Part shown: piece after piece, positions 1-64,000 of the stretch | Position numbering within the stretch: the stretch's first letter is position 1 | How the letters are laid out: each line of letters starts with the position of its first letter | Assembly: GCA_949082785.1 (NCBI GenBank) | Contig: CARVLU010000003.1 | Location: forward strand, 9,133 to 73,132 | Direction of reading: 5' to 3' | From: an uncultured Alphaproteobacteria bacterium | GTDB lineage: Bacteria; Pseudomonadota; Alphaproteobacteria; Rs-D84 | DNA length: 64,000 nucleotides | Notes under the pieces: model-generated | The model's database searches: none | What the model saw: only the letters and a program-made list of their open reading frames with translations | Told to the model about the DNA's origin: nothing | Program-made: the position numbers and the translations under genes

Positions 1-175
1 GAAACATTTCCCGAAACCAAACCAAGCCATCGCTGTACATGGTTTCCAGGTATTCGCGTGCTTCGGCATTGATTTTGCCGGCCGCCGCCGCACGCGCAAT
101 CACATCCAGATTTTTCCGGTCGTGTTCGGCAATAATATCCCGAATGGCGTTATCTGTGGCGGCGGTATGGGTCAT
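1..175 (-). CDS. hypothetical protein, partial (N-terminal ~58 codons; 3' end lies beyond window start)
   Basis: ATG at 175 on minus strand, open frame to position 1 (MTHTAATDNAIRDIIAEHDRKNLDVIARAAAAGKINAEAREYLETMYSDGLVWFREMF); 11 nt downstream of lysS stop, same strand. Confidence 0.35.
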   Translation of the reverse strand, partial: MTHTAATDNAIRDIIAEHDRKNLDVIARAAAAGKINAEAREYLETMYSDGLVWFREMF

Positions 176-186
176 GTTTCATCCTG

Positions 187-1653
187 TTATTTCATAATCG
201 GGAACAAAATCACGTCGCGCAGTGTCGGCGCGTCCGCGATGATGGAAAAGAACCGGTCAATCCCCAGCCCCAATCCCGAAATCGGGGGCATGCCGTGTTC
301 CATCGCACGCAAGAAATCTTCGTCCAGGTCAAAGGCTTCGTCGTCACCGGCGGCCTTGTTCGCCATTTGTTCTTCGAATGCGGCGCGCTGGACAATGGGG
401 TCAACCAATTCCGAATACGCCTTGATCAATTCGGCACCACAGACAATCAATTGGAAAATATCAATACGGCGGCCGTCCGCATCGTTACGCCGCGCCAGCG
501 GAATCATATATGCGGGATAATTGTACACCATGGCCGGGTGAATGATTTGGTCGCGAACCTTGCGCTTGAACACGTAATCGACGATGGCCGGCACGGATTT
601 CAGCGGTTCCAATTCATCCGCCCCAAACATGCCATTTGCAACCAACTGTTGCTTTAACGCGGGGGCGTCGCGGAATTCCAAGATATCCACCCCCAGCAAT
701 TCGTTCATGCGCGCGGTGTAATCGATTTCTTCGTATTTGGAAAAATCCAGTTTTGTCCCCTGGTATTCAATCTGTAATGTGCCGCGCAAATCCATCAAGA
801 TTTTCTGGACCAACGCCCATGAAAACGCCATGTTGTCGCGATAATTCCAATATGCCGCATACCATTCCAGCATCGTAAATTCTTGCAGGTGCATGGCATC
901 CATGCCTTCGTTTCTGAAATTCTTGCCCAATTCATAAACGCGGTCGAATCCGGCGGCAATCGTCTGTTTCAGGAACAATTCCGGCGCAATACGCAGATAG
1001 AAATCCGCATCCAGTGCGTTGTGATGCGTGACGAACGGGCGCGCCGCCGCACCGGACGCAACGGTTTGCATGATGGGTGTTTCCACTTCGACAAAGCCGT
1101 TGTTGTTCAGATAATCACGGATAATGCGCAACATTTGAAAACGCATTTTCATCGTGCGACGTGTGTCTTCGTTTGAAATAATATCCAGATAGCGTTGACG
1201 ATAACGCGTTTCCACATCGGTTAAACCGTGGAATTTTTCGGGCAATGGGCGCAACGCCTTGGCCAGGATTTCATACCCGGTCACCCGAACGGTCAATTCG
1301 CCGGCGGTCGTGTGATACAATTCCCCCGTCAGCCCCACAAAATCCCCCAAATCGACGTTGGATTTAAAGAACTTGTAATTTTCTTCGCCCAGTTCTTCGC
1401 GGGACATCGAAAACTGGATTTCGCCATCAATGTCATAAATGCGCCCGAACATCAATTTACCCAGCCAACGCTGTGCGGTAACGCGACCGGCCAAACGCAC
1501 GGGCGTACCGTCCGCCAATTCACGCGCGGCCACGATGGTGTGGGTGCGGTCAAACTTGTCTTTCCAGACAACGCCGTCACGGGCGCGGATATTTTCCGCC
1601 TTTTGCAGACGGGCGGTCAGTTCGTTGGTGGATATTGATGTATTTTCTGACAT
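187..1653 (-). CDS. lysS: lysine--tRNA ligase (class II)
   Basis: 488-aa ORF with class II aaRS motifs and OB-fold N-domain typical of LysRS (..FRNEG..., GLGIDR...). Confidence 0.95.
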   Translation of the reverse strand: MSENTSISTNELTARLQKAENIRARDGVVWKDKFDRTHTIVAARELADGTPVRLAGRVTAQRWLGKLMFGRIYDIDGEIQFSMSREELGEENYKFFKSNVDLGDFVGLTGELYHTTAGELTVRVTGYEILAKALRPLPEKFHGLTDVETRYRQRYLDIISNEDTRRTMKMRFQMLRIIRDYLNNNGFVEVETPIMQTVASGAAARPFVTHHNALDADFYLRIAPELFLKQTIAAGFDRVYELGKNFRNEGMDAMHLQEFTMLEWYAAYWNYRDNMAFSWALVQKILMDLRGTLQIEYQGTKLDFSKYEEIDYTARMNELLGVDILEFRDAPALKQQLVANGMFGADELEPLKSVPAIVDYVFKRKVRDQIIHPAMVYNYPAYMIPLARRNDADGRRIDIFQLIVCGAELIKAYSELVDPIVQRAAFEEQMANKAAGDDEAFDLDEDFLRAMEHGMPPISGLGLGIDRFFSIIADAPTLRDVILFPIMK

Positions 1654-1680
1654 AACTTTGGTTCCTTGGCATTGCGATTA

Positions 1681-1708
1681 AAAAAACGGACGCAAAAATG
1701 TGCGTCCG
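1681..1708 (-). terminator. rho-independent terminator downstream of tRNA-Gly
   Basis: hairpin CGGACGC-N8-GCGTCCG followed by T-run on minus strand. Confidence 0.5.
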
Positions 1709-1788
1709 TCCTGATTTCTTATGGTCGCACGTATCAATTAAAAAATTTTTTAGAAATGTTTTTCATATTGTCATGCACCTAAAAACTC

Positions 1789-1865
1789 TGGTGCGAGCAA
1801 AGGGGCTCGAACCCTCGACCTCAACCTTGGCAAGGTTGCGCTCTAGCCAACTGAGCTACGCTCGC
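1789..1865 (-). tRNA. tRNA-Gly (anticodon GCC)
   Basis: cloverleaf: acceptor GCGAGCG/TGCTCGC, D-loop AGTTGGCTA, anticodon loop TTGCCAA, T-loop TTCGAGC, encoded CCA. Confidence 0.9.
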
Positions 1866-1940
1866 ACTGCGTGGTGTATTCTGACATATCTTTTTTCAAA
1901 TTGCAAGTGTTATTTTATTGACAATTTTTATGGTTTGGAT

Positions 1941-4331
1941 ATGCTGATTTTAATGAAAAATATCCCAGACAAAAATCTTGGCAGTGCCCGAAAATCCCGC
2001 GAATTATTGATGGCGGGGTCGTATAATACACTGTTCGATAACCTGGTGTTTAATCCCCCGGCGCGATTTTTTGTCTATGCCGCACCCGATTCTGTTCATG
2101 ACATTTTTCACAGGACTTTTGACGCACTGAATAATGCCGCCACATCCATTAACCGCCATGACGCGTGGGCGTTCGACGATGTCGCCCGCATTTTGATGGG
2201 CGCCGCGAACGACATGCAGATGGACACGGCGATTAATTTCCTGGTGTCACGGTGCGCCGTGCCGGAAACGCATTTATATATCCGGCGCGCAAATGCGCCG
2301 GGGCAATTGTTCCCGACCAACCGAATTTATCTGTCGCGATACGCCATGTGCCGGGTGGCGAATTACTGGCTGGCCACAAAAATGCGGGCGGACATCGACA
2401 TGGGCCGACCCGTATTGACCGCGACGCACGCGGCGCATGACAACGGGCGCCACAAAATCCAAACGGAAATGCAATTGGCATTTGCGGCGTATTATTTCGC
2501 GTTCCCCGAAACCGATTGCGATGAAATCGCCCGCATCACATGGGACTGGGTCCGGGCAAAACCGGTTAAGCGTGCCTGGGAATCAGCGCAGAAAAATCTG
2601 ACCAATGAAATGCGGCGCATTTACGGCCGTGAATTTTCGTTTCATTTATTCGAAGAGTTTAAGCAAGAACACATTTTCAACCCGCTGTTTCGTGCACCGG
2701 GCGCCCCGTCCATTCGGGACCAGTATGCGGAAATGCTGACCACGCGGGGATTCAAACCAGACACCGGCGGCGCGCGCGGCGGATGGCGGCGCGGCCGACA
2801 AACCGCCCCCAAATACCCTGGGGGATACTTTGCGCCGCATGCGCTGTTTCTGGCGGCATGGATAACCAATCAATTTTGCGAATTCATATCCAATGAACCG
2901 GCCCCCGACCGCAACCGTACCAAATGGTTTGAATTGCGGGCAAAAAATTTCATGGCAACAATCGGCCAGGGATTGGCGGCCATGCGCCGTGATAACTCCG
3001 CGCTGCGCACGGCGCAACTGTGGGCCGCGCGCCATCACAGCGACGCGTTAAAATCCATTAATGAAATCAAACATGGCCGCGGCCACCGTAAAACCGATGA
3101 CGCAACCGGCCAAGTCATGCACGACAACCCGTCCGCGATGGAATTTTTCCGGACAAAGCATTTATTTTCCGATGACGACATGTGGTGCCTGAAATACCGG
3201 CAAAATGCCCAGCGGCGATTGGTTCAATTGCACGACGCATACCGGGCGGGACCGACATCGGAACTGGCACAAAAAATCGCAGACACAGAAACGCAAATCC
3301 GCGCGGAAAACATCACGCTGTACGATATGGATTTGGGGGGCTTTGTTGATGTGCCACACATTTTAAATGCCGATGGGCAATTTGTACCCCGCCCCGTTGT
3401 GACGCCCGTCATGGGGACACCGCATCAAACGATGACAACAGAACCAGCGGCGACGCCCGTCCACACACCACAACCCGCAATCGCGCCACATCAATACACC
3501 ATTGATTTTGATGCGGCGCCATGGGCCCCGTTTGTTATTAAATCCCCATCTAAAATCCCCGATGGCGCGCCGTTTATTCAATCAACAAATCCAACCACCG
3601 GCGCCCCGTACGTCATGTATGACACGCACGGTCAGTTTGAATCCGTCAACCCATTGCGGCCGGATTTCACGGTGCGCGACCGAATGGGGAACCCAAAAAA
3701 CAACGATGTGAATTTTGAAATGGGCAATTTCCTGTTGGAAAGCGACACCATGCCCCCCGCCGCCCAATTGGCCCAGGCGCACCGTCTGGTGGCACTGGGG
3801 GTGATTAATAAAATCGTGTGGTCTGGCAGCAAATCGTATCACATGCGCTGTACCGTGCGGCCGGCCCCACAAACGCGCGCACAGCGCAAATGGCTGTTCG
3901 CACACATTATCAATACGTATAACATCCAGGGCATCGACCCGGTATGCTGGAACAACGGGCGGTTGATGCGGCGCGCGGGGGCGACACGCCTGGTGGATGG
4001 GCGGGCGGTGACGCAAACACTGATACATCAATCTGATGCCGTTTTGGACATGGATTGGCGCCCATTATATGACGCCCACACGGCAATCCAGAAACACATG
4101 TTCGAAACCACCCACGAATTTTCACCCAAAATAAACGACCGCGTGCGCGCCATGTTGGCCCAGTGGCACGACGGCAATCGCCACAATTTATTAAACATGG
4201 GAATAATCCCCATGATGCACCACGCCGGTTGGACGGATAATCAAATTCGCGCCGCACTGATATCGGACGGCGGAAATCCGGGGCTGAACCGGACAATTGA
4301 AAAATATATCAACAATATTCGTGGGCGGTAA
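1941..4331 (+). CDS. large hypothetical protein (~797 aa) with central Pro/Thr-rich linker
   Basis: 2.4-kb uninterrupted frame with host-like composition; ORF-track frame begins inside tRNA-Gly so start placed at first ATG (1941) after the tRNA; linker PVVTPVMGTPHQTMTTEPAATPVHTPQPAIAPHQ; no recognisable domain. Confidence 0.7.
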   Translation: MLILMKNIPDKNLGSARKSRELLMAGSYNTLFDNLVFNPPARFFVYAAPDSVHDIFHRTFDALNNAATSINRHDAWAFDDVARILMGAANDMQMDTAINFLVSRCAVPETHLYIRRANAPGQLFPTNRIYLSRYAMCRVANYWLATKMRADIDMGRPVLTATHAAHDNGRHKIQTEMQLAFAAYYFAFPETDCDEIARITWDWVRAKPVKRAWESAQKNLTNEMRRIYGREFSFHLFEEFKQEHIFNPLFRAPGAPSIRDQYAEMLTTRGFKPDTGGARGGWRRGRQTAPKYPGGYFAPHALFLAAWITNQFCEFISNEPAPDRNRTKWFELRAKNFMATIGQGLAAMRRDNSALRTAQLWAARHHSDALKSINEIKHGRGHRKTDDATGQVMHDNPSAMEFFRTKHLFSDDDMWCLKYRQNAQRRLVQLHDAYRAGPTSELAQKIADTETQIRAENITLYDMDLGGFVDVPHILNADGQFVPRPVVTPVMGTPHQTMTTEPAATPVHTPQPAIAPHQYTIDFDAAPWAPFVIKSPSKIPDGAPFIQSTNPTTGAPYVMYDTHGQFESVNPLRPDFTVRDRMGNPKNNDVNFEMGNFLLESDTMPPAAQLAQAHRLVALGVINKIVWSGSKSYHMRCTVRPAPQTRAQRKWLFAHIINTYNIQGIDPVCWNNGRLMRRAGATRLVDGRAVTQTLIHQSDAVLDMDWRPLYDAHTAIQKHMFETTHEFSPKINDRVRAMLAQWHDGNRHNLLNMGIIPMMHHAGWTDNQIRAALISDGGNPGLNRTIEKYINNIRGR

Positions 4332-4339
4332 TTTGTTGC

Positions 4340-4368
4340 TTGTTTAAATTGTCAAAATCCGGTATAAT
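4340..4368 (+). promoter_or_regulatory. sigma70-type promoter (TTGTTT-17-TATAAT) of type-2 leader copy 1
   Basis: -35 at 4340-4345, 17-nt spacer, -10 TATAAT at 4363-4368; matches the same arrangement at 27446-27474. Confidence 0.55.
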
Positions 4369-4392
4369 ACATGGCATATAACCGGTTTAACT

Positions 4393-4486
4393 ATGCCTAA
4401 TGCAAAGGGACGATTAAACCCAACTTTTTTGCATTTGAAAGAATCCCCATTTTTCAGCCTTTTGTTCCTAAAAATATGGTCATTTT
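4393..4486 (+). promoter_or_regulatory. type-2 conserved 5' leader with upstream small ORF (uORF) starting ATGCCTAAT (MPNAKGRLNPTFLHLKESPFF...)
   Basis: nucleotide and codon-level conservation with 27500-27584; first 20 codons align gap-free with conservative substitutions. Confidence 0.5.
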
Positions 4487-4999
4487 ATGCCGAATCTAAA
4501 CGTCGGATTGCTTTCGACAATGTGGGGGCAGAATGCGACGGCCGTGAGTGCCGCCGATCAGGCATGCGCCAACTGCTATTGCTGTACCAATGGGACACAG
4601 TTCGCCTGCAAGGGCACATGTTATTACGACGAAAGGTGCTGTATGGGTATGATATGCCCGGAGGGACAGATTTGGGATTCCGAACAAGGAAAATGTGTTG
4701 ACGAACCCGTCGTAAAATTCTGTATGAGTGGCACCTATCCCACAGCAACCAGCTGTAAACCATGCCCGGAAACCACAGATTTTTCATCCACAAACGCCAG
4801 ATGCAGTGCATCATCCCCAGGTGGAACCATAGGTGGCAGTGCTGGCGACACAAGTATTTCACTGGGCATAGAATCGTGTTACATGCCCAAGGAATACCTA
4901 TCCCTAGAAGGCGGCGGCACATGCGAATACACCGATGTTTCTGGAACATTTGAATTTACCCGGAACTGTAACTATTCCGCACGGATTGAACTGGAATAA
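4487..4999 (+). CDS. small cysteine-rich protein, paralogous family member (C-terminal C-P-C ... CY ... GTFEFT ... CNY module)
   Basis: 170-aa ORF, 20 Cys; C-terminal module shared with 13737, 22498, 27585, 48723, 49016 genes; followed by strong terminator. Confidence 0.75.
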   Translation: MPNLNVGLLSTMWGQNATAVSAADQACANCYCCTNGTQFACKGTCYYDERCCMGMICPEGQIWDSEQGKCVDEPVVKFCMSGTYPTATSCKPCPETTDFSSTNARCSASSPGGTIGGSAGDTSISLGIESCYMPKEYLSLEGGGTCEYTDVSGTFEFTRNCNYSARIELE

Positions 5000-5026
5000 A
5001 AAAACGCCCCGACCGGGGCGTTTTAA
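4997..5026. terminator. bidirectional rho-independent terminator (AAAAAACGCCCCGACCGGGGCGTTTT)
   Basis: GC hairpin flanked by A-run and T-run; identical copy at 5378-5404. Confidence 0.85.
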
Positions 5027-5339
5027 CGTGTACGCGGCGGATGATAATAACGCAACGAATCCAGCACATATTGACGCCGTGCCAGTTCCAGCTGTTCTTT
5101 CTTGATTTTCAAATCATCACGATATAAATCGTTGTGTGTTTTTAACTGGCTGTAAATACCGTCCATGCACAACGCAATAAATATTGCGCACCCGGCAATA
5201 ATCCAACGCCGCCCCCCCCCACAGATTTTACCCGAACCGGATCGTCCGAAGTGCCCATTTGGGATTTAATATTGGCATCCACCTTAATCGGTTGATTTTT
5301 TATGTGTATAAATTTATCTTCTATCATCGTATTTCCCAT
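5023..5339 (-). pseudogene. small membrane-anchored coiled-coil protein (FtsB/DivIC-like?) interrupted by frameshift at C9 homopolymer
   Basis: the 5339..5142 frame ends 23 codons after the G9 run; a +1/-2 change in the run joins it to a downstream frame (RRWIIAGCAIFIALCMDGIYSQLKTHNDLYRDDLKIKKEQLELARRQYVLDSLRYYHPPRTR, stop 5023) giving a ~105-aa TM + coiled-coil protein. Confidence 0.5.
5212..5220. repeat. C9/G9 homopolymeric tract inside small ORF (candidate slip site or sequencing-error site)
   Basis: nine consecutive C on + strand. Confidence 0.9.
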
Positions 5340-5377
5340 TTATATCCACAATACATTTCCCATGCCATTTATCAAGT

Positions 5378-5404
5378 AAAAAAACGCCCCGACCGGGGCG
5401 TTTT
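5378..5404. terminator. bidirectional rho-independent terminator (identical to 4997-5026 copy)
   Basis: AAAAACGCCCCGACCGGGGCGTTTT. Confidence 0.85.
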
Positions 5405-5414
5405 AATCATGCGA

Positions 5415-6446
5415 TTACAACCATTTCCACGGCTGCACCAGTTTCAGCAAACCGTACGCGGTACGTTTATCTGCGAACGCATTTCCACAACGCGGACATA
5501 CGATAAACGGTGCCAGCATGGCTTTGACCTTTTTAAACAGTGTGAACCATACAAACAGCCCCACCGCCCATGCAGCCACAACCAATCCCCACGCAACATA
5601 ACCGAAATATTTGTTCACGGTCCCGGTGATAATCTGAATCACGCCGACATTGGATTTTTCCAAATCGTTATAGATTTTTGTTGCCACCGGCCATGACGAC
5701 GGACGCCACGGATAAACATGCTGGATACCGTAATTGGTCAGCAACGTTGTCCCCAACCCGCCGGAATTTTTATCCAGCTGGGTCTTGATGGCTTCGTCAA
5801 TCATTTTGTCGAATTCCATTTGCAGAACGCCCGCCAAATCTTTTTCGATTTTATCCAGCTTTGCGTTCACCTGTTCGGCGATATTGTCCACCTTGGCAAT
5901 GGCCTGGTTCGCCTGATCGACGGCGCCATCGGCGCGGTCAATGGCATGGTCCGCAGACGCCAGCGCATTGTCAATCGCATCGGTTTTTACCCCGAATTTG
6001 CCCGCAATCCCGGTCAGTTTTTTAACACCGCTGGTGGTTTCCTTGGCCTTGGCCGTGGATTCTTTGGCGGCGGCAGTCTTTTCTTTGGCCGCGGCGGTGG
6101 TATCGGTCACCCGGTCCACGGCACCGCCGACCATTTTCACCTGGTCGATGGCGAATGCGACGGGCTTTTCCAGATTAATAGACTTCTTAATCCCATCCAG
6201 CAATTTTTCATACTGCTGCACAATATTGCGTTGCAAGTCAAAGAACATCGATACCACAATCGATTTTTTAATCGGTTGGGAATACGTGTTTTTAACATGC
6301 AGCGGCGCCCAAATCACCAGCGCAATCCACAACACCGACACAATCGCAAATACGCGCTTGGTCCATGTGACATAAGACGTCTTTTTCGCAACGGTTTTTG
6401 CACCGCCGCGGTCGATGACTTCGACTTCTTTTTTCTTTCTTGGCAT
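5415..6446 (-). CDS. hypothetical membrane protein with coiled-coil/Ala-Lys-rich region and C-terminal CPRCG zinc-ribbon-like motif
   Basis: 343-aa ORF, N-terminal TM (VFAIVSVLWIALVIWAPL), second TM near C-terminus, CxxC motif. Confidence 0.65.
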   Translation of the reverse strand: MPRKKKEVEVIDRGGAKTVAKKTSYVTWTKRVFAIVSVLWIALVIWAPLHVKNTYSQPIKKSIVVSMFFDLQRNIVQQYEKLLDGIKKSINLEKPVAFAIDQVKMVGGAVDRVTDTTAAAKEKTAAAKESTAKAKETTSGVKKLTGIAGKFGVKTDAIDNALASADHAIDRADGAVDQANQAIAKVDNIAEQVNAKLDKIEKDLAGVLQMEFDKMIDEAIKTQLDKNSGGLGTTLLTNYGIQHVYPWRPSSWPVATKIYNDLEKSNVGVIQIITGTVNKYFGYVAWGLVVAAWAVGLFVWFTLFKKVKAMLAPFIVCPRCGNAFADKRTAYGLLKLVQPWKWL

Positions 6447-6504
6447 GTGTGTTTCTCCTTTCCTGGGTATAATACGATTTTATGGCCACCGGTTTCAACT
6501 GAAA

Positions 6505-6843
6505 TTATCGCGCCATAAACATGTCATGGAACATTTTAATGCGCGGGCGCAAAATCTGGTCCATTTGGCGCACCACCGGATGATTTTGATAAACATCAAC
6601 AACATCGGACATGGTGTCAAAGTACGCCTGGGCCTGGTCTTCGTCATCGAACGCCGTCACTTCGACCGATGTGTCGGACGTGTATGTACCGCCCCGCCCC
6701 ATCAGATACAAAGAATAGACGTATTTTGTCACATCTTCGTCCCGAATGGACGTTGCCAGATAGATTTTATCCGTCAGGTTCAGCCGCATTTTCGGCCGCG
6801 CCCCAAACGCAATTTCATGATTTTGACTGTTTTTATCTGTCAT
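6505..6843 (-). CDS. hypothetical protein
   Basis: 112-aa ORF immediately downstream of tgt (3-nt gap), same strand. Confidence 0.55.
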   Translation of the reverse strand: MTDKNSQNHEIAFGARPKMRLNLTDKIYLATSIRDEDVTKYVYSLYLMGRGGTYTSDTSVEVTAFDDEDQAQAYFDTMSDVVDVYQNHPVVRQMDQILRPRIKMFHDMFMAR

Positions 6844-6845
6844 GG

Positions 6846-7973
<1,128 letters not shown>

Positions 7974-9248
7974 TTACTTAAAATTATCCCGCCACACGGC
8001 TGCCAAATCGACGTTAAAATCCGCACCCTGGGTAACAATGGACATCGGCCCATCAAAGGAACCACGCACATTTTCAATCACATCGTCCCGACGAACACTT
8101 TCCGACATCCGGGTATCGGCATCCAAATCAAAAAGCCGCCCAGAAAAACGCCAGAAGCTAATTAATTTGTCACAGCGACTGGTCGCAGATTCCATCCAAT
8201 CTGCCCGCGACAGACGATTGCGACAATTTATGCGTCGCAAATCATCGTCTGTAATTGTGTTCTGGGTATAAATTTTGTGTGCATTTTTGGCAATCAACGC
8301 CACCACACGTTCCACATTTTCCGGCGCCGTTTGGGTGTTAAAGCCCGTCAGGCCAAGTTTTTCGTTCCCGACACCGGTGCCTGAAAAACCATACACCAAT
8401 CCATTTTCCCGACGAATAATATCAAACAATTCACGGTTCATATAACGCCAGAATTTTGACACGCATTTGTTCTGGAACAGATTTTCATATGTTGCATCCC
8501 ATACGTCGGGGAACAAAATACTTAACACCACATTTTTCTTGCCCGGTTTGGAATTGTGCGCAATGGTGGGCGTGTATGTGATGCTGGCATTTTCCGGCAC
8601 ATCCAGGTTTGGCAAAAACCCAAAGGCCGTTTCTAAATGTCGCAACACGGCGTCCGCATCCAAAATACGACCCGATATGCCGATGATGCAATTATTGGCC
8701 GACAGGCGCCGCCCCAAAAATTCAATAACCCGATCACGGGTAAAAGACAGAATCAATTCTTCGGTCCCCAAGCCCCGCGTTGAAAACGTTGCATAGTTAA
8801 ACAGTTTACCGGACACAAAATCCCTATATTGTCGCTGGGAATTATCCAGGGCACGGCGCAGCTCATCAATCACAACGCGGTGTTCAATATCAATCTTGTC
8901 CGGTTCAAACAGGGCGTTTTGCAACTGGTCACTGATCACATCAATCAAAACATTAATGTTTTCAGCCAAAATGCGCCCATAAAAATACAGTCGATTATTC
9001 CCCGTGGCGGCATTATGGTTTCCCCCATGATCGTCCAGAAATTCCTGTCGTTCCTTGGACGCTGCAAACCGCGCCGTGCTGCTGCACAACATGTGTTCGC
9101 AAAAATGGGTCAGACCATATTCGGTGGGACCTTCGTCCCGGCTGCCGGTGCGAAACAGAACCTTGACAGACACGGTTTCCAAATCCATCGGGTCCAGGAT
9201 GACCGTCACACCGTTTGATAATTTATGTATGGTCGGATTGTATTGCAC
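7974..9248 (-). CDS. M16 family zinc peptidase (pitrilysin-like, HxxEH)
   Basis: HFCEHM inverted zinc motif; ORF track extends to 9353 (TTG) but GTG at 9248 preceded by GGGGGG SD and 10 nt after upstream gene stop gives the typical M16 N-terminus (VQYNPTIHKLSNGVTV). Confidence 0.8.
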   Translation of the reverse strand: MQYNPTIHKLSNGVTVILDPMDLETVSVKVLFRTGSRDEGPTEYGLTHFCEHMLCSSTARFAASKERQEFLDDHGGNHNAATGNNRLYFYGRILAENINVLIDVISDQLQNALFEPDKIDIEHRVVIDELRRALDNSQRQYRDFVSGKLFNYATFSTRGLGTEELILSFTRDRVIEFLGRRLSANNCIIGISGRILDADAVLRHLETAFGFLPNLDVPENASITYTPTIAHNSKPGKKNVVLSILFPDVWDATYENLFQNKCVSKFWRYMNRELFDIIRRENGLVYGFSGTGVGNEKLGLTGFNTQTAPENVERVVALIAKNAHKIYTQNTITDDDLRRINCRNRLSRADWMESATSRCDKLISFWRFSGRLFDLDADTRMSESVRRDDVIENVRGSFDGPMSIVTQGADFNVDLAAVWRDNFK

Positions 9249-9258
9249 CAAAGCCCCC

Positions 9259-9663
9259 CTATCGCATATGGGCCCGGTCCGCCATCGCCATTTGCGCGGT
9301 GCGCACGCGCTGTAATTCCATTTGCATTTGGGCATATAAACGCTGTAATTCAATCACGCGGCGGCCCATCGTGAACGTCGCGGTTTCCAGTGTTTGGCGG
9401 TCTTGACGCATCGTATCAACTTGTGCCTGCAACTGACTGATTTGTCTTTGGATTTTATCAAATTTTGCTTGTTGCATTGCATAATCTTTTTTACCACCCA
9501 AATACTGATTGTTTGTGTGCATAAACTTTGTAATCGCGTCCTGGGCCGTTTTGGATTTGACGACCATCGTGCCGTATTTCAGTGCCGCCCGGCGGCCCGC
9601 CGGGGTGCGCAAAAACCGCGCCAGTAATTTCGGATTGGCCAACAAACGTAACAATACCTGCAT
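9259..9663 (-). CDS. hypothetical coiled-coil protein (134 aa)
   Basis: ATG at 9663 immediately after queA stop; Q/R-rich coiled-coil C-terminus; the 169-aa ORF-track version overlaps queA and is rejected. Confidence 0.55.
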   Translation of the reverse strand: MQVLLRLLANPKLLARFLRTPAGRRAALKYGTMVVKSKTAQDAITKFMHTNNQYLGGKKDYAMQQAKFDKIQRQISQLQAQVDTMRQDRQTLETATFTMGRRVIELQRLYAQMQMELQRVRTAQMAMADRAHMR

Positions 9664-9664
9664 A

Positions 9665-10687
9665 TTATTTTTCCCCCTGTTTAAACAATAAACAACAATC
9701 CCCATACGAAAAGAACCGATACCGCGCGTCCACCGCATGGCGGTATGCCGCGCGCATTTCATCGACACCCGCGAACGCCGACACCAGCATGAATAACGTC
9801 GATTTTGGCAAATGAAAGTTCGTCAGCAACACGTCCACCGCGCGGAATTTATACCCCGGCGTGATAAAGATATTTGTTGTCTGGCAAAACGGTTTTACGC
9901 GGCGGAATTCCGTACCATCACCGGCACCCATTGCCGCACTTTCCAGTGTGCGCATGGACGTCGTTCCGACCGCAATAACGCGGCGCGCGCGATTGATGAT
10001 GTCCGCCTGGTGGGGCGTAATTTGGCACCATTCGCTGTGCATTTTGTGCTGGGACAAATCTTCGGTTTTAACGGGCATCCATGTCCCCGCCCCAACGTGC
10101 AGTGTGACATGCACAATCTGGGCACCGCGGGCCGTGATTTCATCCATCAATTCCGGCGTAAAATGCAGCCCCGCCGTCGGTGCCGCCATCGACCCCAATG
10201 GCCCGGCATAGACCGTTTGATACCGGTCGCGGTCGGCGGTTTCACAATCGCGCTTCATATACGGGGGCAACGGCATTTTTCCCACCCGGTCCAGCACCGC
10301 AAAAATATCGTCGCATTGGAATTTCAGTTTAATCCCACTGTCGGCATCATGGTCAATGACGGTGGCCACCGTCCCGTCGTCCAGTGTTAAATCGGTGCCG
10401 ACCGGGATTTTATTAAATTTTTTACACAGCCCCCACCATGCGCCGTCATCCGCCGCGGTATGCAGTGTAATTTCGTGGCCAGATGCCATAAATCGCGCCG
10501 GAATCACACGTGAATTGTTAAATACAACCACATCCCCGGGCCGGATAAATTCCAGAAAATCCCGCACACATCTGTCCGCGATTTTTTCCCCATCCACCAC
10601 CAGCATGCGTGACGCATCGCGCCGGTCTAATGGACGCGACGCAATTAAATCAGACGGCAATTCAAAATCAAAATCAGACGTGTGCAT
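9665..10687 (-). CDS. queA: S-adenosylmethionine:tRNA ribosyltransferase-isomerase
   Basis: 340 aa with QueA signature regions (PLPPYMKR..., LHFT, FLFKQGEK C-terminus). Confidence 0.95.
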   Translation of the reverse strand: MHTSDFDFELPSDLIASRPLDRRDASRMLVVDGEKIADRCVRDFLEFIRPGDVVVFNNSRVIPARFMASGHEITLHTAADDGAWWGLCKKFNKIPVGTDLTLDDGTVATVIDHDADSGIKLKFQCDDIFAVLDRVGKMPLPPYMKRDCETADRDRYQTVYAGPLGSMAAPTAGLHFTPELMDEITARGAQIVHVTLHVGAGTWMPVKTEDLSQHKMHSEWCQITPHQADIINRARRVIAVGTTSMRTLESAAMGAGDGTEFRRVKPFCQTTNIFITPGYKFRAVDVLLTNFHLPKSTLFMLVSAFAGVDEMRAAYRHAVDARYRFFSYGDCCLLFKQGEK

Positions 10688-10689
10688 TT

Positions 10690-11145
10690 TTATCTTTGTT
10701 TCGTATTTATTTCCCGTATCAGGCTGTCACGACGTGCATTTTCGCGCAATTCTTTTAATGTACGGCCGTTGACCGTGCGTATCGTCGTAACCGGGACTGG
10801 CGGACGCAGCCCCTGATAATACCAGGACTTATTTACCGGATTGTTCATGAAACGCGCGTTTCCCATGATAGTATCACCAATATTTAAATATGGATAAAAT
10901 CCACCACGCGGGTCAATTGTATCACCGTCAAATGTCATTACATGATTGACACCGGGGTTTGCAATTGAATGATACACAATTTTATTCGCACCGCGGGCCG
11001 TGATTACATAATCATCCGTTTCATTGTCCGTCGTACACTTTACCACCATCAACGCGCCGACCGTCAGCATGACGCCCATCATCGCAAACACGGTCCAGGC
11101 GTCGGCCGGTAATTTCTGATTATTTTTCATTTGATTTGTATTCAT
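10690..11145 (-). CDS. hypothetical membrane-anchored protein
   Basis: ATG 11145 (MNTNQMKNNQKL) followed by TM helix; the ORF-track N-terminal extension is Cys/Arg-rich and rejected. Confidence 0.55.
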   Translation of the reverse strand: MNTNQMKNNQKLPADAWTVFAMMGVMLTVGALMVVKCTTDNETDDYVITARGANKIVYHSIANPGVNHVMTFDGDTIDPRGGFYPYLNIGDTIMGNARFMNNPVNKSWYYQGLRPPVPVTTIRTVNGRTLKELRENARRDSLIREINTKQR

Positions 11146-11164
11146 TGGCACAGCCCTTTGTCCA

Positions 11165-11863
11165 TTACAACGCCAATGCCACAAACGGCAACAACAACAC
11201 ATAAAATGCCGGGGTTTTGAACATGGTTTTGACACCGGACCAGATGGTTGTATCGTCGATATCAATGTTAAACAATGTATATTGCACCTGGGTTTTGATA
11301 TTGGCCAGTTGCCCCTGTAACGCCAAAATGTTGGCATTGACCCGTTGCAGTTCCGTTTCAATTTTCATAATCTGGTCCACGTCGGTGGTTTTGGCCAGCA
11401 ATTCGGTGTACCGTGTCCGGACCGCAATCATCGATTCCAATTTTGCCGCAACATCATTGCCGGTGTCGGTGACATCTGTGACACTGCGGTCAATTTTGCG
11501 CAGTTTGCCGATATCCGTCCCCATTCTGTCCAAGAAACGGTCCGCCCGGTCGGCCGGCACATATGCGATAACATGCGATGCGGTACCACTTTTGACATAT
11601 CCGCCCATATCGGTGACCAATTTTTGGATTTCCCCGGACGCGGTGGCGGCATCTGTAACCTTGATATCAACATCAATTTTGTTCGATTGTTGGCGCGCGG
11701 ACATTTCCAATTTCATATCCGCATCCGACGCATCGCGCCCCGCATCATACGTCGCCCCATCGGATGCCGCCACCACCGGCGCATCAATCGGCGTAATCGG
11801 CAACGTTTTGACACATCCGTTCACCGCCAACACACAAATAACAGACAAAATCACACGTTTCAT
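11165..11863 (-). CDS. lipoprotein with coiled-coil and C-terminal TM (DUF4349-like architecture)
   Basis: lipobox VLAVNGC after MKRVILSVIC; C-terminal hydrophobic segment FYVLLLPFVALAL. Confidence 0.55.
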   Translation of the reverse strand: MKRVILSVICVLAVNGCVKTLPITPIDAPVVAASDGATYDAGRDASDADMKLEMSARQQSNKIDVDIKVTDAATASGEIQKLVTDMGGYVKSGTASHVIAYVPADRADRFLDRMGTDIGKLRKIDRSVTDVTDTGNDVAAKLESMIAVRTRYTELLAKTTDVDQIMKIETELQRVNANILALQGQLANIKTQVQYTLFNIDIDDTTIWSGVKTMFKTPAFYVLLLPFVALAL

Positions 11864-11878
11864 CCCAACCCCCATTTT

Positions 11879-12772
11879 TTATTTTTTAAATTCCAATCCC
11901 TGGTCGATATAGTTTTCGGCCTTGTTCTCCCAGTCGGGTTCGACACGCACAAACAAATGCAGGCGCGCATTCACGCCCCACTGGTTTTGAATATCATGCC
12001 GGGCGGCGGTGCCAATTTGCTTTAACTGTTCGCCACCGCGACCAATGACAATTTTTTTATGCGCGTCACTGGCGACCACAATTTTCTGATAAATATCCAA
12101 AACATTTTCCGCATCCACGTCCACGCGTTCGGTCACAACATTGATGTGATACGGCAATTCTTGGTGAATATATTTATAAATTTTTTCCCGGGTCAATTCC
12201 GCCAGATACAGCGCATCCGGCACATCCGGCTGGTCGGTCGGATCAAACAGATACGGGGATTCGGGCATCACATCGGCCAATGCCCCCAGCATGCCCGTCA
12301 CACCATCGTTTTTCAGTGCCGAAATCATGAATATTTCGCGCCAATTGGCCATCGCAGACAATTCGGCGACAATCGGCAACAGATTGGGTTTGGCGACGGC
12401 ATCCACCTTGTTCAGGGCCACAAACAGGTTCGCCCGGTCGCGAATTTTTTCGACCAGCCCGCGAATGGTTTCGGTTACGCCCTTTTGCGCGTCCATAATT
12501 AACAAAATCGCATCGGCGTCCGACACCGCATCCATTGCGGCGGCAACCATCGCCCGGTCCAGACGGCGTTTTGGATTAAACACGCCGGGCGTATCGACAA
12601 ATATCAATTGCCGGTCACCCACCATTTTCACCGCGCGCAGCCGGGTGCGTGTGGTTTGCACCTTGTGCGATACGATGGACACTTTCTGTCCCATGATTTG
12701 ATTTAACAATGTGCTTTTGCCCGCGTTTGTCGGGCCGATAATGGCCACAAAGCCAGAATAAGTCTTCGTCAT
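11879..12772 (-). CDS. era: GTPase Era
   Basis: G1 GPTNAGKST, G3 DTPG, G4 NKVD, C-terminal KH domain; start at MTKTYSG (12772), the upstream ORF-track extension is not Era-like. Confidence 0.95.
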   Translation of the reverse strand: MTKTYSGFVAIIGPTNAGKSTLLNQIMGQKVSIVSHKVQTTRTRLRAVKMVGDRQLIFVDTPGVFNPKRRLDRAMVAAAMDAVSDADAILLIMDAQKGVTETIRGLVEKIRDRANLFVALNKVDAVAKPNLLPIVAELSAMANWREIFMISALKNDGVTGMLGALADVMPESPYLFDPTDQPDVPDALYLAELTREKIYKYIHQELPYHINVVTERVDVDAENVLDIYQKIVVASDAHKKIVIGRGGEQLKQIGTAARHDIQNQWGVNARLHLFVRVEPDWENKAENYIDQGLEFKK

Positions 12773-12856
12773 ACCCAGCACAATAGCACACCAATTTAAA
12801 AAGTGAATTAAAATCTTGCAAATCGGCATCCCACGTATAAAATAAATCCCGAGAGA

Positions 12857-13429
12857 ATGGCCAAAACAACAAAGACGCAAAGACACATGGATATGAGCAA
12901 TACATTCTCGGACATGTGGTACGGGCAAAGCAAAACCACCATGGAAGACATCTTTCAAATGGTGCCCCAGCCACAGCTGAACAAATTATCCGATTATTTG
13001 ATTCAGCAAAACGGATTAAACTACCAAATTTCAATGTGCATGGAAGAAATTTCCGAATTGGCCACAGAATTGGTTCTGGACCGATCATTTGCAGACACCG
13101 CCAGCGAAATTGCCGACGTATACATCACATTGAACCACGTGACATACGGGTACGATATCCAACGCACCGTCAACAGCATTCGCCGCAAAAAGATTCGCGC
13201 CCCGCAATTTATGTCCGGCAATGACGAACGGTTAATCGCCCTGTTGGGATTACAAAAAGAATTACTGAAACACATGAACCGCCGGCGCGACAACATGCCG
13301 GCCGTTATTAACGCAACGGCGGACGCGTACGTTGCCCTGGGGCGGTTAATCATCGCCCACAATAACATGCCGTTGGTTCTGGACACCGTTTACCAAAAGA
13401 TTCAGCGCACATTCCAGCGTGAAAAATAA
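12857..13429 (+). CDS. MazG-like nucleotide pyrophosphohydrolase family protein (tentative)
   Basis: EEISELATE ... SEIADVYITL motif pair resembling MazG EExxE/ExxD metal-binding helices; divergent from era. Confidence 0.5.
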   Translation: MAKTTKTQRHMDMSNTFSDMWYGQSKTTMEDIFQMVPQPQLNKLSDYLIQQNGLNYQISMCMEEISELATELVLDRSFADTASEIADVYITLNHVTYGYDIQRTVNSIRRKKIRAPQFMSGNDERLIALLGLQKELLKHMNRRRDNMPAVINATADAYVALGRLIIAHNNMPLVLDTVYQKIQRTFQREK

Positions 13430-13432
13430 AAA

Positions 13433-13459
13433 CAAAATCCGACACCCGTCGGATTTTTT
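13433..13459 (+). terminator. rho-independent terminator
   Basis: AAAATCCGACACCCGTCGGATTTTTT. Confidence 0.8.
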
Positions 13460-13463
13460 ATCA

Positions 13464-13491
13464 TTGCAACATTAACAAAATTCAATATAAT
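13464..13491 (+). promoter_or_regulatory. sigma70-type promoter TTGCAA-16-TATAAT for leader A
   Basis: near-consensus hexamers with 16-nt spacer directly upstream of conserved leader. Confidence 0.5.
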
Positions 13492-13497
13492 AACAAT

Positions 13498-13705
13498 CGA
13501 ATTCATTAGATTGGATTCGGGACGTCGAAAATCCCTTATTAGTCCGGCAGAAATGTCGTTAAAACATTATGGCTTTTGCCATTTCCCCGACACCAGGTCG
13601 GGTTGTTGCGGTTATACAACAGGATTTATCCGAAAACCGCAAGGTCATTGACTAATATGATTTTTCGAACTTCCCGACCACCAATATTTTGGTGGTTTTT
13701 GTTTA
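13498..13705 (+). promoter_or_regulatory. type-1a structured leader RNA (copy A) ending in intrinsic terminator GACCACCAATATTTTGGTGGTTTTT
   Basis: ~85% identical blocks with 22271-22484; 5' segment CGGGACGTCGAAAATC can pair with GATTTTTCGAACTTCCCG adjoining the terminator; conserved internal hairpins. Confidence 0.6.
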
Positions 13706-13736
13706 ACAAAAAAACAAAAGAAGGAAATGAAAAATC

Positions 13737-14192
13737 ATGAAAAAGCTGACAACATGTATTGCACTGGCCGCGATTTGCAGCCCCGCGCTGGGTATCGTCA
13801 CCAATCCCGACCTGTTGGCATGTTTATGCGATGATGCACTGACACCATCGGTCCCCCAGGGTTCATATTGTCCGGACGGAACATACTGTCCATATAAATG
13901 TCCGGGCTGCACCAATATCAATTGGACATCATCATCAACCGGGTATGAATCACGCATAAGGGCCACATGCGATATTTATTCAGGCAACTGTAACAAAACC
14001 ACCGAATATCGTTGCGCAGCCGGATATTACGGCAATACGTTAAATGGCAATTCCGGATGTTCGGCATGCCCCAGGGGCGGCACGTCCCCCGCCGGCAGCA
14101 AGTCCATAACATCATGCTATCTGCCCAATGGGACATCTGGGACCGACAGCACCGGCAGTTATGTTTATACATCAGATTGCTATTACAATTAA
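13737..14192 (+). CDS. secreted cysteine-rich protein, family member (signal peptide MKKLTTCIALAAICSPALG)
   Basis: 151 aa, 18 Cys; YRCAAGYYGN...SGCSACP...SCYLP...GSYVYTSDCYY shared module. Confidence 0.8.
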   Translation: MKKLTTCIALAAICSPALGIVTNPDLLACLCDDALTPSVPQGSYCPDGTYCPYKCPGCTNINWTSSSTGYESRIRATCDIYSGNCNKTTEYRCAAGYYGNTLNGNSGCSACPRGGTSPAGSKSITSCYLPNGTSGTDSTGSYVYTSDCYYN

Positions 14193-14447
14193 TCTGATGC
14201 CGGACAAGGCAAGAAAAAACACATCACCAACAGATAAAATCCCCGGCGAACGCCGGGGTGTCCTGGATTACTTCCGGGTCCCGCCATCGGGTTATCCCCG
14301 GTCGAAATTTTGAATATTGGGACCTTTAGAATGCCAACATTTTTTCGACCGGCCCAAAATGCCAGGGCATTCGGGCAATGGCGGGTTGTCGTTTTTGATG
14401 GTATGGTCATCGCGGTTTTCGAGAGAGAAAATCGTCCCCATCAACAA

Positions 14448-14640
14448 CAAAACCACCTGTGGATAAAGGTGGTTGGAGATTAGCAATCTATTAACAGTAA
14501 ATAGTGTCGATATTCAATATATTCTCGACTCTCCAACCCTGGTTGGATTTTTCATCTTGAAGCAAGACGACTGTTAAGGAGTGGCTAAACTCCACGATGT
14601 GAAATCCACATCGCATTTTAATTATATATAAATATTTTCT
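14448..14640 (-). ncRNA. orphan copy E of type-1b leader element (possible sRNA or decayed gene leader)
   Basis: contains hairpin with conserved loop GAATATATTGAATA, CCAACC/GGTTGGAG/CTCCAACC alternative pairing and terminator CCACCTTTATCCACAGGTGGTTTT; no cys-rich CDS downstream. Confidence 0.45.
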
Positions 14641-14707
14641 TATTTTCCAGTAAATTATAAAAAAAGAAAGGGTTAATCCCCCTTCTTTTCTACTGGTTTT
14701 TCTACAA

Positions 14708-14905
14708 AACAAAACCACCAGAAAATTCAGGTGGTTGGAGATTAGCAACTATTAACAGTAATAGTGCGATATTCAATATATTTTCGACTCTCCAACCATG
14801 TTGGACTTTTACATCATGTCAAAAGACATAACGACTGTTAATAGGTTGCTAAACCCACATCGGCAACACGCCGACACGTAATATATTATATATGTTTTTT
14901 TTGCG
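14708..14905 (-). ncRNA. orphan copy F of type-1b leader element with own TATAAT promoter
   Basis: tandem duplicate of copy E (about 85% identity), conserved loop GAAAATATATTGAATA, terminator CCACCTGAATTTTCTGGTGGTTTT. Confidence 0.45.
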
Positions 14906-15057
14906 AATTCCAGGGATTTTTTATGGACGAATAAAGGCGATTGGGGTCTAAGAACTATCGTTCGATGAACATAGCACGATTTATTTGAATCAAAGATTCT
15001 TATTCATCGCACCCCAACCACATTTATTATACACATTTTTTCTGACAATTGTACGAA

Positions 15058-15545
15058 TTTTCTGGATTACCGGGCGCTTACTCTCCTTTGTCATTGCGAA
15101 CGAAGTGAAGCAATCCAGTCAAATAATGAACTATTCCTTGCTATTCCTGGATTGCCGCAGTCGTTTCACTCCCTCGCAATGACAGGGGTGTTTAATTGCT
15201 CAAAACCGGGCGCTTACTCTCCTTTGTCATTGCGAACGAAGTGAAGCAATCCAGTAAATAGTGAACTATTCCTTGCTATTCCTGGATTGCCACGCGGCGA
15301 CGTTCCGTCTTGCTCGCAATGACAGGGGTGTTTAATTGCTCAAAACCGGACACTTACTCTACTTTGTCATTGCGAACGAAGTGAAGCAATCCAGTGAATA
15401 TGAACCTTGCCGCTTTCCTGGATTGCCACGCGGCGACGTTCCGTCTTGCTCGCAATGACAATGGGGATGCAGCGCCTGGCTTTGTGTCTTGCCTGCTTCA
15501 TCACACTTGTTCATTGCGAGAGAAGCGACACAATCCAGTTAATAA
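15058..15545. repeat. three and a half tandem ~140-bp repeats, each containing an inverted pair TTGTCATTGCGAACGAAGTGAAGCAATCCAG / CTGGATTGCC...CGCAATGACA
   Basis: direct inspection; related units at 43738-43839 and 44336-44545. Confidence 0.85.
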
Positions 15546-15574
15546 AAGTGCCCGCCGAACGGCGGGACACAAAA

Positions 15575-15604
15575 CAAAAAATCCCGCCGGTTGGCGGGAT
15601 TTTT
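15575..15604. terminator. bidirectional rho-independent terminator
   Basis: AAAAAATCCCGCCGGTTGGCGGGATTTTT just downstream of rlpA stop. Confidence 0.85.
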
Positions 15605-15608
15605 CACA

Positions 15609-16493
15609 TTAAATGCTGTCGGCATTGACCCAGCGACCGTTCTTTAACAGACCCGGCGCCATGCCTTCGTTACTGCGCAGCGCGTCAATCACATTGCGGG
15701 CCTTGGCCGCGTCCAGGCCGACAATACGTACCTTGTACATATCCCCTTCCTTGACCACGGTGGCGTCGCCATATGTGCGCATTCTGGATGCCAGTGCGTC
15801 CGCACTGTCTTCGGCGTAAAATGCCGCCAACTGAACGCTGTATTCACTGCCCGATGTCGCATTCGCAGACGGGGCCGGTTCAACCGTTACCGGTGTGGTG
15901 GTTGTGACCGTTTCGGTGACAGAATAAGTTGTTGTCGCGCCCAATGTCGCGTTTTTCACCGCGATGGTCTGTTCCGGCAAAACCTGAACCTGAACCTTGG
16001 ACTGGCCGGTCATGCCGATTTTGCGGGCGGCCGCCGGGGACAAATCCATAATGCGGGTGTTAACAAACGGACCACGGTTGTTCACGCGAACAATCACAGA
16101 ACTGCCGTTATCTAAATTGGTGACACGGGCGATTGTCGGCAACGGCAAAGTCTTGCTGGTGGCGACCATCTGGTTGATGTCAAATGTTTCACCATTGCTG
16201 GTTTTCGAACCGTTCAATTCCGACGGGATAATGCCCGCGATGCCGGTTTGGTTGTATGTCAAATCTTCGACCGGGATGTATTGTACATCTTCGACCTTGT
16301 ACGCGCTGCCAATATAATACTTGGGCGCGGCGGCCAATAAATAAGTGTTGTTTAAAGTCTGGTCTTCGCCTGTGACCAAGACTTCTTCGCCAAAACCGTC
16401 CGAACCGTAATCCGAACCGGTATTCTGGCCCGACGGGTTTGTACATGCGGCGACCAATGCGGTCAAAACAGCCAATGAAACAATTTTCTTCAT
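15609..16493 (-). CDS. rlpA: septal ring lytic transglycosylase RlpA (DPBB domain + C-terminal SPOR domain), lipoprotein
   Basis: lipobox LVAAC; DPBB block GETFDINQMVATSK...VIVRVNNRGPF; SPOR-like C-terminus YSVQLAAF...DMYKVRIVGL. Confidence 0.85.
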   Translation of the reverse strand: MKKIVSLAVLTALVAACTNPSGQNTGSDYGSDGFGEEVLVTGEDQTLNNTYLLAAAPKYYIGSAYKVEDVQYIPVEDLTYNQTGIAGIIPSELNGSKTSNGETFDINQMVATSKTLPLPTIARVTNLDNGSSVIVRVNNRGPFVNTRIMDLSPAAARKIGMTGQSKVQVQVLPEQTIAVKNATLGATTTYSVTETVTTTTPVTVEPAPSANATSGSEYSVQLAAFYAEDSADALASRMRTYGDATVVKEGDMYKVRIVGLDAAKARNVIDALRSNEGMAPGLLKNGRWVNADSI

Positions 16494-16561
16494 GTGGGAC
16501 TCCTTACATTCTTAATATTGATTTTATCATAAAAAAATCCCACATTCAACTGTATTTTATG

Positions 16562-18022
16562 TCAGATTTTCCGGTCGATAACCCATGCCGCCGGCAGATA
16601 TATTGCCCCGTATCCCGCAATCGCCGCCCCCAGAATCCAGATACTGGTGACCGGGACAAACCACAGCCCAACCCCCAGCACAGTCGCCAGCGAACCAAAC
16701 GCCACCACCGCACGAATTGTCCGCCGGTCCGCCCGGAACAAATCACGTCGCCGGCACGCACGCCCCAACAGATAATTTTTCAAATATCCGCTGACCACGA
16801 TGCCGACCGGAATCGCCAGATATCCCACCAACGGAAACGCCGCCAGATATATCGCCGCCGCCACCCCCAACGATATCATACTGGTGCGGACCGGGGTCCG
16901 AACATCCTGGGCCGCGTACAGTGTTTTACTGTACACCTGGCTGACCAACATGGCGGGCAGAACGAACACCTGAATCATGATGGCGGTCGCAACCGCGTGG
17001 GTGGATTCGGCGGTCCATGCGCCGTATTCAAACAAATACCGTATTATCGGTTCGGCCAACACGAACAGCCCCGCCACACACGGCAGTATCAACATCAATG
17101 ATTTGCGCAGCGATGAATTCTGTTGAATATGAACACTGCGCATATTATTATCCGCCAATGCGTTGGATATTGACGACATTAATACTGTCCCGACGGCCAG
17201 CCCAATCATCGCAAATGGCAACTGTACAATGCGGTCGGAATAATACAGCCATGATACGGCGCCACTTTGGTAACTGGCGACCAGGGTGCCGACAATAATT
17301 GTGATTTGATAAAACCCACTGCCAACGATACTGATGGTCAAACGCCGAAACAGGCTTTTTATCCCCGGCGTCCATTTCGGCACCACCAAATGCAATCCGA
17401 AATGCCGACGCCGGATGCGCCCCAGTAACACCAGACACTGAATCACACCCGACAGAACAACCGTGCCCGCCATGACATACAAAATAATCCCATCGGCATA
17501 AAATGGCGCCGCCGCCAATGCGGCAATCAGCATGATGTTCAGCAACACCGGCATAAACGCCGCCAGCAAGAATCGCGAATGCGCATTTAAAATCGCCGAC
17601 ATAAACGCCGCCGCGCACACAAAAATCACATAGAAAAACATAATGCGGGAAATTTGCACGGTCAGCTGCATCTTGCCCGGGTCATCGGCAAACCCCGGCG
17701 CCAGCCCCCATATCACCAACGGCATAAATATTTCAAACACCAGCGTGATGCCCAACAGCACGACCATTAGCCATGAAAATACGTTTTTCGCGAACGCGTC
17801 GTCTTTCTTTAAATCCGTGTACATGGGGATAAAGATGGCGGACAATGCCCCTTCGCCCAGTAAGTCGCGGAATAAATTCGGTAACTTGAACGCCGCCAGA
17901 AACACGTCCGACAACCGCCCCGCCCCCAGATATCGCGCAATCAGCATGTCGCGAATAAATCCGAATATACGACTGATGCCGGTCATGGCACCAACCCCGA
18001 AAATATGTTTGCCTAGTTTCAT
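16562..18022 (-). CDS. murJ: murein biosynthesis integral membrane protein MurJ (lipid II flippase)
   Basis: 486 aa polytopic, MviN/MurJ N-terminal signature RIFGFIRDMLIARYLGAG...SDVFLAAFKLPNLFRDL. Confidence 0.9.
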   Translation of the reverse strand: MKLGKHIFGVGAMTGISRIFGFIRDMLIARYLGAGRLSDVFLAAFKLPNLFRDLLGEGALSAIFIPMYTDLKKDDAFAKNVFSWLMVVLLGITLVFEIFMPLVIWGLAPGFADDPGKMQLTVQISRIMFFYVIFVCAAAFMSAILNAHSRFLLAAFMPVLLNIMLIAALAAAPFYADGIILYVMAGTVVLSGVIQCLVLLGRIRRRHFGLHLVVPKWTPGIKSLFRRLTISIVGSGFYQITIIVGTLVASYQSGAVSWLYYSDRIVQLPFAMIGLAVGTVLMSSISNALADNNMRSVHIQQNSSLRKSLMLILPCVAGLFVLAEPIIRYLFEYGAWTAESTHAVATAIMIQVFVLPAMLVSQVYSKTLYAAQDVRTPVRTSMISLGVAAAIYLAAFPLVGYLAIPVGIVVSGYLKNYLLGRACRRRDLFRADRRTIRAVVAFGSLATVLGVGLWFVPVTSIWILGAAIAGYGAIYLPAAWVIDRKI

Positions 18023-18074
18023 GGTTTCGATTATACTCTGGTTTGAAAGATAAAATCAAGGCAGGAATAAACAC

Positions 18075-18821
18075 ATGAAAAAAGTATTTGCAATCTTGGG
18101 GGCGATGGCCGTACTGGCCGCGTGCGCCGGGTCCAAAGATACCGTTGTCCCAGACCAGACTTTGCCGGAATTATATGCAAACGCATATGCGGAATTTAAC
18201 AAAGAACATTATGAAACCGCCGCCACAGATTTCTTGGCGGTCGAAACCCAATATCCGGCCAGTCCCTGGGCCGCGGATGCATTGGTAATGGCCGCGTATT
18301 CCCAATATCTGGACAAAGATTTTGCCGGCGCCATCCTGGCCGCCGACCGGTTTATGCGTTTCCACCCCGGACATGCGGATGTGCCGTATATCTTGTACCT
18401 GCGCGGGATGTGTTATTATCGCCAGGTCAGCGATGTGCGCCGCGAACCGGGCATGTCGGCGTACGCGTTGCAACAATTTGAACAGCTGGTCGAACGATTC
18501 CCACGGTCGGAATACGCGGAAAACGCGAAAAATAAAATCGCCATTTTGAAAAACTATATCGCCGGCAAGGTGATGTATTCCGCCCGCATGGATATGTCCC
18601 GCGAAAACTGGCCCAGCGCGATTTCCCACCTGCAATCGGTCGTCACCGGCGCCCAGGAAACCGTCATGACACCAGAAGCCATGTTTCGCTTAACAGAATG
18701 CTATACCGCAATCGGATTGCCGGCCCAGGCATCCGGATATGCCGAAATGTTGCGCACCAATTTCCCAGATAACGAATGGACGAAAAAATTGGACGCCCCA
18801 ACCAGTATCTGCGACAAATAA
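18075..18821 (+). CDS. bamD: outer membrane protein assembly factor BamD (TPR lipoprotein)
   Basis: lipobox LAACAG, TPR-like repeats, BamD-like length and motifs. Confidence 0.85.
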   Translation: MKKVFAILGAMAVLAACAGSKDTVVPDQTLPELYANAYAEFNKEHYETAATDFLAVETQYPASPWAADALVMAAYSQYLDKDFAGAILAADRFMRFHPGHADVPYILYLRGMCYYRQVSDVRREPGMSAYALQQFEQLVERFPRSEYAENAKNKIAILKNYIAGKVMYSARMDMSRENWPSAISHLQSVVTGAQETVMTPEAMFRLTECYTAIGLPAQASGYAEMLRTNFPDNEWTKKLDAPTSICDK

Positions 18822-18846
18822 AAATCCCCCGCCGGGGGATTTTTTC
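18818..18846 (+). terminator. rho-independent terminator
   Basis: AAAAATCCCCCGCCGGGGGATTTTTT. Confidence 0.85.
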
Positions 18847-18857
18847 TGGACACGGCC

Positions 18858-19256
18858 ATGACACACGCTATGATTGGGCATATGAAGCAACTGACGGACA
18901 CGGATATTCGGCAAATGGGGGATGGTGAATTTATCCCCGACACGCGCAGCGTTAATCGCAGCGTGCGCCGCCATTTGCGTCTGGGGCAATTAATCCCGAC
19001 GCCGCCCGCGGCCGCACCGCGGTTTGCGCGACTGGACCTGCATCATAATACCCAGGAACAAGCCTGGCAGAAAATTAACCAACTGGCCGACAGTGGTGTG
19101 CGCGATGCCCAGATTATAACGGGCGCCAGTGGTATTTTAAAAATCAAGTTTCAACAATGGGTCACGGCCAGCACATTGGCCGAAAAAATCATTTCATGGG
19201 CGCCGGTTAATAACGGCAGCTTTGTGGTGAAATTCAAACGCCGCGCCGCCAATTAA
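18858..19256 (+). CDS. Smr domain-containing protein
   Basis: LDLHHNTQEQAWQKINQLADSGVRDAQIITGASGILKIKFQQWV matches Smr (DLHG..EA...IITGKG..LK..V..WL). Confidence 0.75.
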   Translation: MTHAMIGHMKQLTDTDIRQMGDGEFIPDTRSVNRSVRRHLRLGQLIPTPPAAAPRFARLDLHHNTQEQAWQKINQLADSGVRDAQIITGASGILKIKFQQWVTASTLAEKIISWAPVNNGSFVVKFKRRAAN

Positions 19257-20422
19257 AACGATATCTTTAAATTAACATGCCCGCTGTGGGATGTGTAATC
19301 CCGGCGCATATCCAATTGATATTCCAATCCAACCGAAAACATCGGCGCATACAGACGCAATCCCAATCCGCCCTGGAACGCCGCGCGGGCGGGCACTTCG
19401 ACCGGCACGTCATAGAATTGACCACTCAGCACGCACACCCGCACATCACTGTTACCATGACGCAGCGCATCGTATCCCCCGCCCAGCCGGATATTCGGAC
19501 GCAACCGATAATCAATGCCGGTAAATTCATATTCAACCATTACCCCCGCCATCGCCGTAATCGTGTTAAAGAACCATTTTTCAAACGCCTGGGCGGCGGC
19601 ATCAATATGCTTGTCCGTGCGGATATAGCTGTACCGCGCCCCAATATGCGGCGTCATCACCCAATGCCCGCGCGTCAGATGGATGCCCCCGCTGACCTGG
19701 CCGGCCATGTATTCGGTGTCATAATCGCCACTGTCAACGATGCCGGCAACAGTTTTGTCGTTGGCCCAGCGGGTCTTGCCGCCCGTTGCCGCCACATTTA
19801 AATACATGCCGTTGGCCGCATAATACTGCGCCGCCAACACCAACCCGTTGCTGACCGCGTCGGTATAAATCCGCCCGTGATGGGTGTCGGTCATACTGCG
19901 CGTATATCCAATCGACAGGGCAAATCCTTCGGTCAAAAAGGTGTTTGCACGAATACTGACCCCGGTGGTGTTTGTGCGAAAATCCCCATTTTTACGGGAA
20001 TCAAAATCATTTGTCCCACCAAATACCGTCCCGTCGATGGTGAATACCTGGCGCGTGGGGTCGCACTTTGAATTCGTCCATTGACATCCCGTGCGGCGCC
20101 GCCCCAGCGGCATGCCATACGCGTCCAGGGATGCCGCAATATGGCGGTCTGTTTCAAACAAAGTAATGGCCGTGTCGTTGTGCCCGATAATCGACACCAG
20201 GTCATAAAACGTCGCCAAATCGGAATTATGCGCATCGGTCATACGGGCCGCAATTGCCCCACCCGGCCCCAGATTTCCAAAGATACTGGCCCAGGCATCC
20301 GCCACACCCACCAAATAATCCGGCGCGCCACCGGACTGGGCCATTGCGTTCCCAAACGATGTCCGCGCCGCATGTGCGGTACCACAAAACAATAATACGA
20401 CAACAGGGAAAATATTTTTCAT
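19253..20422 (-). CDS. outer membrane beta-barrel protein, autotransporter beta-domain-like
   Basis: signal peptide MKNIFPVVVLLFCGTAHA, alternating beta-strand pattern, C-terminal ...NLKISF aromatic terminus. Confidence 0.65.
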   Translation of the reverse strand: MKNIFPVVVLLFCGTAHAARTSFGNAMAQSGGAPDYLVGVADAWASIFGNLGPGGAIAARMTDAHNSDLATFYDLVSIIGHNDTAITLFETDRHIAASLDAYGMPLGRRRTGCQWTNSKCDPTRQVFTIDGTVFGGTNDFDSRKNGDFRTNTTGVSIRANTFLTEGFALSIGYTRSMTDTHHGRIYTDAVSNGLVLAAQYYAANGMYLNVAATGGKTRWANDKTVAGIVDSGDYDTEYMAGQVSGGIHLTRGHWVMTPHIGARYSYIRTDKHIDAAAQAFEKWFFNTITAMAGVMVEYEFTGIDYRLRPNIRLGGGYDALRHGNSDVRVCVLSGQFYDVPVEVPARAAFQGGLGLRLYAPMFSVGLEYQLDMRRDYTSHSGHVNLKISF

Positions 20423-20487
20423 GACGCGCCTTATTTTTTGATTATAATAAAAGCCGCCATATAAAATTTTAACAGGAACCATTTGCT

Positions 20488-21423
20488 ATGAAGAAAGTCC
20501 AGACCGTGTACGACCATATCCGGCGCAATAATATCAAGACCATTTTGCTGGTCTTGGGATTTCCGTTAATCTTTGTCGCGTTGATATTTTTATTCGTGTG
20601 GATGGTCGCCCCCGCAAACCAGGCCGCGCACACCACAATCACCGTCGCCATCCCGACATTCATTGCATGCCTGGTCTGGTTGGGGATATCGTGGGCGTTC
20701 GGGGATTCAATGATGCTGTCGGCGGCGCACGCACGTGAAATACACGACGACAATCCCGAATATCGCCAAATCTTTCGCCGTGTGGAAAATGTCGCCTTGG
20801 CCGCGGGATTGCCGACACCACGCGTTTATATCATCGATGACGACGGCATGAACGCATTTGCAACCGGACGCAGCCCCCGCGACGCGTCGGTCGCACTGAC
20901 ACGCGGCATTATCAACAAATTGGATGGCCCGGAACTGGACGGGGTTATCGCACACGAAATGGCCCACATTGGAAACCGCGATATTCGTTTGGACATGTTG
21001 CTGGTCACGGGTGTGGGGGTGACGGTGTTTGCGGCGGATTTTATTCTACGCGCCATGATGGCATCCAACAATAATCGCGACCAGAACGACAAAAACAACG
21101 GCGCCGCAATCTTGATGATGGTGTGGCTGGCGTTTATGGTCTTTAACTGGATAATCACACCTATTTTGCGCATGGCGGTGTCACGCAACCGCGAATATGC
21201 GGCGGACGCAACCGGCGCACAGATTACGCGCAATCCGGGCGCACTGGCGACGGCACTGCAAAAAATTACAAAAAATTCCCATGTGGCCTGTTTGGCGAAA
21301 CAGAAATCAATGCACGCGGCCTGTATCAGTAATCCGGGCGGCATGCGTGAATTTATGGGCGATTTGCTGGCGACGCACCCGCCGGTTGAACGCCGTATTG
21401 AACGCCTGGAATCAATGGCATAA
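20488..21423 (+). CDS. htpX: zinc metalloprotease HtpX (M48)
   Basis: HEMAHIGNRD HExxH motif, N-terminal TM helices, M48 layout. Confidence 0.9.
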   Translation: MKKVQTVYDHIRRNNIKTILLVLGFPLIFVALIFLFVWMVAPANQAAHTTITVAIPTFIACLVWLGISWAFGDSMMLSAAHAREIHDDNPEYRQIFRRVENVALAAGLPTPRVYIIDDDGMNAFATGRSPRDASVALTRGIINKLDGPELDGVIAHEMAHIGNRDIRLDMLLVTGVGVTVFAADFILRAMMASNNNRDQNDKNNGAAILMMVWLAFMVFNWIITPILRMAVSRNREYAADATGAQITRNPGALATALQKITKNSHVACLAKQKSMHAACISNPGGMREFMGDLLATHPPVERRIERLESMA

Positions 21424-21439
21424 AAAAAGGACACAACCA

Positions 21440-22024
21440 ATGGCAAACCTGCACTTTCATTACGGGACAATGGGCTCGTCAAAATCAGCCCAATTGTTGA
21501 TTAACGCGTACAACCAAAACAAACACGGGAACAAAACAGAAATATTAAAGCCCAAAACCGATAACCGTTTCAGTATCGACCACGTGGATTCACGTATCGG
21601 GGGGCTATCGGCCCCCGCGACCGCATTGGAAAATTTAAATCAATACTGGCCCGGGCCTGACACAAAAATGATACTGATTGATGAAATCCAATTCTTTGCC
21701 CCGTCGGACATTGATCAATTGGTCCGGATTGCAGATACGACACCGGTTATTGTCATGTGTTATGGATTAATGGTGGACAGTAACGAACAAATGTTCCCGG
21801 CATCACGCCGATTAATCGAAGTCGGTGCCAAACTGCACCGCATGGAATCGACATGCCAAATGCCGGGCTGCATGCGTCTGGCGACGCATCATTTGCGATT
21901 TGATGCGACGGGCGATGTCATCCGTGCCGGCGAACAAATCTGTGTGGGCGATTCTGCGTTTAAATCGGTCTGTCGCCAACATTTTAATGCGATATATCAC
22001 AATATCAACACGCATACGAAATAA
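21440..22024 (+). CDS. tdk: thymidine kinase
   Basis: MANLHFHYGTMGSSKS P-loop, C-terminal zinc ribbon CxxC...CRQH; start at ATG 21440 (ORF-track 5' extension rejected). Confidence 0.9.
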   Translation: MANLHFHYGTMGSSKSAQLLINAYNQNKHGNKTEILKPKTDNRFSIDHVDSRIGGLSAPATALENLNQYWPGPDTKMILIDEIQFFAPSDIDQLVRIADTTPVIVMCYGLMVDSNEQMFPASRRLIEVGAKLHRMESTCQMPGCMRLATHHLRFDATGDVIRAGEQICVGDSAFKSVCRQHFNAIYHNINTHTK

Positions 22025-22078
22025 ATCAGATATTTTTGCTTGCATTTGAAATAAAATCATATAAAATACTAAAACGTT

Positions 22079-22155
22079 GCGCCCATAGCTTAACTGGATA
22101 AAGCATCTGACTACGGATCAGAAGACTGCGGGTTCGAATCCTTCTGGGCGCGCCA
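22079..22155 (+). tRNA. tRNA-Arg (anticodon ACG)
   Basis: acceptor GCGCCCA/TGGGCGC, anticodon loop CTACGGA, T-loop TTCGAAT, encoded CCA. Confidence 0.9.
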
Positions 22156-22161
22156 GTTTAA

Positions 22162-22194
22162 TAAAAAAATACCACCATGCGTGGTATTTTTTTA
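22162..22194 (+). terminator. rho-independent terminator after tRNA-Arg
   Basis: AAAAAAATACCACCATGCGTGGTATTTTTTT. Confidence 0.85.
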
Positions 22195-22235
22195 TTAACC
22201 CCATGATAACGCGGTTCACCATTTCTATTTTATTA

Positions 22236-22264
22236 TTGCCTGGGTTTTAATAAACGACTATAAT
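22236..22264 (+). promoter_or_regulatory. sigma70-type promoter TTGCCT-17-TATAAT for leader B
   Basis: hexamers and spacing. Confidence 0.5.
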
Positions 22265-22270
22265 ACTTTT

Positions 22271-22484
22271 TGAATCCACGGTTGTGGGTTCGGGACTTCG
22301 AAAATCCCTTATCTGGTCGACATATTGTGTATGTCGTTATTTTGTGCGCGGCGCCTTGCCACGCCCCCCGACATTGGTCGGGTTGTTGCAGTTATACAAC
22401 AGGGGCATCGCCCCAAAGGCTGCAAGGTCATTATCAGATATGATTTTTCGAACTTCCCGACCACCAGATTCTGGTGGTTTTCTT
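22271..22484 (+). promoter_or_regulatory. type-1a structured leader RNA (copy B) ending in terminator GACCACCAGATTCTGGTGGTTTT
   Basis: homologous to 13498-13705 including GGGTTCGGGACTTCGAAAATCCC, GGTCGGGTTGTTGCAGTTATACAACAGG, GCAAGGTCATT, GATTTTTCGAACTTCCCGACCACC. Confidence 0.6.
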
Positions 22485-22497
22485 TGATAACCAAAGG

Positions 22498-23109
22498 ATG
22501 GAAGAAGTGAAGAAAATCAAACAAATAGGTAAAGTCTGGATAATGCTGACGCTGGTCATTATCCCCGGCGTGGCACGGGCGCTGTTGGTGCCACCGGTGG
22601 GCGAATGCGTGGGCGGCACATGCCCCAGCGATGGGCAATATATTGATGGCATCATGTACGGATGCGGGCGTGCAACGGAATGTTACTGCGTCAACAGTGA
22701 CGGCGAAGGAATCAATGTTCCCTGTGGATGCTTTGGCGACGCGGATTGCAAAACCAGCGGTTACGGATGTATTAACGGCCAATGCGCAAAATGCCGCAGT
22801 TGTACAAATTGTACCAGCAGCAACACCTGGGATTCTGTCGCCACCGGGTATCAACGCCGGACCACAAAAACATGTGGGTGTGACGGGACATGCAACACGT
22901 CATATTCTTACCGATGCGCACCCGGATATTTCGGCAACAGTTATAACGGCACATCGGGATGCACGCGTTGCCCGACCGACGGGGGCGTTACCGGGACATC
23001 TGTGGCGGGAACAACCGCACGAACGGGATGCTATGTCGGGGCAAACACGACGGGCCGCGATAATTCCGGGGCGTTTGAATTTACCGGAAATTCTTATTAT
23101 TGTGACTAA
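22498..23109 (+). CDS. secreted cysteine-rich protein, family member (signal peptide MEEVKKIKQIGKVWIMLTLVIIPGVARA)
   Basis: AAGGA SD 5 nt upstream; 28 Cys; CTNCTSSNTWDSVATGYQRR...YRCAPGYFGN...SGCTRCP...GAFEFTGNSYYCD shared module. Confidence 0.8.
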   Translation: MEEVKKIKQIGKVWIMLTLVIIPGVARALLVPPVGECVGGTCPSDGQYIDGIMYGCGRATECYCVNSDGEGINVPCGCFGDADCKTSGYGCINGQCAKCRSCTNCTSSNTWDSVATGYQRRTTKTCGCDGTCNTSYSYRCAPGYFGNSYNGTSGCTRCPTDGGVTGTSVAGTTARTGCYVGANTTGRDNSGAFEFTGNSYYCD

Positions 23110-23179
23110 GGCCATTTTATCCCGCCCCGGCGGGATTTTGGTTTGACTTTTTGGGGGCGGCTGGCATAATGCCATTACC

Positions 23180-23818
23180 ATGTTCACACGCAAAGATATT
23201 CACCCGGATATTGACCCCGTTTTGGCCGCCATCGCACGGGAATTAAAAATGTATGACAATCTGGCGCCGGATGAAATCAACGAATTGACCGGCATCAGCA
23301 CACATCCCACATTTATCGAATTAAATCGACGACATCATGTGTTACAGGCGCGCGCGATGGGTCACCAATATCCGGCCATGACGTATTATCAAATGCTGCG
23401 CCCAACCGTCGTGGCCCAGATTGTTGACATGGAACGCCATTTGGCGCGGTCACGCAACCCACGCATTCGGACCATCATTGGCGCCTGGATTCGGGGCACA
23501 CATTTCAAGCTGGAATTCAATGATGGCTTACATCATCAGGGATTGATAAAACTGGTTCTGGCATATCCACACATGTCGGCCGCGCAACTGGCCCGTCATT
23601 GCATTACGAATAAAATTAATGTATTGGGCGATGCGGCACTGAACACAGATGCCGCGTGCATTTCTGAAATCATCGGCCACATACGGTCATATGTCAATGC
23701 GGACAAACACTGGGCCCCGCATCCCATCACGGACTGTGAACGTCTGTACGCGTCGCGGTGGCTGGAAATTTTCGAACAATCACCCCAGGGGAAAAATACA
23801 AATGGCAAGCAGCGCTGA
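23180..23818 (+). CDS. hypothetical protein
   Basis: 212-aa ORF with host-like composition, no recognisable motif. Confidence 0.55.
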   Translation: MFTRKDIHPDIDPVLAAIARELKMYDNLAPDEINELTGISTHPTFIELNRRHHVLQARAMGHQYPAMTYYQMLRPTVVAQIVDMERHLARSRNPRIRTIIGAWIRGTHFKLEFNDGLHHQGLIKLVLAYPHMSAAQLARHCITNKINVLGDAALNTDAACISEIIGHIRSYVNADKHWAPHPITDCERLYASRWLEIFEQSPQGKNTNGKQR

Positions 23819-24140
23819 ATTCATTGAATTTGTATATGACCAGGTTGCCGCCGCCGGCGCGGTCCGTTATCGCAAAATGTTTGGCGATTACATGGTTTAT
23901 TGCAACGACAAACCGGTTTTGTTGGTATGTGACGACACGGTCTATGTCAAACAAATACCGGAAACACTGGATATGTTTGTGGCCCACGGCGTAACGCCCG
24001 ACGTCGGCATTCCATACACCGGCGCGCGGCCGCATTATATCTTGGACATTGAAAACCCGGATTTGGCGGTGGATATGACACGCATGCTGGCGCGTGTATT
24101 GCCGTTACCAAAGTCCAAGAAGCCGCGCCAGAAAAAATGA
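23802..24140 (+). CDS. TfoX N-terminal domain-like protein
   Basis: MASSAEFIEFVYDQ...RKMFGDYMVYCNDKPVLLVCDDTVYVK resembles TfoX_N fold signature (MFGgyglY..gkmFali.dd.lylK). Confidence 0.55.
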   Translation: MASSAEFIEFVYDQVAAAGAVRYRKMFGDYMVYCNDKPVLLVCDDTVYVKQIPETLDMFVAHGVTPDVGIPYTGARPHYILDIENPDLAVDMTRMLARVLPLPKSKKPRQKK

Positions 24141-24445
24141 ATATGCCCGACATAGATATTGACAATCTGCCCGGGACGCCATTCCAACGCGATGTATGGC
24201 GCGCATTAACACAAATACCGCGCGGTGAAACGCGCACATACGCCGAATTGGCCGCCATGGCGGGCCATCCGACGGCAATCCGTGCGGTGGCCAATGCGGT
24301 TGGCAAAAATCCCATGCCGCCCATCATTCCATGTCACCGCATTATCCGCAGTGACGGCAAAATCGGTGGATATTCCGCCCCGGGCGGCATCGCGACCAAG
24401 CGGCACCTGTTGCAAACCGAAGGCGTCAAATTCCCCGATTTTTAA
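24137..24445 (+). CDS. methylated-DNA--protein-cysteine methyltransferase family protein (DNA-binding/active-site domain only)
   Basis: IPCHRI active-site motif (PCHR), TYAELA HTH; start overlaps upstream stop (ATGA). Confidence 0.8.
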   Translation: MNMPDIDIDNLPGTPFQRDVWRALTQIPRGETRTYAELAAMAGHPTAIRAVANAVGKNPMPPIIPCHRIIRSDGKIGGYSAPGGIATKRHLLQTEGVKFPDF

Positions 24446-24720
24446 GTCAACGGGCATATATCTTCAAAGCGCCAGACACCCGTATCATCACTGTATTCAG
24501 TATCGGCCGGTGCGAACATCATGCACACCCCGGCGGGCGTTGGCAATAAACAGCTGACCGCGTCACCCGCACTGCTGTATCCGGTGGGGCACGCGCCATC
24601 GACGACAATCATAGCTGATTCATTAATCGCGACATAGCCGGACGGGCAACTGGTTCCGGGCGCCGCCGCCATCACAGACGTTGAAACGATTATACCCACC
24701 AATAAACACACCAAACGCAT
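24442..24720 (-). CDS. small secreted cysteine-containing protein (distinct from main family)
   Basis: 92 aa, signal peptide MRLVCLLVGIIVSTSVMAAA, 6 Cys. Confidence 0.55.
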   Translation of the reverse strand: MRLVCLLVGIIVSTSVMAAAPGTSCPSGYVAINESAMIVVDGACPTGYSSAGDAVSCLLPTPAGVCMMFAPADTEYSDDTGVWRFEDICPLT

Positions 24721-24722
24721 CC

Positions 24723-25148
24723 TTAATCACCCAAATTGGAAAATAAAATTGCTTGGAAATCGGTGGATGCCGCTGCAAAAGTTGCACAGTTCCGCGCACA
24801 AGATTGAGCACAATTATACGCCGATTCCCTATCTTCCAAATACACCCAAGACGATACAGCGGGTGTAACAATTTTACACCAACAATACCGATTATTCTCA
24901 CTGGTGGTACTGATCTTAACTGTATCCGATATGGCACCTATTCTGTTGCTCTTTTGGCTTCCACAAAACATAACGCCATTTATCTGAATCTTATTACAAC
25001 TAAATGTCCAGTTAGATTGGCCCAATGCCACTGCCTGATTATACGAACAATTCGCACTGGGCGTTAATTTAACACATTTTGTTGCGGCATGTACGGATGA
25101 CGTTGCCGCCATTAATCCCGCAGTAAAACACAACAAATAAATTTTCAT
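24723..25148 (-). CDS. small secreted cysteine-containing protein
   Basis: signal peptide MKIYLLCFTAGLMAATSSVHA, 10 Cys; GGGGGGA SD upstream; 3-nt gap to downstream gene. Confidence 0.55.
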   Translation of the reverse strand: MKIYLLCFTAGLMAATSSVHAATKCVKLTPSANCSYNQAVALGQSNWTFSCNKIQINGVMFCGSQKSNRIGAISDTVKISTTSENNRYCWCKIVTPAVSSWVYLEDRESAYNCAQSCARNCATFAAASTDFQAILFSNLGD

Positions 25149-25214
25149 TTTGTTCGCAATCCCCCCATTTTTTGCCGCAATTAACCGGTGGTTTAGATTA
25201 GGCAATTTTTCCGT

Positions 25215-25243
25215 TTGACACACGCCCAGAAATTGTATATTTT
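25215..25243 (+). promoter_or_regulatory. orphan consensus promoter TTGACA-17-TATATT on + strand (no CDS downstream before terminator at 25372)
   Basis: perfect -35 with 17-nt spacer; would give a ~150-nt transcript ending at the 25372-25397 terminator. Confidence 0.3.
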
Positions 25244-25371
25244 TACATCAATTCATCAGGAATAAATACCGCCAAATTAATCGACCGATTATTTTAGCGG
25301 TGCTTTTTTATGCCACGCGCCCTGGATTTTCGGGGGACACAACCCTGTGCATGCGGCACAGATAAAACAAC

Positions 25372-25397
25372 AAAAATCCCCCGATTGGGGGATTTTT
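25372..25397. terminator. bidirectional rho-independent terminator
   Basis: AAAAATCCCCCGATTGGGGGATTTTT. Confidence 0.85.
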
Positions 25398-26658
25398 ACA
25401 ACTGGATAAACATATCCGGGTGATCGGCCAATTGCCCAATGGCGTCATCGACAACCGCACGGAATTTCAAGAACCGTTCTTTTTCCGCCGCGCCCAGATT
25501 GCTGATGGCGGGCAATTTTACCGTCATGGGATTGACGTGTTTGCCGTTCTTGATAATTTCATAGTGCAAATGCGGGCCCGTTGACATCCCGGTCGAACCG
25601 ACGTATCCGATGGTCTGGCCCTGGCGGACATTGGTGCCGACGACGACGCCCTTGGCAAATTTGGACATGTGGGCGTACAGTGTTTCATACGACCCGTTGT
25701 GCCGAATTTTCACATAGTTACCGTGCCCGCGATTGTAACTGCGTGCGACAACGCGCCCCGCACCGGCTGCCGGAATCGGCGTGCCGGTCGATGCGCGGAA
25801 ATCAACCCCCTTGTGCGCGCGGGTATATCCCAAAACGGGATGTTTGCGGCGCAAATTAAAACTGCTGGTGACACGGGCATTGTTAATCGGCGTACGCTTT
25901 AACGATTTAATCGCACCGTTGCCATCTTCGTCATAATATCCGGTGGTGCCGTCCGATTTGCGGAAACGGTACATTTTGACATTACCGCGCAACGCTTCGA
26001 ACGACACGGCCAAAACGCGGCCATTATCTACCTTGGCCCCGTCAAAATAATTTTCTTCGTACATGACGCCGAATTTCTGGCCGGCGCGGATATCACGTTC
26101 AAAATCCATTTCGAACGCCAGCAAGTCGTACACATCGGCCAAAATCCCGGCCGGGATGCCCGCACGTTGGCCGGCGACAAAGAAACTGTCGCCATCCTTA
26201 ATTTCGCCACTGCGATAAACGACGCGCGTGTCGCGTTCGATATCAACGGTCTTGCATTCCCACATGCCGTCGCCGACACATGTCAGTTCCACCTGGCGCC
26301 AGGGGCTGGGGATTAACACAACCTGATGCACGGGGGCATCTGCGCGGGGGCGGCGAAATTCGATTTTATCGGAATCTGCCCGCAGGGTTGAAATCCCGGC
26401 GTCTTTCTTTAACGTGGCGGCGATGGTTTCAATGTCGCGGGCGGTCAATCCCTGGGCCGATAATAATTGGCCCAGTGTATCCCCACTGGCGACGGCAACG
26501 GTGGACGTACAATTGGACGCGGCACCGGACACGACGCGGTCCGCAATGCGCGGACGCGTTAATACCAATACCACCGCGACCGCCGTCAATAACAACGCCA
26601 GGCCCAAGACCACTTTGGTTAAACGATTTGGGTTCAGAATATTTTTTGCTTTTTCCAT
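25396..26658 (-). CDS. M23 family metallopeptidase (membrane-anchored)
   Basis: HKGVDF ... GSTGMSTGPHLHYEI signature of M23 LytM domain; N-terminal TM; start at MEKAKNIL. Confidence 0.85.
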   Translation of the reverse strand: MEKAKNILNPNRLTKVVLGLALLLTAVAVVLVLTRPRIADRVVSGAASNCTSTVAVASGDTLGQLLSAQGLTARDIETIAATLKKDAGISTLRADSDKIEFRRPRADAPVHQVVLIPSPWRQVELTCVGDGMWECKTVDIERDTRVVYRSGEIKDGDSFFVAGQRAGIPAGILADVYDLLAFEMDFERDIRAGQKFGVMYEENYFDGAKVDNGRVLAVSFEALRGNVKMYRFRKSDGTTGYYDEDGNGAIKSLKRTPINNARVTSSFNLRRKHPVLGYTRAHKGVDFRASTGTPIPAAGAGRVVARSYNRGHGNYVKIRHNGSYETLYAHMSKFAKGVVVGTNVRQGQTIGYVGSTGMSTGPHLHYEIIKNGKHVNPMTVKLPAISNLGAAEKERFLKFRAVVDDAIGQLADHPDMFIQL

Positions 26659-26679
26659 GACGGGGATTATAATTGCTTT

Positions 26680-27453
26680 ATGAAAATAAATCAAGCGTTC
26701 ACAATCTTGCAATCGGCCGGCGGTATTCGCGCGGCGCGCATCATTACAAACAAATTTAAAAATCCGTCTACAATCCGTGTGTTATGGATGGCGCGTCAAT
26801 TGCGCCGCGGTGTGCCGGTGGCAAAAATCATCCATGAAAAATGGTTTTATGGCCTGGCGTTTTACACGAACAGATTCACATTGGACCCGCGGCCCGATAC
26901 AGAAACACTGGTGTCGGCGGTTATCACCGATTGCGCGGATGCAACGGCGCGCCGCATTTTAGATTTGGGCACCGGGACCGGTTGCGTTCTGGGGGCATTG
27001 GTCAAAAATATTGCGGGCACATCCGGCGTCGGCATTGACCGGTCACTGGGCGCCGTGCGCGTTGCACGCCGCAATATGCGGACACTGGGGCTGGATAAGA
27101 ATACAACAATTTTATGGCGCAGTTTTAACACACCGCAAATGCCCGGTGCGCCGTTTGACATAATTGTATCAAATCCGCCATACATCGCACATGGTGACAC
27201 CCGCGTCAACGACGCCGCACGACACGACCCGGCGGCGGCGCTGTATGCCGCAAACAACGGATTTGGGGCGTACGAAAAAATTTCACAAAACGCACGCACA
27301 TGGTTGCGCCCGGGCGGACGGATTTATCTGGAAATCGGGGCGGACATGGGGACAATGGTGCGTGAAATCTTTGCCCGCACGGGATGGACGTTTGTGCGGG
27401 CCGAATCCGATTTGGGCGGTATCCAACGCGTGCTGGTTTTTACACTTGCATAA
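26680..27453 (+). CDS. prmC: release factor glutamine N5-methyltransferase PrmC (HemK)
   Basis: LDLGTGTGC SAM motif, NPPY catalytic motif. Confidence 0.85.
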   Translation: MKINQAFTILQSAGGIRAARIITNKFKNPSTIRVLWMARQLRRGVPVAKIIHEKWFYGLAFYTNRFTLDPRPDTETLVSAVITDCADATARRILDLGTGTGCVLGALVKNIAGTSGVGIDRSLGAVRVARRNMRTLGLDKNTTILWRSFNTPQMPGAPFDIIVSNPPYIAHGDTRVNDAARHDPAAALYAANNGFGAYEKISQNARTWLRPGGRIYLEIGADMGTMVREIFARTGWTFVRAESDLGGIQRVLVFTLA

Positions 27454-27474
27454 AATCCGGTAATGCGATATAAT
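27446..27474 (+). promoter_or_regulatory. sigma70 promoter TTGCAT-17-TATAAT of type-2 leader copy 2
   Basis: consensus hexamers, overlaps prmC stop. Confidence 0.55.
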
Positions 27475-27499
27475 TTGGGGCATCGGATGGGGTGAATAT

Positions 27500-27580
27500 A
27501 TGCCTAGTCCAAGGGAACGATTACAATCCCCATACGTGTTTTTGAAAAAATCCCCATTTTCTGCCCCCTGTTGTTTATGA
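27500..27580 (+). CDS. conserved upstream small ORF / leader peptide candidate (MPSPRERLQSPYVFLKKSPFSAPCCL)
   Basis: 26 codons; first 20 codons align gap-free with 4393-4452 uORF; TGA stop 4 nt before main ATG. Confidence 0.4.
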   Translation: MPSPRERLQSPYVFLKKSPFSAPCCL

Positions 27581-27584
27581 TTTT

Positions 27585-28061
27585 ATGCCGAATCCAATCG
27601 TTGGTTTTTGTGTCATGCAAATACCCCAAACAACGCGGTCGGCATGGGCCGCCAATAACTCATGCAGCACAACCATATGTACAAATTCCACCCAGTCCGG
27701 TGTGCCATATGGCCATAATTGCAGAACCAGCCAAACTGTCTGTGACGGGAACATAGGATATCGTTCATGCGTAACATGTGACCGTGCCGTATCCACCCCG
27801 GACCAGATGATAGGCGCCGAATTGTCCGGTTGCAGTGGGGTGTTCATGACATATTCAACATGCAAATGCTTAAAAGGCTATTATTCCAGTGCCGAAAAGT
27901 GTGTTCGATGCCCGGCGGATGCCGATGGCAATTATGGCACCACCGCGGCGGCAGGCGACACAACCCGACCAACAGACTGTTACCTGACGCGCGCCACAGA
28001 ATACCAGGATGACAGCGGGTCATATTCTTACACCCAAAACTGTTATTACAGCAACGGTTAG
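27585..28061 (+). CDS. cysteine-rich protein, family member (no classical signal peptide)
   Basis: 158 aa, 16 Cys; CKCLKGYYSSAEKCVRCP...DCYL...GSYSYTQNCYYSNG shared C-terminal module. Confidence 0.75.
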   Translation: MPNPIVGFCVMQIPQTTRSAWAANNSCSTTICTNSTQSGVPYGHNCRTSQTVCDGNIGYRSCVTCDRAVSTPDQMIGAELSGCSGVFMTYSTCKCLKGYYSSAEKCVRCPADADGNYGTTAAAGDTTRPTDCYLTRATEYQDDSGSYSYTQNCYYSNG

Positions 28062-28062
28062 G

Positions 28063-28698
28063 CTATGATTTAAAATATGGATTACATGTGCGCAAGTGAC
28101 CGATGGTCGAATCCGGGCCGTGGCCATGAATAACCCGCGTATCATCGGGCAAATTCATTTTGGCGACATTTGATATCGACCCGCGCAAGGCGTCCAAATC
28201 GCCCCCCGGCAAATCCCATCGACCGATACCGTCGGCAAAAATCGTATCCCCCGACACCAGGATTTTTTCCCCCGCAAAATGATACATAACCCCGCCACGC
28301 GAATGGCCGGGCGCCGGAATTATTGCGGCAACCAGTCCCGGTAACACAGTTATATTCCCCGCCCCCAATACCATCGGCGGCGTATCGGAATCGGTGACAC
28401 GCGGCAACCCGAAATAATCCAGCAAAGAATTTCCCCACGGGATAATTTCATGGTCACGTTCATTTAAAAACCAGGGAACATTGTAATGCGCGGCCAGAAA
28501 TGGTGCAGCCGAAAAATGGTCGGGATGACCGTGGGTCGTGTACACGGCGCGCAGGCGCAATTTACGATTGTTCAATAAACGCACCCAATCGTCCCCGCGG
28601 CCCCACGCGTCAATAATAACGCAATCGCCGCCCATCGACACCAACACGGAATTGGTGTTTTCGGGCGGCATATGAATGACTTCGATTTTATGCGTCAT
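28063..28698 (-). CDS. MBL-fold metallo-hydrolase (glyoxalase II-like)
   Basis: HTHGHPDH metal-binding motif, downstream His/Asp ligands. Confidence 0.85.
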   Translation of the reverse strand: MTHKIEVIHMPPENTNSVLVSMGGDCVIIDAWGRGDDWVRLLNNRKLRLRAVYTTHGHPDHFSAAPFLAAHYNVPWFLNERDHEIIPWGNSLLDYFGLPRVTDSDTPPMVLGAGNITVLPGLVAAIIPAPGHSRGGVMYHFAGEKILVSGDTIFADGIGRWDLPGGDLDALRGSISNVAKMNLPDDTRVIHGHGPDSTIGHLRTCNPYFKS

Positions 28699-30577
28699 CG
28701 GCAGATTTTTTTTGTCTGCGCACGTTTTTCTTGGGCGCGGTTGTTTTTTTACGCCCCAGAACGATTTCGCGGATTTCTTCGCCGGTCAAGGTTTCGCGTT
28801 TCAGCAATTCATTGGCCAATTTTTCAACCGTCGCACGGTTTTTCCGCAGATAATTTGCAGCATCGCGATGCGCCGTATCCAGCCAGTCGCGAATTTCCCC
28901 ATCGACCAATTCGGCGGTTTTTTCGGACGCATTTTCCAGTGCACTGCGGGCGTTGAACGTGCCAACCTGGTTAATCGCGGCCAATCCAACGCGCGGCGAC
29001 AGCCCCGCGACCGTAATTGAATAACGCGCCAAACGGGTGGCCGATGCGATATCGCTTTCGGCGCCGGTGGTGATTTTGTCCGCGCCAAAGAAAATTTCTT
29101 CGGCGGCGCGCCCCGCCAGGGCAACTGCCAGATTGGCACGAACCTCGGCCAGGGTCATGGACACCTTGTCATCGATGGGCAAATGCTGCACCATCCCCAA
29201 CGCACGGCCACGTGGGATAATCGTCGCCTTGTGTATGGGGTCGGTGACATCGGCATACATCATGCTGACGAATGCGTGACCGGCTTCGTGATAGGCGGTC
29301 AACTTGATATCTTCGGGTCGCATTTTGCGAACCTTGCGCGGGCCCATCAGGATTTTATCACGCGCTTCTTCGACGTCGATGGGTTCGACCGCCGCGCGGC
29401 CGCCACGAACCGCATGCAGGGCCGCTTCGTTCAACAGGTTTTCCAAATCCGCACCCGAAAACCCGGTGGTTCCGCGGGCCAAGTCTTGTAAATTTACGCT
29501 GTCTGCGATTTTCACCCGTTTGGAATACAAATCCAAGATTTCACGCCGTCCCGCCATGTCGGGTAATTCAATGTACACCTGGCGGTCAAAGCGGCCGGGC
29601 CGCAACAGCGCCGCGTCCAGCATATCCGGACGGTTTGTCGCCCCAATAACGATAATGCCGGTGTCGTTTGAAAACCCGTCCATTTCAATCAGCAATTGGT
29701 TCAGCGTTTGTTCGCGGTCCTGGTCATTATAAGAATGGGTACTGCGACGCTGGCCGATGGCATCAATTTCATCAATGAACAAGATGCACGGCGCGTTACG
29801 CTTTGCCATTTCAAAGATTTCTTTTATCTTGGCCACGCCCAGCCCAACGATAATCCCGGAAAAATCACTGCCCGATGCGGCAAAGAACGGCACATTTGCT
29901 TCGCCGGCAATGGCCCGGGCCAGCAATGTTTTCCCCGTCCCCGGTTCCCCCGACAACAGCACCCCACGCGGCACGCGGGCACCGACGGATTTAAACTTGT
30001 CCTTGTTCTTTAAGAAATCGACGATTTCCATCAATTCTTGTTTTTCAGAATCAATGCCGGCAACGTCTTTGAATGTGGTCTTGGTTTTACCGGTGGTGAT
30101 TTTGGTCGGATTCTGGCTGACCAGACTGCGCGACAGGCCGCCCGGCCCACCCCGCATCCCGCGCAGTAACCACCAGATAAACAATCCCCCCATCAAAATC
30201 GGCACCCAAATCCCCAAATAATCCACCCAGGATTTGTCGTCATTAATCGACACAGTCGCCCCGGCCGCGGACAGTTTGGATAATAATTCGGGATCATACG
30301 CAATTGTTGCGCGATATTTTGTCCCGTCACGCAGCACCCCCGTCGCGCGCGCCCCGCGGATGTCCATTGTTTTAATATCTTTTTCCCGGCGCAAGACATC
30401 CGAAAAAGACAGTTCCACCGGCGCCGGCTGTGCCCCGGGCACCGCACCAAATTTGCCCGTCATCTGGCCACCGCCCATCGGACGCAGCATCAGTGCCAAA
30501 AACAATAACCCGGCAAAGATTAAGAAAATTGATGCGCCGTCGCGCTTTGTATTTTTATTGTCGTTTTGTTTTTTCAT
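28688..30577 (-). CDS. ftsH: ATP-dependent zinc metalloprotease FtsH
   Basis: Walker [18 protein letters not shown] zinc motif; start at MKKQNDNK with AGGAAGAG SD. Confidence 0.95.
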
Positions 30578-31532
30578 TTCTCTTCCTAAAACTTGTACTG
30601 CTTCCTTCGGCGACAATCAGGATATGGTTGCGAAACTTTCGCACCGTACAGCGCCCCAGGGTGAATTGACAGTCACTTCCCAGTTTATGTAGCGCCCGTT
30701 CCAGCGAATTCAAGCGTGGCTGATAATTGTCCCCCCCAACCCGTTGCAGTAAGTTGCCCAGCAACTTTAATCTAATATCATCCGGTTCGTCAAATAGAAA
30801 AGATTCTGGCATATATGCCGCGCGCCCGTCCATGACGGTGCGAATGCGGTCATTGACATATGATTCCATTGCCGCGCGACTGCGGCCCAAATTCTGGGTC
30901 GCCAACAAAATGCGTTCGTCTGAAATCCCCAGCATATCGCGCAACACATGGCGTCCCATGCGCATGCGCACCCGGGCAAAGCGCGTATCATCATTCATTT
31001 CATCATGAACACATTCAATCCCGCGGTCATTACAATATTTTTCCAGTTGCGCGCGCGGCACGTCCAGCAACGGGCGCACAATCATAACGCCATCGCGCAT
31101 GGACACCGGTTGCATCCCGGCCAGGCCGTACAGCCCACTGCCCCGTGCCAAATTCATCAAAAAAGTTTCGATTTGGTCGTCGGCCTGGTGCGCCACCATC
31201 AGCGTTCCAATCCCCCGCGCCCGGCAAAAATCCGTCATCAGTTTGTATCGCGCGGTGCGGGCGGCGGCTTCTACCCCGCGGGTTGGTTTATCCCCCGTCC
31301 AGTGCAATACATGGCACCCCACCCCCAGACGCCGGCACGCCCCGCGCACAACATTGGCGTCATTGTCCGCCGCCGCCCCGCGCAGCCCGTGGTTCACATG
31401 CACCGCGACAACGTCCAACCCCAATTCCACTGCCATGTGCAGCAATGCCATTGAATCCACGCCACCACTGACCGCGACGGCCAGTTTTTGACCGAAAAAC
31501 GGGCGCATAAAATACGCAAACTTTTGGTTCAT
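30555..31532 (-). CDS. tilS: tRNA(Ile)-lysidine synthetase TilS
   Basis: PP-loop SGGVDS; tilS upstream of ftsH is a conserved arrangement; alternative start at 31508. Confidence 0.9.
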   Translation of the reverse strand: MNQKFAYFMRPFFGQKLAVAVSGGVDSMALLHMAVELGLDVVAVHVNHGLRGAAADNDANVVRGACRRLGVGCHVLHWTGDKPTRGVEAAARTARYKLMTDFCRARGIGTLMVAHQADDQIETFLMNLARGSGLYGLAGMQPVSMRDGVMIVRPLLDVPRAQLEKYCNDRGIECVHDEMNDDTRFARVRMRMGRHVLRDMLGISDERILLATQNLGRSRAAMESYVNDRIRTVMDGRAAYMPESFLFDEPDDIRLKLLGNLLQRVGGDNYQPRLNSLERALHKLGSDCQFTLGRCTVRKFRNHILIVAEGSSTSFRKRNEKTKRQ

Positions 31533-31581
31533 AACGGGTTTATTTTATGCTATAATTCGCAAAAATAAAGGAAAATGTAGC

Positions 31582-32148
31582 ATGACAAAACCGATTAAAT
31601 CCATTGCCGTGTACTGTGGCCATGAATTTGGTAATAACCCACAATTTGCCCGCGATGCGGCCCGGGTCGGCGAATTATTGGCCCGGAATAAATTTCGTAT
31701 GGTCTTTGGGGGGGGCAACGTTGGTCTGATGGGCGAATGCGCGACCGCCGCCATCCGCAACGGGGGCGATGTTATCGGGGTATCCACCCATCATGTGGTC
31801 GCCCTGCAAGAACCCGCCCACGAAGACGTCGCCGTGGAAATCGTTGACGGCGTCAATGAACGCAAGCAAAAGATGTTCGACGCATCGGATGCCTTTATCA
31901 TTTTGCCGGGCGGGATTGGAACACTGAACGAATTGACCGACGTTATGACCATGCAACAGATTGGGGAAACGAAAAAGCCGCTGTTCTTTTTAAACACGGC
32001 GCGTTTCTGGGGCATTTTCGGCCGCGTGTTGGTGCACATGCAACACAACGGATTTATCGAAAGCATGAAAGATTACGACATCACCGTCGCCAACACGCCC
32101 GATGAATTGATTGACAAAATCTTAAAAAGAAATCAGTTTGTCGCGTGA
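31582..32148 (+). CDS. LOG family protein (cytokinin riboside 5'-monophosphate phosphoribohydrolase-like)
   Basis: GGGNVGLMG and PGGIGTLNE motifs. Confidence 0.85.
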   Translation: MTKPIKSIAVYCGHEFGNNPQFARDAARVGELLARNKFRMVFGGGNVGLMGECATAAIRNGGDVIGVSTHHVVALQEPAHEDVAVEIVDGVNERKQKMFDASDAFIILPGGIGTLNELTDVMTMQQIGETKKPLFFLNTARFWGIFGRVLVHMQHNGFIESMKDYDITVANTPDELIDKILKRNQFVA

Positions 32149-32343
32149 TGCGGCGCCGCGAATGATTTGAATTTGTGATTTTGGCACGTCATAATGGCGT
32201 GCCAATAATTTTATGACGGCCGCATTGGCATCGCCGTCGGCGGGCGCCGCGGTTGTGTGAACACGCACCGTGCCGTCATCGGCCACATCCACACGGTCGA
32301 ATTTGGCGCGCGGGATAACGCGGACATTTATTCGCACAGACAT
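32122..32343 (-). CDS. DUF167 (YggU) family protein
   Basis: 73 aa; VRVHTTAAPADGDANAAVIKLLA...SQIQIIRGAASRDKLI matches YggU pattern. Confidence 0.7.
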   Translation of the reverse strand: MSVRINVRVIPRAKFDRVDVADDGTVRVHTTAAPADGDANAAVIKLLARHYDVPKSQIQIIRGAASRDKLISF

Positions 32344-32708
32344 TTCACCATTTCCCGTAATTCATCGTGCCGGTCCCCCGCCATCAGGTGCAGATGGAAA
32401 TGAAACACCGACTGTTTAAACAACGGGGCATCCACGCCGGCATTGGCCAAAATGTTAAAATCGGCCGTCACCCCCAAAATTTCCGCCGTTTTGGCAAAGC
32501 ATTCCCAAAATCCCGCCTGGACCGCGGCCGGGGCGCGCTGCACAAAATCCAGGACGTTTTCATATTCCCCCTTTGGGATAATCAGGGCGTGCGTCGCGCA
32601 CATCGGTTCGATATCATGGAACGACATGGCGTAATCGTTTTCATAAATCTTGTTACATGGGATTTCCCCGCGAATAATCTTGGCAAAGACATTGTCTGAA
32701 TTATACAT
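32328..32708 (-). CDS. HIT family hydrolase
   Basis: histidine triad HFHLHLM. Confidence 0.85.
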   Translation of the reverse strand: MYNSDNVFAKIIRGEIPCNKIYENDYAMSFHDIEPMCATHALIIPKGEYENVLDFVQRAPAAVQAGFWECFAKTAEILGVTADFNILANAGVDAPLFKQSVFHFHLHLMAGDRHDELREMVKCLCE

Positions 32709-32776
32709 TTGAAACCCCCGGCTGAATTAATGTGATATTTTCTTTACAATAAACAAAGCCCCGTATAAAATCAAGG

Positions 32777-32808
32777 CTTGAAATAACAACAACAGTTAAT
32801 TATATCCC
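32777..32808 (+). promoter_or_regulatory. possible RpoH (sigma32)-type heat-shock promoter upstream of groES (CTTGAAA-N16-TTATATCC)
   Basis: CTTGAAA -35-like element and CC-containing -10-like element; no CIRCE inverted repeat present. Confidence 0.3.
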
Positions 32809-32827
32809 GCTGTGGAGGAGGAAACAC

Positions 32828-33115
32828 ATGTTCAAACCATTATATAATTATGTTCTGCTGGAACGGGTCGAAGAAGAAAACAAAACCGCCGGCGGAATCA
32901 TCATCCCCGACAATGCACGTGAAAAACCGTCCCGCGGTCGCGTAATTGCAACCGGCGATGGGGCGATGGACGGCGCCGCGCGCATTCCGATGGCGGTCGC
33001 GGTTGGAAATATCGTATTGTTTGCCAAATGGGCGTCATCCGCCAACGAAGTCAAAATTGACGGCAAAGATTATGTATTAATCAAAGAAACCGACATTCTG
33101 GGAATTTTGGAATAA
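32828..33115 (+). CDS. groES: co-chaperonin GroES
   Basis: 95 aa, classic GroES sequence, GGAGG SD. Confidence 0.95.
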   Translation: MFKPLYNYVLLERVEEENKTAGGIIIPDNAREKPSRGRVIATGDGAMDGAARIPMAVAVGNIVLFAKWASSANEVKIDGKDYVLIKETDILGILE

Positions 33116-33129
33116 CAAAGGATTAAACG

Positions 33130-34746
33130 ATGGCAAAAGAAATCGTATTTGATACAGACAAACTGGCCGCGGGCGTTGATAAATTGGCCAACGCGGTAAA
33201 AATCACCATGGGCCCCAAGGGACGCACGGTCGTGATTGAAAAATCTTATGGTGCTCCTGTCGCGACCAAGGACGGCGTGACGGTCGCCAAAGAAGTTTCT
33301 TTGAAAGACCCGATTGAAAACGTTGGTGCCCGCATGGTCCAAGAAGTCGCAAAAAAGGCCGGTGACAAAGCCGGCGACGGCACCACAACCGCGACCGTTT
33401 TGGCCCAAAAATTAATCCGCGAAGGCCGCCGTGTCATCGCCGCCGGCATGAACCCGATGGACGTCAAACGTGGTATTGATATCGCGGTCTGCGCCGTTAT
33501 GGCCGATATTGACGCCCACGCCCGCCCGGTTAAAAACAGCGCCGAAATCGCCCAGGTCGCGACCATTTCCGCCAATTCCGACCGCGATATTGGTGAAAAA
33601 ATTGCGGGCGCCATGGAACGCGTCGGCAAAGAAGGCGTTATCACCGTCGAAGAAGCCAAGGGGCTGGACACGGAAATCGACGTCGTCGAAGGCATGCAGT
33701 TCGACCAGGGCTTTATGTCCCCGTATTTTGTCACCAACAGTGAAAAAATGCTGGCGGAATTGGACGGCGCACAAATCTTGGTTTCTGAAAAGAAAATCAC
33801 CGGGTTGCAGGCGCTGTTGCCGATTTTGGAACCGATTGCGCAATCGGGCCGCCCGCTGTTGATTATCGCCGAAGATGTCGAATCCGAAGCGTTGGCGACA
33901 CTGGTACTGAACCGTCTGCGCGGGGGACTGAAAGTCTGCGCGGTCAAAGCGCCCGGATTTGGCGACCGCCGCAAAGAAATGTTAAAAGATATCGCCATCG
34001 TCACCGGCGCAACCATCATTTCTGATGATATGGGCATGACGCTGGAAAACATCACACCGGCCGTCCTGGGCAGTGCGAAAAAGGTCGTCGTCAGCAAAGA
34101 CGCCACACTGTTGGTGGATGGCGCGGGCGACAAATCGGCCATCGCCGCACGTGCGGACGAAATCCGCCGTCTGTTGGCCGACGCCACCAGCGAATATGAC
34201 CGCGAAAAATTGTCGGAACGTTTGGCCAAACTGGTCGGCGGCGTTGCCGTGATTAAGGTTGGCGGAATGACCGAATTGGAAGTAAAAGAAAAGAAAGACC
34301 GCGTCGATGACGCATTGGCCGCAACACGCGCCGCGGTCGCGGACGGCATTGTTGCCGGTGGTGGAATTGCCCTGGTGCGGGCGGTACGCGCATTGGAAAA
34401 ATTGACCGGCGCCAACACCGACCAAAACGTCGGGATTGACATTGTCCGCCGCGCCATTGTCGCCCCGTGCGCCCAGATTGCCGAAAACGCGGGCGTGTCC
34501 GGCGAAATCGTTGTGGGCAAAGTTATGGAAGCCAAAGATTACAATTTTGGTTACAACGCCCAGACCGGCGAATATGTTGACATGATGCAGGCGGGCATTA
34601 TCGACCCGGCCAAGGTGGTAAAAACCGCCATCCAGGCCGCGGCCAGCACCGCCGGTGTATTATTGACAACCGGGGCAGTTATGTCGGAAATCCCCGAAGA
34701 AAAACCGGCCGCCCCGCAAATGGGCGCCATGCCGGGCATGATGTAA
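33130..34746 (+). CDS. groEL: chaperonin GroEL
   Basis: 538 aa, canonical GroEL incl. C-terminal GM-rich tail. Confidence 0.97.
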
Positions 34747-34764
34747 TCGAAAATATTCGTCATG

Positions 34765-34793
34765 AAAAAACCGCCCCATTCGGGGCGGTTTTT
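34765..34793. terminator. bidirectional rho-independent terminator
   Basis: AAAAAACCGCCCCATTCGGGGCGGTTTTT. Confidence 0.9.
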
Positions 34794-34804
34794 AATCATC
34801 CAAT

Positions 34805-35542
34805 TTAACGGCCGCGTTCCAAAAATGACGTGAACGTGACAATGCGATTTAATTCGCGTTCAATACGCTGGGCGGTGAACGGACTGACGCCGCGGTCCAC
34901 GTGAATTCGGCGTTCACCGTTATGCGCCAATCCATATCCGCGAATTTGTCCCGCATCATCCACATACACAACCCCAGGCTGATGATGACGATTAATAATC
35001 GATGAATCAAATTCCATTTCGTACCCACGTGAGATTTGACCGCACACGCGCGAAACCGCCCCCATGGTTCGAAACACAGGCAACACCTGGCAACGCCCCG
35101 CCCCGTGGATATTTTTGATATATTTGTTGGTTTTATACGGCGACGTGTAACCATGCCGGCGATAGAAATTTTCGGCCCGCGGCAACGCCACCAAATCGAC
35201 CCATTTTGCACCGATTGTGGCGGCCGTTTCCGCCTGGTGCAATAACCGGCCACCGATGCGCGCGGATTGATAATCCGGCAATACGTACAGGCAATTTATT
35301 GTCGCCTGTTGCTTTTGAATGGTGCCCTGGACGAATCCGACCATATCGCCCCCATCCCACGCGCCAAATGCAAAGCTGTACGGTAATTCCACCGCCAGCG
35401 TTTTGTAAAATTCACGCGCCACATCATCGGACCACGCATTGGGCCCCAAATCACGAACCGCGGCACCGCGAATACGTGAAAAATCGTCCCAGATGCCGGG
35501 CGTACGTTGATTAAAAATGGGATAAACATTAACGTCTGTCAT
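34805..35542 (-). CDS. GNAT family N-acetyltransferase with C-terminal extension
   Basis: acetyl-CoA binding-like block LYVLPDYQSARIGGRLLHQAE; start at MTDVNVYP. Confidence 0.65.
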   Translation of the reverse strand: MTDVNVYPIFNQRTPGIWDDFSRIRGAAVRDLGPNAWSDDVAREFYKTLAVELPYSFAFGAWDGGDMVGFVQGTIQKQQATINCLYVLPDYQSARIGGRLLHQAETAATIGAKWVDLVALPRAENFYRRHGYTSPYKTNKYIKNIHGAGRCQVLPVFRTMGAVSRVCGQISRGYEMEFDSSIINRHHQPGVVYVDDAGQIRGYGLAHNGERRIHVDRGVSPFTAQRIERELNRIVTFTSFLERGR

Positions 35543-35668
35543 ACTTTTATATATAATACAAATTTTCACTTTGTCAATACAGTATCATGAAATAAATCCG
35601 CCACCGCCCGCCCCGCGATGGATAAAATCTGTTTTTATTGCATCCGCATTTGTGATATAATACGGGAC

Positions 35669-36646
35669 ATGAAATTAAAATCGATTTTTATTTTTTCCGT
35701 GTTATCCGCGCTGGCAACCGGTGGCGCACATGCCAATTGGCAATATGACGGCGAATTTGTCCGCGACGGCTGGTACGTTGACGATGGGTCGCGCTTTACC
35801 ATATCGGTCCGCGGCGGCGCATCCATGGGCTTTGGTTCGATTAAAAACGAAGTTGGATCCATGACCAGCGAATATTACTATAACCCGAATGACGGGATGG
35901 TGATATCCGCGGCGTACTATGACGCGTGCCAGGAAAATGGCGCATGCGAAAATTTTGTATATGCCGGGATTGGCGAATTATCCGAATTGCCCGCGTCCCA
36001 GGATTATGAATCTTTTTCATTCGCGGCCGGGGCCAGCATTGGCTGGACCATTCCGAACGCCCCGCAATGGCGTCTGGAATTGGGATGGGACCACATCGCG
36101 GAAAGCGAATATAACGCATCCCCATTGTACGAAGGGGACATGCCCCTGACCGGTGGCAACATCGACGGCATCACCGTGCATGTGCAAAGTGGCGGCGTCC
36201 ATTCCAATGTTTCCGCCGATATCATCAGTGCGATGGCATTCTATGATTTCTTTGACGGGGTCCAGAAACCGACCCGCCATGTGATTCCCTATGTCGGATT
36301 TGGGATTGGGTACGCTGATACAAAAACGGTTCTGAACCTGTCCGATTTGTATGGCGATTTGTCGTTGTCGGTGGATTTACAGAACTTTGGTGAATTGGAC
36401 AAATACAACGTGTTGCAATTTTATAAATCTGAAAAAAGTAATTCGTCCATCGCGGGTCTGGTCGCGGTCGGATTGTCTTATGGAATTACGGAAACACTGT
36501 TTTTGGATTTTGGCGCACGCATCACCTATGTGCCCAAGGTAAAGTGGTCCCTGACCAACCAAGACGGCAGTCGTGACCGCGATTGGTTCAGCGCCGAAAA
36601 CGTCATCTGGGCCAATGTTATGTTGGGACTGCGTTTCGAATTTTAA
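35669..36646 (+). CDS. outer membrane beta-barrel protein (porin-like)
   Basis: signal peptide MKLKSIFIFSVLSALATGGAHA, C-terminal LGLRFEF. Confidence 0.7.
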   Translation: MKLKSIFIFSVLSALATGGAHANWQYDGEFVRDGWYVDDGSRFTISVRGGASMGFGSIKNEVGSMTSEYYYNPNDGMVISAAYYDACQENGACENFVYAGIGELSELPASQDYESFSFAAGASIGWTIPNAPQWRLELGWDHIAESEYNASPLYEGDMPLTGGNIDGITVHVQSGGVHSNVSADIISAMAFYDFFDGVQKPTRHVIPYVGFGIGYADTKTVLNLSDLYGDLSLSVDLQNFGELDKYNVLQFYKSEKSNSSIAGLVAVGLSYGITETLFLDFGARITYVPKVKWSLTNQDGSRDRDWFSAENVIWANVMLGLRFEF

Positions 36647-36677
36647 AAAATTTTTCCCGGTTTTCCGGGATTTTTTA
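36645..36677 (+). terminator. rho-independent terminator
   Basis: CCCGGTTTTCCGGGATTTTTT. Confidence 0.8.
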
Positions 36678-36734
36678 TTGTCTGTGAAATGGTTCTTATG
36701 GTATGGGACGGGGCCGGCGCGGCATAATTGAATT

Positions 36735-37826
36735 ATGTTACGCAAAAACCTTTTTTCCTTGTTACTGGTGGGTGGTGTCGCAATGGCACATCCCCACATC
36801 GCCAATGCCTGTACCGGCATTACATTAACCCCAAAAGATAAATCTGTCGTCGTTGCCCGCACCATCGAATGGTCCGGCAGTGAAATGAAATCAGATTACG
36901 TCATCGTCCCCCAGGGATACACACAAAAATCCTTTGTCCCGGGCGGGGAAAAAGACGGTCTGGAATTTTCCGCACGATACGGATATGTCGGCCTGGCGGT
37001 GGTCGAACCCGAATACATTGTCGAAGGCTTGAACGAAGCCGGCCTGTCTGCGGGTCTGTTTTATTTCCCGGGATACGGTCAATACGAAGCCTATGACCCG
37101 GCCGACAATGCGACCACCATTTCCGATTTCCAATTGGTGTCGTGGATGCTGTCCCGGTTTTCCACCATCGACCAAATCCAAGATGCCATCCGCGATGTCC
37201 GCGTTGTCGGAATTGACCCGCGGGCATCAACCGTGCATTGGCGCATCGCCGACATGACCGGCCGCCAGGTGGTTCTGGAAATCGTCGATGGCGTTCCGCA
37301 TTTCTATGAAAACACGCTGGGCGTGTTAACCAACGCCCCCGGGTTCGAATGGCAGATGACCAATTTAAATAACTATGTCAATCTGACACCTGGCACCGCG
37401 GGGCCGACCGATATACGCAATCTGCGGATGAAATCATTTGGCGGCGGCAGTGGCATGTTGGGACTGCCGGGGGACGTAACCCCGCCGTCGCGCTTTGTCC
37501 GCGCCGCGTTCTATGCTGCAACCGCCATCCCCCAGGACACCGCATACGGCGCCGTGATGCAGGCATTTCACATCCTGAACAACTTTGACGTGCCGTTGGG
37601 CACCCAATACCCCATTGACCAGGTGCCCACCCCAATGCCCAGCGCGACGCAATTTACATCCGCAACCGATATGACAAACCAGATTTTGTATTATCGCACA
37701 ATGTACAACAGCGTTATTCGCGCCATCGATTTGTCTAAAATCAATTTCAGCGATGTTAAATACCAGGTGCACCCCATGGACGCCATCCGGGAACAAACGG
37801 TCATTAATATCCAACCGGACGCATAA
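36735..37826 (+). CDS. choloylglycine hydrolase / penicillin V acylase family Ntn-hydrolase (paralogue 1)
   Basis: signal peptide then nucleophile Cys (ANA-CTGITL); ~65% identical to 39416..40498. Confidence 0.8.
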   Translation: MLRKNLFSLLLVGGVAMAHPHIANACTGITLTPKDKSVVVARTIEWSGSEMKSDYVIVPQGYTQKSFVPGGEKDGLEFSARYGYVGLAVVEPEYIVEGLNEAGLSAGLFYFPGYGQYEAYDPADNATTISDFQLVSWMLSRFSTIDQIQDAIRDVRVVGIDPRASTVHWRIADMTGRQVVLEIVDGVPHFYENTLGVLTNAPGFEWQMTNLNNYVNLTPGTAGPTDIRNLRMKSFGGGSGMLGLPGDVTPPSRFVRAAFYAATAIPQDTAYGAVMQAFHILNNFDVPLGTQYPIDQVPTPMPSATQFTSATDMTNQILYYRTMYNSVIRAIDLSKINFSDVKYQVHPMDAIREQTVINIQPDA

Positions 37827-37855
37827 CAAACGCCCCCACTCGGGGCGTTTTTTTA
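37826..37855 (+). terminator. rho-independent terminator
   Basis: AAACGCCCCCACTCGGGGCGTTTTTTT. Confidence 0.85.
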
Positions 37856-37892
37856 AACTTGCAATTTGATACCCGTGCGCTAAGGTGCCGGT

Positions 37893-38681
37893 ATGACCAC
37901 AGAAAAGATTCTTATTTATGACGACCTGGGGGCGGGCGACACAAAAATCCTGGTGCGGGAAATGGCGGATTATTTCACGCCACGCGGGGTAAAAATCGAT
38001 ATGACCAACGCCCATGACATCACCCGGCGCCACGCATTGAATCGCCGTATTTTGGCGCTGGTGATGCCGGGCGGCCGTGCCATGGGGTACCAGCAACGGT
38101 TAAACCCGCGTGGGAACCAAATTATCACCGACTGGGTCCGCGGGGGCGGCACATACTTTGGCATTTGCGCGGGCGCGTATTATTCGGCACGGCACGTTAT
38201 TTTCGAACCGGACATCCCCGAATTAACTGTGCGGCAAGACGGCACACTGAAACTGGTGTCGGCAAACGCGATTGGCACATTGCACCGCGAATTGGATATC
38301 GCGCCATACCGCGCGGATACCCAATCAATGGCCGCGCCACAAATTGAATGGACGGCCGACGCACGGCTGCACATATCGTATTATCATGGGGGCCCATATT
38401 TCGAACCGACGGGCCACGATAAAAATTTAACAACATTGGCCGTGTACGCACTGGACACCGGCGACAAACCGGCCATTGTCCGCCAAACGGTCGGTAACGG
38501 CCGCGTTATTGCATCCGGGGTACATGTGGAAGTGTCCGGCCCCGCCCTGGCCGGGACATTTGCCCAACCGACCGACATTGACGCAAACGCGCGCCACGTG
38601 GCCCACACATTGCATCAATATGAATCATACCGCAAATCATTGTTTGACAAAGTCATGGCGGAAATCGCCCCAGAAAAATAA
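37893..38681 (+). CDS. class I glutamine amidotransferase-like / BPL_N-like domain protein
   Basis: ALVMPGGRAMGY ... GGGTYFGICAGAYY motif typical of BPL_N GATase-like fold. Confidence 0.6.
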   Translation: MTTEKILIYDDLGAGDTKILVREMADYFTPRGVKIDMTNAHDITRRHALNRRILALVMPGGRAMGYQQRLNPRGNQIITDWVRGGGTYFGICAGAYYSARHVIFEPDIPELTVRQDGTLKLVSANAIGTLHRELDIAPYRADTQSMAAPQIEWTADARLHISYYHGGPYFEPTGHDKNLTTLAVYALDTGDKPAIVRQTVGNGRVIASGVHVEVSGPALAGTFAQPTDIDANARHVAHTLHQYESYRKSLFDKVMAEIAPEK

Positions 38682-38785
38682 GATAAAATAAAAAAAGAAA
38701 GGCAGATAAAAATCTGCCTTTTTGGTTGGGTGATTTCATTTTATCACGCCCCCACCCGCCCCGCAATAGGAACGAATTTCCATAT

Positions 38786-39211
38786 CTATTCAATAACAAC
38801 AGTCTTGGGGGCATTATCAAAATTGATATTATTACCCATGGCGGACAACATATCCGTGTAATCATAGACACCTGTGGGCTTTTTATCGCCGGCGGGCACC
38901 GGGCGCGCATAATTGATATACGTTTTTTTGTGCCCGGACATATTTTTGTCTGCGCCAAAGGTTATGATGGTAAATTCATCACTAGAAACCCATTCTTTAC
39001 TGCCGTAAACCAGGTTACTTTTTCTGTAATACCACGATTCTGTACCGTTTTTGTTTATAATTTTATTATACGGTTCCCCGAATGCATCCAAGACGCGATT
39101 CTGGCTGATTTGTTCATGCCGATATGAATCCACAATTTTGCGTTTATCGGACGCACACCCACAAAACATCAAACACACGGACAGTAAAAACATATTCTTT
39201 ATGATATTCAT
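38786..39211 (-). CDS. hypothetical lipoprotein (AT-rich gene)
   Basis: MNIIKNMFLLSVCLMFCGCAS lipobox; markedly lower GC than neighbours. Confidence 0.55.
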   Translation of the reverse strand: MNIIKNMFLLSVCLMFCGCASDKRKIVDSYRHEQISQNRVLDAFGEPYNKIINKNGTESWYYRKSNLVYGSKEWVSSDEFTIITFGADKNMSGHKKTYINYARPVPAGDKKPTGVYDYTDMLSAMGNNINFDNAPKTVVIE

Positions 39212-39242
39212 TTTGTATCCCCAATATTTGAACAATCCATCG

Positions 39243-39278
39243 CCCAAAAACCAAAATTTAAACGCCCATACAGGGCGT
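39243..39278 (-). terminator. terminator downstream of tRNA-Gln
   Basis: ACGCCC-ATACA-GGGCGT hairpin followed by T-rich tract on minus strand. Confidence 0.6.
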
Positions 39279-39287
39279 TTGAATTCT

Positions 39288-39361
39288 TGGTTGGGGCAGC
39301 TGGATTCGAACCAACACTGACGGAGTCAGAGTCCGGAGTTCTACCGTTAAACTATGCCCCA
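39288..39361 (-). tRNA. tRNA-Gln (anticodon CUG)
   Basis: acceptor TGGGGCA/TGCCCCA, anticodon loop CTCTGAC, T-loop TTCGAAT, encoded CCA. Confidence 0.8.
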
Positions 39362-39415
39362 AGCGCGCCCATTATATTCCCAACCCATCACAAATGCAAG
39401 CATAAAATAATTATT

Positions 39416-40498
39416 TTAATCGATTGTGACGTCGATTACGGTTTCCTGTTTTTGCATATCCAATGGATGCGACTGAAACGCAACGGTTTCAAAATCAATA
39501 CGCGACAGATCAATCGCCCGCACGGCGCGACTGTACATCGTATGATAATAGATAACCCGATTGGTAATATCCGTGGCCACCGTCCACTGGGTCGCCGACG
39601 GCATGTCATCCGGCACGCCGCCAACCGGGAATTGCACACCGACCGGCACATCGAAATTGTTCAGGATATGGAACGCCTGTAATACGGTTTGATACCCGCC
39701 GTCCTGGGGCACGGCGCAATTTTGCAAAAAAGCCGCCCGAACAAACCGCGACGGCGGCGTCATATCCCCCGGCAATCCGTGCAGGCCGCTGCCACTGCCG
39801 AACGCGGTCATCCGCAGGTTGCGAATAGTTGTCGGCCCGGCGGTGCCTGGATGCAGATTGACATAGTTATTCAGATTTGTTGTCATCCACGGGAATCCCG
39901 GCGCGTTGGTCAAAACACCGATTTCATTTTCATAAAATTGCGGCACACCATCGATGATTTCCAGGACCGCCTGGCGGCCGCCGGGTTCGATAATACGCCA
40001 ATGGACCGTTGTTGTTCGCGGGTCGGCGTTGATAATGCGGATGTTTTTGATGGCATCTTTGACCTGGTCAATGGTGGAAAACTGGGACAGTATCCATGAC
40101 ACCAACTGAAAATCGGCCAGTGTTTCATCACGGTATTGCGCATCATAATCCACATACTTGCCATATGCCGGGAAATAGAACAGCGCCGCGGCCAGGCCCG
40201 CTTCGTTAACGCCATCGATTACGAATTCAGGCTGTTCCACCCCCAGCCCCGCAAACCCGTATCGCGACGTGAATTCCAATCCGCCCGCCGTCCCATCGGG
40301 CAAGATTGAACGCACGGTCCGTCCCCGCGGAACGATGACGTACATGTTATCCAGTTCTTCGCGGGACCAATCCATTGTCCGCGCCACGACCAGTGAATTA
40401 TTTTTGGACCGTAACGTTATCCCGGTACAGGCATCCGCCCGCCCCATCACGCCGCACACGGCCGCAACCGTCATAAATACAACAGATAAATATTTCAT
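39416..40498 (-). CDS. choloylglycine hydrolase / penicillin V acylase family Ntn-hydrolase (paralogue 2)
   Basis: MKYLSVVFMTVAAVCGVMGRADA-CTGITL; inverted relative to paralogue 1. Confidence 0.8.
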   Translation of the reverse strand: MKYLSVVFMTVAAVCGVMGRADACTGITLRSKNNSLVVARTMDWSREELDNMYVIVPRGRTVRSILPDGTAGGLEFTSRYGFAGLGVEQPEFVIDGVNEAGLAAALFYFPAYGKYVDYDAQYRDETLADFQLVSWILSQFSTIDQVKDAIKNIRIINADPRTTTVHWRIIEPGGRQAVLEIIDGVPQFYENEIGVLTNAPGFPWMTTNLNNYVNLHPGTAGPTTIRNLRMTAFGSGSGLHGLPGDMTPPSRFVRAAFLQNCAVPQDGGYQTVLQAFHILNNFDVPVGVQFPVGGVPDDMPSATQWTVATDITNRVIYYHTMYSRAVRAIDLSRIDFETVAFQSHPLDMQKQETVIDVTID

Positions 40499-40570
40499 GA
40501 TAATTCCCCCCGAAGCGCAGTATATCGGGGGGACGCATTACCCATCCACAGGATTGGTTTCCAATCCCCA

Positions 40571-42343
40571 TCAATCCACGATTTTGCGGAAAATTTCGGC
40601 CGGAATGGTGCCGCCGGTAATCTTGCTGTTCATTGGGGTGAAATCATCATTACCCATCCAAACCCCGATAATCAGTTCCCCCGTCGCCCCCACGAACCAG
40701 GCGTCACGGTTCCCGTTACTGGTCCCGGTTTTCCCCCCCAGCACGCCATCGCCCGCCGCGCGGCGCCCCGTGCCACCCGGCCCGATAACATCGGCCAACA
40801 ATTGGGACATATAATCCACCGTCGTGGGCGCCAATATTTGAATCGCATCCGACGGATTACGTTCGTACAGCACGCGTCCCGACGGGTCCACCACGCGCGT
40901 GATGGAATATGGGCGCACCGATTGCCCGTCGTTCCAAATCACCGCATAAATGGTGGTTAAATCCAACAAATTCATTTCCGACGCCCCCAAGACGGTTGAA
41001 TATTCCCGGCGCAACTGCGTCCCCACCCCCAAACGCCCCGCCATATTCAAAACGGTATCGATGCCGTATTGCTGGGTCAGTTTCAGGGGAACCGAATTCA
41101 CACTTTTTGCAAAGGCCGTCGCCAACGTGATATCGCCATAATACCGTTCGTTGTAATTTTTCGGGTTGTAATCCCCAATGGCAAAGGGTGAATCATTAAC
41201 ATACGCATCCGGCGTCATTCCGTTTTCCAACGCGACCAAATACACCACGGGTTTAAAACTGCTGCCGGGTTGGCGCATGGCCATCGCGCGGTTAAATTGA
41301 CTGGCCTGGTAATCGGCGCCGCCAACCATTGCACGCATGGCACCACCGCGCGTCATGGCGATAACGGCCCCCTGGTATGGGGCGACTTTTTCCGTTACGG
41401 TTGCAGCAACATGTTCCTGTAACCCGCGGTCCAGCGTGGTATAAACAAACAAATCGGAATCCCAGACACCAATTCGCGAACGCACTTCGTCAATGACAAA
41501 ATCTGTCCAGTAACGATAGATGTTTGTGTCCGGCGCGGGCGTTGCGGGCCGCAATTGTTTGGCCGCGGCGCGGGCATCGTTGATGGTGATGTACCCCTGG
41601 CGCACCATTTCGGTCAACACCACACGCGCACGCGCGATATTTTTTTCCGGATTTTTCAGCGGGCTGTATGTCGTCGGCGCCTTTAACATGGCGGCGATTT
41701 GTGCACTTTGTGCGATGGTCATCTGTGCCGCGGGCGTCTGGAACAGTGTGCGTGACGCCGCGTCAATCCCACGCATCCCGCCCACCAGCGACACGCGGTT
41801 CATGTACAGGTCCAGTACCTGGTCCTTGGTAAAACGGTTTTCCAACCAATAGGACAGAATCAGTTCCTGAACCTTGCGCGAAATGGTTTTTTCCCGCGAT
41901 AAAAATACGTTCTTGGCCGTTTGCTGGGTAATCGACGACCCGCCGGCGGCAATGCGCCCGCGCACCAGATTGGACATCATTGCGCGCATGATGCCGCGCA
42001 TATCGATGGGGCCATGGCGGTAAAAACGTTTATCTTCGATGGCGACGATGGCCTGCCACACGTGGGGTGGCAGATTTTCCGTGGACACCGGCGCGCCCAT
42101 AATACGATTTGCACTGCGGATTTCATTGCCATCGCGGTCCAAAATAGTCACCGCCGCGGGCCGGGTTTCATGCAAAATCGCATCCAGCGACGGCATCTGT
42201 AAAAACACGACCAAGACCCACACCGCGACGGCGGCCACCGCCACCATCACCAGGTTCAGTGTCCAAACAAGCATCCGCGTCCGCAGTGACGGCCGCGTTT
42301 TTTCCGCGGGAACGGTATTTTCAACCGGATTGCGACGTGCCAC
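40571..42343 (-). CDS. class A penicillin-binding protein (transglycosylase + transpeptidase)
   Basis: GT51 motifs (RFYRHGPID..., GGSSITQQ), transpeptidase SSFKP, SxN, KTG. Confidence 0.9.
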   Translation of the reverse strand: MARRNPVENTVPAEKTRPSLRTRMLVWTLNLVMVAVAAVAVWVLVVFLQMPSLDAILHETRPAAVTILDRDGNEIRSANRIMGAPVSTENLPPHVWQAIVAIEDKRFYRHGPIDMRGIMRAMMSNLVRGRIAAGGSSITQQTAKNVFLSREKTISRKVQELILSYWLENRFTKDQVLDLYMNRVSLVGGMRGIDAASRTLFQTPAAQMTIAQSAQIAAMLKAPTTYSPLKNPEKNIARARVVLTEMVRQGYITINDARAAAKQLRPATPAPDTNIYRYWTDFVIDEVRSRIGVWDSDLFVYTTLDRGLQEHVAATVTEKVAPYQGAVIAMTRGGAMRAMVGGADYQASQFNRAMAMRQPGSSFKPVVYLVALENGMTPDAYVNDSPFAIGDYNPKNYNERYYGDITLATAFAKSVNSVPLKLTQQYGIDTVLNMAGRLGVGTQLRREYSTVLGASEMNLLDLTTIYAVIWNDGQSVRPYSITRVVDPSGRVLYERNPSDAIQILAPTTVDYMSQLLADVIGPGGTGRRAAGDGVLGGKTGTSNGNRDAWFVGATGELIIGVWMGNDDFTPMNSKITGGTIPAEIFRKIVD

Positions 42344-42445
42344 GATATATCACCCCATTGTTTATCACAAGAATTATATCACAAAAAAACAGCGCGGCGC
42401 CATATGAATAAGTATCAAAAAAATCCCCGAAACCGGGGATTGGAT

Positions 42446-42700
42446 TTATTTCTTTTTCACCGATTTTTTCGGCGCCGGTTTTTTGCCGGAAACCTGGGCG
42501 GTGCGGGCCGCAGGCGTTTTTGCATATTCTTTGTACAGCAATTCAATGCAGATATACGCAATCAACGCAGACGCCGCCGTAATCAGCCCGGCCAACAGAC
42601 CGTCTGAAAAGATGGCAAACAGCACAATCGCCACAGCCAATATCACGGTATAGAAAATATTCTGGGCCATGACACCAACGATTTTTTCAAAAGTTTTCAT
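42446..42700 (-). CDS. small membrane protein with Lys-rich C-terminus
   Basis: MKTFEKIVGVMAQNIFYTVILAVAIVLFAIF...; two predicted TM helices. Confidence 0.45.
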   Translation of the reverse strand: MKTFEKIVGVMAQNIFYTVILAVAIVLFAIFSDGLLAGLITAASALIAYICIELLYKEYAKTPAARTAQVSGKKPAPKKSVKKK

Positions 42701-42813
42701 TTTATACTCCATTTGGAACAGACACATTATATCAGAAAAAATACCCATTGTGTATGAAATAAAGCGAAACCGCCCAAACGGGCGGTTAAGCAACAGGGGA
42801 ACTGATATTAAAC

Positions 42814-43545
42814 TTACAGAATAACCTGCCCGCCCAGACGCGCGGTCGATGGAATCGGCCCGAACGAAGAACGGCGGCTGACGTAAATATTGCCGGTGAC
42901 GACAAAGTCCCCACAGAATTGCAGCATATTTACATCGCGCAGGAACAGGTGACCGTCAATATACGCATTGCACGGTAAAACATATTTGCGCATGTTTTGC
43001 AAATACACGTTACCCTGGACCCGGATACCATTGGTCAGCATATGGCCATCGCCGCGACCGTTGACGACAACGTCGCCGGTGACCGTGTAACGCATTGCGG
43101 AATTATTTGTCGGACGGGCCACCACACCATCACGACGCAACGGCAAAGTGGTACGTACCGGGCGCGCGGTCACATGACGCGGGGCGGCGGAATTGGTAAC
43201 GGCAACCTGGGGGATGTCGCTGATGACAACGGGCACCGCATCGGCATCGACCACAACAACGGTCTTTTTCCCACCGCGATAAATATCGATAATCAGCATG
43301 GAAAACAAAATGATAATGGACACCAACAGTGTCAGATTCACCATACCAATCAAATCCACAGAACGCAGCCACGCCCAAACGCGCCCGCCCATGCGGCCCA
43401 TCCATTTAAACGGGCGGCAAATCAAATCCCATACGCGGGCCCAAAAACCGGCCGCCGGACGGGAATTTGTACGACGATTGGCGTTGCGTTTTTTGTTTTT
43501 TTCAACGCGACGTGCGGCAATTTTCATCTTTAACTGTTTGAACAT
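42814..43545 (-). CDS. hypothetical membrane-anchored protein (possible beta-helix/bactofilin-like C-terminal region)
   Basis: 243-aa ORF, basic N-terminus, one TM, repetitive V/G/N-rich C-terminal half. Confidence 0.55.
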   Translation of the reverse strand: MFKQLKMKIAARRVEKNKKRNANRRTNSRPAAGFWARVWDLICRPFKWMGRMGGRVWAWLRSVDLIGMVNLTLLVSIIILFSMLIIDIYRGGKKTVVVVDADAVPVVISDIPQVAVTNSAAPRHVTARPVRTTLPLRRDGVVARPTNNSAMRYTVTGDVVVNGRGDGHMLTNGIRVQGNVYLQNMRKYVLPCNAYIDGHLFLRDVNMLQFCGDFVVTGNIYVSRRSSFGPIPSTARLGGQVIL

Positions 43546-43737
43546 AGATTCACCTTTGGGTAAGACTTATGTCCTAAAAATAATATTTGTCAACACGTTT
43601 GTCAAGGATTATTTGCCACAAAAATATATTTTTGTCAAATACGCATCCCGCCCCATCGATGTGTTATGACGCCCCAGGGCATGGCGCGGGGGATTTTTAT
43701 GGACCGGACAGCCCGCGCATCCGCGCAACATTATTGA

Positions 43738-43839
43738 CTGGATTGCTTCGCCGATGGCTCGCAATGACAAAGGAGATGCAGTGCCAGGCAATTCAACATC
43801 CTTGTCATTGCGAGCCACGACAGTGGCGCGGCAATCCAG
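43738..43839. repeat. palindromic repeat unit pair (CTGGATTGCTTCGCC...GCTCGCAATGACAA / TTGTCATTGCGAGC...GCAATCCAG)
   Basis: same family as 15058-15545 and 44336-44545. Confidence 0.8.
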
Positions 43840-43877
43840 TCAATAAACCAACACACCTGGCGTGATATAATTCTTGA

Positions 43878-44063
43878 ACATTCGCGCGGGATGCGATATA
43901 CTGGATTCGCATTGGGAAACCGGTGTAGGCTTAGAAACCTTTTCACATCGTCGGAATCGACGTAAAACTCCAACTGTTGGTTGGGGGGCTGCGAATATAT
44001 TGAATAAGCAGCGCTATCCATGTGAATAGTTTCTAACCTCCAACCGCCCACAATGTTGTCGGG
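43878..44063 (+). promoter_or_regulatory. type-1b leader copy G upstream of XRE-like regulator: TG-extended -10 promoter, hairpin with loop GAATATATTGAATA, terminator CCGCCCACAATGTTGTCGGGCGGTGTTTTTT
   Basis: shares conserved loop and CTCCAAC/GGTTGG/CCTCCAACC alternative-pairing logic with copies C-F. Confidence 0.5.
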
Positions 44064-44097
44064 CGGTGTTTTTTATAACGTAAAAGGAGTTTAAACT

Positions 44098-44325
44098 ATG
44101 TCAAAAATATTAATCGATGCCCAGTATTACGGCAATATCATGCGCTGTGCGCGACAACATTTGAAAATCAGTGCCGGTGACGCGGCGGCATTATTGAAAA
44201 TGACCAAGAAAGATTATCTGAAATGTGAACGTGGCCGCGATTTGTTCGCAGAAGGTACCCTGCGCCGCGTTTTCCATGGTGCGTTTGCGATGTTGATTAT
44301 CAAGCGTGGCCGCGTCGCGTGTTGA
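44098..44325 (+). CDS. small XRE/Cro-like HTH DNA-binding protein (tentative)
   Basis: AAAGGAG SD 7 nt upstream; ISAGDAAALLKMTKKDYLKCERGR resembles HTH_XRE. Confidence 0.55.
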   Translation: MSKILIDAQYYGNIMRCARQHLKISAGDAAALLKMTKKDYLKCERGRDLFAEGTLRRVFHGAFAMLIIKRGRVAC

Positions 44326-44335
44326 CGTGGCGCGT

Positions 44336-44545
44336 TGTCATTGCGAGCAAGTCGCGACGCAGCGTAGCGAAGACGGACGCCGCGTGGCAATCCAGGAAAG
44401 TGACAGCGCGCATTATTCACTGGATTGCTTCGCCGGTGGCTCGCAATGACAAAGAAGATAATGGGCCTGGCTGTTAAACACCCTTGTCATTGCGAGCAAG
44501 TCGCAACGTAGCGTAGCGAAGACGGACGCCGCGTGGCAATCCAGG
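44336..44545. repeat. three palindromic repeat units (TTGTCATTGCGAGCAAGTCGC...GCGTGGCAATCCAGG family)
   Basis: direct inspection. Confidence 0.8.
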
Positions 44546-44565
44546 AAATGACAATGGTGACGAAA

Positions 44566-44591
44566 CAAAAAATCCCGCCGTGGCGGGATTG
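44566..44591 (-). terminator. rho-independent terminator of secG
   Basis: AATCCCGCCACGGCGGGATTTTTT on minus strand. Confidence 0.8.
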
Positions 44592-44596
44592 GTATC

Positions 44597-44914
44597 TTAA
44601 TTTTCCGGAACGGCGGGGGTTGGTGCCGCATTTTCCTGCATAATGATTTCCTGGCGCAAATCGCTTTGGCGGGTGGCCATGTCGGATTTCGACGCAACCA
44701 ATGCCAACGCCGCGCACAGAACAAAGAAAATTGTCGCCAGCCATGCCGTCGCCTTGGTCAGGAAATTCCCGGCCGCCGCCCCCGTCAGCGCACCGCCAAA
44801 CATCGACGCCGCCGATGAACCGGACATGCCGCTGCCTTCGGATTTCTGTAATAAAATCAGGCCCGTCATAAACACGGATACAACAATCAAGCAAACCAAT
44901 AAAATCGAAAACAT
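44597..44914 (-). CDS. secG: preprotein translocase subunit SecG
   Basis: 105 aa, two TM, Gly-rich loop LLQKSEGSGMSGSSAASMFGG. Confidence 0.9.
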   Translation of the reverse strand: MFSILLVCLIVVSVFMTGLILLQKSEGSGMSGSSAASMFGGALTGAAAGNFLTKATAWLATIFFVLCAALALVASKSDMATRQSDLRQEIIMQENAAPTPAVPEN

Positions 44915-44960
44915 TCTTTATCCTTAAATTTCTTATGTGCGAATTCTAGCCATCCTGCCC

Positions 44961-45593
44961 CTAAATTGCAAGGATTTTCAACATCGCGTCCGCGGCGGCA
45001 ATGCTGGCGGCCTTTTTCGATGCGCCGGTGCCCGTCGCAGTGTGGCCCATGGCAGTGACCGATACGCGGAACACCGGGCTGTGCGATGCGCCCGACGGTT
45101 CCAAGTATTCATACGTCGGCAATGCGCCGCCGGAATGCTTTTGCACGTATTCTTGCAGGCGGGTCTTGGGGTCTTTTGGGGCGACGGTGTCGGCGGCGGC
45201 CAAATCGCGCCACAAATCCGTGATAACGGCGGCGGCCGCATCAAAACCGCCGTCCAGATAAATGGCGCCAAAAACCGCTTCCATTGCGTCGGCCAAGATA
45301 TGCTGAATCCGGCCGCCGGTCATATGGCCGTGACGCACGCATGTGTCCAGCCCCAACTGGCCCGCGACATGCGCCAACGTGTCGGTCGATACCAGCACCG
45401 CGTGACGCCGGGCCAGTTCCCCTTCTGTTTCAGATGGGAACATCCGGTACAGCATTGTTGCCACCGTCAAGCCCAACACCCGGTCCCCAATGAATTCCAG
45501 GCGTTCGTTATTCTGGGCGGCGTTTGCGCCACTTTGCGTCAATGCCAAATCCAGCAACGACGCGTCCGTAAATGTGTAATTCAGTTTTAACAC
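44961..45593 (-). CDS. rnc: ribonuclease III
   Basis: ERLEFIGDRVLGL signature, dsRBD C-terminus. Confidence 0.95.
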   Translation of the reverse strand: MLKLNYTFTDASLLDLALTQSGANAAQNNERLEFIGDRVLGLTVATMLYRMFPSETEGELARRHAVLVSTDTLAHVAGQLGLDTCVRHGHMTGGRIQHILADAMEAVFGAIYLDGGFDAAAAVITDLWRDLAAADTVAPKDPKTRLQEYVQKHSGGALPTYEYLEPSGASHSPVFRVSVTAMGHTATGTGASKKAASIAAADAMLKILAI

Positions 45594-46481
45594 TTAATTA
45601 ATCCCCATGCCAAACCGGTCCCAGCGCATCTTGTTCCCCCAATTCCAGATGGCCAGCATCGGCGAATGATAGTTATGTGAATACCAGACAAACCATACCT
45701 TGCCCAGCAGATTGTCGCGCGGCACAAAACCAACCGGGCCGCGGCTGTCGCCACTGTTGTCGCGGTTGTCCCCCATAAAGAAGTAATGGCCGTCGGGAAC
45801 CGTGAACGCGGGCGTGTTGTCGTACATCGCGTTGTCGGAATATTCGATAATGCTGTGCGATACGCCATTGGGTAACGTTTCGGTATATTCTGTCACCTGG
45901 AACACGCCGCATTCGGTCGGGTACATGTTGCAGAAACGGTTGTCTTTGTATTCAATGGTATAATTAAAATCTACTGGGGCGTTGTCCATCCAAATCTTGT
46001 TCCCCTTTATCGAAATATTGTCGCGGTAATACCCCACACTGCGCAGTGATTTCGGCAATGTCGCAACAATATACGGCCGCGGGTCGGAACGCGCAACCTG
46101 TTGCCCGTTAATGTGCAGCCGACCGTTAATCATCTGGATGGTGTCACCGGGGCGACCAATCAAACGCTTGACATAATCCAGACGTTCATCGACCGGATTG
46201 CGGAACACCACAACATCCCCCACATCCGGTTCAGACGCCAAAAACCGCCCGTTCCACAAATGCCACGACCCAAACGGAAAAGAATAACGTGAATACCCAT
46301 ACGCCCATTTTTCGACAAAGATATGGTCCCCGATATGCAGTGTCGGAATCATGGACCCGGACGGGATATTGAACGGTTCGATTAAAATACTGCGGAACGC
46401 GATGGCAATCAGCGCCCCATAAAACAAAGTATTAAACCATTCGCGTGCTGTATTTCTGTTTTTTGCCGGCATAAAATTCAT
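45594..46481 (-). CDS. lepB: signal peptidase I
   Basis: SGSMIPTL catalytic Ser box, K box, GDNRDNSGDSR; start at MNFMPAKN (ORF-track 5' extension rejected); lepB-rnc adjacency. Confidence 0.9.
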   Translation of the reverse strand: MNFMPAKNRNTAREWFNTLFYGALIAIAFRSILIEPFNIPSGSMIPTLHIGDHIFVEKWAYGYSRYSFPFGSWHLWNGRFLASEPDVGDVVVFRNPVDERLDYVKRLIGRPGDTIQMINGRLHINGQQVARSDPRPYIVATLPKSLRSVGYYRDNISIKGNKIWMDNAPVDFNYTIEYKDNRFCNMYPTECGVFQVTEYTETLPNGVSHSIIEYSDNAMYDNTPAFTVPDGHYFFMGDNRDNSGDSRGPVGFVPRDNLLGKVWFVWYSHNYHSPMLAIWNWGNKMRWDRFGMGIN

Positions 46482-46542
46482 CCTTTCTTTGACGGATATA
46501 TTAAAACTTGAAATGAATTTGCGCAAGCTATAATATACGCAT

Positions 46543-48069
46543 ATGATTTCTTTGAATTCCATCATATTTAACGGCATGGACAGCACGCATATTGATGTCC
46601 AGGTGCAATTGTCCAGTGGCCTGTCGAAGCCTGAATTTAACATCATCGGTTTGGCCGACCGCGCGGTAAAAGAATCCGCCGAACGCATTCGCAATGTGTT
46701 GGCGGCGCTGAACCTGTCACTGCCGCCGAAACGGTTGACGGTAAATTTATCGCCGGCCGATGTTGAAAAATCCGGGTCACATTTTGATTTGCCGATATTG
46801 TGCGGGATTTTATGCGCACTGGGGGTATTGCCCGAAGAAGAAATCGGGAAATACATCATCCTGGGCGAAGTTGGTCTGAACGGCGCAATTGTAAAGGCCG
46901 GCGGCGTCTTGCCCGCCAGTGTTTGGGCCGGCGCGAACGGATACGGCATTATCTGCCCCGCGTCCCAGGGGTGCGAAGCACGCTGGGCCGGTCACACCAA
47001 CATTGTGGCCGCGGCGCATGTCTTGGACCTGATTAATCATTTCAAGGGGACGCAGATTCTGCCCATCCCGCCGATGGCCGGTCCCGCGCCCGCGGCGTCC
47101 AATTCGAACATCGACCTGGCAGAGGTACGCGGTCAACACGCCGCGAAACGCGCACTGGAAATCGCGGCCGCGGGTGGTCACGCCATGCTGATGGTGGGGC
47201 CGCCCGGGTCGGGTAAAACCATGCTGGCGTCGCGGTTGCCGACAATTATGCCGGAAATGACGGCGGACGAAATTTTGGAATCATCCATCATTTATTCCAT
47301 CGCCGGGCAATTGGACAGCCAATCTTTAATCGCCGCGCGCCCGTTTCGCAGTGTTCATCACACGTCCAGTGCGGTGGCCCTGGCGGGTGGCGGGTCGGAT
47401 GCCAGACCCGGTGAAATATCGTTGGCGCACAATGGCGTGTTGTTCCTGGACGAATTACCGGAATTCAGCCGCACGACGTTGGAAATCCTGCGCCAGCCAA
47501 TGGAATCGGGTAAAATCATGATTTCGCGGGCGCGGCGTAACGCCACGTATCCAGCACGATTTCAATTAATTGCGGCCATGAACCCATGTCCGTGCGGGCA
47601 TTTGGGCAATCCCAACATGTCTTGTTCGCGTGCGCCGCGTTGCGCGGAAGCGTACCAGAATAAAATATCGGGACCATTGTTGGACCGCATTGATTTGCAC
47701 GTTGACGTGGATGCGGTCAACCCATGGGAAATGGACCGGGTGGACGACACGCCCGCCGAATCCAGCGCAACCGTCCGCGCCCGCGTTGTGGCCGCGCGTC
47801 AAATCCAAATCACGCGCCAGGGATGCGTGAACGCGCAACTGGATGGTGCGGCATTGGATGCGGCGGTAAAATTATCGCCCGAATTGACCCAGTTTTTGAA
47901 CACCGCCGCGGAAAAGATGGGCATGTCGGCCCGCGGTTACAACCGGATAAAGCGTATTGCGCGCACGATTGCGGACCTGCGCGGGGCGGCGGATATTGAA
48001 ATGGCCGACCTGGCCGAAGCGTTGTCGTACCGGCCCATCAATCGCGGCAAATACGGCGTACGTTTATAA
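46543..48069 (+). CDS. YifB/ComM family Mg-chelatase-like AAA+ ATPase
   Basis: 508 aa; N-terminal Lon-like domain, Walker A GPPGSGKT, C-terminal Mg-chelatase domain. Confidence 0.9.
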   Translation: MISLNSIIFNGMDSTHIDVQVQLSSGLSKPEFNIIGLADRAVKESAERIRNVLAALNLSLPPKRLTVNLSPADVEKSGSHFDLPILCGILCALGVLPEEEIGKYIILGEVGLNGAIVKAGGVLPASVWAGANGYGIICPASQGCEARWAGHTNIVAAAHVLDLINHFKGTQILPIPPMAGPAPAASNSNIDLAEVRGQHAAKRALEIAAAGGHAMLMVGPPGSGKTMLASRLPTIMPEMTADEILESSIIYSIAGQLDSQSLIAARPFRSVHHTSSAVALAGGGSDARPGEISLAHNGVLFLDELPEFSRTTLEILRQPMESGKIMISRARRNATYPARFQLIAAMNPCPCGHLGNPNMSCSRAPRCAEAYQNKISGPLLDRIDLHVDVDAVNPWEMDRVDDTPAESSATVRARVVAARQIQITRQGCVNAQLDGAALDAAVKLSPELTQFLNTAAEKMGMSARGYNRIKRIARTIADLRGAADIEMADLAEALSYRPINRGKYGVRL

Positions 48070-48094
48070 AAATCCCCGCAATGGGGATTTTTTA
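48066..48094 (+). terminator. rho-independent terminator
   Basis: AAAAATCCCCGCAATGGGGATTTTTT. Confidence 0.85.
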
Positions 48095-48101
48095 ATACTT
48101 C

Positions 48102-48130
48102 TTTACTTTATGCGGTTTATCCCATATAAT
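48102..48130 (+). promoter_or_regulatory. sigma70-type promoter TTTACT-17-TATAAT for leader C
   Basis: hexamers and spacing. Confidence 0.45.
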
Positions 48131-48136
48131 ATTGAT

Positions 48137-48348
48137 GCCCGAACGTGTTGTTTGGGCGGGGCCTCATAACCTCTGATTTAGGCGTCGGAATTCATTCAAA
48201 TGGCGGGCCACGCGCACCCATTTTATGATGCAGACGAAAATAAAACTCCTGATTTTCCGGTCAGGAGGGTTGTGGAATATCAAATACGCAACGCAATTCC
48301 TAAAAATTGTTATGAGCCTCCTGACCACCAATTTGTTGGTGGTTTTTG
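48137..48348 (+). promoter_or_regulatory. type-1b structured leader RNA (copy C) with antiterminator/terminator alternative pairing and terminator CCTGACCACCAATTTGTTGGTGGTTTTT
   Basis: CTCCTGA/TCAGGAGG hairpin; GGTCAGGAGG can alternatively pair CCTCCTGACC overlapping terminator 5' arm; hairpin GTTGTGG-AATATCAAATAC-GCAAC. Confidence 0.6.
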
Positions 48349-48372
48349 CTTTGTACCACAGGAGGTTTTCAT

Positions 48373-48708
48373 ATGAAGCAACATTTAACAGTCGCCCTGG
48401 TGGCCATACCCATTTGGGCGGCGACATTACCCCACGGCATGGCCGCATGCCAAAGCATGATTCAATGCCGGCAATCCGCGGGCAACAATTGCAACTGTTG
48501 TCCGACCGGGACATCCGAAACACAATACACGTGCCCCGACGGATGGGATGCCCGCGGCAGCCAATGTTACCGGGACGCAACCCGTTCATCGGACAGCATC
48601 GGATACACCGAAACCACATACGGCACATGCGCCGGAACGGCGGGCGGCTTTGTCCAATGCTACAAAGCCCAATGCGGAAACCCGATTCCAAACTGCAAGC
48701 TTTTATAA
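48373..48708 (+). CDS. secreted cysteine-rich protein (N-module-type), family member
   Basis: GGAGG SD; signal peptide MKQHLTVALVAIPIWAATLPHGMAA; 14 Cys; ends 14 nt before next gene. Confidence 0.7.
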   Translation: MKQHLTVALVAIPIWAATLPHGMAACQSMIQCRQSAGNNCNCCPTGTSETQYTCPDGWDARGSQCYRDATRSSDSIGYTETTYGTCAGTAGGFVQCYKAQCGNPIPNCKLL

Positions 48709-48722
48709 CGGGGGTACTGGAA

Positions 48723-48998
48723 ATGAAGAAATTTGTATTCTGTGCCATCATGGCATGTATCAGCGGTGCGGCGTACGGGGCATGCACAACGGCCGGCACC
48801 ACATATTACGCGTGCAAGCCGGGGTATTATCTGTCGTCCGGAAATTGTGTCCGGTGCCCGTCATCCAGCGATGGATACGGCACAACAACGGACACCAACA
48901 CCGGCGGGCGCACATCATGCTATGTCCCGTCGGGCACCACCGGCAGCGATGGGTCGGGTTCATATACATACATGGCCAATTGCCATTATGTGGAATAA
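48723..48998 (+). CDS. secreted cysteine-rich protein (C-module-type), family member
   Basis: signal peptide MKKFVFCAIMACISGAAYG; YYACKPGYYLSSGNCVRCP...SCYVP...GSYTYMANCHY shared module. Confidence 0.7.
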   Translation: MKKFVFCAIMACISGAAYGACTTAGTTYYACKPGYYLSSGNCVRCPSSSDGYGTTTDTNTGGRTSCYVPSGTTGSDGSGSYTYMANCHYVE

Positions 48999-49015
48999 CA
49001 CGGCGATCCATAAAA

Positions 49016-49600
49016 CTATTGAATATAATAGCAATCCTGGGTGAACGTGAAACTGCCCGCGGAATCTGCCCCATTGTTCCCGGCCGCCAGATAACATGAT
49101 GTAATCGCGGTGGCCCCGGGGGCGGACGTGGCATTCATATTATGGGCGGGCGAACACTGCGTACATCCCGACGTGCCGTTGGTGGTCGTGCCCCAATAAC
49201 CGGCCGCGCATCTGTATTCCCACGATGTTTTGCATGTATTGCAATCACACCGCCGCATGGCCCGCCGTTCATATCCCGCACCCCCCGCCGACCAAGTGGC
49301 GTCACTGACACAATTGCTGCACCCGGTACAGGATTTTTCACAAACGCTGTATTCATAACTGCATCCGGTTTTGCTGTCATACCCCGTTTTTTCAACCAAA
49401 GTAAAACCGGTGCGACATGTGCGACATGTGGTCACCCGTTCCCCGTTCATGCACCCCAATGTCGTTCCATCGGAACATCCAAATATAATGGGCATCTGGC
49501 CGTCATCCGTGCAATGTTCCCATGAACACACCAGTGCATGCGCGCCGCGCACCAACATCAGATTCATCCCCGCAGCAATAACCGCAGCATATAATTTCAT
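49016..49600 (-). CDS. secreted cysteine-rich protein, family member
   Basis: AAAGGAG SD; signal peptide MKLYAAVIAAGMNLMLVRGAHA; CSNCVSDATWSAGGAGYERR...YRCAAGYWGT...SGCTQCS...GSFTFTQDCYYIQ closely parallels 22498 gene. Confidence 0.8.
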   Translation of the reverse strand: MKLYAAVIAAGMNLMLVRGAHALVCSWEHCTDDGQMPIIFGCSDGTTLGCMNGERVTTCRTCRTGFTLVEKTGYDSKTGCSYEYSVCEKSCTGCSNCVSDATWSAGGAGYERRAMRRCDCNTCKTSWEYRCAAGYWGTTTNGTSGCTQCSPAHNMNATSAPGATAITSCYLAAGNNGADSAGSFTFTQDCYYIQ

Positions 49601-49604
49601 TCAA

Positions 49605-49800
49605 ACACTCCTTTTTTCTTCAACGAATGAAAAAGCCACCAAAATTCAGGTGGCAGGAGGTTCGAAACTATCTGTAAAAAATAGCAGTGTGCTTTCAATA
49701 TATAACACACTCCCCCTGCCCGCATAAAGACAGGGTCGCTTTACGTCCGCCGACGTTTACAGAAGGGTTTCGACGCCCCGACATCGGAATTCCCGATGCT
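49605..49800 (-). promoter_or_regulatory. type-1b leader RNA copy D (minus strand) with terminator GCCACCTGAATTTTGGTGGCTTTTT
   Basis: 5' CGGGAATTCCGATGTCGGGGCGTCGAAACCC resembles copies A/B; hairpin GTGTG-TTATATATTGAAAG-CACAC; AGTTTCGAACCTCCTGCCACC before terminator. Confidence 0.55.
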
Positions 49801-49840
49801 GCTGTAATTATGTCACAATTATAAAAAATTTACCACATTT

Positions 49841-51874
<2,034 letters not shown>

Positions 51875-51937
51875 TCACGCAATGGAAATATCGATATTTG
51901 ACAATCTATCCTATGAAAATCCCGCGCAATGCGGGAT

Positions 51938-52195
51938 TTATGTATCATCGGTGGTATCATCAGTCTGTACTTGGGCCATCAGGACGGAAAATTCTTCCAT
52001 GGTGGTACCGGTGGCATCTAAAACTTTTTGAATTGTGCCCATGGACAAATATCGTGGTTTGCCGTAACGTGTGGTTCGTTTGCTTTTGTTAAACGTAGTG
52101 GCATTTAACCCGCTGATTACGGCCAATCGTGAACAAGACATATTCAATTGTCGGGCCAACGCATCAATCGCATTCCATAATGCTTTGTTACTCAT
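51938..52195 (-). CDS. small Cro/CI-type HTH DNA-binding protein (tentative)
   Basis: LARQLNMSCSRLAVISGLNATTFNKSKR resembles YdaS/Cro-like HTH. Confidence 0.5.
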   Translation of the reverse strand: MSNKALWNAIDALARQLNMSCSRLAVISGLNATTFNKSKRTTRYGKPRYLSMGTIQKVLDATGTTMEEFSVLMAQVQTDDTTDDT

Positions 52196-52340
52196 TCTTC
52201 TCTCCTGTTTTTATTCTACATTCAAACACAGACAGCACATCGCATTATGATTGTATTCCCAGAAAAAATTCAAGCCATTTTAGTAAGCAAATTTTCCTAA
52301 CTGCGCCTTGGGGCGATTTTACATTCCGGGCTTTATCCAA

Positions 52341-52366
52341 AACAAAATCCCGGACATGCCGGGATT
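52341..52366 (-). terminator. rho-independent terminator of fabI
   Basis: AAAATCCCGGCATGTCCGGGATTTTG on minus strand. Confidence 0.8.
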
Positions 52367-52389
52367 TTGCGCGTTTATGGGTAAAAAGC

Positions 52390-53202
52390 TTATTTTTCTT
52401 CCAACCCTTTCAGAACGATGTCTTTTAAATCGTTGGGCATCATGCCGGTGGTCGAATAGCCACAATCGACGTGATGAACTTCGCCCGTGACCGCCGACGA
52501 CAAATTGCTGAACAAATACAGCGCCGCGCCCGACACGTCGTCCAACGTCATGTTACGACGCAACGGTGTCTGGTCCGCGTTCAGGCGCAACATCGCCTTG
52601 AACCCACCAACGCCCGACGACGCCAATGTCATAATCGGCCCCGCGCTGATGGCGTTAACGCGAATACCGTCACGGCCCAGGTCAGATGCCAGATAACGCA
52701 CACTGCTATCCAGGGCGGATTTCGCAACACCCATCACGTTGTAATTCGGTACGGATTTTTCCCCGCCGAAATATGTCAGTGTAACAATGCTGCCGCCGTC
52801 TTTCATCAATTTGGATGCGCGGCGTGTCAAATCGACCAACGAATACACAGAAATGTCCATGGTATTCTTGAAATTATCGCGCGAAGTGTCGGCATAACGG
52901 CCGGACAATTCATTTTTATCCGAAAACGCAATCGCGTGCAGCATGCCGTCCAGATGGCCCCATTCTTTTTCAATGGCGGCAAACAAAGCATCCATCTGTT
53001 CGTCGTTCTGCACATTGCATTCCTGAACGAATTTTGCACCGATGGATTCCGCCAGCGGGCGCACACGCTTTTCCAGGGCGGGCATCGCGTACGGCATTGC
53101 GATTTCGGCGCCTTCTTCGTGGGCGCGCTTTGCAATGGCCCAGGCCATAGACCAATCGTTGGCCACGCCTGTAATTAAAATCTTTTTTCCTTTTAATAAC
53201 AT
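52390..53202 (-). CDS. fabI: enoyl-[acyl-carrier-protein] reductase (NADH) FabI
   Basis: GVANDWSMAW N-terminal Rossmann motif, catalytic Y/K spacing of SDR FabI. Confidence 0.95.
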   Translation of the reverse strand: MLLKGKKILITGVANDWSMAWAIAKRAHEEGAEIAMPYAMPALEKRVRPLAESIGAKFVQECNVQNDEQMDALFAAIEKEWGHLDGMLHAIAFSDKNELSGRYADTSRDNFKNTMDISVYSLVDLTRRASKLMKDGGSIVTLTYFGGEKSVPNYNVMGVAKSALDSSVRYLASDLGRDGIRVNAISAGPIMTLASSGVGGFKAMLRLNADQTPLRRNMTLDDVSGAALYLFSNLSSAVTGEVHHVDCGYSTTGMMPNDLKDIVLKGLEEK

Positions 53203-53281
53203 ATTTTATCCTTTTAAGTGATATTGGACGTTAAAAAATATAGCACTAAAATAAAAACATCGCAATAATTAAAAAAAAGAC

Positions 53282-53308
53282 TTGAAATGGGGAAAAATCC
53301 AGTATAAT
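53282..53308 (+). promoter_or_regulatory. sigma70-type promoter TTGAAA-15/16-TATAAT for tRNA-Asn
   Basis: hexamers upstream of tRNA. Confidence 0.4.
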
Positions 53309-53321
53309 ATATGCGAGCAAT

Positions 53322-53397
53322 TCGGGCATAGTTCAGTCGGTAGAACAACGGACTGTTAATCCGTATGTCGCTGGTTCGAGTCCAGCTGCCCGAGCCA
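53322..53397 (+). tRNA. tRNA-Asn (anticodon GTT)
   Basis: acceptor TCGGGCA/TGCCCGA, anticodon loop CTGTTAA, T-loop TTCGAGT, encoded CCA. Confidence 0.9.
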
Positions 53398-53430
53398 AGA
53401 TTTACAAACCGCCCCACGGCGGTTTTTGTT
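53391..53430. repeat. direct repeat DR-L (tRNA-Asn 3' end + terminator) matching 55041-55086
   Basis: CGAGCCAAGATTTACAAACCG identical in both copies, then CCCCACGGCGGTTTTT. Confidence 0.8.
53405..53428 (+). terminator. rho-independent terminator after tRNA-Asn
   Basis: AACCGCCCCACGGCGGTTTTT. Confidence 0.85.
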
Positions 53431-53581
53431 ATGGTGCGGCTGGCCCACACCCGGTTCGATAATTTCTGAATTAAAATCGCGATTTTTTGGCCATTATCGA
53501 ACAATCCAAATAAAAAAAGGTTGGATTACAAACCCTTTCCACGCGTTTGAGTTCAACTCAAATTTTTCCATTACTTATTGT

Positions 53582-53989
53582 CTATGGAAGCTTTTTTAAT
53601 ATATCCACCAACATAATAAGCCATCGTTGTAATCTTTGTTTACACGATTTTTTATCTTGTGTTAAATACGGATTGATTTGGCTTGATGAAAAGTTCCACG
53701 AGTCTTGAAATGATGGCTGATGGTTAAAAACATATGGATAAAAAGATGTTTCGTAAAATGAATTTTCTGTTATAAGAAATTCATTTAAATATGTCGTTCG
53801 ATAGGCAGTATCAACAATTTCTAATGCAGAATTAGCATATTTCTTCCAAGACTCCAAAAGTTCTGTATCAAGAAAATCACTGGACATCAAATTAATGCCT
53901 TCACATAAAACATCAAACAATCCACTTTTAGCAGCCTGTTTCATGTCCCCAAAATCAAACATAGGTTTTATCGCCATTAATCTCTCCAT
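53582..53989 (-). CDS. islet hypothetical protein (soluble, 135 aa)
   Basis: AT-rich ORF, last gene of 3-gene minus-strand operon; start overlaps upstream stop. Confidence 0.5.
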   Translation of the reverse strand: MERLMAIKPMFDFGDMKQAAKSGLFDVLCEGINLMSSDFLDTELLESWKKYANSALEIVDTAYRTTYLNEFLITENSFYETSFYPYVFNHQPSFQDSWNFSSSQINPYLTQDKKSCKQRLQRWLIMLVDILKKLP

Positions 53990-54414
53990 TATACCTTTTG
54001 GCTCATTTGTGCCCGTTTTTCTTTAAGAATTTTTTCGTAATTTTGCTTTGAGTCAGATAGTTTATCGTTCGCAAACTCTATCCCTCCAAGTTTACAATTG
54101 ACTGTTTTTACAAATGGCTTGAAAATCATAATTAACCAAACAATAAAAATTAATGAATGACCATTAAATGGTATAAAAGTCATTGCCTCGGACCAATGCA
54201 TATAAAGATATATACTCCCTGTCACGAACCAAAATGTATGCCAAATACTGCGTCTGCTATTAACATATGGTAATATGAATATACAAACTGTAAAAAACAA
54301 TCTGCACAACCATCGCAAAAAACATAATGCGCCAATCTTGATTTTTTGAGAAAAATTTTTTATTCCATCTAGCATATCTGATTCATTGTAGAACAAAATT
54401 AATATAAAATGCAA
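53989..54414 (-). CDS. islet hypothetical polytopic membrane protein (141 aa)
   Basis: 3-4 hydrophobic helices, AT-rich. Confidence 0.5.
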   Translation of the reverse strand: MHFILILFYNESDMLDGIKNFSQKIKIGALCFLRWLCRLFFTVCIFILPYVNSRRSIWHTFWFVTGSIYLYMHWSEAMTFIPFNGHSLIFIVWLIMIFKPFVKTVNCKLGGIEFANDKLSDSKQNYEKILKEKRAQMSQKV

Positions 54415-54473
54415 GTTGGCAATTTTCTCGACAAACTTTACAGTTATTGAATATAATTGTCGTATTTATGTCC

Positions 54474-54905
54474 TTATATTAAGGCATTTTCCTCATTATG
54501 AACTGTTTTTTGTTCTTGCAATTTTCTAAATTCAAGTTCGCTTTTTGGAAATTTTATGGAATGTCTTTTTTGTTCGTATTCATTAATCGCCTCTGCAATA
54601 GCATCTATATATTCTTCTGCATTCTTCTTATAGTGTTTTATTAACTGGCAATTTTTAAACACCTGTCTTAATTCATTATCCTTATATATCGTCGTATCAA
54701 TATCACTTTCAATACGTCTTACTATGCTCCACCAACTTTTAAACATACTTACAGGATGTGGATGAAGTGCTGCATCAATCAATACAGAAAACAAGTTATC
54801 TCGTTCCTTTCTCTCTCGTTCAGCCTTGTCATTTCCGATACTATAACCTATCAAGCCACCAATAATTAAAGCAACAAAGATACTACCAGTAAGAATTCCT
54901 TCCAT
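54474..54905 (-). CDS. islet hypothetical protein with N-terminal TM and charged coiled region (143 aa)
   Basis: GSIFVALIIGGLIGYSIG TM then ERERKERD; AT-rich. Confidence 0.5.
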   Translation of the reverse strand: MEGILTGSIFVALIIGGLIGYSIGNDKAERERKERDNLFSVLIDAALHPHPVSMFKSWWSIVRRIESDIDTTIYKDNELRQVFKNCQLIKHYKKNAEEYIDAIAEAINEYEQKRHSIKFPKSELEFRKLQEQKTVHNEENALI

Positions 54906-55040
54906 TTTTCATCCTTTTCTGACATTGTAATTCGCTCCTATATGGAATTCAAGCACACAATTGCTTCTTTAACAAACTGATTTGTCTTGCACATTCAAGA
55001 AATTCATTTGGATTTTTTGCTCGATAACTGCAAGCTGAGC

Positions 55041-55086
55041 CGAGCCAAGATTTACAAACCGTCCCCCCACGGCGGTTTTTTTGTTG
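55041..55086. repeat. direct repeat DR-R (copy of tRNA-Asn 3' end + terminator hairpin)
   Basis: GAGCCGAGCCAAGATTTACAAACCGTCCCCCCACGGCGGTTTTTTT. Confidence 0.8.
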
Positions 55087-55219
55087 TGCCCATTCGGCGT
55101 GCCGACTGCACAGTTTGGCAACATCCGCGAATATTTCCCGGGCGCGGCGACGACTGACCGCTTCAATAATTATACGTCATATGCTATAATCCGTTACAGT
55201 TAACCAAAGGAGAATCAGG

Positions 55220-55567
55220 ATGTACAAATTATTCGTGGCCTTGGCAATGTTGGCGACGCTGTCCGCATGCAAGCAGCAGGAAACCAAAACACTGCATCTG
55301 GTGTGCAAAACAACCCCATCAGAAACAGCCCCCAGCGTTCGCCCCCAATACGACGTAACAGTTAATCTGTTGGCCGATGGTGCCACATTAACCATCGATG
55401 GCCAAACATACGATTTAATCCAAGAATATGATGCGCCGGTTTCATTTTACCGACACGACCCATGGTATAATTTCCAAATCGGCAATCGAAAGTATGGGAA
55501 ATACGCCCTGGGGATTCCCACGAACGAAAACTTTGCGCGATATATCACATGCGAAGAAGTCAAATAA
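55220..55567 (+). CDS. hypothetical lipoprotein
   Basis: AGGAGAA SD; lipobox LSAC. Confidence 0.6.
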   Translation: MYKLFVALAMLATLSACKQQETKTLHLVCKTTPSETAPSVRPQYDVTVNLLADGATLTIDGQTYDLIQEYDAPVSFYRHDPWYNFQIGNRKYGKYALGIPTNENFARYITCEEVK

Positions 55568-55570
55568 TTT

Positions 55571-55604
55571 AAAACCGGCCGCGCCTAATGGCGGCCGGTT
55601 TTTG
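55571..55604. terminator. bidirectional rho-independent terminator
   Basis: AAAACCGGCCGCGCCTAATGGCGGCCGGTTTTT. Confidence 0.85.
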
Positions 55605-55616
55605 TATTGCGGTTTA

Positions 55617-56255
55617 TTACAAACCAAATCTGTACGCCAGCCCCAGGTATAATTGCGTGGCATCAACCTTGGACACGCCGCGGGCATGTTCCACACGACC
55701 AAAATTGATGTATTTAAACCCAACATCCAAATCAATACGCGAATTCAGGTGAAACAACACACCGACCATCACCTGGTACGACAAATCAAAGGCATTATCC
55801 AAATCCCCGTCAATTTCGCCCCAAATCCCGGTTAAACCCAATCCGGCCGCCGCATACGGCGCCACCGCATTGTCAAAATCCCATAACAGATAGGCATTCA
55901 GCATATTCGCCCAAATATCATATTCAAAATTGGTATCGTATTTGGTGTACTGGGCCCCCATGTACATTGTTTCGTATTCCACCCGCAGAAAATTGGTTAA
56001 ATTATTGCCAACCGTGGTACCGAAACCGAAATTATCTTTCTTGTACTTTTCCTTGTGCCCATTGGACAGGTTATATGAATACGCGGCATGTTCGTTTTTA
56101 TAGACACGCACGCCGGTGTAATTGTCGCGCGTGGGCGACCCGCAATCACAGACCGGGCATTCTGGATACACAGTCACATCATAATCGATATATTCATTCG
56201 CCATGGCCCCCGTGGCGGTCATGCACATTAAAAACAAAGCCAGAAATTTTTTCAT
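55617..56255 (-). CDS. outer membrane beta-barrel protein (OmpA-like/OMP_b-brl family)
   Basis: signal peptide MKKFLALFLMCMTATGAMA, alternating amphipathic strands, C-terminal LGLAYRFGL. Confidence 0.65.
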   Translation of the reverse strand: MKKFLALFLMCMTATGAMANEYIDYDVTVYPECPVCDCGSPTRDNYTGVRVYKNEHAAYSYNLSNGHKEKYKKDNFGFGTTVGNNLTNFLRVEYETMYMGAQYTKYDTNFEYDIWANMLNAYLLWDFDNAVAPYAAAGLGLTGIWGEIDGDLDNAFDLSYQVMVGVLFHLNSRIDLDVGFKYINFGRVEHARGVSKVDATQLYLGLAYRFGL

Positions 56256-56336
56256 CTGTTCCCTCAATCATTATCATTTAACGATAATATATGAATGAAT
56301 TCAAGTTAAAAAGTATTTGCAAATTTCAGGGGGATT

Positions 56337-57596
56337 TTATTTACAATGTATTTCGATGATGTCGTTGATGTCGGTTGTGTAATTCGGGGACAACATGTTG
56401 TGCATCGGGCGCCATGTCTGGTTGCCAATTTCCGCGGTTAAACGGACTGTGTTTTTGCCAAAACGGGTATTGATTGCATCTATCGCCGCCATCAGATTAT
56501 CCGACGCGGCCGTGTCATGGGCGCCGAACAAATCCATCGGGCGATTGCGGGCGGGCGTGATGTCGTTGACGATGACCCCGGCCTTTTTATACTGAAAGCC
56601 GGTTCGATATATCTGCCCCAGTGCATCCAGTGCCACCGACACAATTACGCGCGTATCGTTTGTGACAAACGGCATCGGCAAAACGCGTGTCAAAACGCAT
56701 TGCGGCAAATCGGGCCGAAAACGATTTGTGGTCAAAAATGTCATCACTGACCCCGCGACCAATTGTCCCGCGCGCAATTTGGCCCCACACCGCGCGGCAA
56801 ACGTTGCGACCGCCGATTCCAAATCCGCCAGTTCCGTCTGCATCACGGCAAAGCTGCGTGATGTGCAAATCTGCTGCTTGTCCGCGGGGTGCATTTCCAA
56901 TTGGATACAGGCCGTGCCATTTAATTCGCACCATGTGCGCAGACCGGTTACCGTCATTAATTTTTGGACCCGGGCCCGGGGCAAGCGTGCAAAATCCGCC
57001 GCGGTGAACACCCCCATTGTGTTTAAGCGCGCCCCGTGGCGCCGCCCAATTCCCCACACATCGTCCACCGGGGTCAGTTCCAGCGCACGCCGACGCTTTT
57101 CATCGTTGTCAATGACACAGACGCGTTTATATCCGGGATATTTTTTGGCGGCGTGGTTGGCCACCTTGGCCAATGTTTTTGTGGGACCAATTCCGACCGA
57201 CACCGGCACGCCGGTCGATTGCGTGACATACCGCGCGATGTTTGCCCCCAATTCGGCGTAATTCGCATTATCGGGGATTTTAAAAAAGGCTTCGTCAATC
57301 GAATAGATTTCAACATCCGGCACAATTTCCGCCAGCAATCGCATCACCCGCGCCGACATATCCCCATACAGCGTGTAATTCGATGACCGTGCCACAACCG
57401 TGCCTGCATCGATTAATTTCCGCAATTGGAACGCGGGCGTGCCCATTTTTATCCCCATGGCACGCGCGGCGGGCGACCGGGCGATAACGCACCCGTCATT
57501 ATTGGACAACACGACCACCGCCCGCCCCCACAGCGCCGGGTCAAAGACGCATTCGCAACTGGCATAAAAATTATTACAATCCAACAATCCGAACAT
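56337..57596 (-). CDS. umuC: translesion error-prone DNA polymerase V subunit UmuC (Y-family)
   Basis: MFGLLDCNNFYASCE N-terminus, Y-family catalytic D/E residues. Confidence 0.9.
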   Translation of the reverse strand: MFGLLDCNNFYASCECVFDPALWGRAVVVLSNNDGCVIARSPAARAMGIKMGTPAFQLRKLIDAGTVVARSSNYTLYGDMSARVMRLLAEIVPDVEIYSIDEAFFKIPDNANYAELGANIARYVTQSTGVPVSVGIGPTKTLAKVANHAAKKYPGYKRVCVIDNDEKRRRALELTPVDDVWGIGRRHGARLNTMGVFTAADFARLPRARVQKLMTVTGLRTWCELNGTACIQLEMHPADKQQICTSRSFAVMQTELADLESAVATFAARCGAKLRAGQLVAGSVMTFLTTNRFRPDLPQCVLTRVLPMPFVTNDTRVIVSVALDALGQIYRTGFQYKKAGVIVNDITPARNRPMDLFGAHDTAASDNLMAAIDAINTRFGKNTVRLTAEIGNQTWRPMHNMLSPNYTTDINDIIEIHCK

Positions 57597-57601
57597 CACG
57601 T

Positions 57602-58063
57602 TTATCCCTGGGTATGACGGCGGATGGAATATGTCACCACGCCCCAAATGACAAAATCATTATCGGGGGTAACGCGGATTGGGGTGAATTCTTTGTTTGC
57701 CGGAATCAACAGGATGGTTTTTTTCTGAATCTTGATATATTTAACCGTAAATTCCCCATTGACAAAGCACACGGCAATCTGGCCCGTTTTCGGGTTCAGC
57801 GATTTGTCCACCACGACCAAGTCCCCATCATAAATCCCCGCATCAATCATGCTGTCGCCACGGATGCGCCCCAAAAAAGTTGACGCGGGATGCGCGATTA
57901 ATTCACGGTTTAAATCGATTGGCGCCGCGATATAGTCATCGGCGGGGCTGGGGAAACCGGCCTGGATTGATGTATCCGGGAATGGAATTTCGATACTGGT
58001 TTTTAAACTGACCGGATATATGGTGACGTCACCGGTTGTTTTTTTCTGTGCGCGTTTTACCAT
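57602..58063 (-). CDS. umuD: DNA polymerase V autoproteolytic subunit UmuD (S24 peptidase)
   Basis: AGFPSPADDY ... GDSM ... GDLVVVD ... K; LexA-like self-cleaving domain. Confidence 0.85.
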   Translation of the reverse strand: MVKRAQKKTTGDVTIYPVSLKTSIEIPFPDTSIQAGFPSPADDYIAAPIDLNRELIAHPASTFLGRIRGDSMIDAGIYDGDLVVVDKSLNPKTGQIAVCFVNGEFTVKYIKIQKKTILLIPANKEFTPIRVTPDNDFVIWGVVTYSIRRHTQG

Positions 58064-58161
58064 TGATGCCCCCCTGTTGCCAAACCAGTCTAGGCCATCT
58101 GGGCATCCGCATGATACAGGTATGTAACCCTGGGGAAAGATTCGCGGGCGGACGCCCCCTT

Positions 58162-59187
58162 TTATTCTTTCACGCGTTGCAGGGCGCCAATAATCTGCCC
58201 CAACAGACGTGCCTTTTTCGTGCCGACGGGGGCGCGACCCTGAACCTGTTTCGCGGCCAGGTTAAATGATACACGCTTGTTATTTTTTAACTTTGTAATG
58301 CGGGGTTCGCTGTACCCGGTTTTGCGCGATGTGGCGGCAACGCGCCCCCGGGACCCGTTCAATGCGGTTTGGACCGCGTCAATTTCCCCCTGGGACATTT
58401 CGGGTTTACGAACGGGGCGCACGGGGACAATATGAAATTTTCGATTCCAGATATACAGTTGATCGCACGTCAGTTCATATTTGGGCGCAATTGTCATAAA
58501 TGCAACGCGTGCGGTGCGGCTGTGCGCTGGCAATTCGTCATAGACCCCACGCGCGTCACGCAAAATTTCCCGTTGCTGGGCCGGGGTGAACGCGGTGTAT
58601 TGGGGCGCCGTGCGACCTTCATAAATTTGATACTGTTTATTCCATCGGCCAATGGTGTATTGTGGCACATTGAAATGCCGGGATGCGTCCGCCACGCCGT
58701 GGTCACGGGCATGCATCAAAATGGCGACAATGTCATCGTGACCGTATTCGCGCAACGGGGAATAAACATGATACTTTTTATTCCAACGGATAATCGTACT
58801 GGGGTTCACACCAAACTGGTTGGCGGCCGCCATCGGCCCAAAATCGCGCGCATATTCCAGTATTGCCATCTTTTGCGCGGATGTGAACGACGGCACCTTT
58901 GGGGCATAGACATGCGCATCTTGGTTCCACAGTTTAATGATGGCCGCCGACACACCAAATTTTTTCGTTGTTGCCCGAACGCCATTATCCCGGACAAAGG
59001 CCAAAATTTTCGCGCGTTGCCCCGGGGTGTATTCCGCCGTCTGGGGCGTGTATATTTTCAGGCGCCGGTTCCACAATCCCAACGCGTTGCGTGACACGCC
59101 AAAGTGACGCGATGCCGCCACCACCCCATGGTCGCGGGCATAGGTCAGAATTTCAATTTTTTTATCTTCTTTGAACGGGGCCGTCAT
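58162..59187 (-). CDS. protein composed of five tandem transposase-N-terminal-type HTH repeats (HTH_Tnp_1/HTH_28-like)
   Basis: repeats KKIEILTYARDHGVVAASRHFGVSRNALGLWNRRLKIY / RAKILAFVRDNGVRATTKKFGVSAAIIKLWNQDAHVY / KMAILEYARDFGPMAAANQFGVNPSTIIRWNKKYHVY / IVAILMHARDHGVADASRHFNVPQYTIGRWNKQYQIY / ... Confidence 0.6.
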   Translation of the reverse strand: MTAPFKEDKKIEILTYARDHGVVAASRHFGVSRNALGLWNRRLKIYTPQTAEYTPGQRAKILAFVRDNGVRATTKKFGVSAAIIKLWNQDAHVYAPKVPSFTSAQKMAILEYARDFGPMAAANQFGVNPSTIIRWNKKYHVYSPLREYGHDDIVAILMHARDHGVADASRHFNVPQYTIGRWNKQYQIYEGRTAPQYTAFTPAQQREILRDARGVYDELPAHSRTARVAFMTIAPKYELTCDQLYIWNRKFHIVPVRPVRKPEMSQGEIDAVQTALNGSRGRVAATSRKTGYSEPRITKLKNNKRVSFNLAAKQVQGRAPVGTKKARLLGQIIGALQRVKE

Positions 59188-59199
59188 ATGCCAATCCTT

Positions 59200-60516
59200 T
59201 TAATCTTTGCGCAATAATTCTGTGGATTTTATGTATTCGGGTGCAGATTTATCCAAACGTTTGCGTGCACGCGTTGCATATTGATGCGTCTTTTTCTGGT
59301 CGCCGGTCATATTGTAATATTCCGCCATGGCCCAGTCGGCCCGCCCGTCCCCGTCGCCCCACGCGCGGGCCAAAACCCAGTATGTCAACGCCGCCGGTTC
59401 GGCAAGTAACGCCCGCCGGCACAATTCAATTGCACGGTCGCGGTCACCGGGTTTGTCCCGTTCAGACAGCACCAGCGCCAGCGCCGTCTGAATCTGGGGG
59501 GCGCCCCCCGCCAACGTCAACGATTTGTCGTATGCGGCCACACTGTCATCATAATGGCCGTATTGGTATTCAATATCCCCCAGTAATTCATAGAAATACG
59601 GATTCTGCCCATGGCGCGATATCAGGGTTTGCGTCCCGGTTTTTGCCCCCGCCAAATTCCCCGCGCGCATATTTGCGATTGCCCGCGCGTACAGCGCCGC
59701 ATCGGATTTGTCCGTTGCGGGATACAGCGTCCGCACCCGGTCACCCGGATACAAATACCCGACCAGTTTGGCCCGGACCAATTCGTATTGCGCACGGCGA
59801 TTGGCATCCCGGCGGGCATCTGATTTGTAATCAGACGGTCGGGCCGCGATATAATCACGAACGTTTTTCAACCGTTCGGTTGTCAAAGGGTGGTTGACGC
59901 GATTGGGGTTAATTTTTTCTTCGGCGGCGCCCGTGATATCGCGCATTTGTTCAAAGACATCAACAAACCCGTTCGGATTTTGGCCGGCGCGCATCATTAA
60001 ATCCAGCCCCAGATTGTCCGCCATGCGTTCTTCGTCCCGGGAAAATGCCAGCATTGATTGCGTTGTCATTCCCGCGGTTCCCGCCAACACCCCCATCCCC
60101 AGCGACGGGTTCCCGCCCGCCACCATCAGCCCCACCCCCAATGCCTGGACAATGGCGGTGCGTTTTAGTTCTGCGTTCATACGCGCCGACATTTGCGCCA
60201 TATGCCCGCCCAGCGTATGCCCCAATTCGTGGGCAACAACGGCCTGTAACGCGTCGGGCGTTTTAATTTGGGTCAGCAAACCGGTATAAATATAAACTTC
60301 TTCGCCACCACTGACGAATGCGTTGAAATCATCGCTGTGCACCACATTGATTTTCAAGCGCCCCGCCGCAATCCCCGCCGCATCCGCCAATGGTTCTACC
60401 AATTCGGTCAAATGGCGTTCAATTTCCGTATCATTGATAATCGCGGCGCCATATACCCCGGTGCAAAACCACGCCCCCACAATAACGGCCAAGATGCGTC
60501 GCACCACGTTCATCAT
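59200..60516 (-). CDS. M48 family metallopeptidase with TPR repeats (BepA/YfgC-like)
   Basis: signal peptide; HELGHTLGGH zinc motif; C-terminal TPR-like helices; start overlaps recG stop. Confidence 0.8.
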   Translation of the reverse strand: MMNVVRRILAVIVGAWFCTGVYGAAIINDTEIERHLTELVEPLADAAGIAAGRLKINVVHSDDFNAFVSGGEEVYIYTGLLTQIKTPDALQAVVAHELGHTLGGHMAQMSARMNAELKRTAIVQALGVGLMVAGGNPSLGMGVLAGTAGMTTQSMLAFSRDEERMADNLGLDLMMRAGQNPNGFVDVFEQMRDITGAAEEKINPNRVNHPLTTERLKNVRDYIAARPSDYKSDARRDANRRAQYELVRAKLVGYLYPGDRVRTLYPATDKSDAALYARAIANMRAGNLAGAKTGTQTLISRHGQNPYFYELLGDIEYQYGHYDDSVAAYDKSLTLAGGAPQIQTALALVLSERDKPGDRDRAIELCRRALLAEPAALTYWVLARAWGDGDGRADWAMAEYYNMTGDQKKTHQYATRARKRLDKSAPEYIKSTELLRKD

Positions 60517-62582
60517 GCCCCCACCGCCAATCGCCGGTCAAAGATAAACATCAAATCCAAAATAAACTGGGTCGGCCCGTTCATTTCCATCGCCGCACGC
60601 GACGCCAATTTGAACAAATCACGATGTTCCCGGTAATCCACAAAATGATATTGGACCCAACCGCTTTGCCGTGTGCCCAGCAATTCGCCGGTGCCGCGCA
60701 TCATCAAATCTTGTTCGGCGATGACAAACCCATCGTCCGTTTCACACAGCACGTCCAGACGCCGCATTCCATCTTCGCCCAGGTAATTTCCATGCAACAA
60801 AACACAATACGATTGCAACGCCCCACGACCGACGCGGCCGCGCAACTGATGCAACGCCGCCAGCCCAAATCGTTCCGCATTTTCAATAACAATAATCGTC
60901 GCACGGGGGACGTCGATGCCGACTTCTATCACGGTCGTTGCAACCAACAGCGGCATGTCGGAATTATCGTCGGCAAATTCGGCCATGACGGCGTCGCGCT
61001 GCTTCTTGTCCATTTGACCATGGACCAGACCGATGTTCGGCCAAAATTTCTTTAAATCATCAAATCGCGCCTGGGCCGCGGTCATGTCAGATTCCGCCGT
61101 TTCCGCAACCAGTGGGGTGACCCAGAATACCTTGGCACCGGCATCAATCTGGGCCGCCACACGCCCGACCAATGCGTCAATGCGCGACAACGGCAGCTTG
61201 GTCGTTTTAATGGGCAATCGGCCCGCGGGTTTTTCATTAATCACGGAAACATCCATGTCGCCGTAAATCGTCATGGACAGTGTGCGCGGAATCGGTGTCG
61301 CCGACAGCGCCAATAAATCCGGGTTTGTCCCCTTGGCCCGCATGGCTTCGCGTTGGGAAACGCCAAATCGATGCTGTTCATCAACAATGACCAATCCCAA
61401 ATCTTTGTACGCAACATCGTCGGAAAACAGCGCATGTGTCCCAATGGCCAACCGCGTCCGCCCCGACCGCAGGGATACCAGTTTTTCGCGCCGCGCGCCC
61501 CCCTTGTCCCGGCCGGTCAGAATGTCACAGACCAATCCCATCTGGGCGCACATCGGGGCCAGTTTTGCATAATGCTGTTGCGCCAACGTATCGGTCGGCG
61601 CCATTAAAACCGTCTGGGCACCGGTTTCGGCCATGGCGACGGCGGCGGCCATGGCGACCATGGTTTTCCCACTGCCCACATCCCCCTGGACCAGGCGCAT
61701 CATCGGCACGTCGCGCGCCATGTCCGCGCGGATATCATCAATAGTGCGTTGTTGCGCGCCGGTCAATTCAAATGGCAAAATCTGATAAAACCGGTCCATC
61801 AAATCGTATTTGTGGGCGCGATGCGGCCGACGGTGACGTGCATCACGACGTTCACGCCGGGTGATAGCAATCGCCGATTGATGCGCCAACAATTCGTAAT
61901 ACGCCAATTTAACCATGTATTGGGCATGGGGCGCCAAATCGGCGGGGTCGGTCGGGAAATGCACATGACGCAGCGCATCAAAAAATTCCCGCGTTTGGTC
62001 ATCGGCATCATTCAGCCCCACCCGTTCGTCCAGGGCACGGAATACCTGGTCACGGACGGCGGCAAACGTTTTTTGGGTCAACCCTTCGCCGGCGGGGTAA
62101 ATCGCCTGGACCGCGGGGATTTTGTCCGCCCCATCCACCGTTTCGATAAATTCAGGATGATTGATAATCCAATTGCCGCGCGGGCTGCGTTCCAATTTGC
62201 CACTGACGACGCGGTATTCGCCAATGGGCAATTTCTTTAACCAATAATCCAGAAAATTCACGTTAAAGAACTGTATCACCACGCGGTTGCCGCCCATATC
62301 GGTACAGACAACCTGGCTGGGGGCGCGGCGACCGCGGAATTTTCCGCCCACCTTGTGCGATTGGACGTTCAGACGCACCGTCACAATATCACCCGGGGTA
62401 ACATCGGCAACATTATCCGTTATATCGCGCCGGCGCACACCACTGGGGCGATGCAATAAAAAATCCAGAACGCGGCGACCACCCAACACGTCTTCGAACC
62501 GGGCGGCGACGACGGGGCCAACCCCCTTGACGAATTGCAAATCGGTTTTCAGAAAATCAAACAGTTCCTGTTTCATATGCAA
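60513..62582 (-). CDS. recG: ATP-dependent DNA helicase RecG
   Basis: wedge domain, helicase motifs GDVGSGKT, DEQHRFG, QLRGRVGRG. Confidence 0.95.
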   Translation of the reverse strand: MHMKQELFDFLKTDLQFVKGVGPVVAARFEDVLGGRRVLDFLLHRPSGVRRRDITDNVADVTPGDIVTVRLNVQSHKVGGKFRGRRAPSQVVCTDMGGNRVVIQFFNVNFLDYWLKKLPIGEYRVVSGKLERSPRGNWIINHPEFIETVDGADKIPAVQAIYPAGEGLTQKTFAAVRDQVFRALDERVGLNDADDQTREFFDALRHVHFPTDPADLAPHAQYMVKLAYYELLAHQSAIAITRRERRDARHRRPHRAHKYDLMDRFYQILPFELTGAQQRTIDDIRADMARDVPMMRLVQGDVGSGKTMVAMAAAVAMAETGAQTVLMAPTDTLAQQHYAKLAPMCAQMGLVCDILTGRDKGGARREKLVSLRSGRTRLAIGTHALFSDDVAYKDLGLVIVDEQHRFGVSQREAMRAKGTNPDLLALSATPIPRTLSMTIYGDMDVSVINEKPAGRLPIKTTKLPLSRIDALVGRVAAQIDAGAKVFWVTPLVAETAESDMTAAQARFDDLKKFWPNIGLVHGQMDKKQRDAVMAEFADDNSDMPLLVATTVIEVGIDVPRATIIVIENAERFGLAALHQLRGRVGRGALQSYCVLLHGNYLGEDGMRRLDVLCETDDGFVIAEQDLMMRGTGELLGTRQSGWVQYHFVDYREHRDLFKLASRAAMEMNGPTQFILDLMFIFDRRLAVGA

Positions 62583-62767
62583 TAACGGTACCCAAAAACA
62601 CCGGCTGATTCAATAAAAAAACGGGGCGTGGTGGACGTCCCGTCTTTCTCTCTCCGACGGGCAGAATACCAAAATGTCCCATCGCGCACAAGCGGCATAG
62701 ATTCACACGCATAATGAAAAACAGCCCCCGCATGCGGGGGCCATTGGACTGTTTTATAATCGATATA

Positions 62768-62983
62768 TTATCGTGCGTTACGCGCGGCCGGACGGTCGAT
62801 GAACGCCCAAATCAACCAAATCAACGCAGCGATACCGATGATGCAGTACACGATGCGGCTGGCAACGGTGGCCGGGCCAAACAAAAACGCGACCAAGTCA
62901 AAACCGAACAAACCAATCAGACCCCAGTTCAAGGCGCCGATAAAAGTCAACGGTTTCAGGATATAGCGGGTTAATTCTCTCAT
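62768..62983 (-). CDS. DUF378 family membrane protein
   Basis: 71 aa, GALNWGLIGLFGFDLVAFLFG matches DUF378. Confidence 0.7.
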   Translation of the reverse strand: MRELTRYILKPLTFIGALNWGLIGLFGFDLVAFLFGPATVASRIVYCIIGIAALIWLIWAFIDRPAARNAR

Positions 62984-63112
62984 CTTTTTGTCTCCTATTT
63001 AAGATTTAATGTGTCAGTTACGACAGGTTCATTATATCTGTTTTTTTACCGCGTTTCAATTTGAATACAGCGTTTAGGAAAACGTTCTTAGCCGCGGATT
63101 TCCTGGGAATTT

Positions 63113-63892
63113 TTACACATTACCGGAACATGCTGCCGCAACATTATTCTGTTTCATCCGTTCAATAAACGGGTCCATAATTTTATCAAAGACATCATTG
63201 CAATCCGATTGAGCAAAACGCTGGTTCAATATTTTTATCCATTCGGGATTGGCCCCACGACCGCTGTCACTGCGGGCACAACGCGCCTGGTATTCTTCCT
63301 GGGACTTGGTAATATAATGATTACATCGGATATGATTCCACGTGGGCGGATTATTCGTTTGGTCAATATGACCCAAACGGCGCCCATTTTCATCAATGGT
63401 AAAACCGGCAACGGCGTTGACATGCGCGCTGTGCTGGCGCAGGGTCAATCGCGGATTAACAATCGATTTCACCCCCCACGATTTTGCACTGTGATACTTA
63501 TAATTTTCAATAACCAGTCCGTCTGGTCGTGTCACGTGTCCCCCAGAACCGTAAATTACCCACGTCATAATTAATTGTGCAAACCCGGACGGCAAACTGT
63601 ACAAAAATTCGGGAATGGTTTTATGATATACCGGCACAATAAATTCATCCAAATCGACCAGGGCCATCCAACGCACATCTTGGTCATGGCGATTAATCGC
63701 ATCGACATAGGCCGCATTTTGCATCTGTTTTCCGGGCCACCACGTATATTCAACGATGCCGCGCGCGATATATGGTGCCAAGATTTCCCGACTGTTGTCA
63801 TCCGAACCGTTATCATACAGATAAAATTTATCCACCCCGACCAAGATATGAAAATCCAGCCATTCTTTTAAATACAGCCCTTCGTTTTTCAT
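63113..63892 (-). CDS. glycosyltransferase (GT92/DUF23-like fold); N-terminus may extend beyond window end
   Basis: DxD-type motif LVDLDEFIVP; frame is open from 63892 up to 64000 with no stop, so true start may be outside window. Confidence 0.65.
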   Translation of the reverse strand: MKNEGLYLKEWLDFHILVGVDKFYLYDNGSDDNSREILAPYIARGIVEYTWWPGKQMQNAAYVDAINRHDQDVRWMALVDLDEFIVPVYHKTIPEFLYSLPSGFAQLIMTWVIYGSGGHVTRPDGLVIENYKYHSAKSWGVKSIVNPRLTLRQHSAHVNAVAGFTIDENGRRLGHIDQTNNPPTWNHIRCNHYITKSQEEYQARCARSDSGRGANPEWIKILNQRFAQSDCNDVFDKIMDPFIERMKQNNVAAACSGNV

Positions 63893-64000
63893 AATGGCGG
63901 CAATGGCCAGTGTGCTGTCAAACTGACGATTGTTATCGCAACGCAGAACATCACGGTATTGACGTACCCCCAGCTGAATAACGCCACGCCATGCGCGGCG

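What the first reader, a model, noticed from the sequence alone, without database searches (positions are those of the whole stretch)
48137..48348. Type-1b structured leader RNA family (copies C, D, E, F, G): covarying hairpin with conserved loop GAATATATTGAATA plus antiterminator/terminator switch
Five loci share one architecture: 48137-48348 (+), 49605-49800 (-), 14448-14640 (-), 14708-14905 (-) and 43878-44063 (+).

- Promoter: each has its own TATAAT -10 element.
- First hairpin: arms covary between copies (CTCCTGA/TCAGGAGG in leader C, CCAACC/GGTTGG in leaders E, F and G).
- Second hairpin: stem arms differ in every copy (GTCGA/TCGAC, GCTGC/GCAGC, GTGTG/CACAC, GTTG/CAAC) but the loop is near-invariant, AATATATTGAAT.
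- Antiterminator: a third segment repeats the 5' arm of the first hairpin (CCTCCTGACC, CTCCAACC) and overlaps the 5' arm of a canonical intrinsic terminator (CCACCA-N6-TGGTGG-Tn). The 3' arm of the first hairpin can therefore pair with either partner.
- Downstream gene: the regulated ATG follows the terminator by only about 25-35 nt.

Compensatory changes that preserve pairing across copies support a functional riboswitch or attenuator-like cis-regulatory RNA. I could not assign it to a known riboswitch class. I checked c-di-GMP-I/II, SAM-II, glycine, fluoride, ykkC and ZTP consensus features from memory, with no match. The conserved loop could be a protein- or ligand-binding site.
Basis: seen in the sequence. 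Interest (0 to 1): 0.85.

Follow-up and report, generated by a model that had tools for sequence, protein, structure and literature searches.

The report
Multi-copy terminator/antiterminator leader RNA family
The five loci are real copies of a previously uncatalogued, strongly covarying leader RNA that has its own promoter and terminator, can fold in two mutually exclusive ways, and sits in front of secreted cysteine-rich proteins and small regulators in tiny-genome gut alphaproteobacteria; what flips the switch is unknown.

Summary
All five loci, plus two more in the window (13499-13702+, 22272-22484+), are units of one RNA family.

- **Family size:** I found 136 members in Candidatus Enterousia (order Rs-D84) genomes and gut or rumen metagenomes.
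- **Covariation:** 94-96% of cells are paired and 31-33 of 37 pairs show compensatory changes. Register-shift controls give 29-52% paired.
- **Switch:** three segments co-vary three ways, including coordinated 1-nt insertions. These are seg1 (P3 5' arm), seg2 (P3 3' arm) and seg3 (overlapping the terminator). So P3 (anti-antiterminator), seg2:seg3 (antiterminator) and the terminator are mutually exclusive and all under selection.
- **Default state:** the terminator fold is predicted to be about 9 kcal/mol more stable. Read-through therefore needs an unidentified effector.
- **Gene context:** 109 of 124 members precede an ORF with a Shine-Dalgarno (SD) site, usually 20-39 nt downstream. These encode secreted Cys-rich proteins or roughly 75-aa XRE-type helix-turn-helix (HTH) proteins, and no enzymes or transporters.
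- **Exceptions:** copies E and F, and tandem arrays elsewhere, lack ORFs.
- **Known families:** no Rfam family matches. sRNA-Xcc1 is the nearest, at 31-35 bits against a threshold of 53.

The parts
48102..48130 (+). Copy C promoter: -35 TTTACT, 17-nt spacer, -10 TATAAT (48125-48130)
   Evidence: Promoter scan, 10 of 12 matches; coordinates.
48137..48353 (+). Copy C, whole leader RNA unit (P0 through the terminator U-tract)
   Evidence: MFE fold of -78.1 kcal/mol with the family architecture. R2 hit 48158-48344 at 64.9 bits.
48137..48157 (+). C: P0, 5' hairpin GCCCGAAC/GTTTGGGC
   Evidence: P0 is present in all copies with different arm sequences.
48158..48182 (+). C: 5' strand of the long-range helix P1 (P1a GGGG, P1b CTCATAAC, P1c TTTAGG)
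   Evidence: Pairs with 48299-48321. P1b and P1c pairs show up to 4 pair types each across the family.
48183..48236 (+). C: P2 arm (CGTC...GACG) with an inserted sub-hairpin
   Evidence: P2 is absent in some members (L050), so it is dispensable.
48246..48252 (+). C: seg1, the 5' arm of P3 (CTCCTGA); the anti-antiterminator strand
   Evidence: P3 is 95-97% paired with compensatory changes.
48261..48268 (+). C: seg2, the 3' arm of P3 (TCAGGAGG). It can pair with seg1 (P3) or with seg3 (antiterminator helix PB).
48269..48292 (+). C: P4 hairpin, GTTG(T)/(G)CAAC stem with a GGAAUAUCAAAUAC interior
   Evidence: All 5 P4 stem pairs are compensatory.
48294..48309 (+). C: P5 alternative hairpin, CAAT...ATTG. 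Its loop holds the 3' strand of P1c.
   Evidence: The second pair of P5 is complementary in 97 of 103 metagenome members, as both A-U and U-A.
48299..48321 (+). C: 3' strand of P1 (CCTAAA ... GTTATGAG ... CCTCC)
48317..48326 (+). C: seg3, CCTCCTGACC. It repeats seg1 and overlaps both the P1a 3' strand and the terminator 5' arm.
   Evidence: three-way covariation.
48323..48353 (+). C: intrinsic terminator, GACCACCAA-TTTG-TTGGTGGTT plus U-tract
   Evidence: Terminator scan, 9 pairs.
48373..48708 (+). Gene downstream of C: 111-aa secreted Cys-rich protein (SD AGGAGG). A second small Cys-rich gene follows at 48725-48998.
   Evidence: No Pfam family. The orthologous leader-gene pair occurs in L032.
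49626..49798 (-). Copy D, whole unit (-10 TATAAT at 49818-49823)
   Evidence: R2 106.9 bits; MFE fold; coordinates.
49729..49735 (-). D: seg1, CCCTGTC
49712..49720 (-). D: seg2, GGCAGGGGG
   Evidence: It pairs with seg1 or with seg3 (using G-U pairs).
49626..49660 (-). D: seg3 CCTCCTGCC (49652-49660) overlapping the terminator GCCACC-TGAATTTT-GGTGGC plus U-tract
49016..49600 (-). Gene downstream of D: 194-aa secreted Cys-rich protein ending ...SCYLAAGNNGADSAGSFTFTQDCYYIQ
   Evidence: No Pfam family. Only 15 homologues, all unnamed alphaproteobacterial MAG proteins.
14705..14875 (-). Copy E, whole unit (-10 TATAAT at 14885-14890). It is followed by F's promoter, not by an ORF.
   Evidence: R2 103.5 bits.
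14733..14805 (-). E: seg1 TCCAAC (14800-14805), seg2 GTTGGAGAG (14788-14796), seg3 CTCCAACC (14733-14740)
14442..14613 (-). Copy F, whole unit (-10 TATAAT at 14621-14626). It is in tandem with E and no convincing gene follows.
   Evidence: R2 98.7 bits; z-score -5.78.
14471..14547 (-). F: seg1 TCCAACC (14541-14547), seg2 GGTTGGAGAG (14529-14538), seg3 CTCCAACC (14471-14478)
43874..43902 (+). Copy G promoter: TTGAAC-17-TATACT
   Evidence: The same arrangement occurs in the L005 orthologues.
43910..44076 (+). Copy G, whole unit (P0 CATTGG-GAAA-CCGGTG through the terminator)
   Evidence: R2 131.2 bits.
43968..44045 (+). G: seg1 CTCCAAC (43968-43974), seg2 GGTTGGGGG (43979-43987), seg3 CCTCCAACC (44037-44045). 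The stretch 43979-44053 is the sub-threshold sRNA-Xcc1 match.
44098..44325 (+). Gene downstream of G: 75-aa XRE-type HTH protein
   Evidence: Weak HTH_31 match, 17.5 bits, below cut-off. The 13-member HTH cluster (and a further 2-member one) lies downstream of leaders.
13499..13702 (+). Extra copy H, divergent subtype (seg1 CCCCGAC, seg2 GTCGG, seg3 CCCGACC, different P4 domain). It lies upstream of the Cys-rich gene 13737-14192(+).
   Evidence: R2 30.7 bits; fold.
22272..22484 (+). Extra copy A, the same divergent subtype as H. Its terminator CCACCAGATTCTGGTGG is followed by ATG at 22498.
   Evidence: R1 hit reported on the wrong strand; sequence; fold; partial R2 hit 22402-22479(+).

Best explanation
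Each locus is an independently transcribed 5' leader RNA of about 170-215 nt that controls the gene behind it by premature transcription termination.

**Anatomy (shown):**
- An extended -10 promoter.
- A 5' hairpin, P0.
- A four-way junction made of helices P1, P2, P3 and P4. P1 is long, interrupted and long-range.
- An intrinsic terminator, which ends about 20-40 nt before the Shine-Dalgarno (SD) site and start codon.

**Switch (shown in sequence, inferred in function):** four segments work like a classical attenuator.
- seg1:seg2 forms P3, the anti-antiterminator.
- seg2:seg3 forms a 9-bp helix I call PB, the antiterminator. PB closes a three-way junction with P4 and the alternative hairpin P5.
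- seg3:seg4 forms the terminator.
- PB uses up the outer 3-5 nt of the terminator's 5' arm and the CCUCC strand of P1a.

**Default (inferred from energies):** P1 + P3 + terminator forms, so transcription stops and a stable, fully paired short RNA is released.

**Activation (inferred):** an unidentified effector must favour the PB/P4/P5 junction for read-through. It could be an RNA-binding protein, a small ligand or a trans RNA. It most likely recognises the better-conserved 3' half, which includes the P4 internal loop.

**Output:** a regulon of lineage-specific secreted cysteine-rich proteins and small XRE-type HTH regulators. The hosts are uncultured gut alphaproteobacteria of order Rs-D84 (Candidatus Enterousia), with genomes under 1 Mb.
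For: **Structure**
- The five window copies each fold into the same layout.
- On a structure-blind MAFFT alignment of 12 members, 94.2% of cells pair and 18 pairs are compensatory, against 33-52% paired when the register is slid.
- On 25 members from 80 related genomes, 95.3% pair, 31 of 37 pairs are compensatory, and 180 compensatory cells compare with 52 +/- 6 in shuffles.
- On 111 metagenome members, 95.9% pair and 33 of 37 pairs are compensatory.

**Switch**
- PB was not part of the search model, yet it is 95% paired with covariation.
- seg1, seg2 and seg3 change together in at least six types: CCAAC, CCUGA, CCUGCC, CCAAAC (a coordinated 1-nt insertion in L018 and L152), CCUGGC, and CCCGAC/CCCGGC.
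- In the CCUGA type, the UGA of seg3 lies outside P1a and is barely needed by the terminator. Only PB explains it.
- The variable pair of P5 is complementary in 97 of 103 members, as both A-U (56) and U-A (41) and independent of segment type. P5 cannot coexist with P1c.

**Cis context**
- 109 of 124 members with enough flank have an SD site plus an ORF. In 85 of these the ORF starts 20-39 nt after the terminator stem, that is, after the 3' end of the model match.
- Orthologous leader-gene pairs persist across species.

**Promoter and default state**
- 108 of 131 members have at least 5 of 6 matches to TATAAT, with consensus TGnTAtAAT, most often 27-28 nt before P1.
- The terminator-compatible fold is 9.2 +/- 5.2 kcal/mol more stable at the decision point, in 94% of 125 members.
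- The 3' half carries more sequence information than the 5' half.
Against: - **No expression data.** Termination, read-through and switching are all inferred.
- **No accessible antiterminator in silico.** The terminator fold is favoured so strongly that no unaided route to the antiterminator appears. This fits equally well with the RNA's main product being the short terminated transcript.
- **Units without ORFs.** 15 of 124 members have no downstream ORF. These include window copies E and F and a five-unit tandem array in L183, each unit with its own promoter. That suggests a function for the free RNA.
- **Limited independent events.** The PB types may represent few independent evolutionary events, and the metagenome set was fetched with a pattern that fixed GGAGGG and CCTCC.
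- **P5 alone is not decisive.** P5 is compatible with P1b + P3 + terminator, so its covariation does not by itself prove the antiterminated state.
- **No effector clue.** The gene context gives no hint of what the effector is.
Confidence: 0.7

Rival explanations
1. The units are primarily stand-alone small RNA genes: trans-acting base-pairing RNAs, or decoys that titrate a protein. The terminated ~190-nt RNA would be the functional product, and read-through into the neighbouring gene would be incidental or secondary. A dual cis and trans role is possible.
For: - Every unit has its own promoter and terminator.
- Some units come in tandem arrays without ORFs: E-F in the window, five units in L183 and two in L146.
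- The fully paired terminator fold is about 9 kcal/mol more stable.
- The nearest Rfam family, sRNA-Xcc1, is an experimentally detected 88-nt RNA (PMC2996969). It is also multi-copy and tandemly arrayed (PMC12189769, PMC8780938).
Against: - 109 of 124 units sit 20-40 nt upstream of a co-oriented ORF with an SD site, with no room for another promoter.
- The three-way seg1/seg2/seg3 covariation is self-contained and overlaps the terminator.
- In the stable fold no conserved segment is single-stranded enough to act as a seed, apart from the P4 interior.
Confidence: 0.2
2. It is a true small-molecule or second-messenger riboswitch. The four-way junction would be the aptamer and ligand binding would lock P1 and P3, giving an OFF switch. 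Alternatively the ligand would bind the PB/P4/P5 junction, giving an ON switch.
For: - The core is large and conserved, supported by covariation, with conserved junction and internal-loop nucleotides next to a terminator/antiterminator platform.
- There are many copies per genome in front of surface or secreted proteins. From my own knowledge, this resembles how c-di-GMP-I (GEMM-I) riboswitches are distributed.
Against: - No enzyme or transporter genes are among the 109 downstream ORFs.
- The P4 domain is replaced by a different, larger domain in the related subtype (copies at 13499 and 22272, L096).
- P2 is dispensable.
- The aptamer-like fold is already strongly favoured without any ligand. 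That is atypical for OFF switches.
Confidence: 0.25
3. It is a distant member of the sRNA-Xcc1 family, or works like the phage P1/P7 C4 antisense immunity system. There, a central segment is complementary to two flanking direct repeats, and specificity types arise by coordinated changes (this description is from my own knowledge).
For: - Three members match RF02221 over exactly the seg2-to-seg3 domain, at 31.5, 30.8 and 34.8 bits, with a local E-value of 6e-4.
- The layout is the same: a 9-bp G/C-rich outer helix, a hairpin with an A/U-rich internal loop, a short second hairpin and a UUnnAA spacer.
- Genuine Xcc1 elements also sit as 5' leaders, upstream of Bro-N and KilA-N genes and upstream of symE (bioRxiv 10.1101/2025.06.18.660453).
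- The seg1/seg2/seg3 'types' resemble heteroimmune specificity.
Against: - All scores fall below the 53-bit gathering threshold, and most members give no hit at all. Genuine Xcc1 scores 65-67 bits.
- Genuine Xcc1 loci lack the whole 5' half (P0, P1, P2, seg1) and lack a U-tract terminator overlapping the outer helix.
- The gene context is different.
- The C4 and c4-a1b1 models do not match (11.3 bits, E = 5).
Confidence: 0.1
4. It is a repeated selfish or mobile element (MITE-like), or a set of recent duplications with no RNA function.
For: - There are several copies per 64 kb.
- Leader-gene cassettes differ between close relatives. L005 lacks the C and D cassettes.
- Copy G's cassette is flanked by palindromic repeats.
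Against: - The copies share only 57% column identity.
- Their helix arms differ while staying complementary.
- The long helix P1 covaries rather than being conserved in sequence, as a transposase-recognised terminal repeat would be.
- Position and orientation relative to genes and promoters are fixed.
Confidence: 0.02
5. It is a leader-peptide (trp-type) attenuator, in which a translating ribosome decides between the seg1:seg2 and seg2:seg3 pairings.
For: The four-segment logic is the same as in trp-type attenuators.
Against: - Only 6 of 134 members have an SD-preceded ORF ending near seg1 or seg2.
- There is no conserved reading frame.
- The region is occupied by covarying helices.
Confidence: 0.02

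Closest known systems
sRNA-Xcc1 (Rfam RF02221)
   Same: - It is the only Rfam family with a repeated, if sub-threshold, match. The match covers exactly the seg2-to-seg3 domain in its antiterminator fold.
- Both have a 9-bp G/C-rich outer helix enclosing a hairpin with an A/U-rich (AAUA) internal loop and a short second hairpin.
- Both are multi-copy and occur in tandem arrays.
- Genuine Xcc1 also lies 33-62 nt upstream of a co-oriented gene.
   Different: - Scores are 31-35 bits against a 53-bit threshold.
- Xcc1 has no 5' half (P0, P1, P2, seg1) and no overlapping U-tract terminator.
- Xcc1 is GC-rich.
- Xcc1 sits in prophages, integron cassettes and genomic islands, before Bro-N, KilA-N or symE genes, not before chromosomal secreted-protein genes.
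Classical terminator/antiterminator leaders with an anti-antiterminator (trp-type attenuators, pyr/PyrR, T-box, bgl/sac RAT; from established knowledge)
   Same: - The logic is four segments, 1:2 / 2:3 / 3:4, ending in an intrinsic terminator just upstream of the regulated ORF.
- The default is termination, with a less stable antiterminator that needs stabilising, as in T-box and RAT leaders.
   Different: - There is no leader peptide.
- There is no T-box, RAT or PyrR signature, and no Rfam match.
- The anti-antiterminator is embedded in a four-way junction closed by a helix spanning about 100 nt.
- The effector is unknown.
Riboswitch classes built on four-way junctions, such as SAM-I and yybP-ykoY (from memory: a lead, not a test)
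   Same: - A conserved multi-helix junction with conserved internal loops.
- The 3' strand of P1 is shared with the expression platform.
   Different: - No sequence or model similarity.
- No metabolic or transport gene association.
- One arm (P2) is dispensable and another (P4) is swapped between subtypes.
Phage P1/P7 immI C4 antisense RNA with a1b1/a2b2 repeats (Rfam C4 and c4-a1b1; mechanism from memory)
   Same: - A central segment is complementary to two flanking direct repeats.
- Discrete specificity types are created by coordinated changes in all three segments.
   Different: - There the pairing blocks a ribosome-binding site after RNA processing. Here it would disrupt a terminator.
- The covariance models do not match.
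Multi-copy c-di-GMP-I (GEMM-I) type leaders before surface or secreted protein genes (from memory)
   Same: - Many copies per genome.
- The associated genes encode surface or secreted proteins rather than metabolic enzymes.
   Different: - The fold is unrelated and there is no Rfam hit.
- No evidence for a nucleotide messenger.

Membership tests
sRNA-Xcc1 (RF02221) | Covariance-model score at or above the curated gathering threshold (53 bits) | tested here: not met
   31.5 bits (copy G), 30.8 bits (copy D) and 34.8 bits (L005:7628-7700). Most members give no hit. As a positive control, genuine elements in viral contigs score 65-67 bits.
sRNA-Xcc1 (RF02221) | Three-way junction: a roughly 9-bp outer helix enclosing two hairpins | tested here: met
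   The alternative fold (PB + P4 + P5) has this layout. PB is 95% paired and P5 92% paired, both with covariation.
sRNA-Xcc1 (RF02221) | Location on mobile elements (integron cassette, prophage or island), before symE or antirepressor-type genes | tested here: not met
   Downstream genes here are secreted Cys-rich proteins and small HTH proteins, lying between housekeeping genes. Xcc1 contexts come and bioRxiv 10.1101/2025.06.18.660453.
Riboswitch | Conserved structured domain supported by covariation | tested here: met
   94-96% of cells paired, 18 to 33 compensatory pairs, and controls far lower.
Riboswitch | Expression platform with mutually exclusive terminator and antiterminator that share nucleotides with the sensor | tested here: met
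   seg2 pairs with seg1 or seg3, and seg3 overlaps P1a and the terminator. The three segments covary three ways. This is in silico only.
Riboswitch | Direct, specific binding of a small ligand without protein | not testable with these tools
   Needs in-line probing, ITC or similar experiments.
Riboswitch | Association with genes of one pathway or transport function that points to a ligand | tested here: not met
   The 109 downstream ORFs are secreted Cys-rich families and XRE-type HTH proteins, plus mostly unannotated singletons. None is recognisable as a metabolic enzyme or transporter, though a few singletons may be other proteins. There are no Pfam hits except a weak HTH_31 match.
Intrinsic (Rho-independent) terminator | G+C-rich stem-loop directly followed by a U-tract | tested here: met
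   Copies C and D are found by the terminator scan. All copies have a 6-9 bp GC-rich stem plus T-run. The terminator helix is 97-100% paired family-wide.
Leader-peptide (trp-type) attenuator | Conserved short ORF with an SD site whose translation covers segment 1 | tested here: not met
   Only 6 of 134 members have an SD-preceded ORF ending near seg1 or seg2.
T-box and other catalogued leaders (all 4227 Rfam 15 families) | Match to the family covariance model | tested here: not met
   Only four tRNAs reach gathering scores in the window. E-value scans of the loci give nothing but weak noise plus the Xcc1 hits.
MITE / repeated mobile element | Near-identical copies with sequence-conserved terminal inverted repeats | tested here: not met
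   Column identity is 57%. The long helix arms covary instead of being conserved, with up to 4 pair types per position.
Stand-alone sRNA gene | Own promoter and terminator, with no dependent downstream ORF | tested here: inconclusive
   Promoter and terminator are present in all units. An ORF is absent in only 15 of 124 units, including E, F and the tandem arrays.
Phage C4 antisense RNA / c4-a1b1 | Match to the Rfam C4 or c4-a1b1 models | tested here: not met
   The only hit is c4-a1b1 at 11.3 bits, E = 5.1. The resemblance is one of logic only.

The most novel reading that the evidence does not exclude
This is a new class of signal-responsive leader RNA that serves as the master control of a surface- and secreted-protein regulon in uncultured gut symbionts with genomes under 1 Mb and few regulators. 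It would be either a riboswitch for an unknown ligand or messenger, or a network in which free copies of the RNA act on other copies. The discrete seg1/seg2/seg3 'specificity types' would define separate sub-regulons, much like phage heteroimmunity. The orphan and tandem units would act in trans as decoys or activators. The family would also be the ancestral, complete form of the widespread but mechanistically unexplained sRNA-Xcc1 module.
Probability: 0.3. Interest if true: 0.85.

Novelty: new member of a known kind. Interest (0 to 1): 0.68.

Why it matters
- **A dominant regulatory device in a minimal genome.** Order Rs-D84 / Candidatus Enterousia are uncultured gut and rumen bacteria with genomes under 1 Mb (PMC12306168). 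This window alone carries seven units in 64 kb. The element is therefore probably one of the organism's main regulatory devices. It governs the lineage-specific, fast-evolving secreted Cys-rich proteins most likely to mediate contact with a host or partner cell.
- **A well-supported experimental candidate.** The family has 136 members, strong covariation and selection on both alternative folds. That makes it a good orphan candidate for finding a new ligand or RNA-binding antiterminator.
- **A possible explanation for sRNA-Xcc1.** The link to sRNA-Xcc1 offers a testable idea for what that widely annotated but unexplained 'sRNA' does: act as a cis leader element.

Tried and rejected
- **Rfam.** Rfam 15 at gathering thresholds on the whole window gave only four tRNAs. 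Permissive E-value scans of the loci and of three related loci gave only sub-threshold sRNA-Xcc1 hits plus noise such as rimP, miRNAs and snoRNAs.
- **Wrong-strand hits.** The single-sequence model R1 missed copy C and reported 22264-22481 and 14712-14902 on the wrong strand, because the helices are roughly symmetric. I treated these as artefacts of strand symmetry.
- **Model building.** I dropped P0 and built a 144-position model instead.
- **Leader peptide.** Rejected: 6 of 134 members.
- **P4 loop as a start site for a mini-ORF.** Rejected by eye, because frame and start codon are not conserved between E, F and G.
- **MITE or recent duplication.** Rejected.
- **Pfam on downstream proteins.** Uninformative. 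A homologue search on the 194-aa protein found only 15 unnamed relatives.
- **Viral-contig scan for Xcc1.** The palindromic pattern mostly returned unrelated GC-rich repeats such as L230. Only 3 of the 14 loci tested were genuine Xcc1.
- **Literature.** Searches for sRNA-Xcc1, Xcc1 with symE, and Enterousia turned up no description of this motif.
Full report

Yes. I read the five stated loci.
- Aligned together they share only 57% column identity.
- Each one, folded on its own, gives the same architecture, with energies of -58.8 to -78.1 kcal/mol.
- Copy F has a z-score of -5.8 against dinucleotide shuffles.
- A covariance model built from F alone finds E, D and G at E-values of 1e-16 to 1e-33.
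- A 12-sequence model finds all five, with C at 64.9 bits.
- With filters off, that model also finds a sixth unit at 13519-13697(+) and the 3' part of a seventh at 22402-22479(+).

The seventh was first reported on the wrong strand. The sequence shows that its terminator and the following ATG are on the + strand.

**2. Anatomy**

The complete layout has these parts.
- **Promoter.** 108 of 131 units carry at least 5 of 6 matches to TATAAT. The consensus is TGnTAtAAT (an extended -10), most often 27-28 nt before P1. Copy C has TTTACT-17-TATAAT. Copy G most likely uses TTGAAC-17-TATACT.
- **P0.** A 5' hairpin whose arms differ in every copy.
- **P1.** A long interrupted helix that pairs the region just after P0 with the region just before the terminator, about 100 nt apart. 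It has three parts, P1a, P1b and P1c.
- **P2, P3 and P4.** Three arms inside P1, which together with it make a four-way junction.
- **Terminator.** A GC-rich stem followed by a U-tract.

The 'conserved loop' of P4 is not a plain loop. Family-wide it reads as a GA(A)/A internal loop, an invariant UAU/AUA mini-stem and a variable apical loop of 3-6 nt. That apical loop even tolerates an inserted hairpin, as in L116.

**3. Relatives**

A protein-anchored scan with the neighbouring ComM gene retrieved 80 loci from related species. These are Candidatus Enterousia and other alphaproteobacterial MAGs from gut and rumen.
- Candidatus Enterousia belongs to order Rs-D84, whose genomes are under 1 Mb (PMC12306168).
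- The window protein is encoded on the MAG GCA_949093815.1.
- The model finds 25 members in the window plus those 80 loci.
- A DNA pattern for the conserved 3' half matched 15 of the 25 known members, with no false hits in 1.4 Mb.
All 111 model hits in the first 100 of those loci are strong.

**4. Covariation for the terminator-compatible fold**

| Alignment | Cells paired | Compensatory pairs | Compensatory cells (observed / shuffled) | Slid-register controls |
|---|---|---|---|---|
| 12 sequences, structure-blind MAFFT | 94.2% | 18 | 58 / 18 +/- 3.4 | 33-52% paired |
| 25 members, genome set | 95.3% | 31 of 37 | 180 / 52 +/- 6 | 29-50% paired |
| 111 members (109 distinct), metagenome set | 95.9% | 33 of 37 | 662 / 189 +/- 17 | 37-49% paired |

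In the metagenome set, single P1b positions show four pair types, for example AU 34, GC 31, CG 17, UA 17. The four-way junction, including the 100-nt-range helix P1, is therefore real. This rules out recent duplication and MITE-like repeats.

**5. The switch**

Three segments are mutually complementary.
- **seg1** is the 5' arm of P3.
- **seg2** is the 3' arm of P3.
- **seg3** lies just before the terminator stem and overlaps both it and the P1a 3' strand.

The seg2:seg3 helix, which I call PB, was not part of the search model. It is still 95% paired with covariation.

The three segments change together in at least six types:
- CUCCAAC / GUUGGAG / CUCCAAC
- CUCCUGA / UCAGGAG / CUCCUGA
- copy D: CCCUGUC / GGCAGGG / CCUGCC
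- CUCCAAAC / GUUUGGAG / CUCCAAAC in L018 and L152, a coordinated 1-nt insertion in all three segments
- CUCCUGGC in L183
- the CCCGAC/CCCGGC types, in the two extra window copies, L021 and L096

In the CCUGA type, the UGA of seg3 lies outside P1a and is barely needed by the terminator. Only PB explains it.

A second alternative element is hairpin P5 (CWAU...AUWG).
- Its loop holds the 3' strand of P1c.
- Forming P5 and P1c together would need a pseudoknot with a 0-nt linker, so the two exclude each other.
- The variable pair of P5 is complementary in 97 of 103 metagenome members (56 A-U, 41 U-A; about 53 expected by chance). This is independent of segment type.

PB, P4 and P5 together form a three-way junction. 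In summary, P3 acts as the anti-antiterminator, PB as the antiterminator, and the terminator completes a classical four-segment attenuator. All three alternatives appear to be under selection.

**6. Direction of regulation (inferred)**

At the point where seg3 has just been transcribed, the P1 + P3 state is 9.2 +/- 5.2 kcal/mol more stable than the PB state. It is favoured in 94% of 125 members.
- The default is therefore termination, and read-through needs an effector.
- The seg2-to-seg3 half carries more sequence information (about 1.0-1.6 bits per column) than the 5' half (about 0.7-0.9).
- I therefore favour an effector that recognises the PB/P4/P5 domain, as tRNA or protein does in T-box or RAT leaders. 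This is a weak inference.
- No conserved leader peptide exists: 6 of 134 members.

**7. Gene context**

- 109 of 124 members with enough flank have an ORF preceded by an SD site. In 85 of them it starts 20-39 nt after the terminator stem, that is, after the 3' end of the model match.
- The ORFs are secreted cysteine-rich proteins in several clusters. Many end in ...SCYLxxGxxxxDxxGxYxYxxxCYY.
- The other main group is small XRE-type HTH proteins of about 75 aa.
- The remainder are mostly unannotated singletons. None is recognisable as a metabolic enzyme or transporter.
- Pfam finds nothing beyond a weak HTH match.
- The 194-aa protein behind copy D has only 15 unnamed homologues.
- All 15 HTH genes follow AACC-type leaders. 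Five of the six members of a 120-aa Cys-rich family follow UGACC-type leaders, and the sixth could not be typed. Orthology confounds this association.

Exceptions: copy E is followed by F's promoter, and F by no convincing gene. L183 carries five tandem units, each with its own promoter, before an HTH gene. L146 carries two. These units suggest that the free terminated RNA may also have a role, as a decoy or a trans-acting RNA. That is the main rival or complementary reading.

**8. Comparison with known families**

No Rfam 15 family reaches threshold. The only repeated sub-threshold match is sRNA-Xcc1.
- It scores 31.5, 30.8 and 34.8 bits against a gathering score of 53.
- The match covers exactly the PB/P4/P5 domain.

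As a control I fetched genuine Xcc1 elements from viral contigs. They score 65-67 bits.
- They share the three-way-junction layout.
- In the two cases examined, they lie 33-62 nt upstream of co-oriented Bro-N and KilA-N genes.
- They lack the 5' half and an overlapping U-tract terminator.

In the literature, Xcc1 lies upstream of symE in Xanthomonas cassettes (bioRxiv 10.1101/2025.06.18.660453) and upstream of an ORF6N gene in APSE phage (bioRxiv 10.1101/2020.03.17.996009). It also forms tandem arrays in Xylella (PMC12189769).

The family here is therefore not a member of Xcc1 by the curated test. It may be a distant relative or an analogue. In logic it resembles trp, T-box and RAT attenuators. 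From memory, it also resembles the a1b1/c4/a2b2 arrangement of phage P1 immunity.

**9. Verdict**

This is a genuine, uncatalogued, multi-copy structured leader RNA with a bistable terminator/antiterminator design.
- **Shown here:** the sequence features, the covariation for both folds, their mutual exclusivity, and the promoter and gene context.
- **Inferred:** actual termination, switching, and the nature of the effector.
- **Classification:** a new member of the known kind 'attenuating leader RNA'. It is an attractive candidate for discovering a new effector.

Noticed in passing
They have the same P0, P1, P2, P3, seg3 and terminator scaffold, with CCCCGAC/GUCGG(G)/CCCGACC segments. P4 is replaced by a larger, different domain (GUUGUUGCGGUUAUACAACAGG...CCGCAAGG). 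They precede a Cys-rich secreted protein gene (13737-14192) and a small membrane or secreted protein gene (ATG at 22498).
   Followed up: partly
window 15092-15521, 43757-43815, 44339-44497: A family of palindromic repeats (GCTCGCAATGACAAAGGAG...CCTTGTCATTGCGAGC). It brackets the copy G leader + HTH cassette on both sides and lies in several copies just upstream of copy E. This hints that leader-gene cassettes sit in repeat-flanked variable spots.
   Followed up: partly
window 13737-14192 (+), 48373-48708 (+), 48725-48998 (+), 49016-49600 (-): A lineage-specific family of secreted cysteine-rich proteins sharing a C-terminal ...SCY(L/V)xxGxxGxDxxGS(Y/F)xYxxxC(Y/H)Y motif. There is no Pfam match. 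Only 15 homologues turned up in 5.8 billion proteins, all from alphaproteobacterial MAGs.
   Followed up: partly
L183 8480-9380 (+); L146 2310-2651 (-): Tandem arrays of complete units at roughly 200-nt spacing, each with its own TATAAT-like -10 element. L183 has five units and L146 has two. Each array ends in front of a small HTH gene, and some units have degenerate terminators.
   Followed up: partly
L259 3534-3621, L260 10873-10957, L264 1794-1883 (viral contigs): Genuine sRNA-Xcc1 elements (65-67 bits). In L259 and L260 they are 5' leaders of KilA-N and Bro-N antirepressor-like genes, and a shared GGGTCTCAAAAGCCCTT motif lies about 70-110 nt upstream of the element. This suggests that Xcc1 is a cis-acting leader element in prophage regulatory regions rather than a free-standing sRNA only.
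   Followed up: partly
L005 7576-7715 (+) and 11851-11994 (-), compared with window 43926-49779: In the closest relative (ComM 94% identical), the position occupied in the window by the copy C and D cassettes holds a second leader + HTH cassette instead. Leader-gene cassettes therefore turn over between close relatives while the flanking housekeeping genes stay in place.
   Followed up: no
window 14712-14902 (+), 14592-14644 (+): Covariance-model hits on the antisense strand of copies E and F. They arise because the long helices are roughly symmetric and are not separate elements.
   Followed up: yes
L230 3600-5500 (viral contig): A very GC-rich tandem repeat (period about 180 nt) matched the palindromic search pattern four times on each strand. 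It is not sRNA-Xcc1 and is unrelated to the finding.
   Followed up: no
window 1792-1865 (-), 22079-22152 (+), 39291-39361 (-), 53322-53394 (+): Four tRNA genes, the only Rfam matches above threshold in the window. The tRNA at 22079-22152 lies about 120 nt upstream of the unit that starts at 22272.
   Followed up: no

What the first reader, a model, noticed from the sequence alone, without database searches (positions are those of the whole stretch)
53391..55086. AT-rich 1.7-kb islet at tRNA-Asn with att-like direct repeats and a three-gene operon of unknown function
The last ~21 nt of tRNA-Asn plus its terminator hairpin (CGAGCCAAGATTTACAAACCG...CCCCACGGCGGTTTTT) are repeated 1.65 kb downstream, at 55041-55086. 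That is the signature of site-specific integration into the tRNA 3' end.

The intervening DNA is much more AT-rich than its flanks. It carries three overlapping or adjacent minus-strand ORFs: 54905-54474, 54414-53989 and 53989-53582. They encode a TM plus charged helix protein, a polytopic membrane protein and a soluble 135-aa protein. None has recognisable motifs, and no integrase remains.

Compact membrane-protein-containing cargo at tRNA islets often encodes defence, abortive-infection or toxin-immunity functions, so this is a candidate novel module.
Basis: seen in the sequence. Interest (0 to 1): 0.7.

Follow-up and report, generated by a model that had tools for sequence, protein, structure and literature searches.

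The report
Integrase-less cassette in a defence hotspot
A 1.65-kb piece of foreign, AT-rich DNA sits next to a tRNA-Asn gene in an uncultured bacterium, at a spot where related strains carry known anti-phage genes, and it holds two uncharacterised membrane-protein modules that are reasonable but unproven candidates for new phage-defence genes.

Summary
A 47-nt direct repeat (22 nt exact) flanks a 29-33% GC tract in a 51% GC window, and the tract carries three minus-strand genes and no integrase. One detail is wrong: only the last 8 nt of tRNA-Asn are duplicated, not about 21. The rest of the repeat is a 14-nt spacer plus the terminator hairpin.

The gap between tRNA-Asn/fabI and an outer-membrane-protein gene is a strain-variable hotspot. 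Contigs with identical FabI carry a CoiA-like cassette there instead. Relatives carry T5orf172 (PADLOC PDC-S57), a PD-T4-1-like gene, or a CapRel-type toxSAS (PDC-S33).

The "three-gene operon" is two separable modules. Gene A encodes a single-pass membrane protein that precedes the CapRel gene in a sister islet flanked by the same repeat. B and C (a 3-TM protein and a four-helix bundle) are translationally coupled. The pair recurs in distant low-GC contigs beside defence candidates and recombinases.

All three genes are under purifying selection (dN/dS 0.12-0.29). None matches Pfam, NCBIfam, PADLOC, PHROGs, PDB, phage or plasmid records.

My best reading is a CIME-like, att-flanked cassette carrying candidate abortive-infection or toxin-antitoxin-like defence genes. 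Function and mobility are inferred, not shown.

The parts
53322..53397 (+). tRNA-Asn (GTT), the anchor of the hotspot
   Evidence: ARAGORN; Rfam RF00005, 74.5 bits.
53390..53436 (+). Proximal repeat copy (attL-like core): last 8 nt of the tRNA, a 14-nt spacer, and the terminator hairpin 53406-53425
   Evidence: In a strain 99.8% identical over the region (L002/L130), this copy alone differs, by 4 clustered substitutions, and it then equals the islet-free haplotype L128.
53454..53502 (.). Conserved leader inside the islet, with the inverted repeat GTTCGATAAT-N29-ATTATCGAAC. Candidate arm-type or accessory protein binding site.
   Evidence: Alignment A1 shows it conserved in the window, L009 and L003, and degenerate in L128. 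TCGATAAY sites at 53456-53463 (+) and 53493-53500 (-).
53582..53989 (-). Gene C: 135-aa (or 131-aa) cytosolic four-helix-bundle protein with a disordered insert
53989..54414 (-). Gene B: small polytopic (about 3 TM) membrane protein with a charged C-terminal tail. Probable start is the ATG at 54375. Its stop overlaps the start of C (TAATG).
   Evidence: dN/dS 0.20 and hydropathy. Clear homologues lie directly upstream of C-like genes in L213, L214, L215 and L223.
54474..54905 (-). Gene A: 143-aa single-pass membrane protein. It has a Gly-rich N-terminal TM (GxxxG-like), a charged juxtamembrane helix and a helical cytosolic domain.
   Evidence: dN/dS 0.29 against A' in L003. A' lies 15 nt upstream of a CapRel-type gene. 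No family hit.
54924..54952 (-). Promoter-like site upstream of A (TTGAAT-17-TACAAT)
   Evidence: consensus match only. This upstream region is conserved at 78% with L003.
55021..55034 (+). Conserved islet end motif TCGATAACTGCAAG, 5 nt before the distal core (candidate P-arm site)
   Evidence: Also present before repeat copies in L008 and L009. It is the third TCGATAAY site near a core.
55040..55086 (+). Distal repeat copy (attR-like core) with the hairpin at 55056-55078
55083..55108 (+). Flank after the distal copy (GTTGTGCCCATTCGGCGTGCCGACTG). It matches the flank that directly follows the tRNA terminator in the islet-free haplotype.
   Evidence: 30-31 of 40 matches to L128/L131, against 23-24 of 40 for the proximal flank, including an exact 13-mer GGCGTGCCGACTG.
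55220..55567 (+). 115-aa lipoprotein gene, part of the same hotspot haplotype but outside the repeat-bounded islet
   Evidence: The exact protein always co-occurs with A and C in 22 long contigs. It is absent from the L128/L131 haplotype.
52390..53202 (-). fabI, conserved left border of the hotspot
55617..56267 (-). Outer-membrane beta-barrel protein gene, conserved right border of the hotspot
   Evidence: 97% nucleotide identity to L128 from 55616 onward.

Best explanation
The feature is a 1.65-kb, horizontally acquired cassette with no integrase. It lies in a strain-variable defence-gene hotspot between tRNA-Asn/fabI and an outer-membrane-protein gene of an uncultured Pseudomonadota lineage.

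How it got there (inferred). A recombinase supplied in trans recombined the element's own copy of the tRNA-Asn 3' end and terminator with the chromosomal copy. That left attL-like and attR-like 47-nt repeats, with TCGATAA motifs just inside each. The result is a CIME-like unit that can stack in tandem. Between strains, whole hotspot haplotypes are then probably exchanged by homologous recombination in the conserved flanks.

What it carries (shown). There are two separable modules.
- Gene A encodes a single-pass membrane protein. It belongs to the conserved distal end of this islet family and precedes a CapRel-type toxSAS in a sister islet.
- B and C are a translationally coupled pair: a roughly 3-TM membrane protein and a cytosolic four-helix bundle. 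The pair is conserved across distant low-GC bacteria.

What it does (inferred from context and architecture only). B-C most likely acts as an abortive-infection or toxin-antitoxin-like defence pair. C would hold the membrane protein B inactive until an infection cue, after which B compromises the membrane. A is probably an independent membrane-acting accessory or defence gene.

The confidence of 0.5 is for this composite. Taken separately: foreign cassette in a variable defence hotspot with two separable modules, about 0.85; site-specific origin of the repeats, about 0.55; a defence function for B-C, about 0.4.
For: The repeat is real and non-random. The GC drop is the largest in the window. 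Distant B-C homologues come from contigs of 26-37% GC, which fits a low-GC donor.

Hotspot:
- Contigs encoding identical FabI carry either A-B-C plus the lipoprotein (about 16 contigs) or Zn-ribbon/90 aa/238 aa/CoiA_N-like cargo (about 5 contigs) between the same flanks.
- L135 (FabI 94% identical) carries T5orf172 plus a CoiA_N-like gene at the same tRNA-Asn.
- L003 carries A' plus a 373-aa RelA_SpoT protein between the same kind of repeats.

Defence content of the alternative cargo:
- PDC-S33, E 2e-94; PDC-S57, E 2.5e-64 and 1.4e-25; PD-T4-1-like, E 6.8e-16.
- The RelA_SpoT protein matches 7ZTB/9ERV nearly end to end, E 4.5e-30. 7ZTB is the CapRelSJ46 structure (PMC9712102).

Att-like architecture:
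- The conserved leader with its inverted repeat, and the TCGATAACTGCAAG end motif, recur in four islets.
- Three of the nine TCGATAAY sites in 64 kb lie within about 110 nt of the two cores.
- L009 shows an islet end followed by a core and then the next islet.
- The flank after the distal core matches the flank after the tRNA terminator in the islet-free haplotype.
- All differences between two strains 99.8% identical over the region cluster in the proximal core.

Genes are real: dN/dS is 0.29, 0.20 and 0.12.

B-C is a module:
- The stop of B overlaps the start of C.
- B homologues lie directly upstream of C homologues in L213, L214, L215 and L223, and a TM-plus-charged-tail protein takes that position in L216-219 and L222.
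- L008 keeps B'-C' without A.

Context of the distant pairs: PDC-S02 (4e-81), PDC-S01 (6.5e-150), PDC-S72 (5.6e-84), an OLD/AriA-like ATPase (4.7e-29), HsdR, a large serine recombinase and integrase fragments.
Against: - No integrase, attP, circular junction or truly empty site was found. The CoiA-type haplotypes (L128, L131, L135) have only one core copy, so their cargo is not visibly att-flanked.
- Three scans of viral contigs for the att sequences found nothing.
- The defence role rests on guilt by association only. A, B and C hit nothing in PADLOC, including all 21 C-family members.
- The C fold is a generic helical bundle with no catalytic or DNA-binding signature.
- The contexts of distant homologues are few, and several are contigs under 2 kb.
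- The flank match supporting a clean insertion covers only about 33 nt; beyond it the haplotypes are unrelated.
Confidence: 0.5

Rival explanations
1. No site-specific integration took place. The repeat is a relic or a local duplication of the tRNA terminator region, and the hotspot turns over purely by homologous recombination in the conserved fabI/tRNA and OMP/umuDC flanks after DNA uptake. This is what is proposed for core defence hotspots that lack mobility genes.
For: - No integrase in the islet or, by a crude test, in the window.
- The alternative haplotypes L128, L131 and L135 have no second core copy.
- The flanks are 95-97% identical between haplotypes, giving ample homology.
- Defence hotspots with no identifiable means of mobilisation are documented (PMC10121019; PMC10250203).
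Against: - The distal copy includes the tRNA's CCGAGCCA end and spacer, where no tRNA exists.
- The same arrangement, with conserved internal end motifs, bounds islets with different cargo in other lineages and occurs in tandem.
- TCGATAAY sites cluster at both cores.
Confidence: 0.25
2. B-C (and perhaps A) is a plain addiction or toxin-antitoxin module. It stabilises the islet, or was stabilised by selection on the element, and has no anti-phage role.
For: Two small, translationally coupled genes, one of them a small membrane protein, carried on mobile DNA. Strong purifying selection, tightest on C.
Against: No match to any known toxin or antitoxin family. C has no recognisable DNA-binding domain. 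The pair recurs next to defence candidates rather than on plasmids; tblastn against 72,556 plasmids found nothing.
Confidence: 0.15
3. The genes are leftovers of a decayed prophage, satellite or ICE. They would be morons such as superinfection-exclusion or lysis-control membrane proteins, and the islet is simply the stump left after deletion of the integrase and the rest of the element.
For: Att-like repeats without an integrase are what decay of an integrated element produces (the CIME route; PMC5704250). Small membrane proteins are typical morons (general knowledge).
Against: - A, B and C have no relatives in 50,697 phage records.
- The A, B and C families have no relatives in IMG/VR, and BFVD holds no structural match for the C model.
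- No phage-like gene occurs in any of the hotspot variants.
Confidence: 0.12
4. The genes are orphan immunity genes against a membrane-acting bacteriocin or contact-dependent toxin.
For: Small AT-rich ORFan membrane proteins fit the profile. A two-partner-secretion fragment lies in the wider hotspot of L003.
Against: No toxin gene or toxin C-terminal cassette lies next to A-B-C in the window or next to the distant B-C pairs. The TPS fragment is outside the repeat-bounded islet.
Confidence: 0.07

Closest known systems
CIMEs (cis-mobilizable elements) and tandem accretion at tRNA or gene 3' ends, as described for ICESt1-related islands and IMEs (PMC5704250)
   Same: Flanked by attL-like and attR-like repeats that include the 3' end of the target gene. 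No integration or transfer genes. A tandem arrangement is seen in a relative (L009).
   Different: Very small (1.65 kb). The repeat is mostly the tRNA terminator, with only 8 nt of tRNA. No cognate ICE, IME or integrase has been identified, and cis-mobilisation is untested.
Chromosomal defence hotspots and defence islands, including tRNA-linked ones (E. coli pan-genome hotspots, PMC10121019; P. aeruginosa core defence hotspots, PMC10250203)
   Same: Conserved core flanks. Alternative cargo in conspecific strains. Known or candidate defence genes among the alternatives. Some occupants have no identifiable mobility genes.
   Different: The host is an uncultured lineage. The A-B-C occupant itself matches no known or candidate defence family.
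CapRelSJ46-type fused toxSAS defence (PMC9712102; PDB 7ZTB)
   Same: A homologue (PDC-S33) occupies the position of B-C in the sister islet L003, directly downstream of the A homologue and between the same repeats.
   Different: The window islet has no RelA/SpoT domain. A has no described role with CapRel, which works as a single protein.
Abortive-infection or exclusion pairs that combine a small polytopic membrane protein with a soluble partner, e.g. lambda RexA/RexB (from general knowledge)
   Same: Architecture only: a small multi-TM protein of about 130-140 aa, a cytosolic partner, co-transcription and carriage on mobile DNA.
   Different: No sequence or profile similarity (PADLOC and Pfam negative). 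The gene order and partner size differ. No functional data.
tRNA-Asn-targeting islands of Enterobacteriaceae, such as the Yersinia high-pathogenicity island and ICEKp family (from general knowledge)
   Same: tRNA-Asn 3' end used as the insertion point, with direct repeats.
   Different: Those islands are tens of kb, encode a P4-type integrase and duplicate about 17 nt of the tRNA itself.

Membership tests
tRNA-targeting integrative island (tyrosine-integrase type) | Direct repeats that include the 3' part of the tRNA flank the element | tested here: met
   47-nt repeat, 22 nt exact, including the last 8 nt of tRNA-Asn.
tRNA-targeting integrative island (tyrosine-integrase type) | Integrase gene within the element | tested here: not met
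   The islet holds only A, B and C. None has a recombinase domain. No HxLRHxxA box in the window (crude).
tRNA-targeting integrative island (tyrosine-integrase type) | Presence/absence polymorphism with a precise empty site | tested here: inconclusive
   The L128/L131 haplotype lacks the islet, and its post-terminator flank matches the window's post-distal-core flank for about 33 nt. The DNA beyond differs, so no clean empty site was seen. Every contig read that encodes the exact lipoprotein also has A and C.
tRNA-targeting integrative island (tyrosine-integrase type) | Excision to a circular form carrying attP | not testable with these tools
   This needs raw reads or PCR. Scans of viral contigs for attP-like or attR-like sequences found nothing.
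CIME (cis-mobilizable element) | Retains attL and attR but has lost integration and transfer genes | tested here: met
   Two core copies with conserved internal arms. No mobility genes. Definition from PMC5704250.
CIME (cis-mobilizable element) | A related ICE or IME with the same att specificity exists and can mobilise it | tested here: not met
   No integrase-bearing element was found at tRNA-Asn in any related locus examined. My one genome-collection scan was wasted on a pattern that was too short.
Defence island / defence hotspot | Variable cargo between conserved core genes in closely related genomes | tested here: met
   At least four cargo types lie between fabI/tRNA-Asn and the OMP gene.
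Defence island / defence hotspot | Known defence genes among the occupants | tested here: met
   PDC-S33/CapRel homologue, PDC-S57, PD-T4-1-like.
Defence island / defence hotspot | The occupant in question protects against phage | not testable with these tools
   Requires expression and phage challenge.
Known or candidate defence systems (PADLOC-DB 2.0) | Profile match of A, B or C to a system component | tested here: not met
   No hit at E<=1 for A, B or C. No consistent hit for the 21 C-family members.
Type II toxin-antitoxin pair | Two small, adjacent, co-translated genes | tested here: met
   The B stop and C start overlap (TAATG). The same tight coupling is seen in six other loci.
Type II toxin-antitoxin pair | Recognisable toxin family, and an antitoxin with a DNA-binding domain | tested here: not met
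   No Pfam, NCBIfam or PDB match. C is a four-helix bundle with no HTH or RHH.
Integron gene cassette | attC imperfect palindrome at the cassette end and an intI/attI platform | tested here: not met
   The repeat is a direct duplication of the tRNA end and terminator. No intI was seen in the window (crude test).

The most novel reading that the evidence does not exclude
B-C founds a previously undescribed two-gene defence family in which a small 3-TM membrane effector is gated by a four-helix-bundle partner. In addition, the islet represents a class of miniature, integrase-less, att-flanked cassettes. These cassettes share one end (gene A, the end motif and the core) and swap their defence payload (B-C versus CapRel) at a tRNA terminator. 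That would be an integron-like exchange unit for immunity genes, served by a recombinase encoded elsewhere.
Probability: 0.3. Interest if true: 0.65.

Novelty: new variant of a known kind. Interest (0 to 1): 0.45.

Why it matters
If B-C, and possibly A, protect against phage, they add a compact membrane-acting system from an uncultured gut-type lineage. Current catalogues (Pfam, NCBIfam, PADLOC, PHROGs, PDB, phage and plasmid records) do not contain it.

The islet family also gives a tidy natural experiment. The same ends and the same first gene carry either a CapRel toxSAS or the B-C pair, which points to small att-flanked cassettes as units of defence-gene exchange.

If it is not defensive, it remains a routine example of a decayed tRNA-adjacent islet.

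Tried and rejected
- Genome-collection scan with a 16-nt pattern. This was my error; a pattern of 22 nt or more was needed.
- Neisseriaceae origin, suggested by the Opa-like OMP and the TPS fragment. Rejected: no DNA uptake sequence of any dialect is present. The FabI cluster is labelled only 'Pseudomonadota bacterium'.
- Searches of viral contigs for the end motif plus core, the tRNA end plus core, and a degenerate core: 0 hits each.
- Viral-contig searches with the A, B and C family profiles: no relatives.
- tblastn of A, B and C against phage and plasmid records: no match.
- Pfam, NCBIfam, PADLOC and PHROGs for A, B and C: only sub-threshold noise. The weak alpha-xenorhabdolysin hit covers just the TM segment of A. 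Family-wide scans gave nothing consistent.
- Profiles against PDB sequences: nothing.
- Fold search of the C model: generic helical bundles in PDB and nothing in BFVD. The AFDB library was unavailable.
- A related to B or C: hhalign probability below 1%.
- The FabI-based metagenome scan gave only one extra relative that keeps tRNA-Asn next to fabI (L135). L133, L134, L137 and L138 have different synteny.
- The lipoprotein look-up, meant to find an empty site, showed only the occupied haplotype.
- Rfam: nothing but the tRNA.
- The leader inverted repeat as an RNA element. The 3' UTR fold is not unusual (z = -1.7), and a terminator-like hairpin lies between C and the inverted repeat, so a DNA-level role seems more likely.
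Full report
**1. The observation**

ARAGORN and Rfam place tRNA-Asn(GTT) at 53322-53397 on the + strand. The repeat finder returns one long direct repeat, 53390-53436 versus 55040-55086, with 1650 nt from start to start.

The first 22 nt, CCGAGCCAAGATTTACAAACCG, are identical. The same G+C-rich hairpin and T-run follow, with a loop indel (CCCCAC versus TCCCCCCAC). That 22-mer occurs exactly twice in the window even with three mismatches allowed, and never in 100 shuffles.

Reading the tRNA end (TGCCCGA-G-CCA) against the repeat shows that only CCGAGCCA, 8 nt, is tRNA. The next 14 nt are spacer and the rest is the terminator.

GC falls to 0.29-0.34 across 53550-54900, against 0.50-0.56 outside. 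This is the longest tract below 40% GC in the 64 kb.

I call them A (54905-54474), B (54414-53989) and C (53989-53582).

**2. The genes are real, and they form two modules**

Each protein has only one other 90%-identity cluster among 5.8 billion. Against those relatives, dN/dS is 0.29 (A), 0.20 (B) and 0.12 (C), so all three are under purifying selection.

- A has one Gly-rich N-terminal TM segment, a strongly charged juxtamembrane stretch and a helical domain.
- B has about three TM segments and a Lys/Glu-rich tail.
- C has no TM segment.

The stop of B overlaps the start of C (TAATG). A is 59 nt upstream of the TTG start of B, or 98 nt upstream of the more likely ATG at 54375. That ATG aligns with the starts of homologues and was the call made in 31 contigs.

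In relatives the genes separate:
- L003/L004 have A' (66-70% identical) followed 15 nt later by a 373-aa RelA_SpoT protein, with no B or C.
- L008 has B'-C' plus a 38-nt stump of A, then unrelated DNA carrying a divergent lipoprotein gene.

So "three-gene operon" overstates the linkage. A is one unit and B-C is another.

**3. The site is a variable hotspot that holds defence genes**

The window is 100% identical to a contig of a MAG, GCA_949093815.1. Its FabI cluster is labelled only "Pseudomonadota bacterium". No Neisseriaceae uptake sequence is present.

Looking up contigs that encode the identical FabI gave two haplotypes between the same flanks (95-97% identical). About 16 contigs carry the lipoprotein plus A-B-C. 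About 5 contigs (L128, L131) instead carry a Zn-ribbon protein, a 90-aa ORF, a 238-aa ORF and a 362-aa CoiA_N-like protein.

A relative with 94% FabI identity (L135) carries a T5orf172 protein and a CoiA_N-like protein next to the same tRNA.

In L003, beyond the A'/RelA_SpoT islet, lie a T5orf172 gene, a 372-aa gene and a TPS fragment.

PADLOC profiles identify several of these:

| Protein | PADLOC match | E-value |
|---|---|---|
| L003 RelA_SpoT, 373 aa | PDC-S33, full length | 2e-94 |
| L003 T5orf172, 217 aa | PDC-S57 | 2.5e-64 |
| L135 T5orf172, 209 aa | PDC-S57 | 1.4e-25 |
| L003 372-aa protein | PD-T4-1, partial | 6.8e-16 |

The RelA_SpoT protein also matches PDB 7ZTB/9ERV almost end to end (E 4.5e-30). 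7ZTB is the CapRelSJ46 structure, a fused toxin-antitoxin that senses phage capsid protein and pyrophosphorylates tRNAs (PMC9712102).

The gap between tRNA-Asn and the OMP gene therefore behaves like the chromosomal defence hotspots described in E. coli and P. aeruginosa, some of which have no identifiable means of mobilisation (PMC10121019; PMC10250203).

**4. The repeat looks like att sites, but the recombinase is missing**

The islets that contain A and/or B-C (window, L003, L008, L009) share more than the core.

- Downstream of a core copy lies a leader of about 100 nt containing GTTCGATAAT-N29-ATTATCGAAC (window 53454-53502).
- Just before the distal core lies TCGATAACTGCAAG (55021-55034). 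L003 has a looser version of this motif.
- TCGATAAY occurs nine times in 64 kb, and three of those sites lie within about 110 nt of the two cores.

This is the layout expected for arm-type sites on the element side of attL and attR.

In L009 the core copy next to C' is preceded by another islet end (cacTCGATAACTGCAAGccgac), not by the tRNA. The units can therefore sit in tandem. That is the accretion pattern described for CIMEs, elements that keep attL and attR but have lost their integration genes (PMC5704250).

In the islet-free haplotype, the roughly 33 nt after the tRNA terminator (GTTATGTATATTTGGCGTGCCGACTG...) match the window's flank after the distal core (30-31 of 40). They match the flank after the proximal core less well (23-24 of 40). 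This is what an insertion between the terminator and that flank predicts.

A strain 99.8% identical over the 2.1-kb region (L002/L130) differs only by four clustered substitutions in the proximal core. There it equals the islet-free sequence, AGAATTCAAAACCGCTCCAC. This suggests either a crossover near GGCGGTTTTT or gene conversion between the two copies.

Evidence against site-specific integration:
- There is no integrase in the islet, in any hotspot variant, or (by a crude motif test) in the window.
- The CoiA-type haplotypes have a single core.
- No attP-like sequence turned up in 2.9 million viral contigs.
- I found no clean empty site. All 22 long contigs encoding the exact lipoprotein also carry A and C.

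My one genome-collection scan, which could have found an integrase-bearing parent element, was wasted on a 16-nt pattern.

I conclude that site-specific origin in trans is the better-supported reading. It is not demonstrated, and turnover by homologous recombination alone remains a live alternative.

**5. What B-C and A might do**

A full HMMER pass with C over 1.84 billion representatives found only 20 relatives. All are 119-147 aa and 29-51% identical.

In every locus I could inspect, the C-like gene is immediately preceded (overlapping, or within 3 nt) by a small membrane ORF.
- In L213, L214, L215 and L223 this ORF is a clear B homologue. The invariant core reads W..WF....YLY..W..AM.F.PFNG..LIF.VW..MI...F.K, followed by a charged tail.
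- In L216-219 and L222 it is a TM-plus-charged-tail protein.

B-C is thus a conserved, translationally coupled pair.

These loci are low in GC (26-37%), which fits the islet's composition. They place the pair next to the following:

| Neighbour | Evidence |
|---|---|
| PDC-S02, Mrr-like | E 4e-81 |
| HNH protein | Pfam hit (weak) |
| PDC-S01 | E 6.5e-150 |
| PDC-S72, Fic | E 5.6e-84 |
| OLD/AriA-like ATPase | E 4.7e-29 |
| HsdR | Pfam hits |
| Large serine recombinase | Pfam hits |
| Integrase fragments | Pfam hit |

No curated library, PDB sequence, phage, plasmid or IMG/VR contig contains a relative of A, B or C. A is unrelated to B or C.

From architecture and context alone, I rank the possibilities as follows:
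1. An abortive-infection or toxin-antitoxin-like pair, in which the cytosolic bundle C restrains the membrane protein B.
2. A plain addiction module.
3. A prophage-type exclusion gene.
4. A bacteriocin immunity gene.

A sits at the conserved end of the islet family and precedes either B-C or CapRel. It is most simply an independent membrane-acting gene of the cassette backbone. A partnership with the downstream payload cannot be excluded.

**6. Comparison, novelty and score**

The islet works like a CIME lodged in a defence hotspot. It meets the sequence-level criteria: att-like repeats and no mobility genes. It fails the criterion of an identified cognate element.

It is not a member of any known defence, toxin-antitoxin or integron family by any test I could run.

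It is a real, foreign and polymorphic feature whose cargo families are uncatalogued. However, small ORFan modules in defence islands are common, the function is unproven, and the host is uncultured. I rate it "new variant of a known kind", with interest 0.45. I give about 0.3 probability to the more novel reading: a new membrane-acting defence pair carried on swap-payload mini-cassettes.

Noticed in passing
L003 8001-9542 (also L004-L007): In a sister islet between the same kind of tRNA-Asn-derived repeats, an A homologue lies 15 nt upstream of a 373-aa CapRel-type toxSAS (PADLOC PDC-S33; matches PDB 7ZTB). Whether A-like proteins regularly accompany CapRel genes is unknown.
   Followed up: partly
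window, many sites, e.g. 14500-15600: Short dispersed repeats CTCGCAATGACAAAG and GGCAATCCAGGA (5-9 copies each) resemble the palindromic elements of Rickettsia-like genomes. The low-GC patch at 14501-15250 is non-coding and appears to contain them.
   Followed up: no
window 4487-4999 (+), 13737-14192 (+), 22474-23109 (+), 24723-25223 (-), 27585-28061 (+): At least four, perhaps five, paralogous small Cys-rich secreted proteins. Four share a C-terminal motif (...C..GY[YF]G...C..CP...T.CY...G.[YF].[YF]T..CYY); the fifth (24723-25223) is Cys-rich with a signal-like N-terminus but lacks the motif. The three tested have no Pfam match.
   Followed up: partly
window 36735-37826 (+) and 39416-40498 (-): Two paralogous choloylglycine-hydrolase-family genes lie close to tRNA-Gln (39288-39361). 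The first scores CBAH PF02275 at E 3.9e-63; the second is inferred from its similar N-terminal sequence. This hints at a gut-associated host.
   Followed up: partly
window 54428-54457 (+): The best promoter-like match in the region (TCGACA-18-TATAAT, 11 of 12) lies in the A-B spacer on the strand antisense to A. It is not conserved in L008, so it is probably an AT-rich chance match.
   Followed up: partly
window 53516-53545: The stretch just after the stop of C (GGATTACAAACCCTTTCCACGCG) resembles the repeat core (75% over 20 nt, repeat family D4). It overlaps a terminator-like hairpin on the minus strand. It may be a decayed third core copy, or chance.
   Followed up: no
window 1938-4328 (+): A 797-aa ORF beside tRNA-Gly (1789-1865) with no Pfam match.
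   Followed up: no
L216-L219 6472-8301: A 609-aa ORF (split into 390 + 222 aa in some contigs) always follows the distant C-like gene. It has no Pfam or PADLOC match and may be a third component in that branch. The block ends with PDC-S01 and a large serine recombinase.
   Followed up: partly
L223 694-1140: Downstream of another distant B-C pair is a membrane protein with two TM segments and a coiled region. It is loosely A-like in architecture, with no detectable homology.
   Followed up: no
window 58162-59187 (-): A 341-aa protein made of repeated helix-turn-helix units sits next to umuDC. It is conserved in all hotspot haplotypes and relatives. Its role is unknown.
   Followed up: no

What the first reader, a model, noticed from the sequence alone, without database searches (positions are those of the whole stretch)
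58162..59187. Protein made of five tandem transposase-type HTH repeats adjacent to umuDC
The 341-aa ORF consists of ~50-aa repeats with the pattern x-I-L-x-[YF]-A-R-D-x-G-x4-A-x3-F-[GN]-V-x5-W-N-[KR]-x3-[IV]-Y. This is the HTH_Tnp_1/IS3 OrfA-like DNA-binding unit, iterated five times, with no transposase catalytic domain anywhere nearby.

The architecture is unusual. It may be a domesticated transposase-derived DNA-binding protein or array. It sits immediately upstream, on the same strand, of the error-prone polymerase operon umuD-umuC.
Basis: seen in the sequence. Interest (0 to 1): 0.55.

Follow-up and report, generated by a model that had tools for sequence, protein, structure and literature searches.

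The report
Six-module helix-turn-helix array protein
This is an intact, conserved gene of uncultured gut Alphaproteobacteria whose 341-residue basic protein is a string of six small helix-turn-helix DNA-binding modules; it belongs to an uncharacterised family, and its position next to the umuDC mutagenesis genes is a one-lineage coincidence.

Summary
ORF 58162-59187 lies on the minus strand and encodes 341 aa, pI 10.3. It has four clear 47-48-aa repeats (z = 10-23 against shuffles) and a fifth carrying an insertion. A sixth tri-helical module shows only in the AlphaFold model (pLDDT 83, pTM 0.32, beads on a string). A conserved C-terminal amphipathic helix follows.

It is not an IS mosaic. Full-length orthologues at 38-50% identity keep the whole architecture, each repeat is positionally orthologous, and there are no flanking inverted repeats or transposase.

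The umuDC link is not supported. Eight other orthologous contexts lack umuDC, and in five of them the gene directly precedes the outer-membrane-protein gene that follows umuC here, so umuDC is a lineage-specific insertion.

Related 4-repeat proteins of about 200 aa are numerous, once as four tandem genes.

Most likely this is a chromosomal multi-module DNA-binding protein that reads long or multipartite sites. Its target is unknown.

The parts
58162..59187 (-). Whole gene for the six-module HTH array protein ('HTH6'): 341 aa plus stop, pI 10.3
   Evidence: ORF list. It is 100% identical to P0001 in an NCBI MAG. Full-length orthologues share 38-50% identity.
59044..59175 (-). HTH module 1 (aa 5-48)
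   Evidence: Helices 7-20, 22-29 and 33-43 in the AF2 model. Repeat z-scores 18.6-23.4 against modules 2-4.
58900..59031 (-). HTH module 2 (aa 53-96)
   Evidence: Helices 55-68, 70-77 and 81-91. z = 10.6-19. Its own signature GVSxGIIExWN is conserved in orthologues.
58756..58887 (-). HTH module 3 (aa 101-144)
   Evidence: Helices 103-116, 118-125 and 129-139. On its own it scores 18 bits on HTH_28. Brinker, IS66-TnpA and BldC partial matches fall here.
58615..58746 (-). HTH module 4 (aa 148-191)
   Evidence: Helices 150-163, 165-172 and 176-186. This is the best Pfam stretch for HTH_28, HTH_23 and HTH_Tnp_1. On its own it scores 19.4 bits on HTH_28.
58420..58590 (-). HTH module 5 (aa 200-256), with an insertion between helix 1 and helix 2
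   Evidence: Helices 202-218, 226-237 and 241-251, pLDDT about 90. Weak repeat similarity, z up to 7.2. The DQLxxWNxK[FY]xIVP motif is conserved in orthologues.
58267..58398 (-). HTH module 6 (aa 264-307), divergent, recognisable by structure only
   Evidence: Helices 266-278, 283-290 and 294-302. Faint HTH_26 match at 287-309, E = 0.044. No sequence similarity to modules 1-5. Conserved in orthologues.
58165..58266 (-). Basic C-terminal tail (aa 308-341, net charge +6) with a conserved PPVG-x2-K motif and an amphipathic helix at 323-340
   Evidence: AF2 helix 323-340. K325, I332 and L336 are invariant in alignment A2. Charge. The role in oligomerisation or partner binding is inferred.
57602..58063 (-). 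umuD-like gene (153 aa). Context, not part of the family's conserved locus.
   Evidence: Peptidase_S24 at 4e-28. An Ala-Gly cleavage motif QAGFPSP and GDSM...K are read directly in the translation. Absent from all other orthologous loci.
56337..57596 (-). umuC-like gene (419 aa by the L001 gene call). Context only.
   Evidence: IMS 2e-35, IMS_C and DUF4113. L001 gene call.
55617..56255 (-). Outer-membrane beta-barrel protein gene. In five orthologous loci it follows the HTH6 gene directly.
   Evidence: OMP_b-brl in L001. The gene follows HTH6 directly in L002/L003, L009, L010, L013/L014 and L017/L018.
59200..60516 (-). M48 peptidase/TPR gene, ending 12 nt before the HTH6 start. Window-specific upstream neighbour.
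   Evidence: Peptidase_M48 at 2e-29. Coordinates. The upstream neighbours differ in the other loci.

Best explanation
The gene encodes a host chromosomal DNA-binding protein of uncultured gut-associated Alphaproteobacteria. The protein is six small tri-helical helix-turn-helix modules joined by short linkers of about 8-12 residues that contain conserved aromatic and proline residues. A basic tail with an amphipathic helix follows.

Proposed mechanism (inferred, not shown): the modules behave as beads on a string. Each places its third helix in the DNA major groove, so the array reads a long or multipartite site of roughly 25-60 bp, or coats DNA cooperatively. This resembles multi-Myb proteins, the four-repeat Pipsqueak domain, or the tandem DNA-binding modules of phage homing endonucleases. 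The C-terminal helix would mediate self-association or partner contact.

The role is most likely that of a lineage-specific global regulator or nucleoid-organising protein. It is not a mobile-element function and not a umuDC-specific one. In this genome umuDC was inserted between this gene and its usual downstream neighbour.

Shown: the repeat architecture, the fold class, conservation and synteny, and the absence of IS features. Inferred: DNA binding itself, the mode of binding, and the cellular role.
For: - Architecture: six tri-helical bundles, mean pLDDT 83, pTM 0.32, meaning independent modules.
- Charge: pI 10.3, and five of the six modules plus the tail are net positive.
- Real, selected gene: 24 homologues, of which 16 are full length at 38-51% identity with no frameshifts.
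- Ancient array of non-equivalent modules: the same repeat compared between orthologues is 50-55% identical, whereas different repeats are 33-44% identical. Each module keeps its own helix-3 signature.
- Chromosomal and syntenic: housekeeping neighbours recur across loci, including PBP1A, OMP, adh_short, ligA, comM and DUF378. There are no relatives in the plasmid or phage collections.
- Wider family: 274 cluster representatives at E <= 1e-10. Most are stand-alone arrays of 4-7 modules, and one locus has four tandem 4-module genes.
- Precedents for arrays reading long sites: the best Foldseek hits, though not significant, are Reb1-Ter, the Mos1 bipartite domain, the DUX4 double homeodomain, c-Myb and PAX6. 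Multi-HTH phage proteins, including endonucleases, match at E down to 7e-8.
Against: - No DNA target was found. The window has no suitable short-period tandem array, and no binding experiment exists.
- Residues at the start of helix 3 vary among orthologues. That fits a fast-evolving or low-specificity target and weakens the idea of a fixed composite site.
- Single modules match HTH families only weakly.
- Tri-helical bundles of the SANT type can bind proteins rather than DNA.
- The 12-nt gap after the M48 gene and the lack of a detected terminator before umuD leave co-transcription with umuDC possible in this genome.
Confidence: 0.55

Rival explanations
1. It is a dedicated regulator or accessory factor of the adjacent umuDC error-prone polymerase operon, for example a lineage-specific replacement for LexA control.
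For: It lies on the same strand as umuD with a 98-nt gap and no terminator-like site detected between them. The whole recG-M48-HTH6-umuD-umuC-OMP run is co-oriented.
Against: umuDC is absent next to the orthologue in all eight other distinct contexts examined. Synteny is HTH6-OMP-adh_short-ligA in L017 and HTH6-umuD-umuC-OMP-...-adh_short-ligA here, so umuDC is an insertion. The 98-nt spacer holds only weak box-like matches, GTTA-N7-GTAT and TACA-N4-TGTA.
Confidence: 0.05
2. It is a decayed insertion sequence: a mosaic of IS3-type OrfA pseudogene fragments that happens to stay in frame.
For: There is weak similarity to the N-termini of IS3, IS66, IS630 and IS481 transposases and to PHROG transposase phrog_151. 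JGI labels two relatives 'transposase-like protein'.
Against: The 341-aa frame is intact and conserved end to end in orthologues at 38-50% identity, and the repeats are positionally orthologous. No flanking inverted repeats exceed chance-level 12-23-nt matches. There is no DDE/rve ORF nearby, no second copy in the window, and GC content is like the surroundings. NCBIfam IS scores are far below their cut-offs.
Confidence: 0.02
3. It is an ordinary local transcription factor that controls the neighbouring outer-membrane-protein gene, itself, or both.
For: The OMP_b-brl gene follows directly in five orthologous contexts, with gaps of 2-110 nt. Conserved sequence blocks lie in the divergent promoter region upstream of the gene in four loci.
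Against: Three other contexts lack the OMP neighbour (L004-L007/L019, L011/L012, L008). In L017 a strong GC hairpin followed by an AT-rich stretch separates the two genes. The conserved upstream blocks could equally serve the divergent 80-aa Cro/C1-type regulator, and they are absent from the window. Six modules is far more than a local operator normally needs.
Confidence: 0.15
4. It is a domesticated DNA-binding array derived from a mobile-element recombinase and still acts on repeated elements in the genome, for example by binding or silencing palindromic MITE/REP-like repeats.
For: The same repeat unit occurs N-terminal to Pfam Integrase_2 domains (P0079, P0087) and in iterated Brinker / CENP-B_N / HTH_Tnp_Tc5 arrays. 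The window holds a 136-bp palindrome-containing tandem repeat at 15069-15460.
Against: No mobile-element gene is linked to any of the orthologues examined. Nothing connects the protein to those repeats. Similarity to transposase HTHs is at generic fold level.
Confidence: 0.1
5. The modules are SANT-like protein-interaction units and the protein is a scaffold that does not bind DNA.
Against: The protein has a strongly basic pI and positively charged modules. Pfam matches are to DNA-binding HTH families. SANT scaffolds are a eukaryotic chromatin feature, and DNA-binding Myb, Brinker, GcrA and NtrC domains match equally well.
Confidence: 0.05

Closest known systems
Pfam HTH_28 (PF13518), HTH_23 (PF13384) and HTH_Tnp_1 (PF01527): small tri-helical HTH units typical of IS3/IS630/IS481-type transposase N-termini
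   Same: A unit of about 45-50 aa with three helices. Whole-protein scores exceed the gathering cut-offs.
   Different: Here the unit is iterated six times in a stand-alone protein. There is no catalytic partner, no frameshift site and no IS ends. Single units score below threshold.
Eukaryotic tandem tri-helical arrays: c-Myb R1R2R3, S. pombe Reb1, SNAPc4, the Drosophila Pipsqueak 4x Psq domain, and the Brinker DBD
   Different: The protein is bacterial. Each unit has one conserved Trp (the W-N motif) instead of the three spaced Trp of Myb. Pfam BrkDBD scores 22.1 against a cut-off of 23.4, and HTH_psq 16.6 against 20.4. No sequence-level homology is established.
Tandem DNA-binding modules of phage homing endonucleases and other multi-HTH phage proteins
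   Same: Predicted phage proteins with strings of small HTH modules are the only significant whole-model fold matches (BFVD, E down to 7e-8). They include endonucleases of phages BcepSauron and ME3. PHROG HNH-endonuclease phrog_59 matches residues 82-185.
   Different: There is no nuclease domain. tblastn finds nothing in 50,697 phage records. The gene is chromosomal, syntenic and housekeeping in context.
GcrA DNA-binding domain and BldC/MerR-type small HTH proteins
   Different: Those proteins carry one HTH per chain and array themselves by oligomerisation. Here the array is covalent. Scores are far below the family cut-offs (BldC 19.4 against 77).

Membership tests
Pfam HTH clan units HTH_28 / HTH_23 / HTH_Tnp_1 | Whole-protein score at or above the Pfam gathering cut-off | tested here: met
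   HTH_28 scores 45.1 against 25, HTH_23 38.5 against 24.6, and HTH_Tnp_1 36.3 against 24.1.
Pfam HTH clan units HTH_28 / HTH_23 / HTH_Tnp_1 | Each individual repeat recognisable as the domain on its own | tested here: inconclusive
   Repeats 3 and 4 reach 18.0 and 19.4 bits on HTH_28, below the cut-off of 25. Repeats 1, 2, 5 and 6 give no hit at E <= 0.01. The AF2 model nevertheless gives a tri-helical bundle for all six.
IS3-family OrfA / IS3 transposase | Match to the curated IS3 model at its cut-off | tested here: not met
   NCBIfam transpos_IS3 scores 24.6 bits against a cut-off of 160.
IS3-family OrfA / IS3 transposase | A downstream or overlapping DDE (rve) catalytic ORF reached by frameshifting | tested here: not met
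   The next gene is umuD-like (Peptidase_S24). No transposase domain occurs among the neighbours.
IS3-family OrfA / IS3 transposase | Terminal inverted repeats flanking the element, and multiple copies | tested here: not met
   Only chance-level inverted repeats of 12-23 nt are found, none bracketing the gene. There is no second copy in the window.
Myb/SANT repeat proteins | Tri-helical fold | tested here: met
Myb/SANT repeat proteins | Three regularly spaced tryptophans (or aromatic equivalents) per repeat, and a Pfam Myb_DNA-binding match | tested here: not met
   Only one conserved Trp per repeat, in the W-N motif. No Myb_DNA-binding hit at E <= 1.
Psq / Brinker / CENP-B_N class | Score at or above the Pfam gathering cut-off | tested here: not met
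MerR family regulators | An N-terminal winged HTH followed by a long coiled-coil dimerisation helix and an effector domain | tested here: not met
   MerR_1 scores 31.3 against 21.6 by summed partial matches, but the model shows no wing, no long coiled coil and no effector domain.
SOS / umuDC-linked regulators | Conserved co-localisation with umuDC across orthologues | tested here: not met
   umuDC is adjacent only in the window and its own species (L001). It is absent in eight other contexts.
The family itself (uncharacterised '6xHTH' proteins of gut Alphaproteobacteria) | A length of about 340 aa with colinear modules 1-6 and the PPVG-K...I..II..L tail | tested here: met
   Alignments A1 and A2 show 16 full-length members at 38-51% identity, with invariant residues throughout.
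DNA-binding function in general | Demonstrated binding to DNA | not testable with these tools
   This needs EMSA, DAP-seq or ChIP. Here it is only inferred from fold, charge and family matches.

The most novel reading that the evidence does not exclude
The protein and its 4-7-module relatives are a bacterial 'polydactyl' HTH system. In this reading, covalently arrayed, non-equivalent HTH modules each read a short subsite, so the array recognises a long asymmetric DNA address. Such an address could be a chromosome-organising site near the origin or terminus, or a centromere-like site. The family would diversify by module and gene duplication, making it a prokaryotic analogue of Myb, Pipsqueak or zinc-finger arrays with potentially modular specificity.
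Probability: 0.15. Interest if true: 0.7.

Novelty: new variant of a known kind. Interest (0 to 1): 0.4.

Why it matters
Bacterial DNA-binding proteins usually reach long-site recognition by oligomerising one or two HTHs per chain. A conserved family with four to seven covalently linked tri-helical HTH modules is uncommon and uncharacterised. It is present as a syntenic core gene in a gut alphaproteobacterial lineage, and in one locus as four tandem genes.

If the modules read DNA one subsite each, the family would be a new model for modular DNA recognition in prokaryotes. It could also be a nucleoid or global-regulator candidate for organisms that cannot yet be cultured.

For annotation, the practical lessons are:
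- These genes should not be called transposases.
- Their adjacency to umuDC here carries no functional meaning.

Tried and rejected
- **DNA-level tandem repeat in the gene:** none found.
- **IS remnants:** the repeat search over 57000-60600 gave only chance-size inverted repeats. tblastn found no other copy in the window.
- **Solved-structure sequence search:** nothing better than Brinker at E = 0.15.
- **Foldseek against PDB with the whole model:** no hit at E <= 1e-3, because the inter-module geometry is arbitrary. The afdb50 library was unavailable.
- **tblastn against plasmid and phage collections:** no match.
- **Genome-contig scan with the 24-sequence alignment:** failed for lack of a conserved stretch. 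The 7-sequence alignment used a single module-5 pattern and found only two MAGs, so it cannot speak to the distribution of the 4-module relatives.
- **Search for a DNA target:**
  - The window has no short-period array with 4 or more copies.
  - Conserved blocks upstream of orthologues are absent from the window and cannot be assigned to this protein rather than to the divergent Cro-like gene.
- **SOS box in the 98-nt spacer before umuD:** only weak partial matches read by eye.
- **Literature searches** for tandem HTH arrays, HTH_Tnp_1 and Pipsqueak-type bacterial proteins found no characterisation of this family.
- **Source names** give only 'helix-turn-helix domain-containing protein' and 'transposase-like protein'.
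- **The 120-124-aa ORF abutting the gene in one clade:** no Pfam match.

Full report
**1. The observation**

The ORF at 58162-59187 is real. It lies on the minus strand and encodes 341 aa. Its ATG is preceded by an AAGGA ribosome-binding site and sits 12 nt after the stop of an M48-peptidase/TPR gene.

The protein contains W-N motifs at residues 39, 87, 135, 182 and 247. Local alignments among repeats 1-4 score z = 10.6-23.4 above 300 shuffles, with 12-20 identities over 34-44 aligned positions. Repeat 5 is only weakly similar (z up to 7.2) and carries an insertion. The repetition is not visible at DNA level, so the repeats are old.

The protein is basic, with pI 10.3. Every module except the fourth is net positive, and the last 34 residues carry a net charge of +6.

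**2. Anatomy**

An AlphaFold2 model built on 24 homologues has mean pLDDT 83 but pTM 0.32. That combination means confident domains with undefined mutual orientation.

The model shows six three-helix bundles: residues 7-43, 55-91, 103-139, 150-186, 202-251 (with an insertion between helices 1 and 2) and 266-302. A short helix follows, then an amphipathic helix at 323-340. The sixth module has no detectable sequence similarity to the others.

The linkers are 8-12 residues long and contain residues that are invariant among close orthologues: I45, Y46, P48 and Y53.

**3. What the module is**

- Pfam gives HTH_28 (1.1e-11, 45.1 bits), HTH_23 (38.5), HTH_Tnp_1 (36.3) and MerR_1 (31.3), all above their cut-offs.
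- Scanned separately, only repeats 3 and 4 reach 18-19 bits on HTH_28/HTH_23/HTH_29 against cut-offs of about 25-28. The other repeats give nothing. The whole-protein scores are therefore sums of weak matches.
- NCBIfam IS3, IS66-TnpA, IS630 and IS481 models score 18-29 bits against cut-offs of 74-224.
- Foldseek against PDB gives nothing significant for the whole chain. Its top hits are multi-module DNA readers: Reb1-Ter, the Mos1 bipartite domain, the DUX4 double homeodomain, c-Myb and PAX6.
- Against predicted viral structures there are significant matches (E down to 7e-8) to phage proteins that are also strings of small HTH modules. Several of these are annotated as endonucleases.

The unit is a generic tri-helical HTH of the class that includes transposase N-termini. 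A specific IS3 OrfA assignment is not justified.

**4. It is a conserved gene, not an IS mosaic**

A search of 5.8 billion proteins found 24 relatives. Sixteen are 339-347 aa, align end to end at 38-51% identity and keep all six modules and the tail.

The same module compared between orthologues is 50-55% identical, whereas different modules are 33-44% identical. Each module has its own conserved helix-3 signature: GVSxGIIExWN in module 2, DKYDV...WN in module 3, EFNVP..TM.RWN in module 4 and DQLxxWNxKYKIVP in module 5. The array therefore predates the divergence of these organisms, and its modules are non-equivalent.

Four further observations argue against an IS remnant:
- No inverted repeats bracket the gene.
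- There is no paralogue or transposase in the window.
- GC content (0.54) is like the window (0.51).
- The plasmid and phage collections hold no relative.

**5. Organism and context**

- The identical protein is in NCBI MAG GCA_948850175.1.
- Orthologues lie in MAGs titled "uncultured Rickettsiales bacterium" and "uncultured Alphaproteobacteria bacterium".
- One of the orthologue-bearing contigs is named as pig gut metagenome.
- Close variants occur on hundreds of contigs up to 0.8 Mb.

The gene orders are:

| Locus | Gene order |
|---|---|
| Window and L001 | recG - M48 - HTH6 - umuD - umuC - OMP ... adh_short - small HTH_26 - ligA |
| L017/L018 | comM ... ABC - PBP1A - (divergent 82-aa Cro/C1 HTH) - HTH6 - OMP - adh_short - ligA |
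| L002/L003, L009, L013/L014 | Same PBP1A / small-HTH / HTH6 / OMP core |
| L010 | CYTH - HTH6 - OMP |
| L004-L007, L019, L011/L012 | DUF378 - 120-aa ORF - HTH6, followed by variable restriction or defence-like genes |
| L008 | A further arrangement |

None of these loci has umuDC. The simplest reading is that umuDC was inserted between HTH6 and the OMP gene in the window's lineage. The adjacency that motivated part of the finding is not a property of the family.

In L017 a strong GC hairpin followed by an AT-rich stretch and a promoter-like sequence separate HTH6 from the OMP gene. Even that recurrent adjacency may therefore be plain synteny.

**6. The wider family**

A full HMMER scan of 1.84 billion representatives with the family profile found 1155 proteins at E <= 1e-3, 274 at E <= 1e-10 and 67 at E <= 1e-30. 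Counting modules with a single-repeat HMM gave the following (summarised):
- The most common relatives are proteins of about 200 aa with exactly four modules (31 of the 171 proteins held).
- There are also stand-alone arrays of 5-7 modules.

Fusions were identified by Pfam:
- ankyrin repeats (P0061);
- Pfam Integrase_2 (P0079, P0087);
- very large proteins built of iterated Brinker / CENP-B_N / HTH_Tnp_Tc5 units.

The 4-module genes sit convergent to comM, next to lepB-rnc-secG-ligA. In one lineage they form four tandem paralogous genes, which is 16 modules in a row. That neighbourhood overlaps the HTH6 neighbourhood (comM, ligA). This suggests one chromosomal family that grows by module and gene duplication.

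No member carries a functional name. The only labels are "helix-turn-helix domain-containing protein" and "transposase-like protein". Literature searches found no study of the family.

**7. Mechanism**

What is shown: the architecture, fold class, charge, conservation, synteny, and absence of mobile-element features.

What is inferred is that the protein binds DNA with successive modules. It would either read a long multipartite site or coat DNA, as in multi-Myb proteins, the Pipsqueak domain, or homing-endonuclease DNA-binding strings. The C-terminal amphipathic helix has hydrophobic positions at 328, 329, 332, 333, 336 and 339, and K325, I332 and L336 are invariant. It would mediate self-association or partner binding.

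Two points weaken the idea of a fixed composite site:
- Helix-3 N-terminal residues vary among orthologues.
- No candidate target was found.

I put 0.55 on [quoted passage not shown]. The rivals are:
- local regulator of the OMP gene or of itself, 0.15;
- domesticated element-derived array still acting on genomic repeats, 0.10;
- umuDC regulator, 0.05;
- non-DNA-binding scaffold, 0.05;
- IS mosaic, 0.02.

**8. Verdict**

It is wrong or unsupported in its specifics: the IS3 OrfA identity, the count of five units, and the relevance of umuDC.

The protein is a new variant of a known kind, namely tri-helical HTH arrays. It is of moderate interest, mainly as an uncharacterised and widespread family of covalent HTH arrays in bacteria.

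Noticed in passing
window 15069-15460 (degenerate further copy to about 15545): A 136-bp unit is repeated 2.9 times (TRF score 610) in an ORF-poor stretch. Each unit contains a long palindrome (TTGTCATTGCGAACGAAGTGAAGCAATCCAG ... CTGGATTGCC...CTCGCAATGACA), resembling a MITE/REP-like element.
   Followed up: partly
L023 3159-5612 and L024 570-3023: Four tandem paralogous genes of 201-203 aa, each a four-module HTH protein, lie between groEL and comM. That is 16 HTH modules encoded in a row.
   Followed up: no
P0067 (2283 aa), P0035 (1976 aa), P0063 (1369 aa); also P0094, P0109, P0119 (more than 4000 aa): Giant proteins from metagenomes are built of up to 9 Brinker/CENP-B_N plus 8 HTH_Tnp_Tc5 units. 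These are iterated pogo-type DNA-binding pairs without an identified catalytic domain. Their origin, eukaryotic or not, is unknown.
   Followed up: partly
P0079 (1353 aa), P0087 (1223 aa), P0061 (675 aa): The same HTH unit in 2-4 copies is fused N-terminally to Pfam Integrase_2 (PF13009, E about 1e-100). In another protein it is fused to ankyrin repeats.
   Followed up: no
L002 7753-8000, L009 about 7835-8090, L013 3457-3699, L017 5712-6000: The divergent promoter region between an 80-82-aa Cro/C1-type HTH_26 gene and the HTH6 gene holds strongly conserved blocks: CTAGGAT.AAA.TC, GGTTGAATA.T.TCATA and TTTTTCAATCAGAAAA.TT.CCTATT. These are candidate operators. They are absent from the window.
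   Followed up: partly
window 56337-58161: umuD-umuC appears to be a lineage-specific insertion between the HTH6 gene and the OMP gene. The UmuD-like protein has a typical Ala-Gly cleavage motif (QAGFPSP) and Ser/Lys dyad context. The 98-nt spacer upstream has only weak SOS-box-like matches, GTTA-N7-GTAT and TACA-N4-TGTA.
   Followed up: partly
L002 10669-15227; L004 8821-11840; L010 7855-8877; L011 7316-8476: Variable defence- or mobile-type genes sit just downstream of the HTH6/OMP locus in different genomes. They are DpnI plus type I R-M subunits, an HNH plus D12 methyltransferase pair, an RVT_1 reverse transcriptase, and a SLFN/AlbA_2 protein. This suggests a variable-region hotspot there.
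   Followed up: no
window 59200-62582: recG (689 aa) and the M48-peptidase/TPR gene overlap by 4 nt. The M48 gene ends 12 nt before HTH6, so recG-M48-HTH6-umuD-umuC-OMP is one co-oriented run. The only strong terminator-like hairpin comes after the OMP gene, at 55571-55602.
   Followed up: no
L020 661-1197: A 178-aa protein with a weak Pfam HC2 (chlamydial histone-like) match is encoded near the 4-module HTH gene in a related alphaproteobacterial contig.
   Followed up: no
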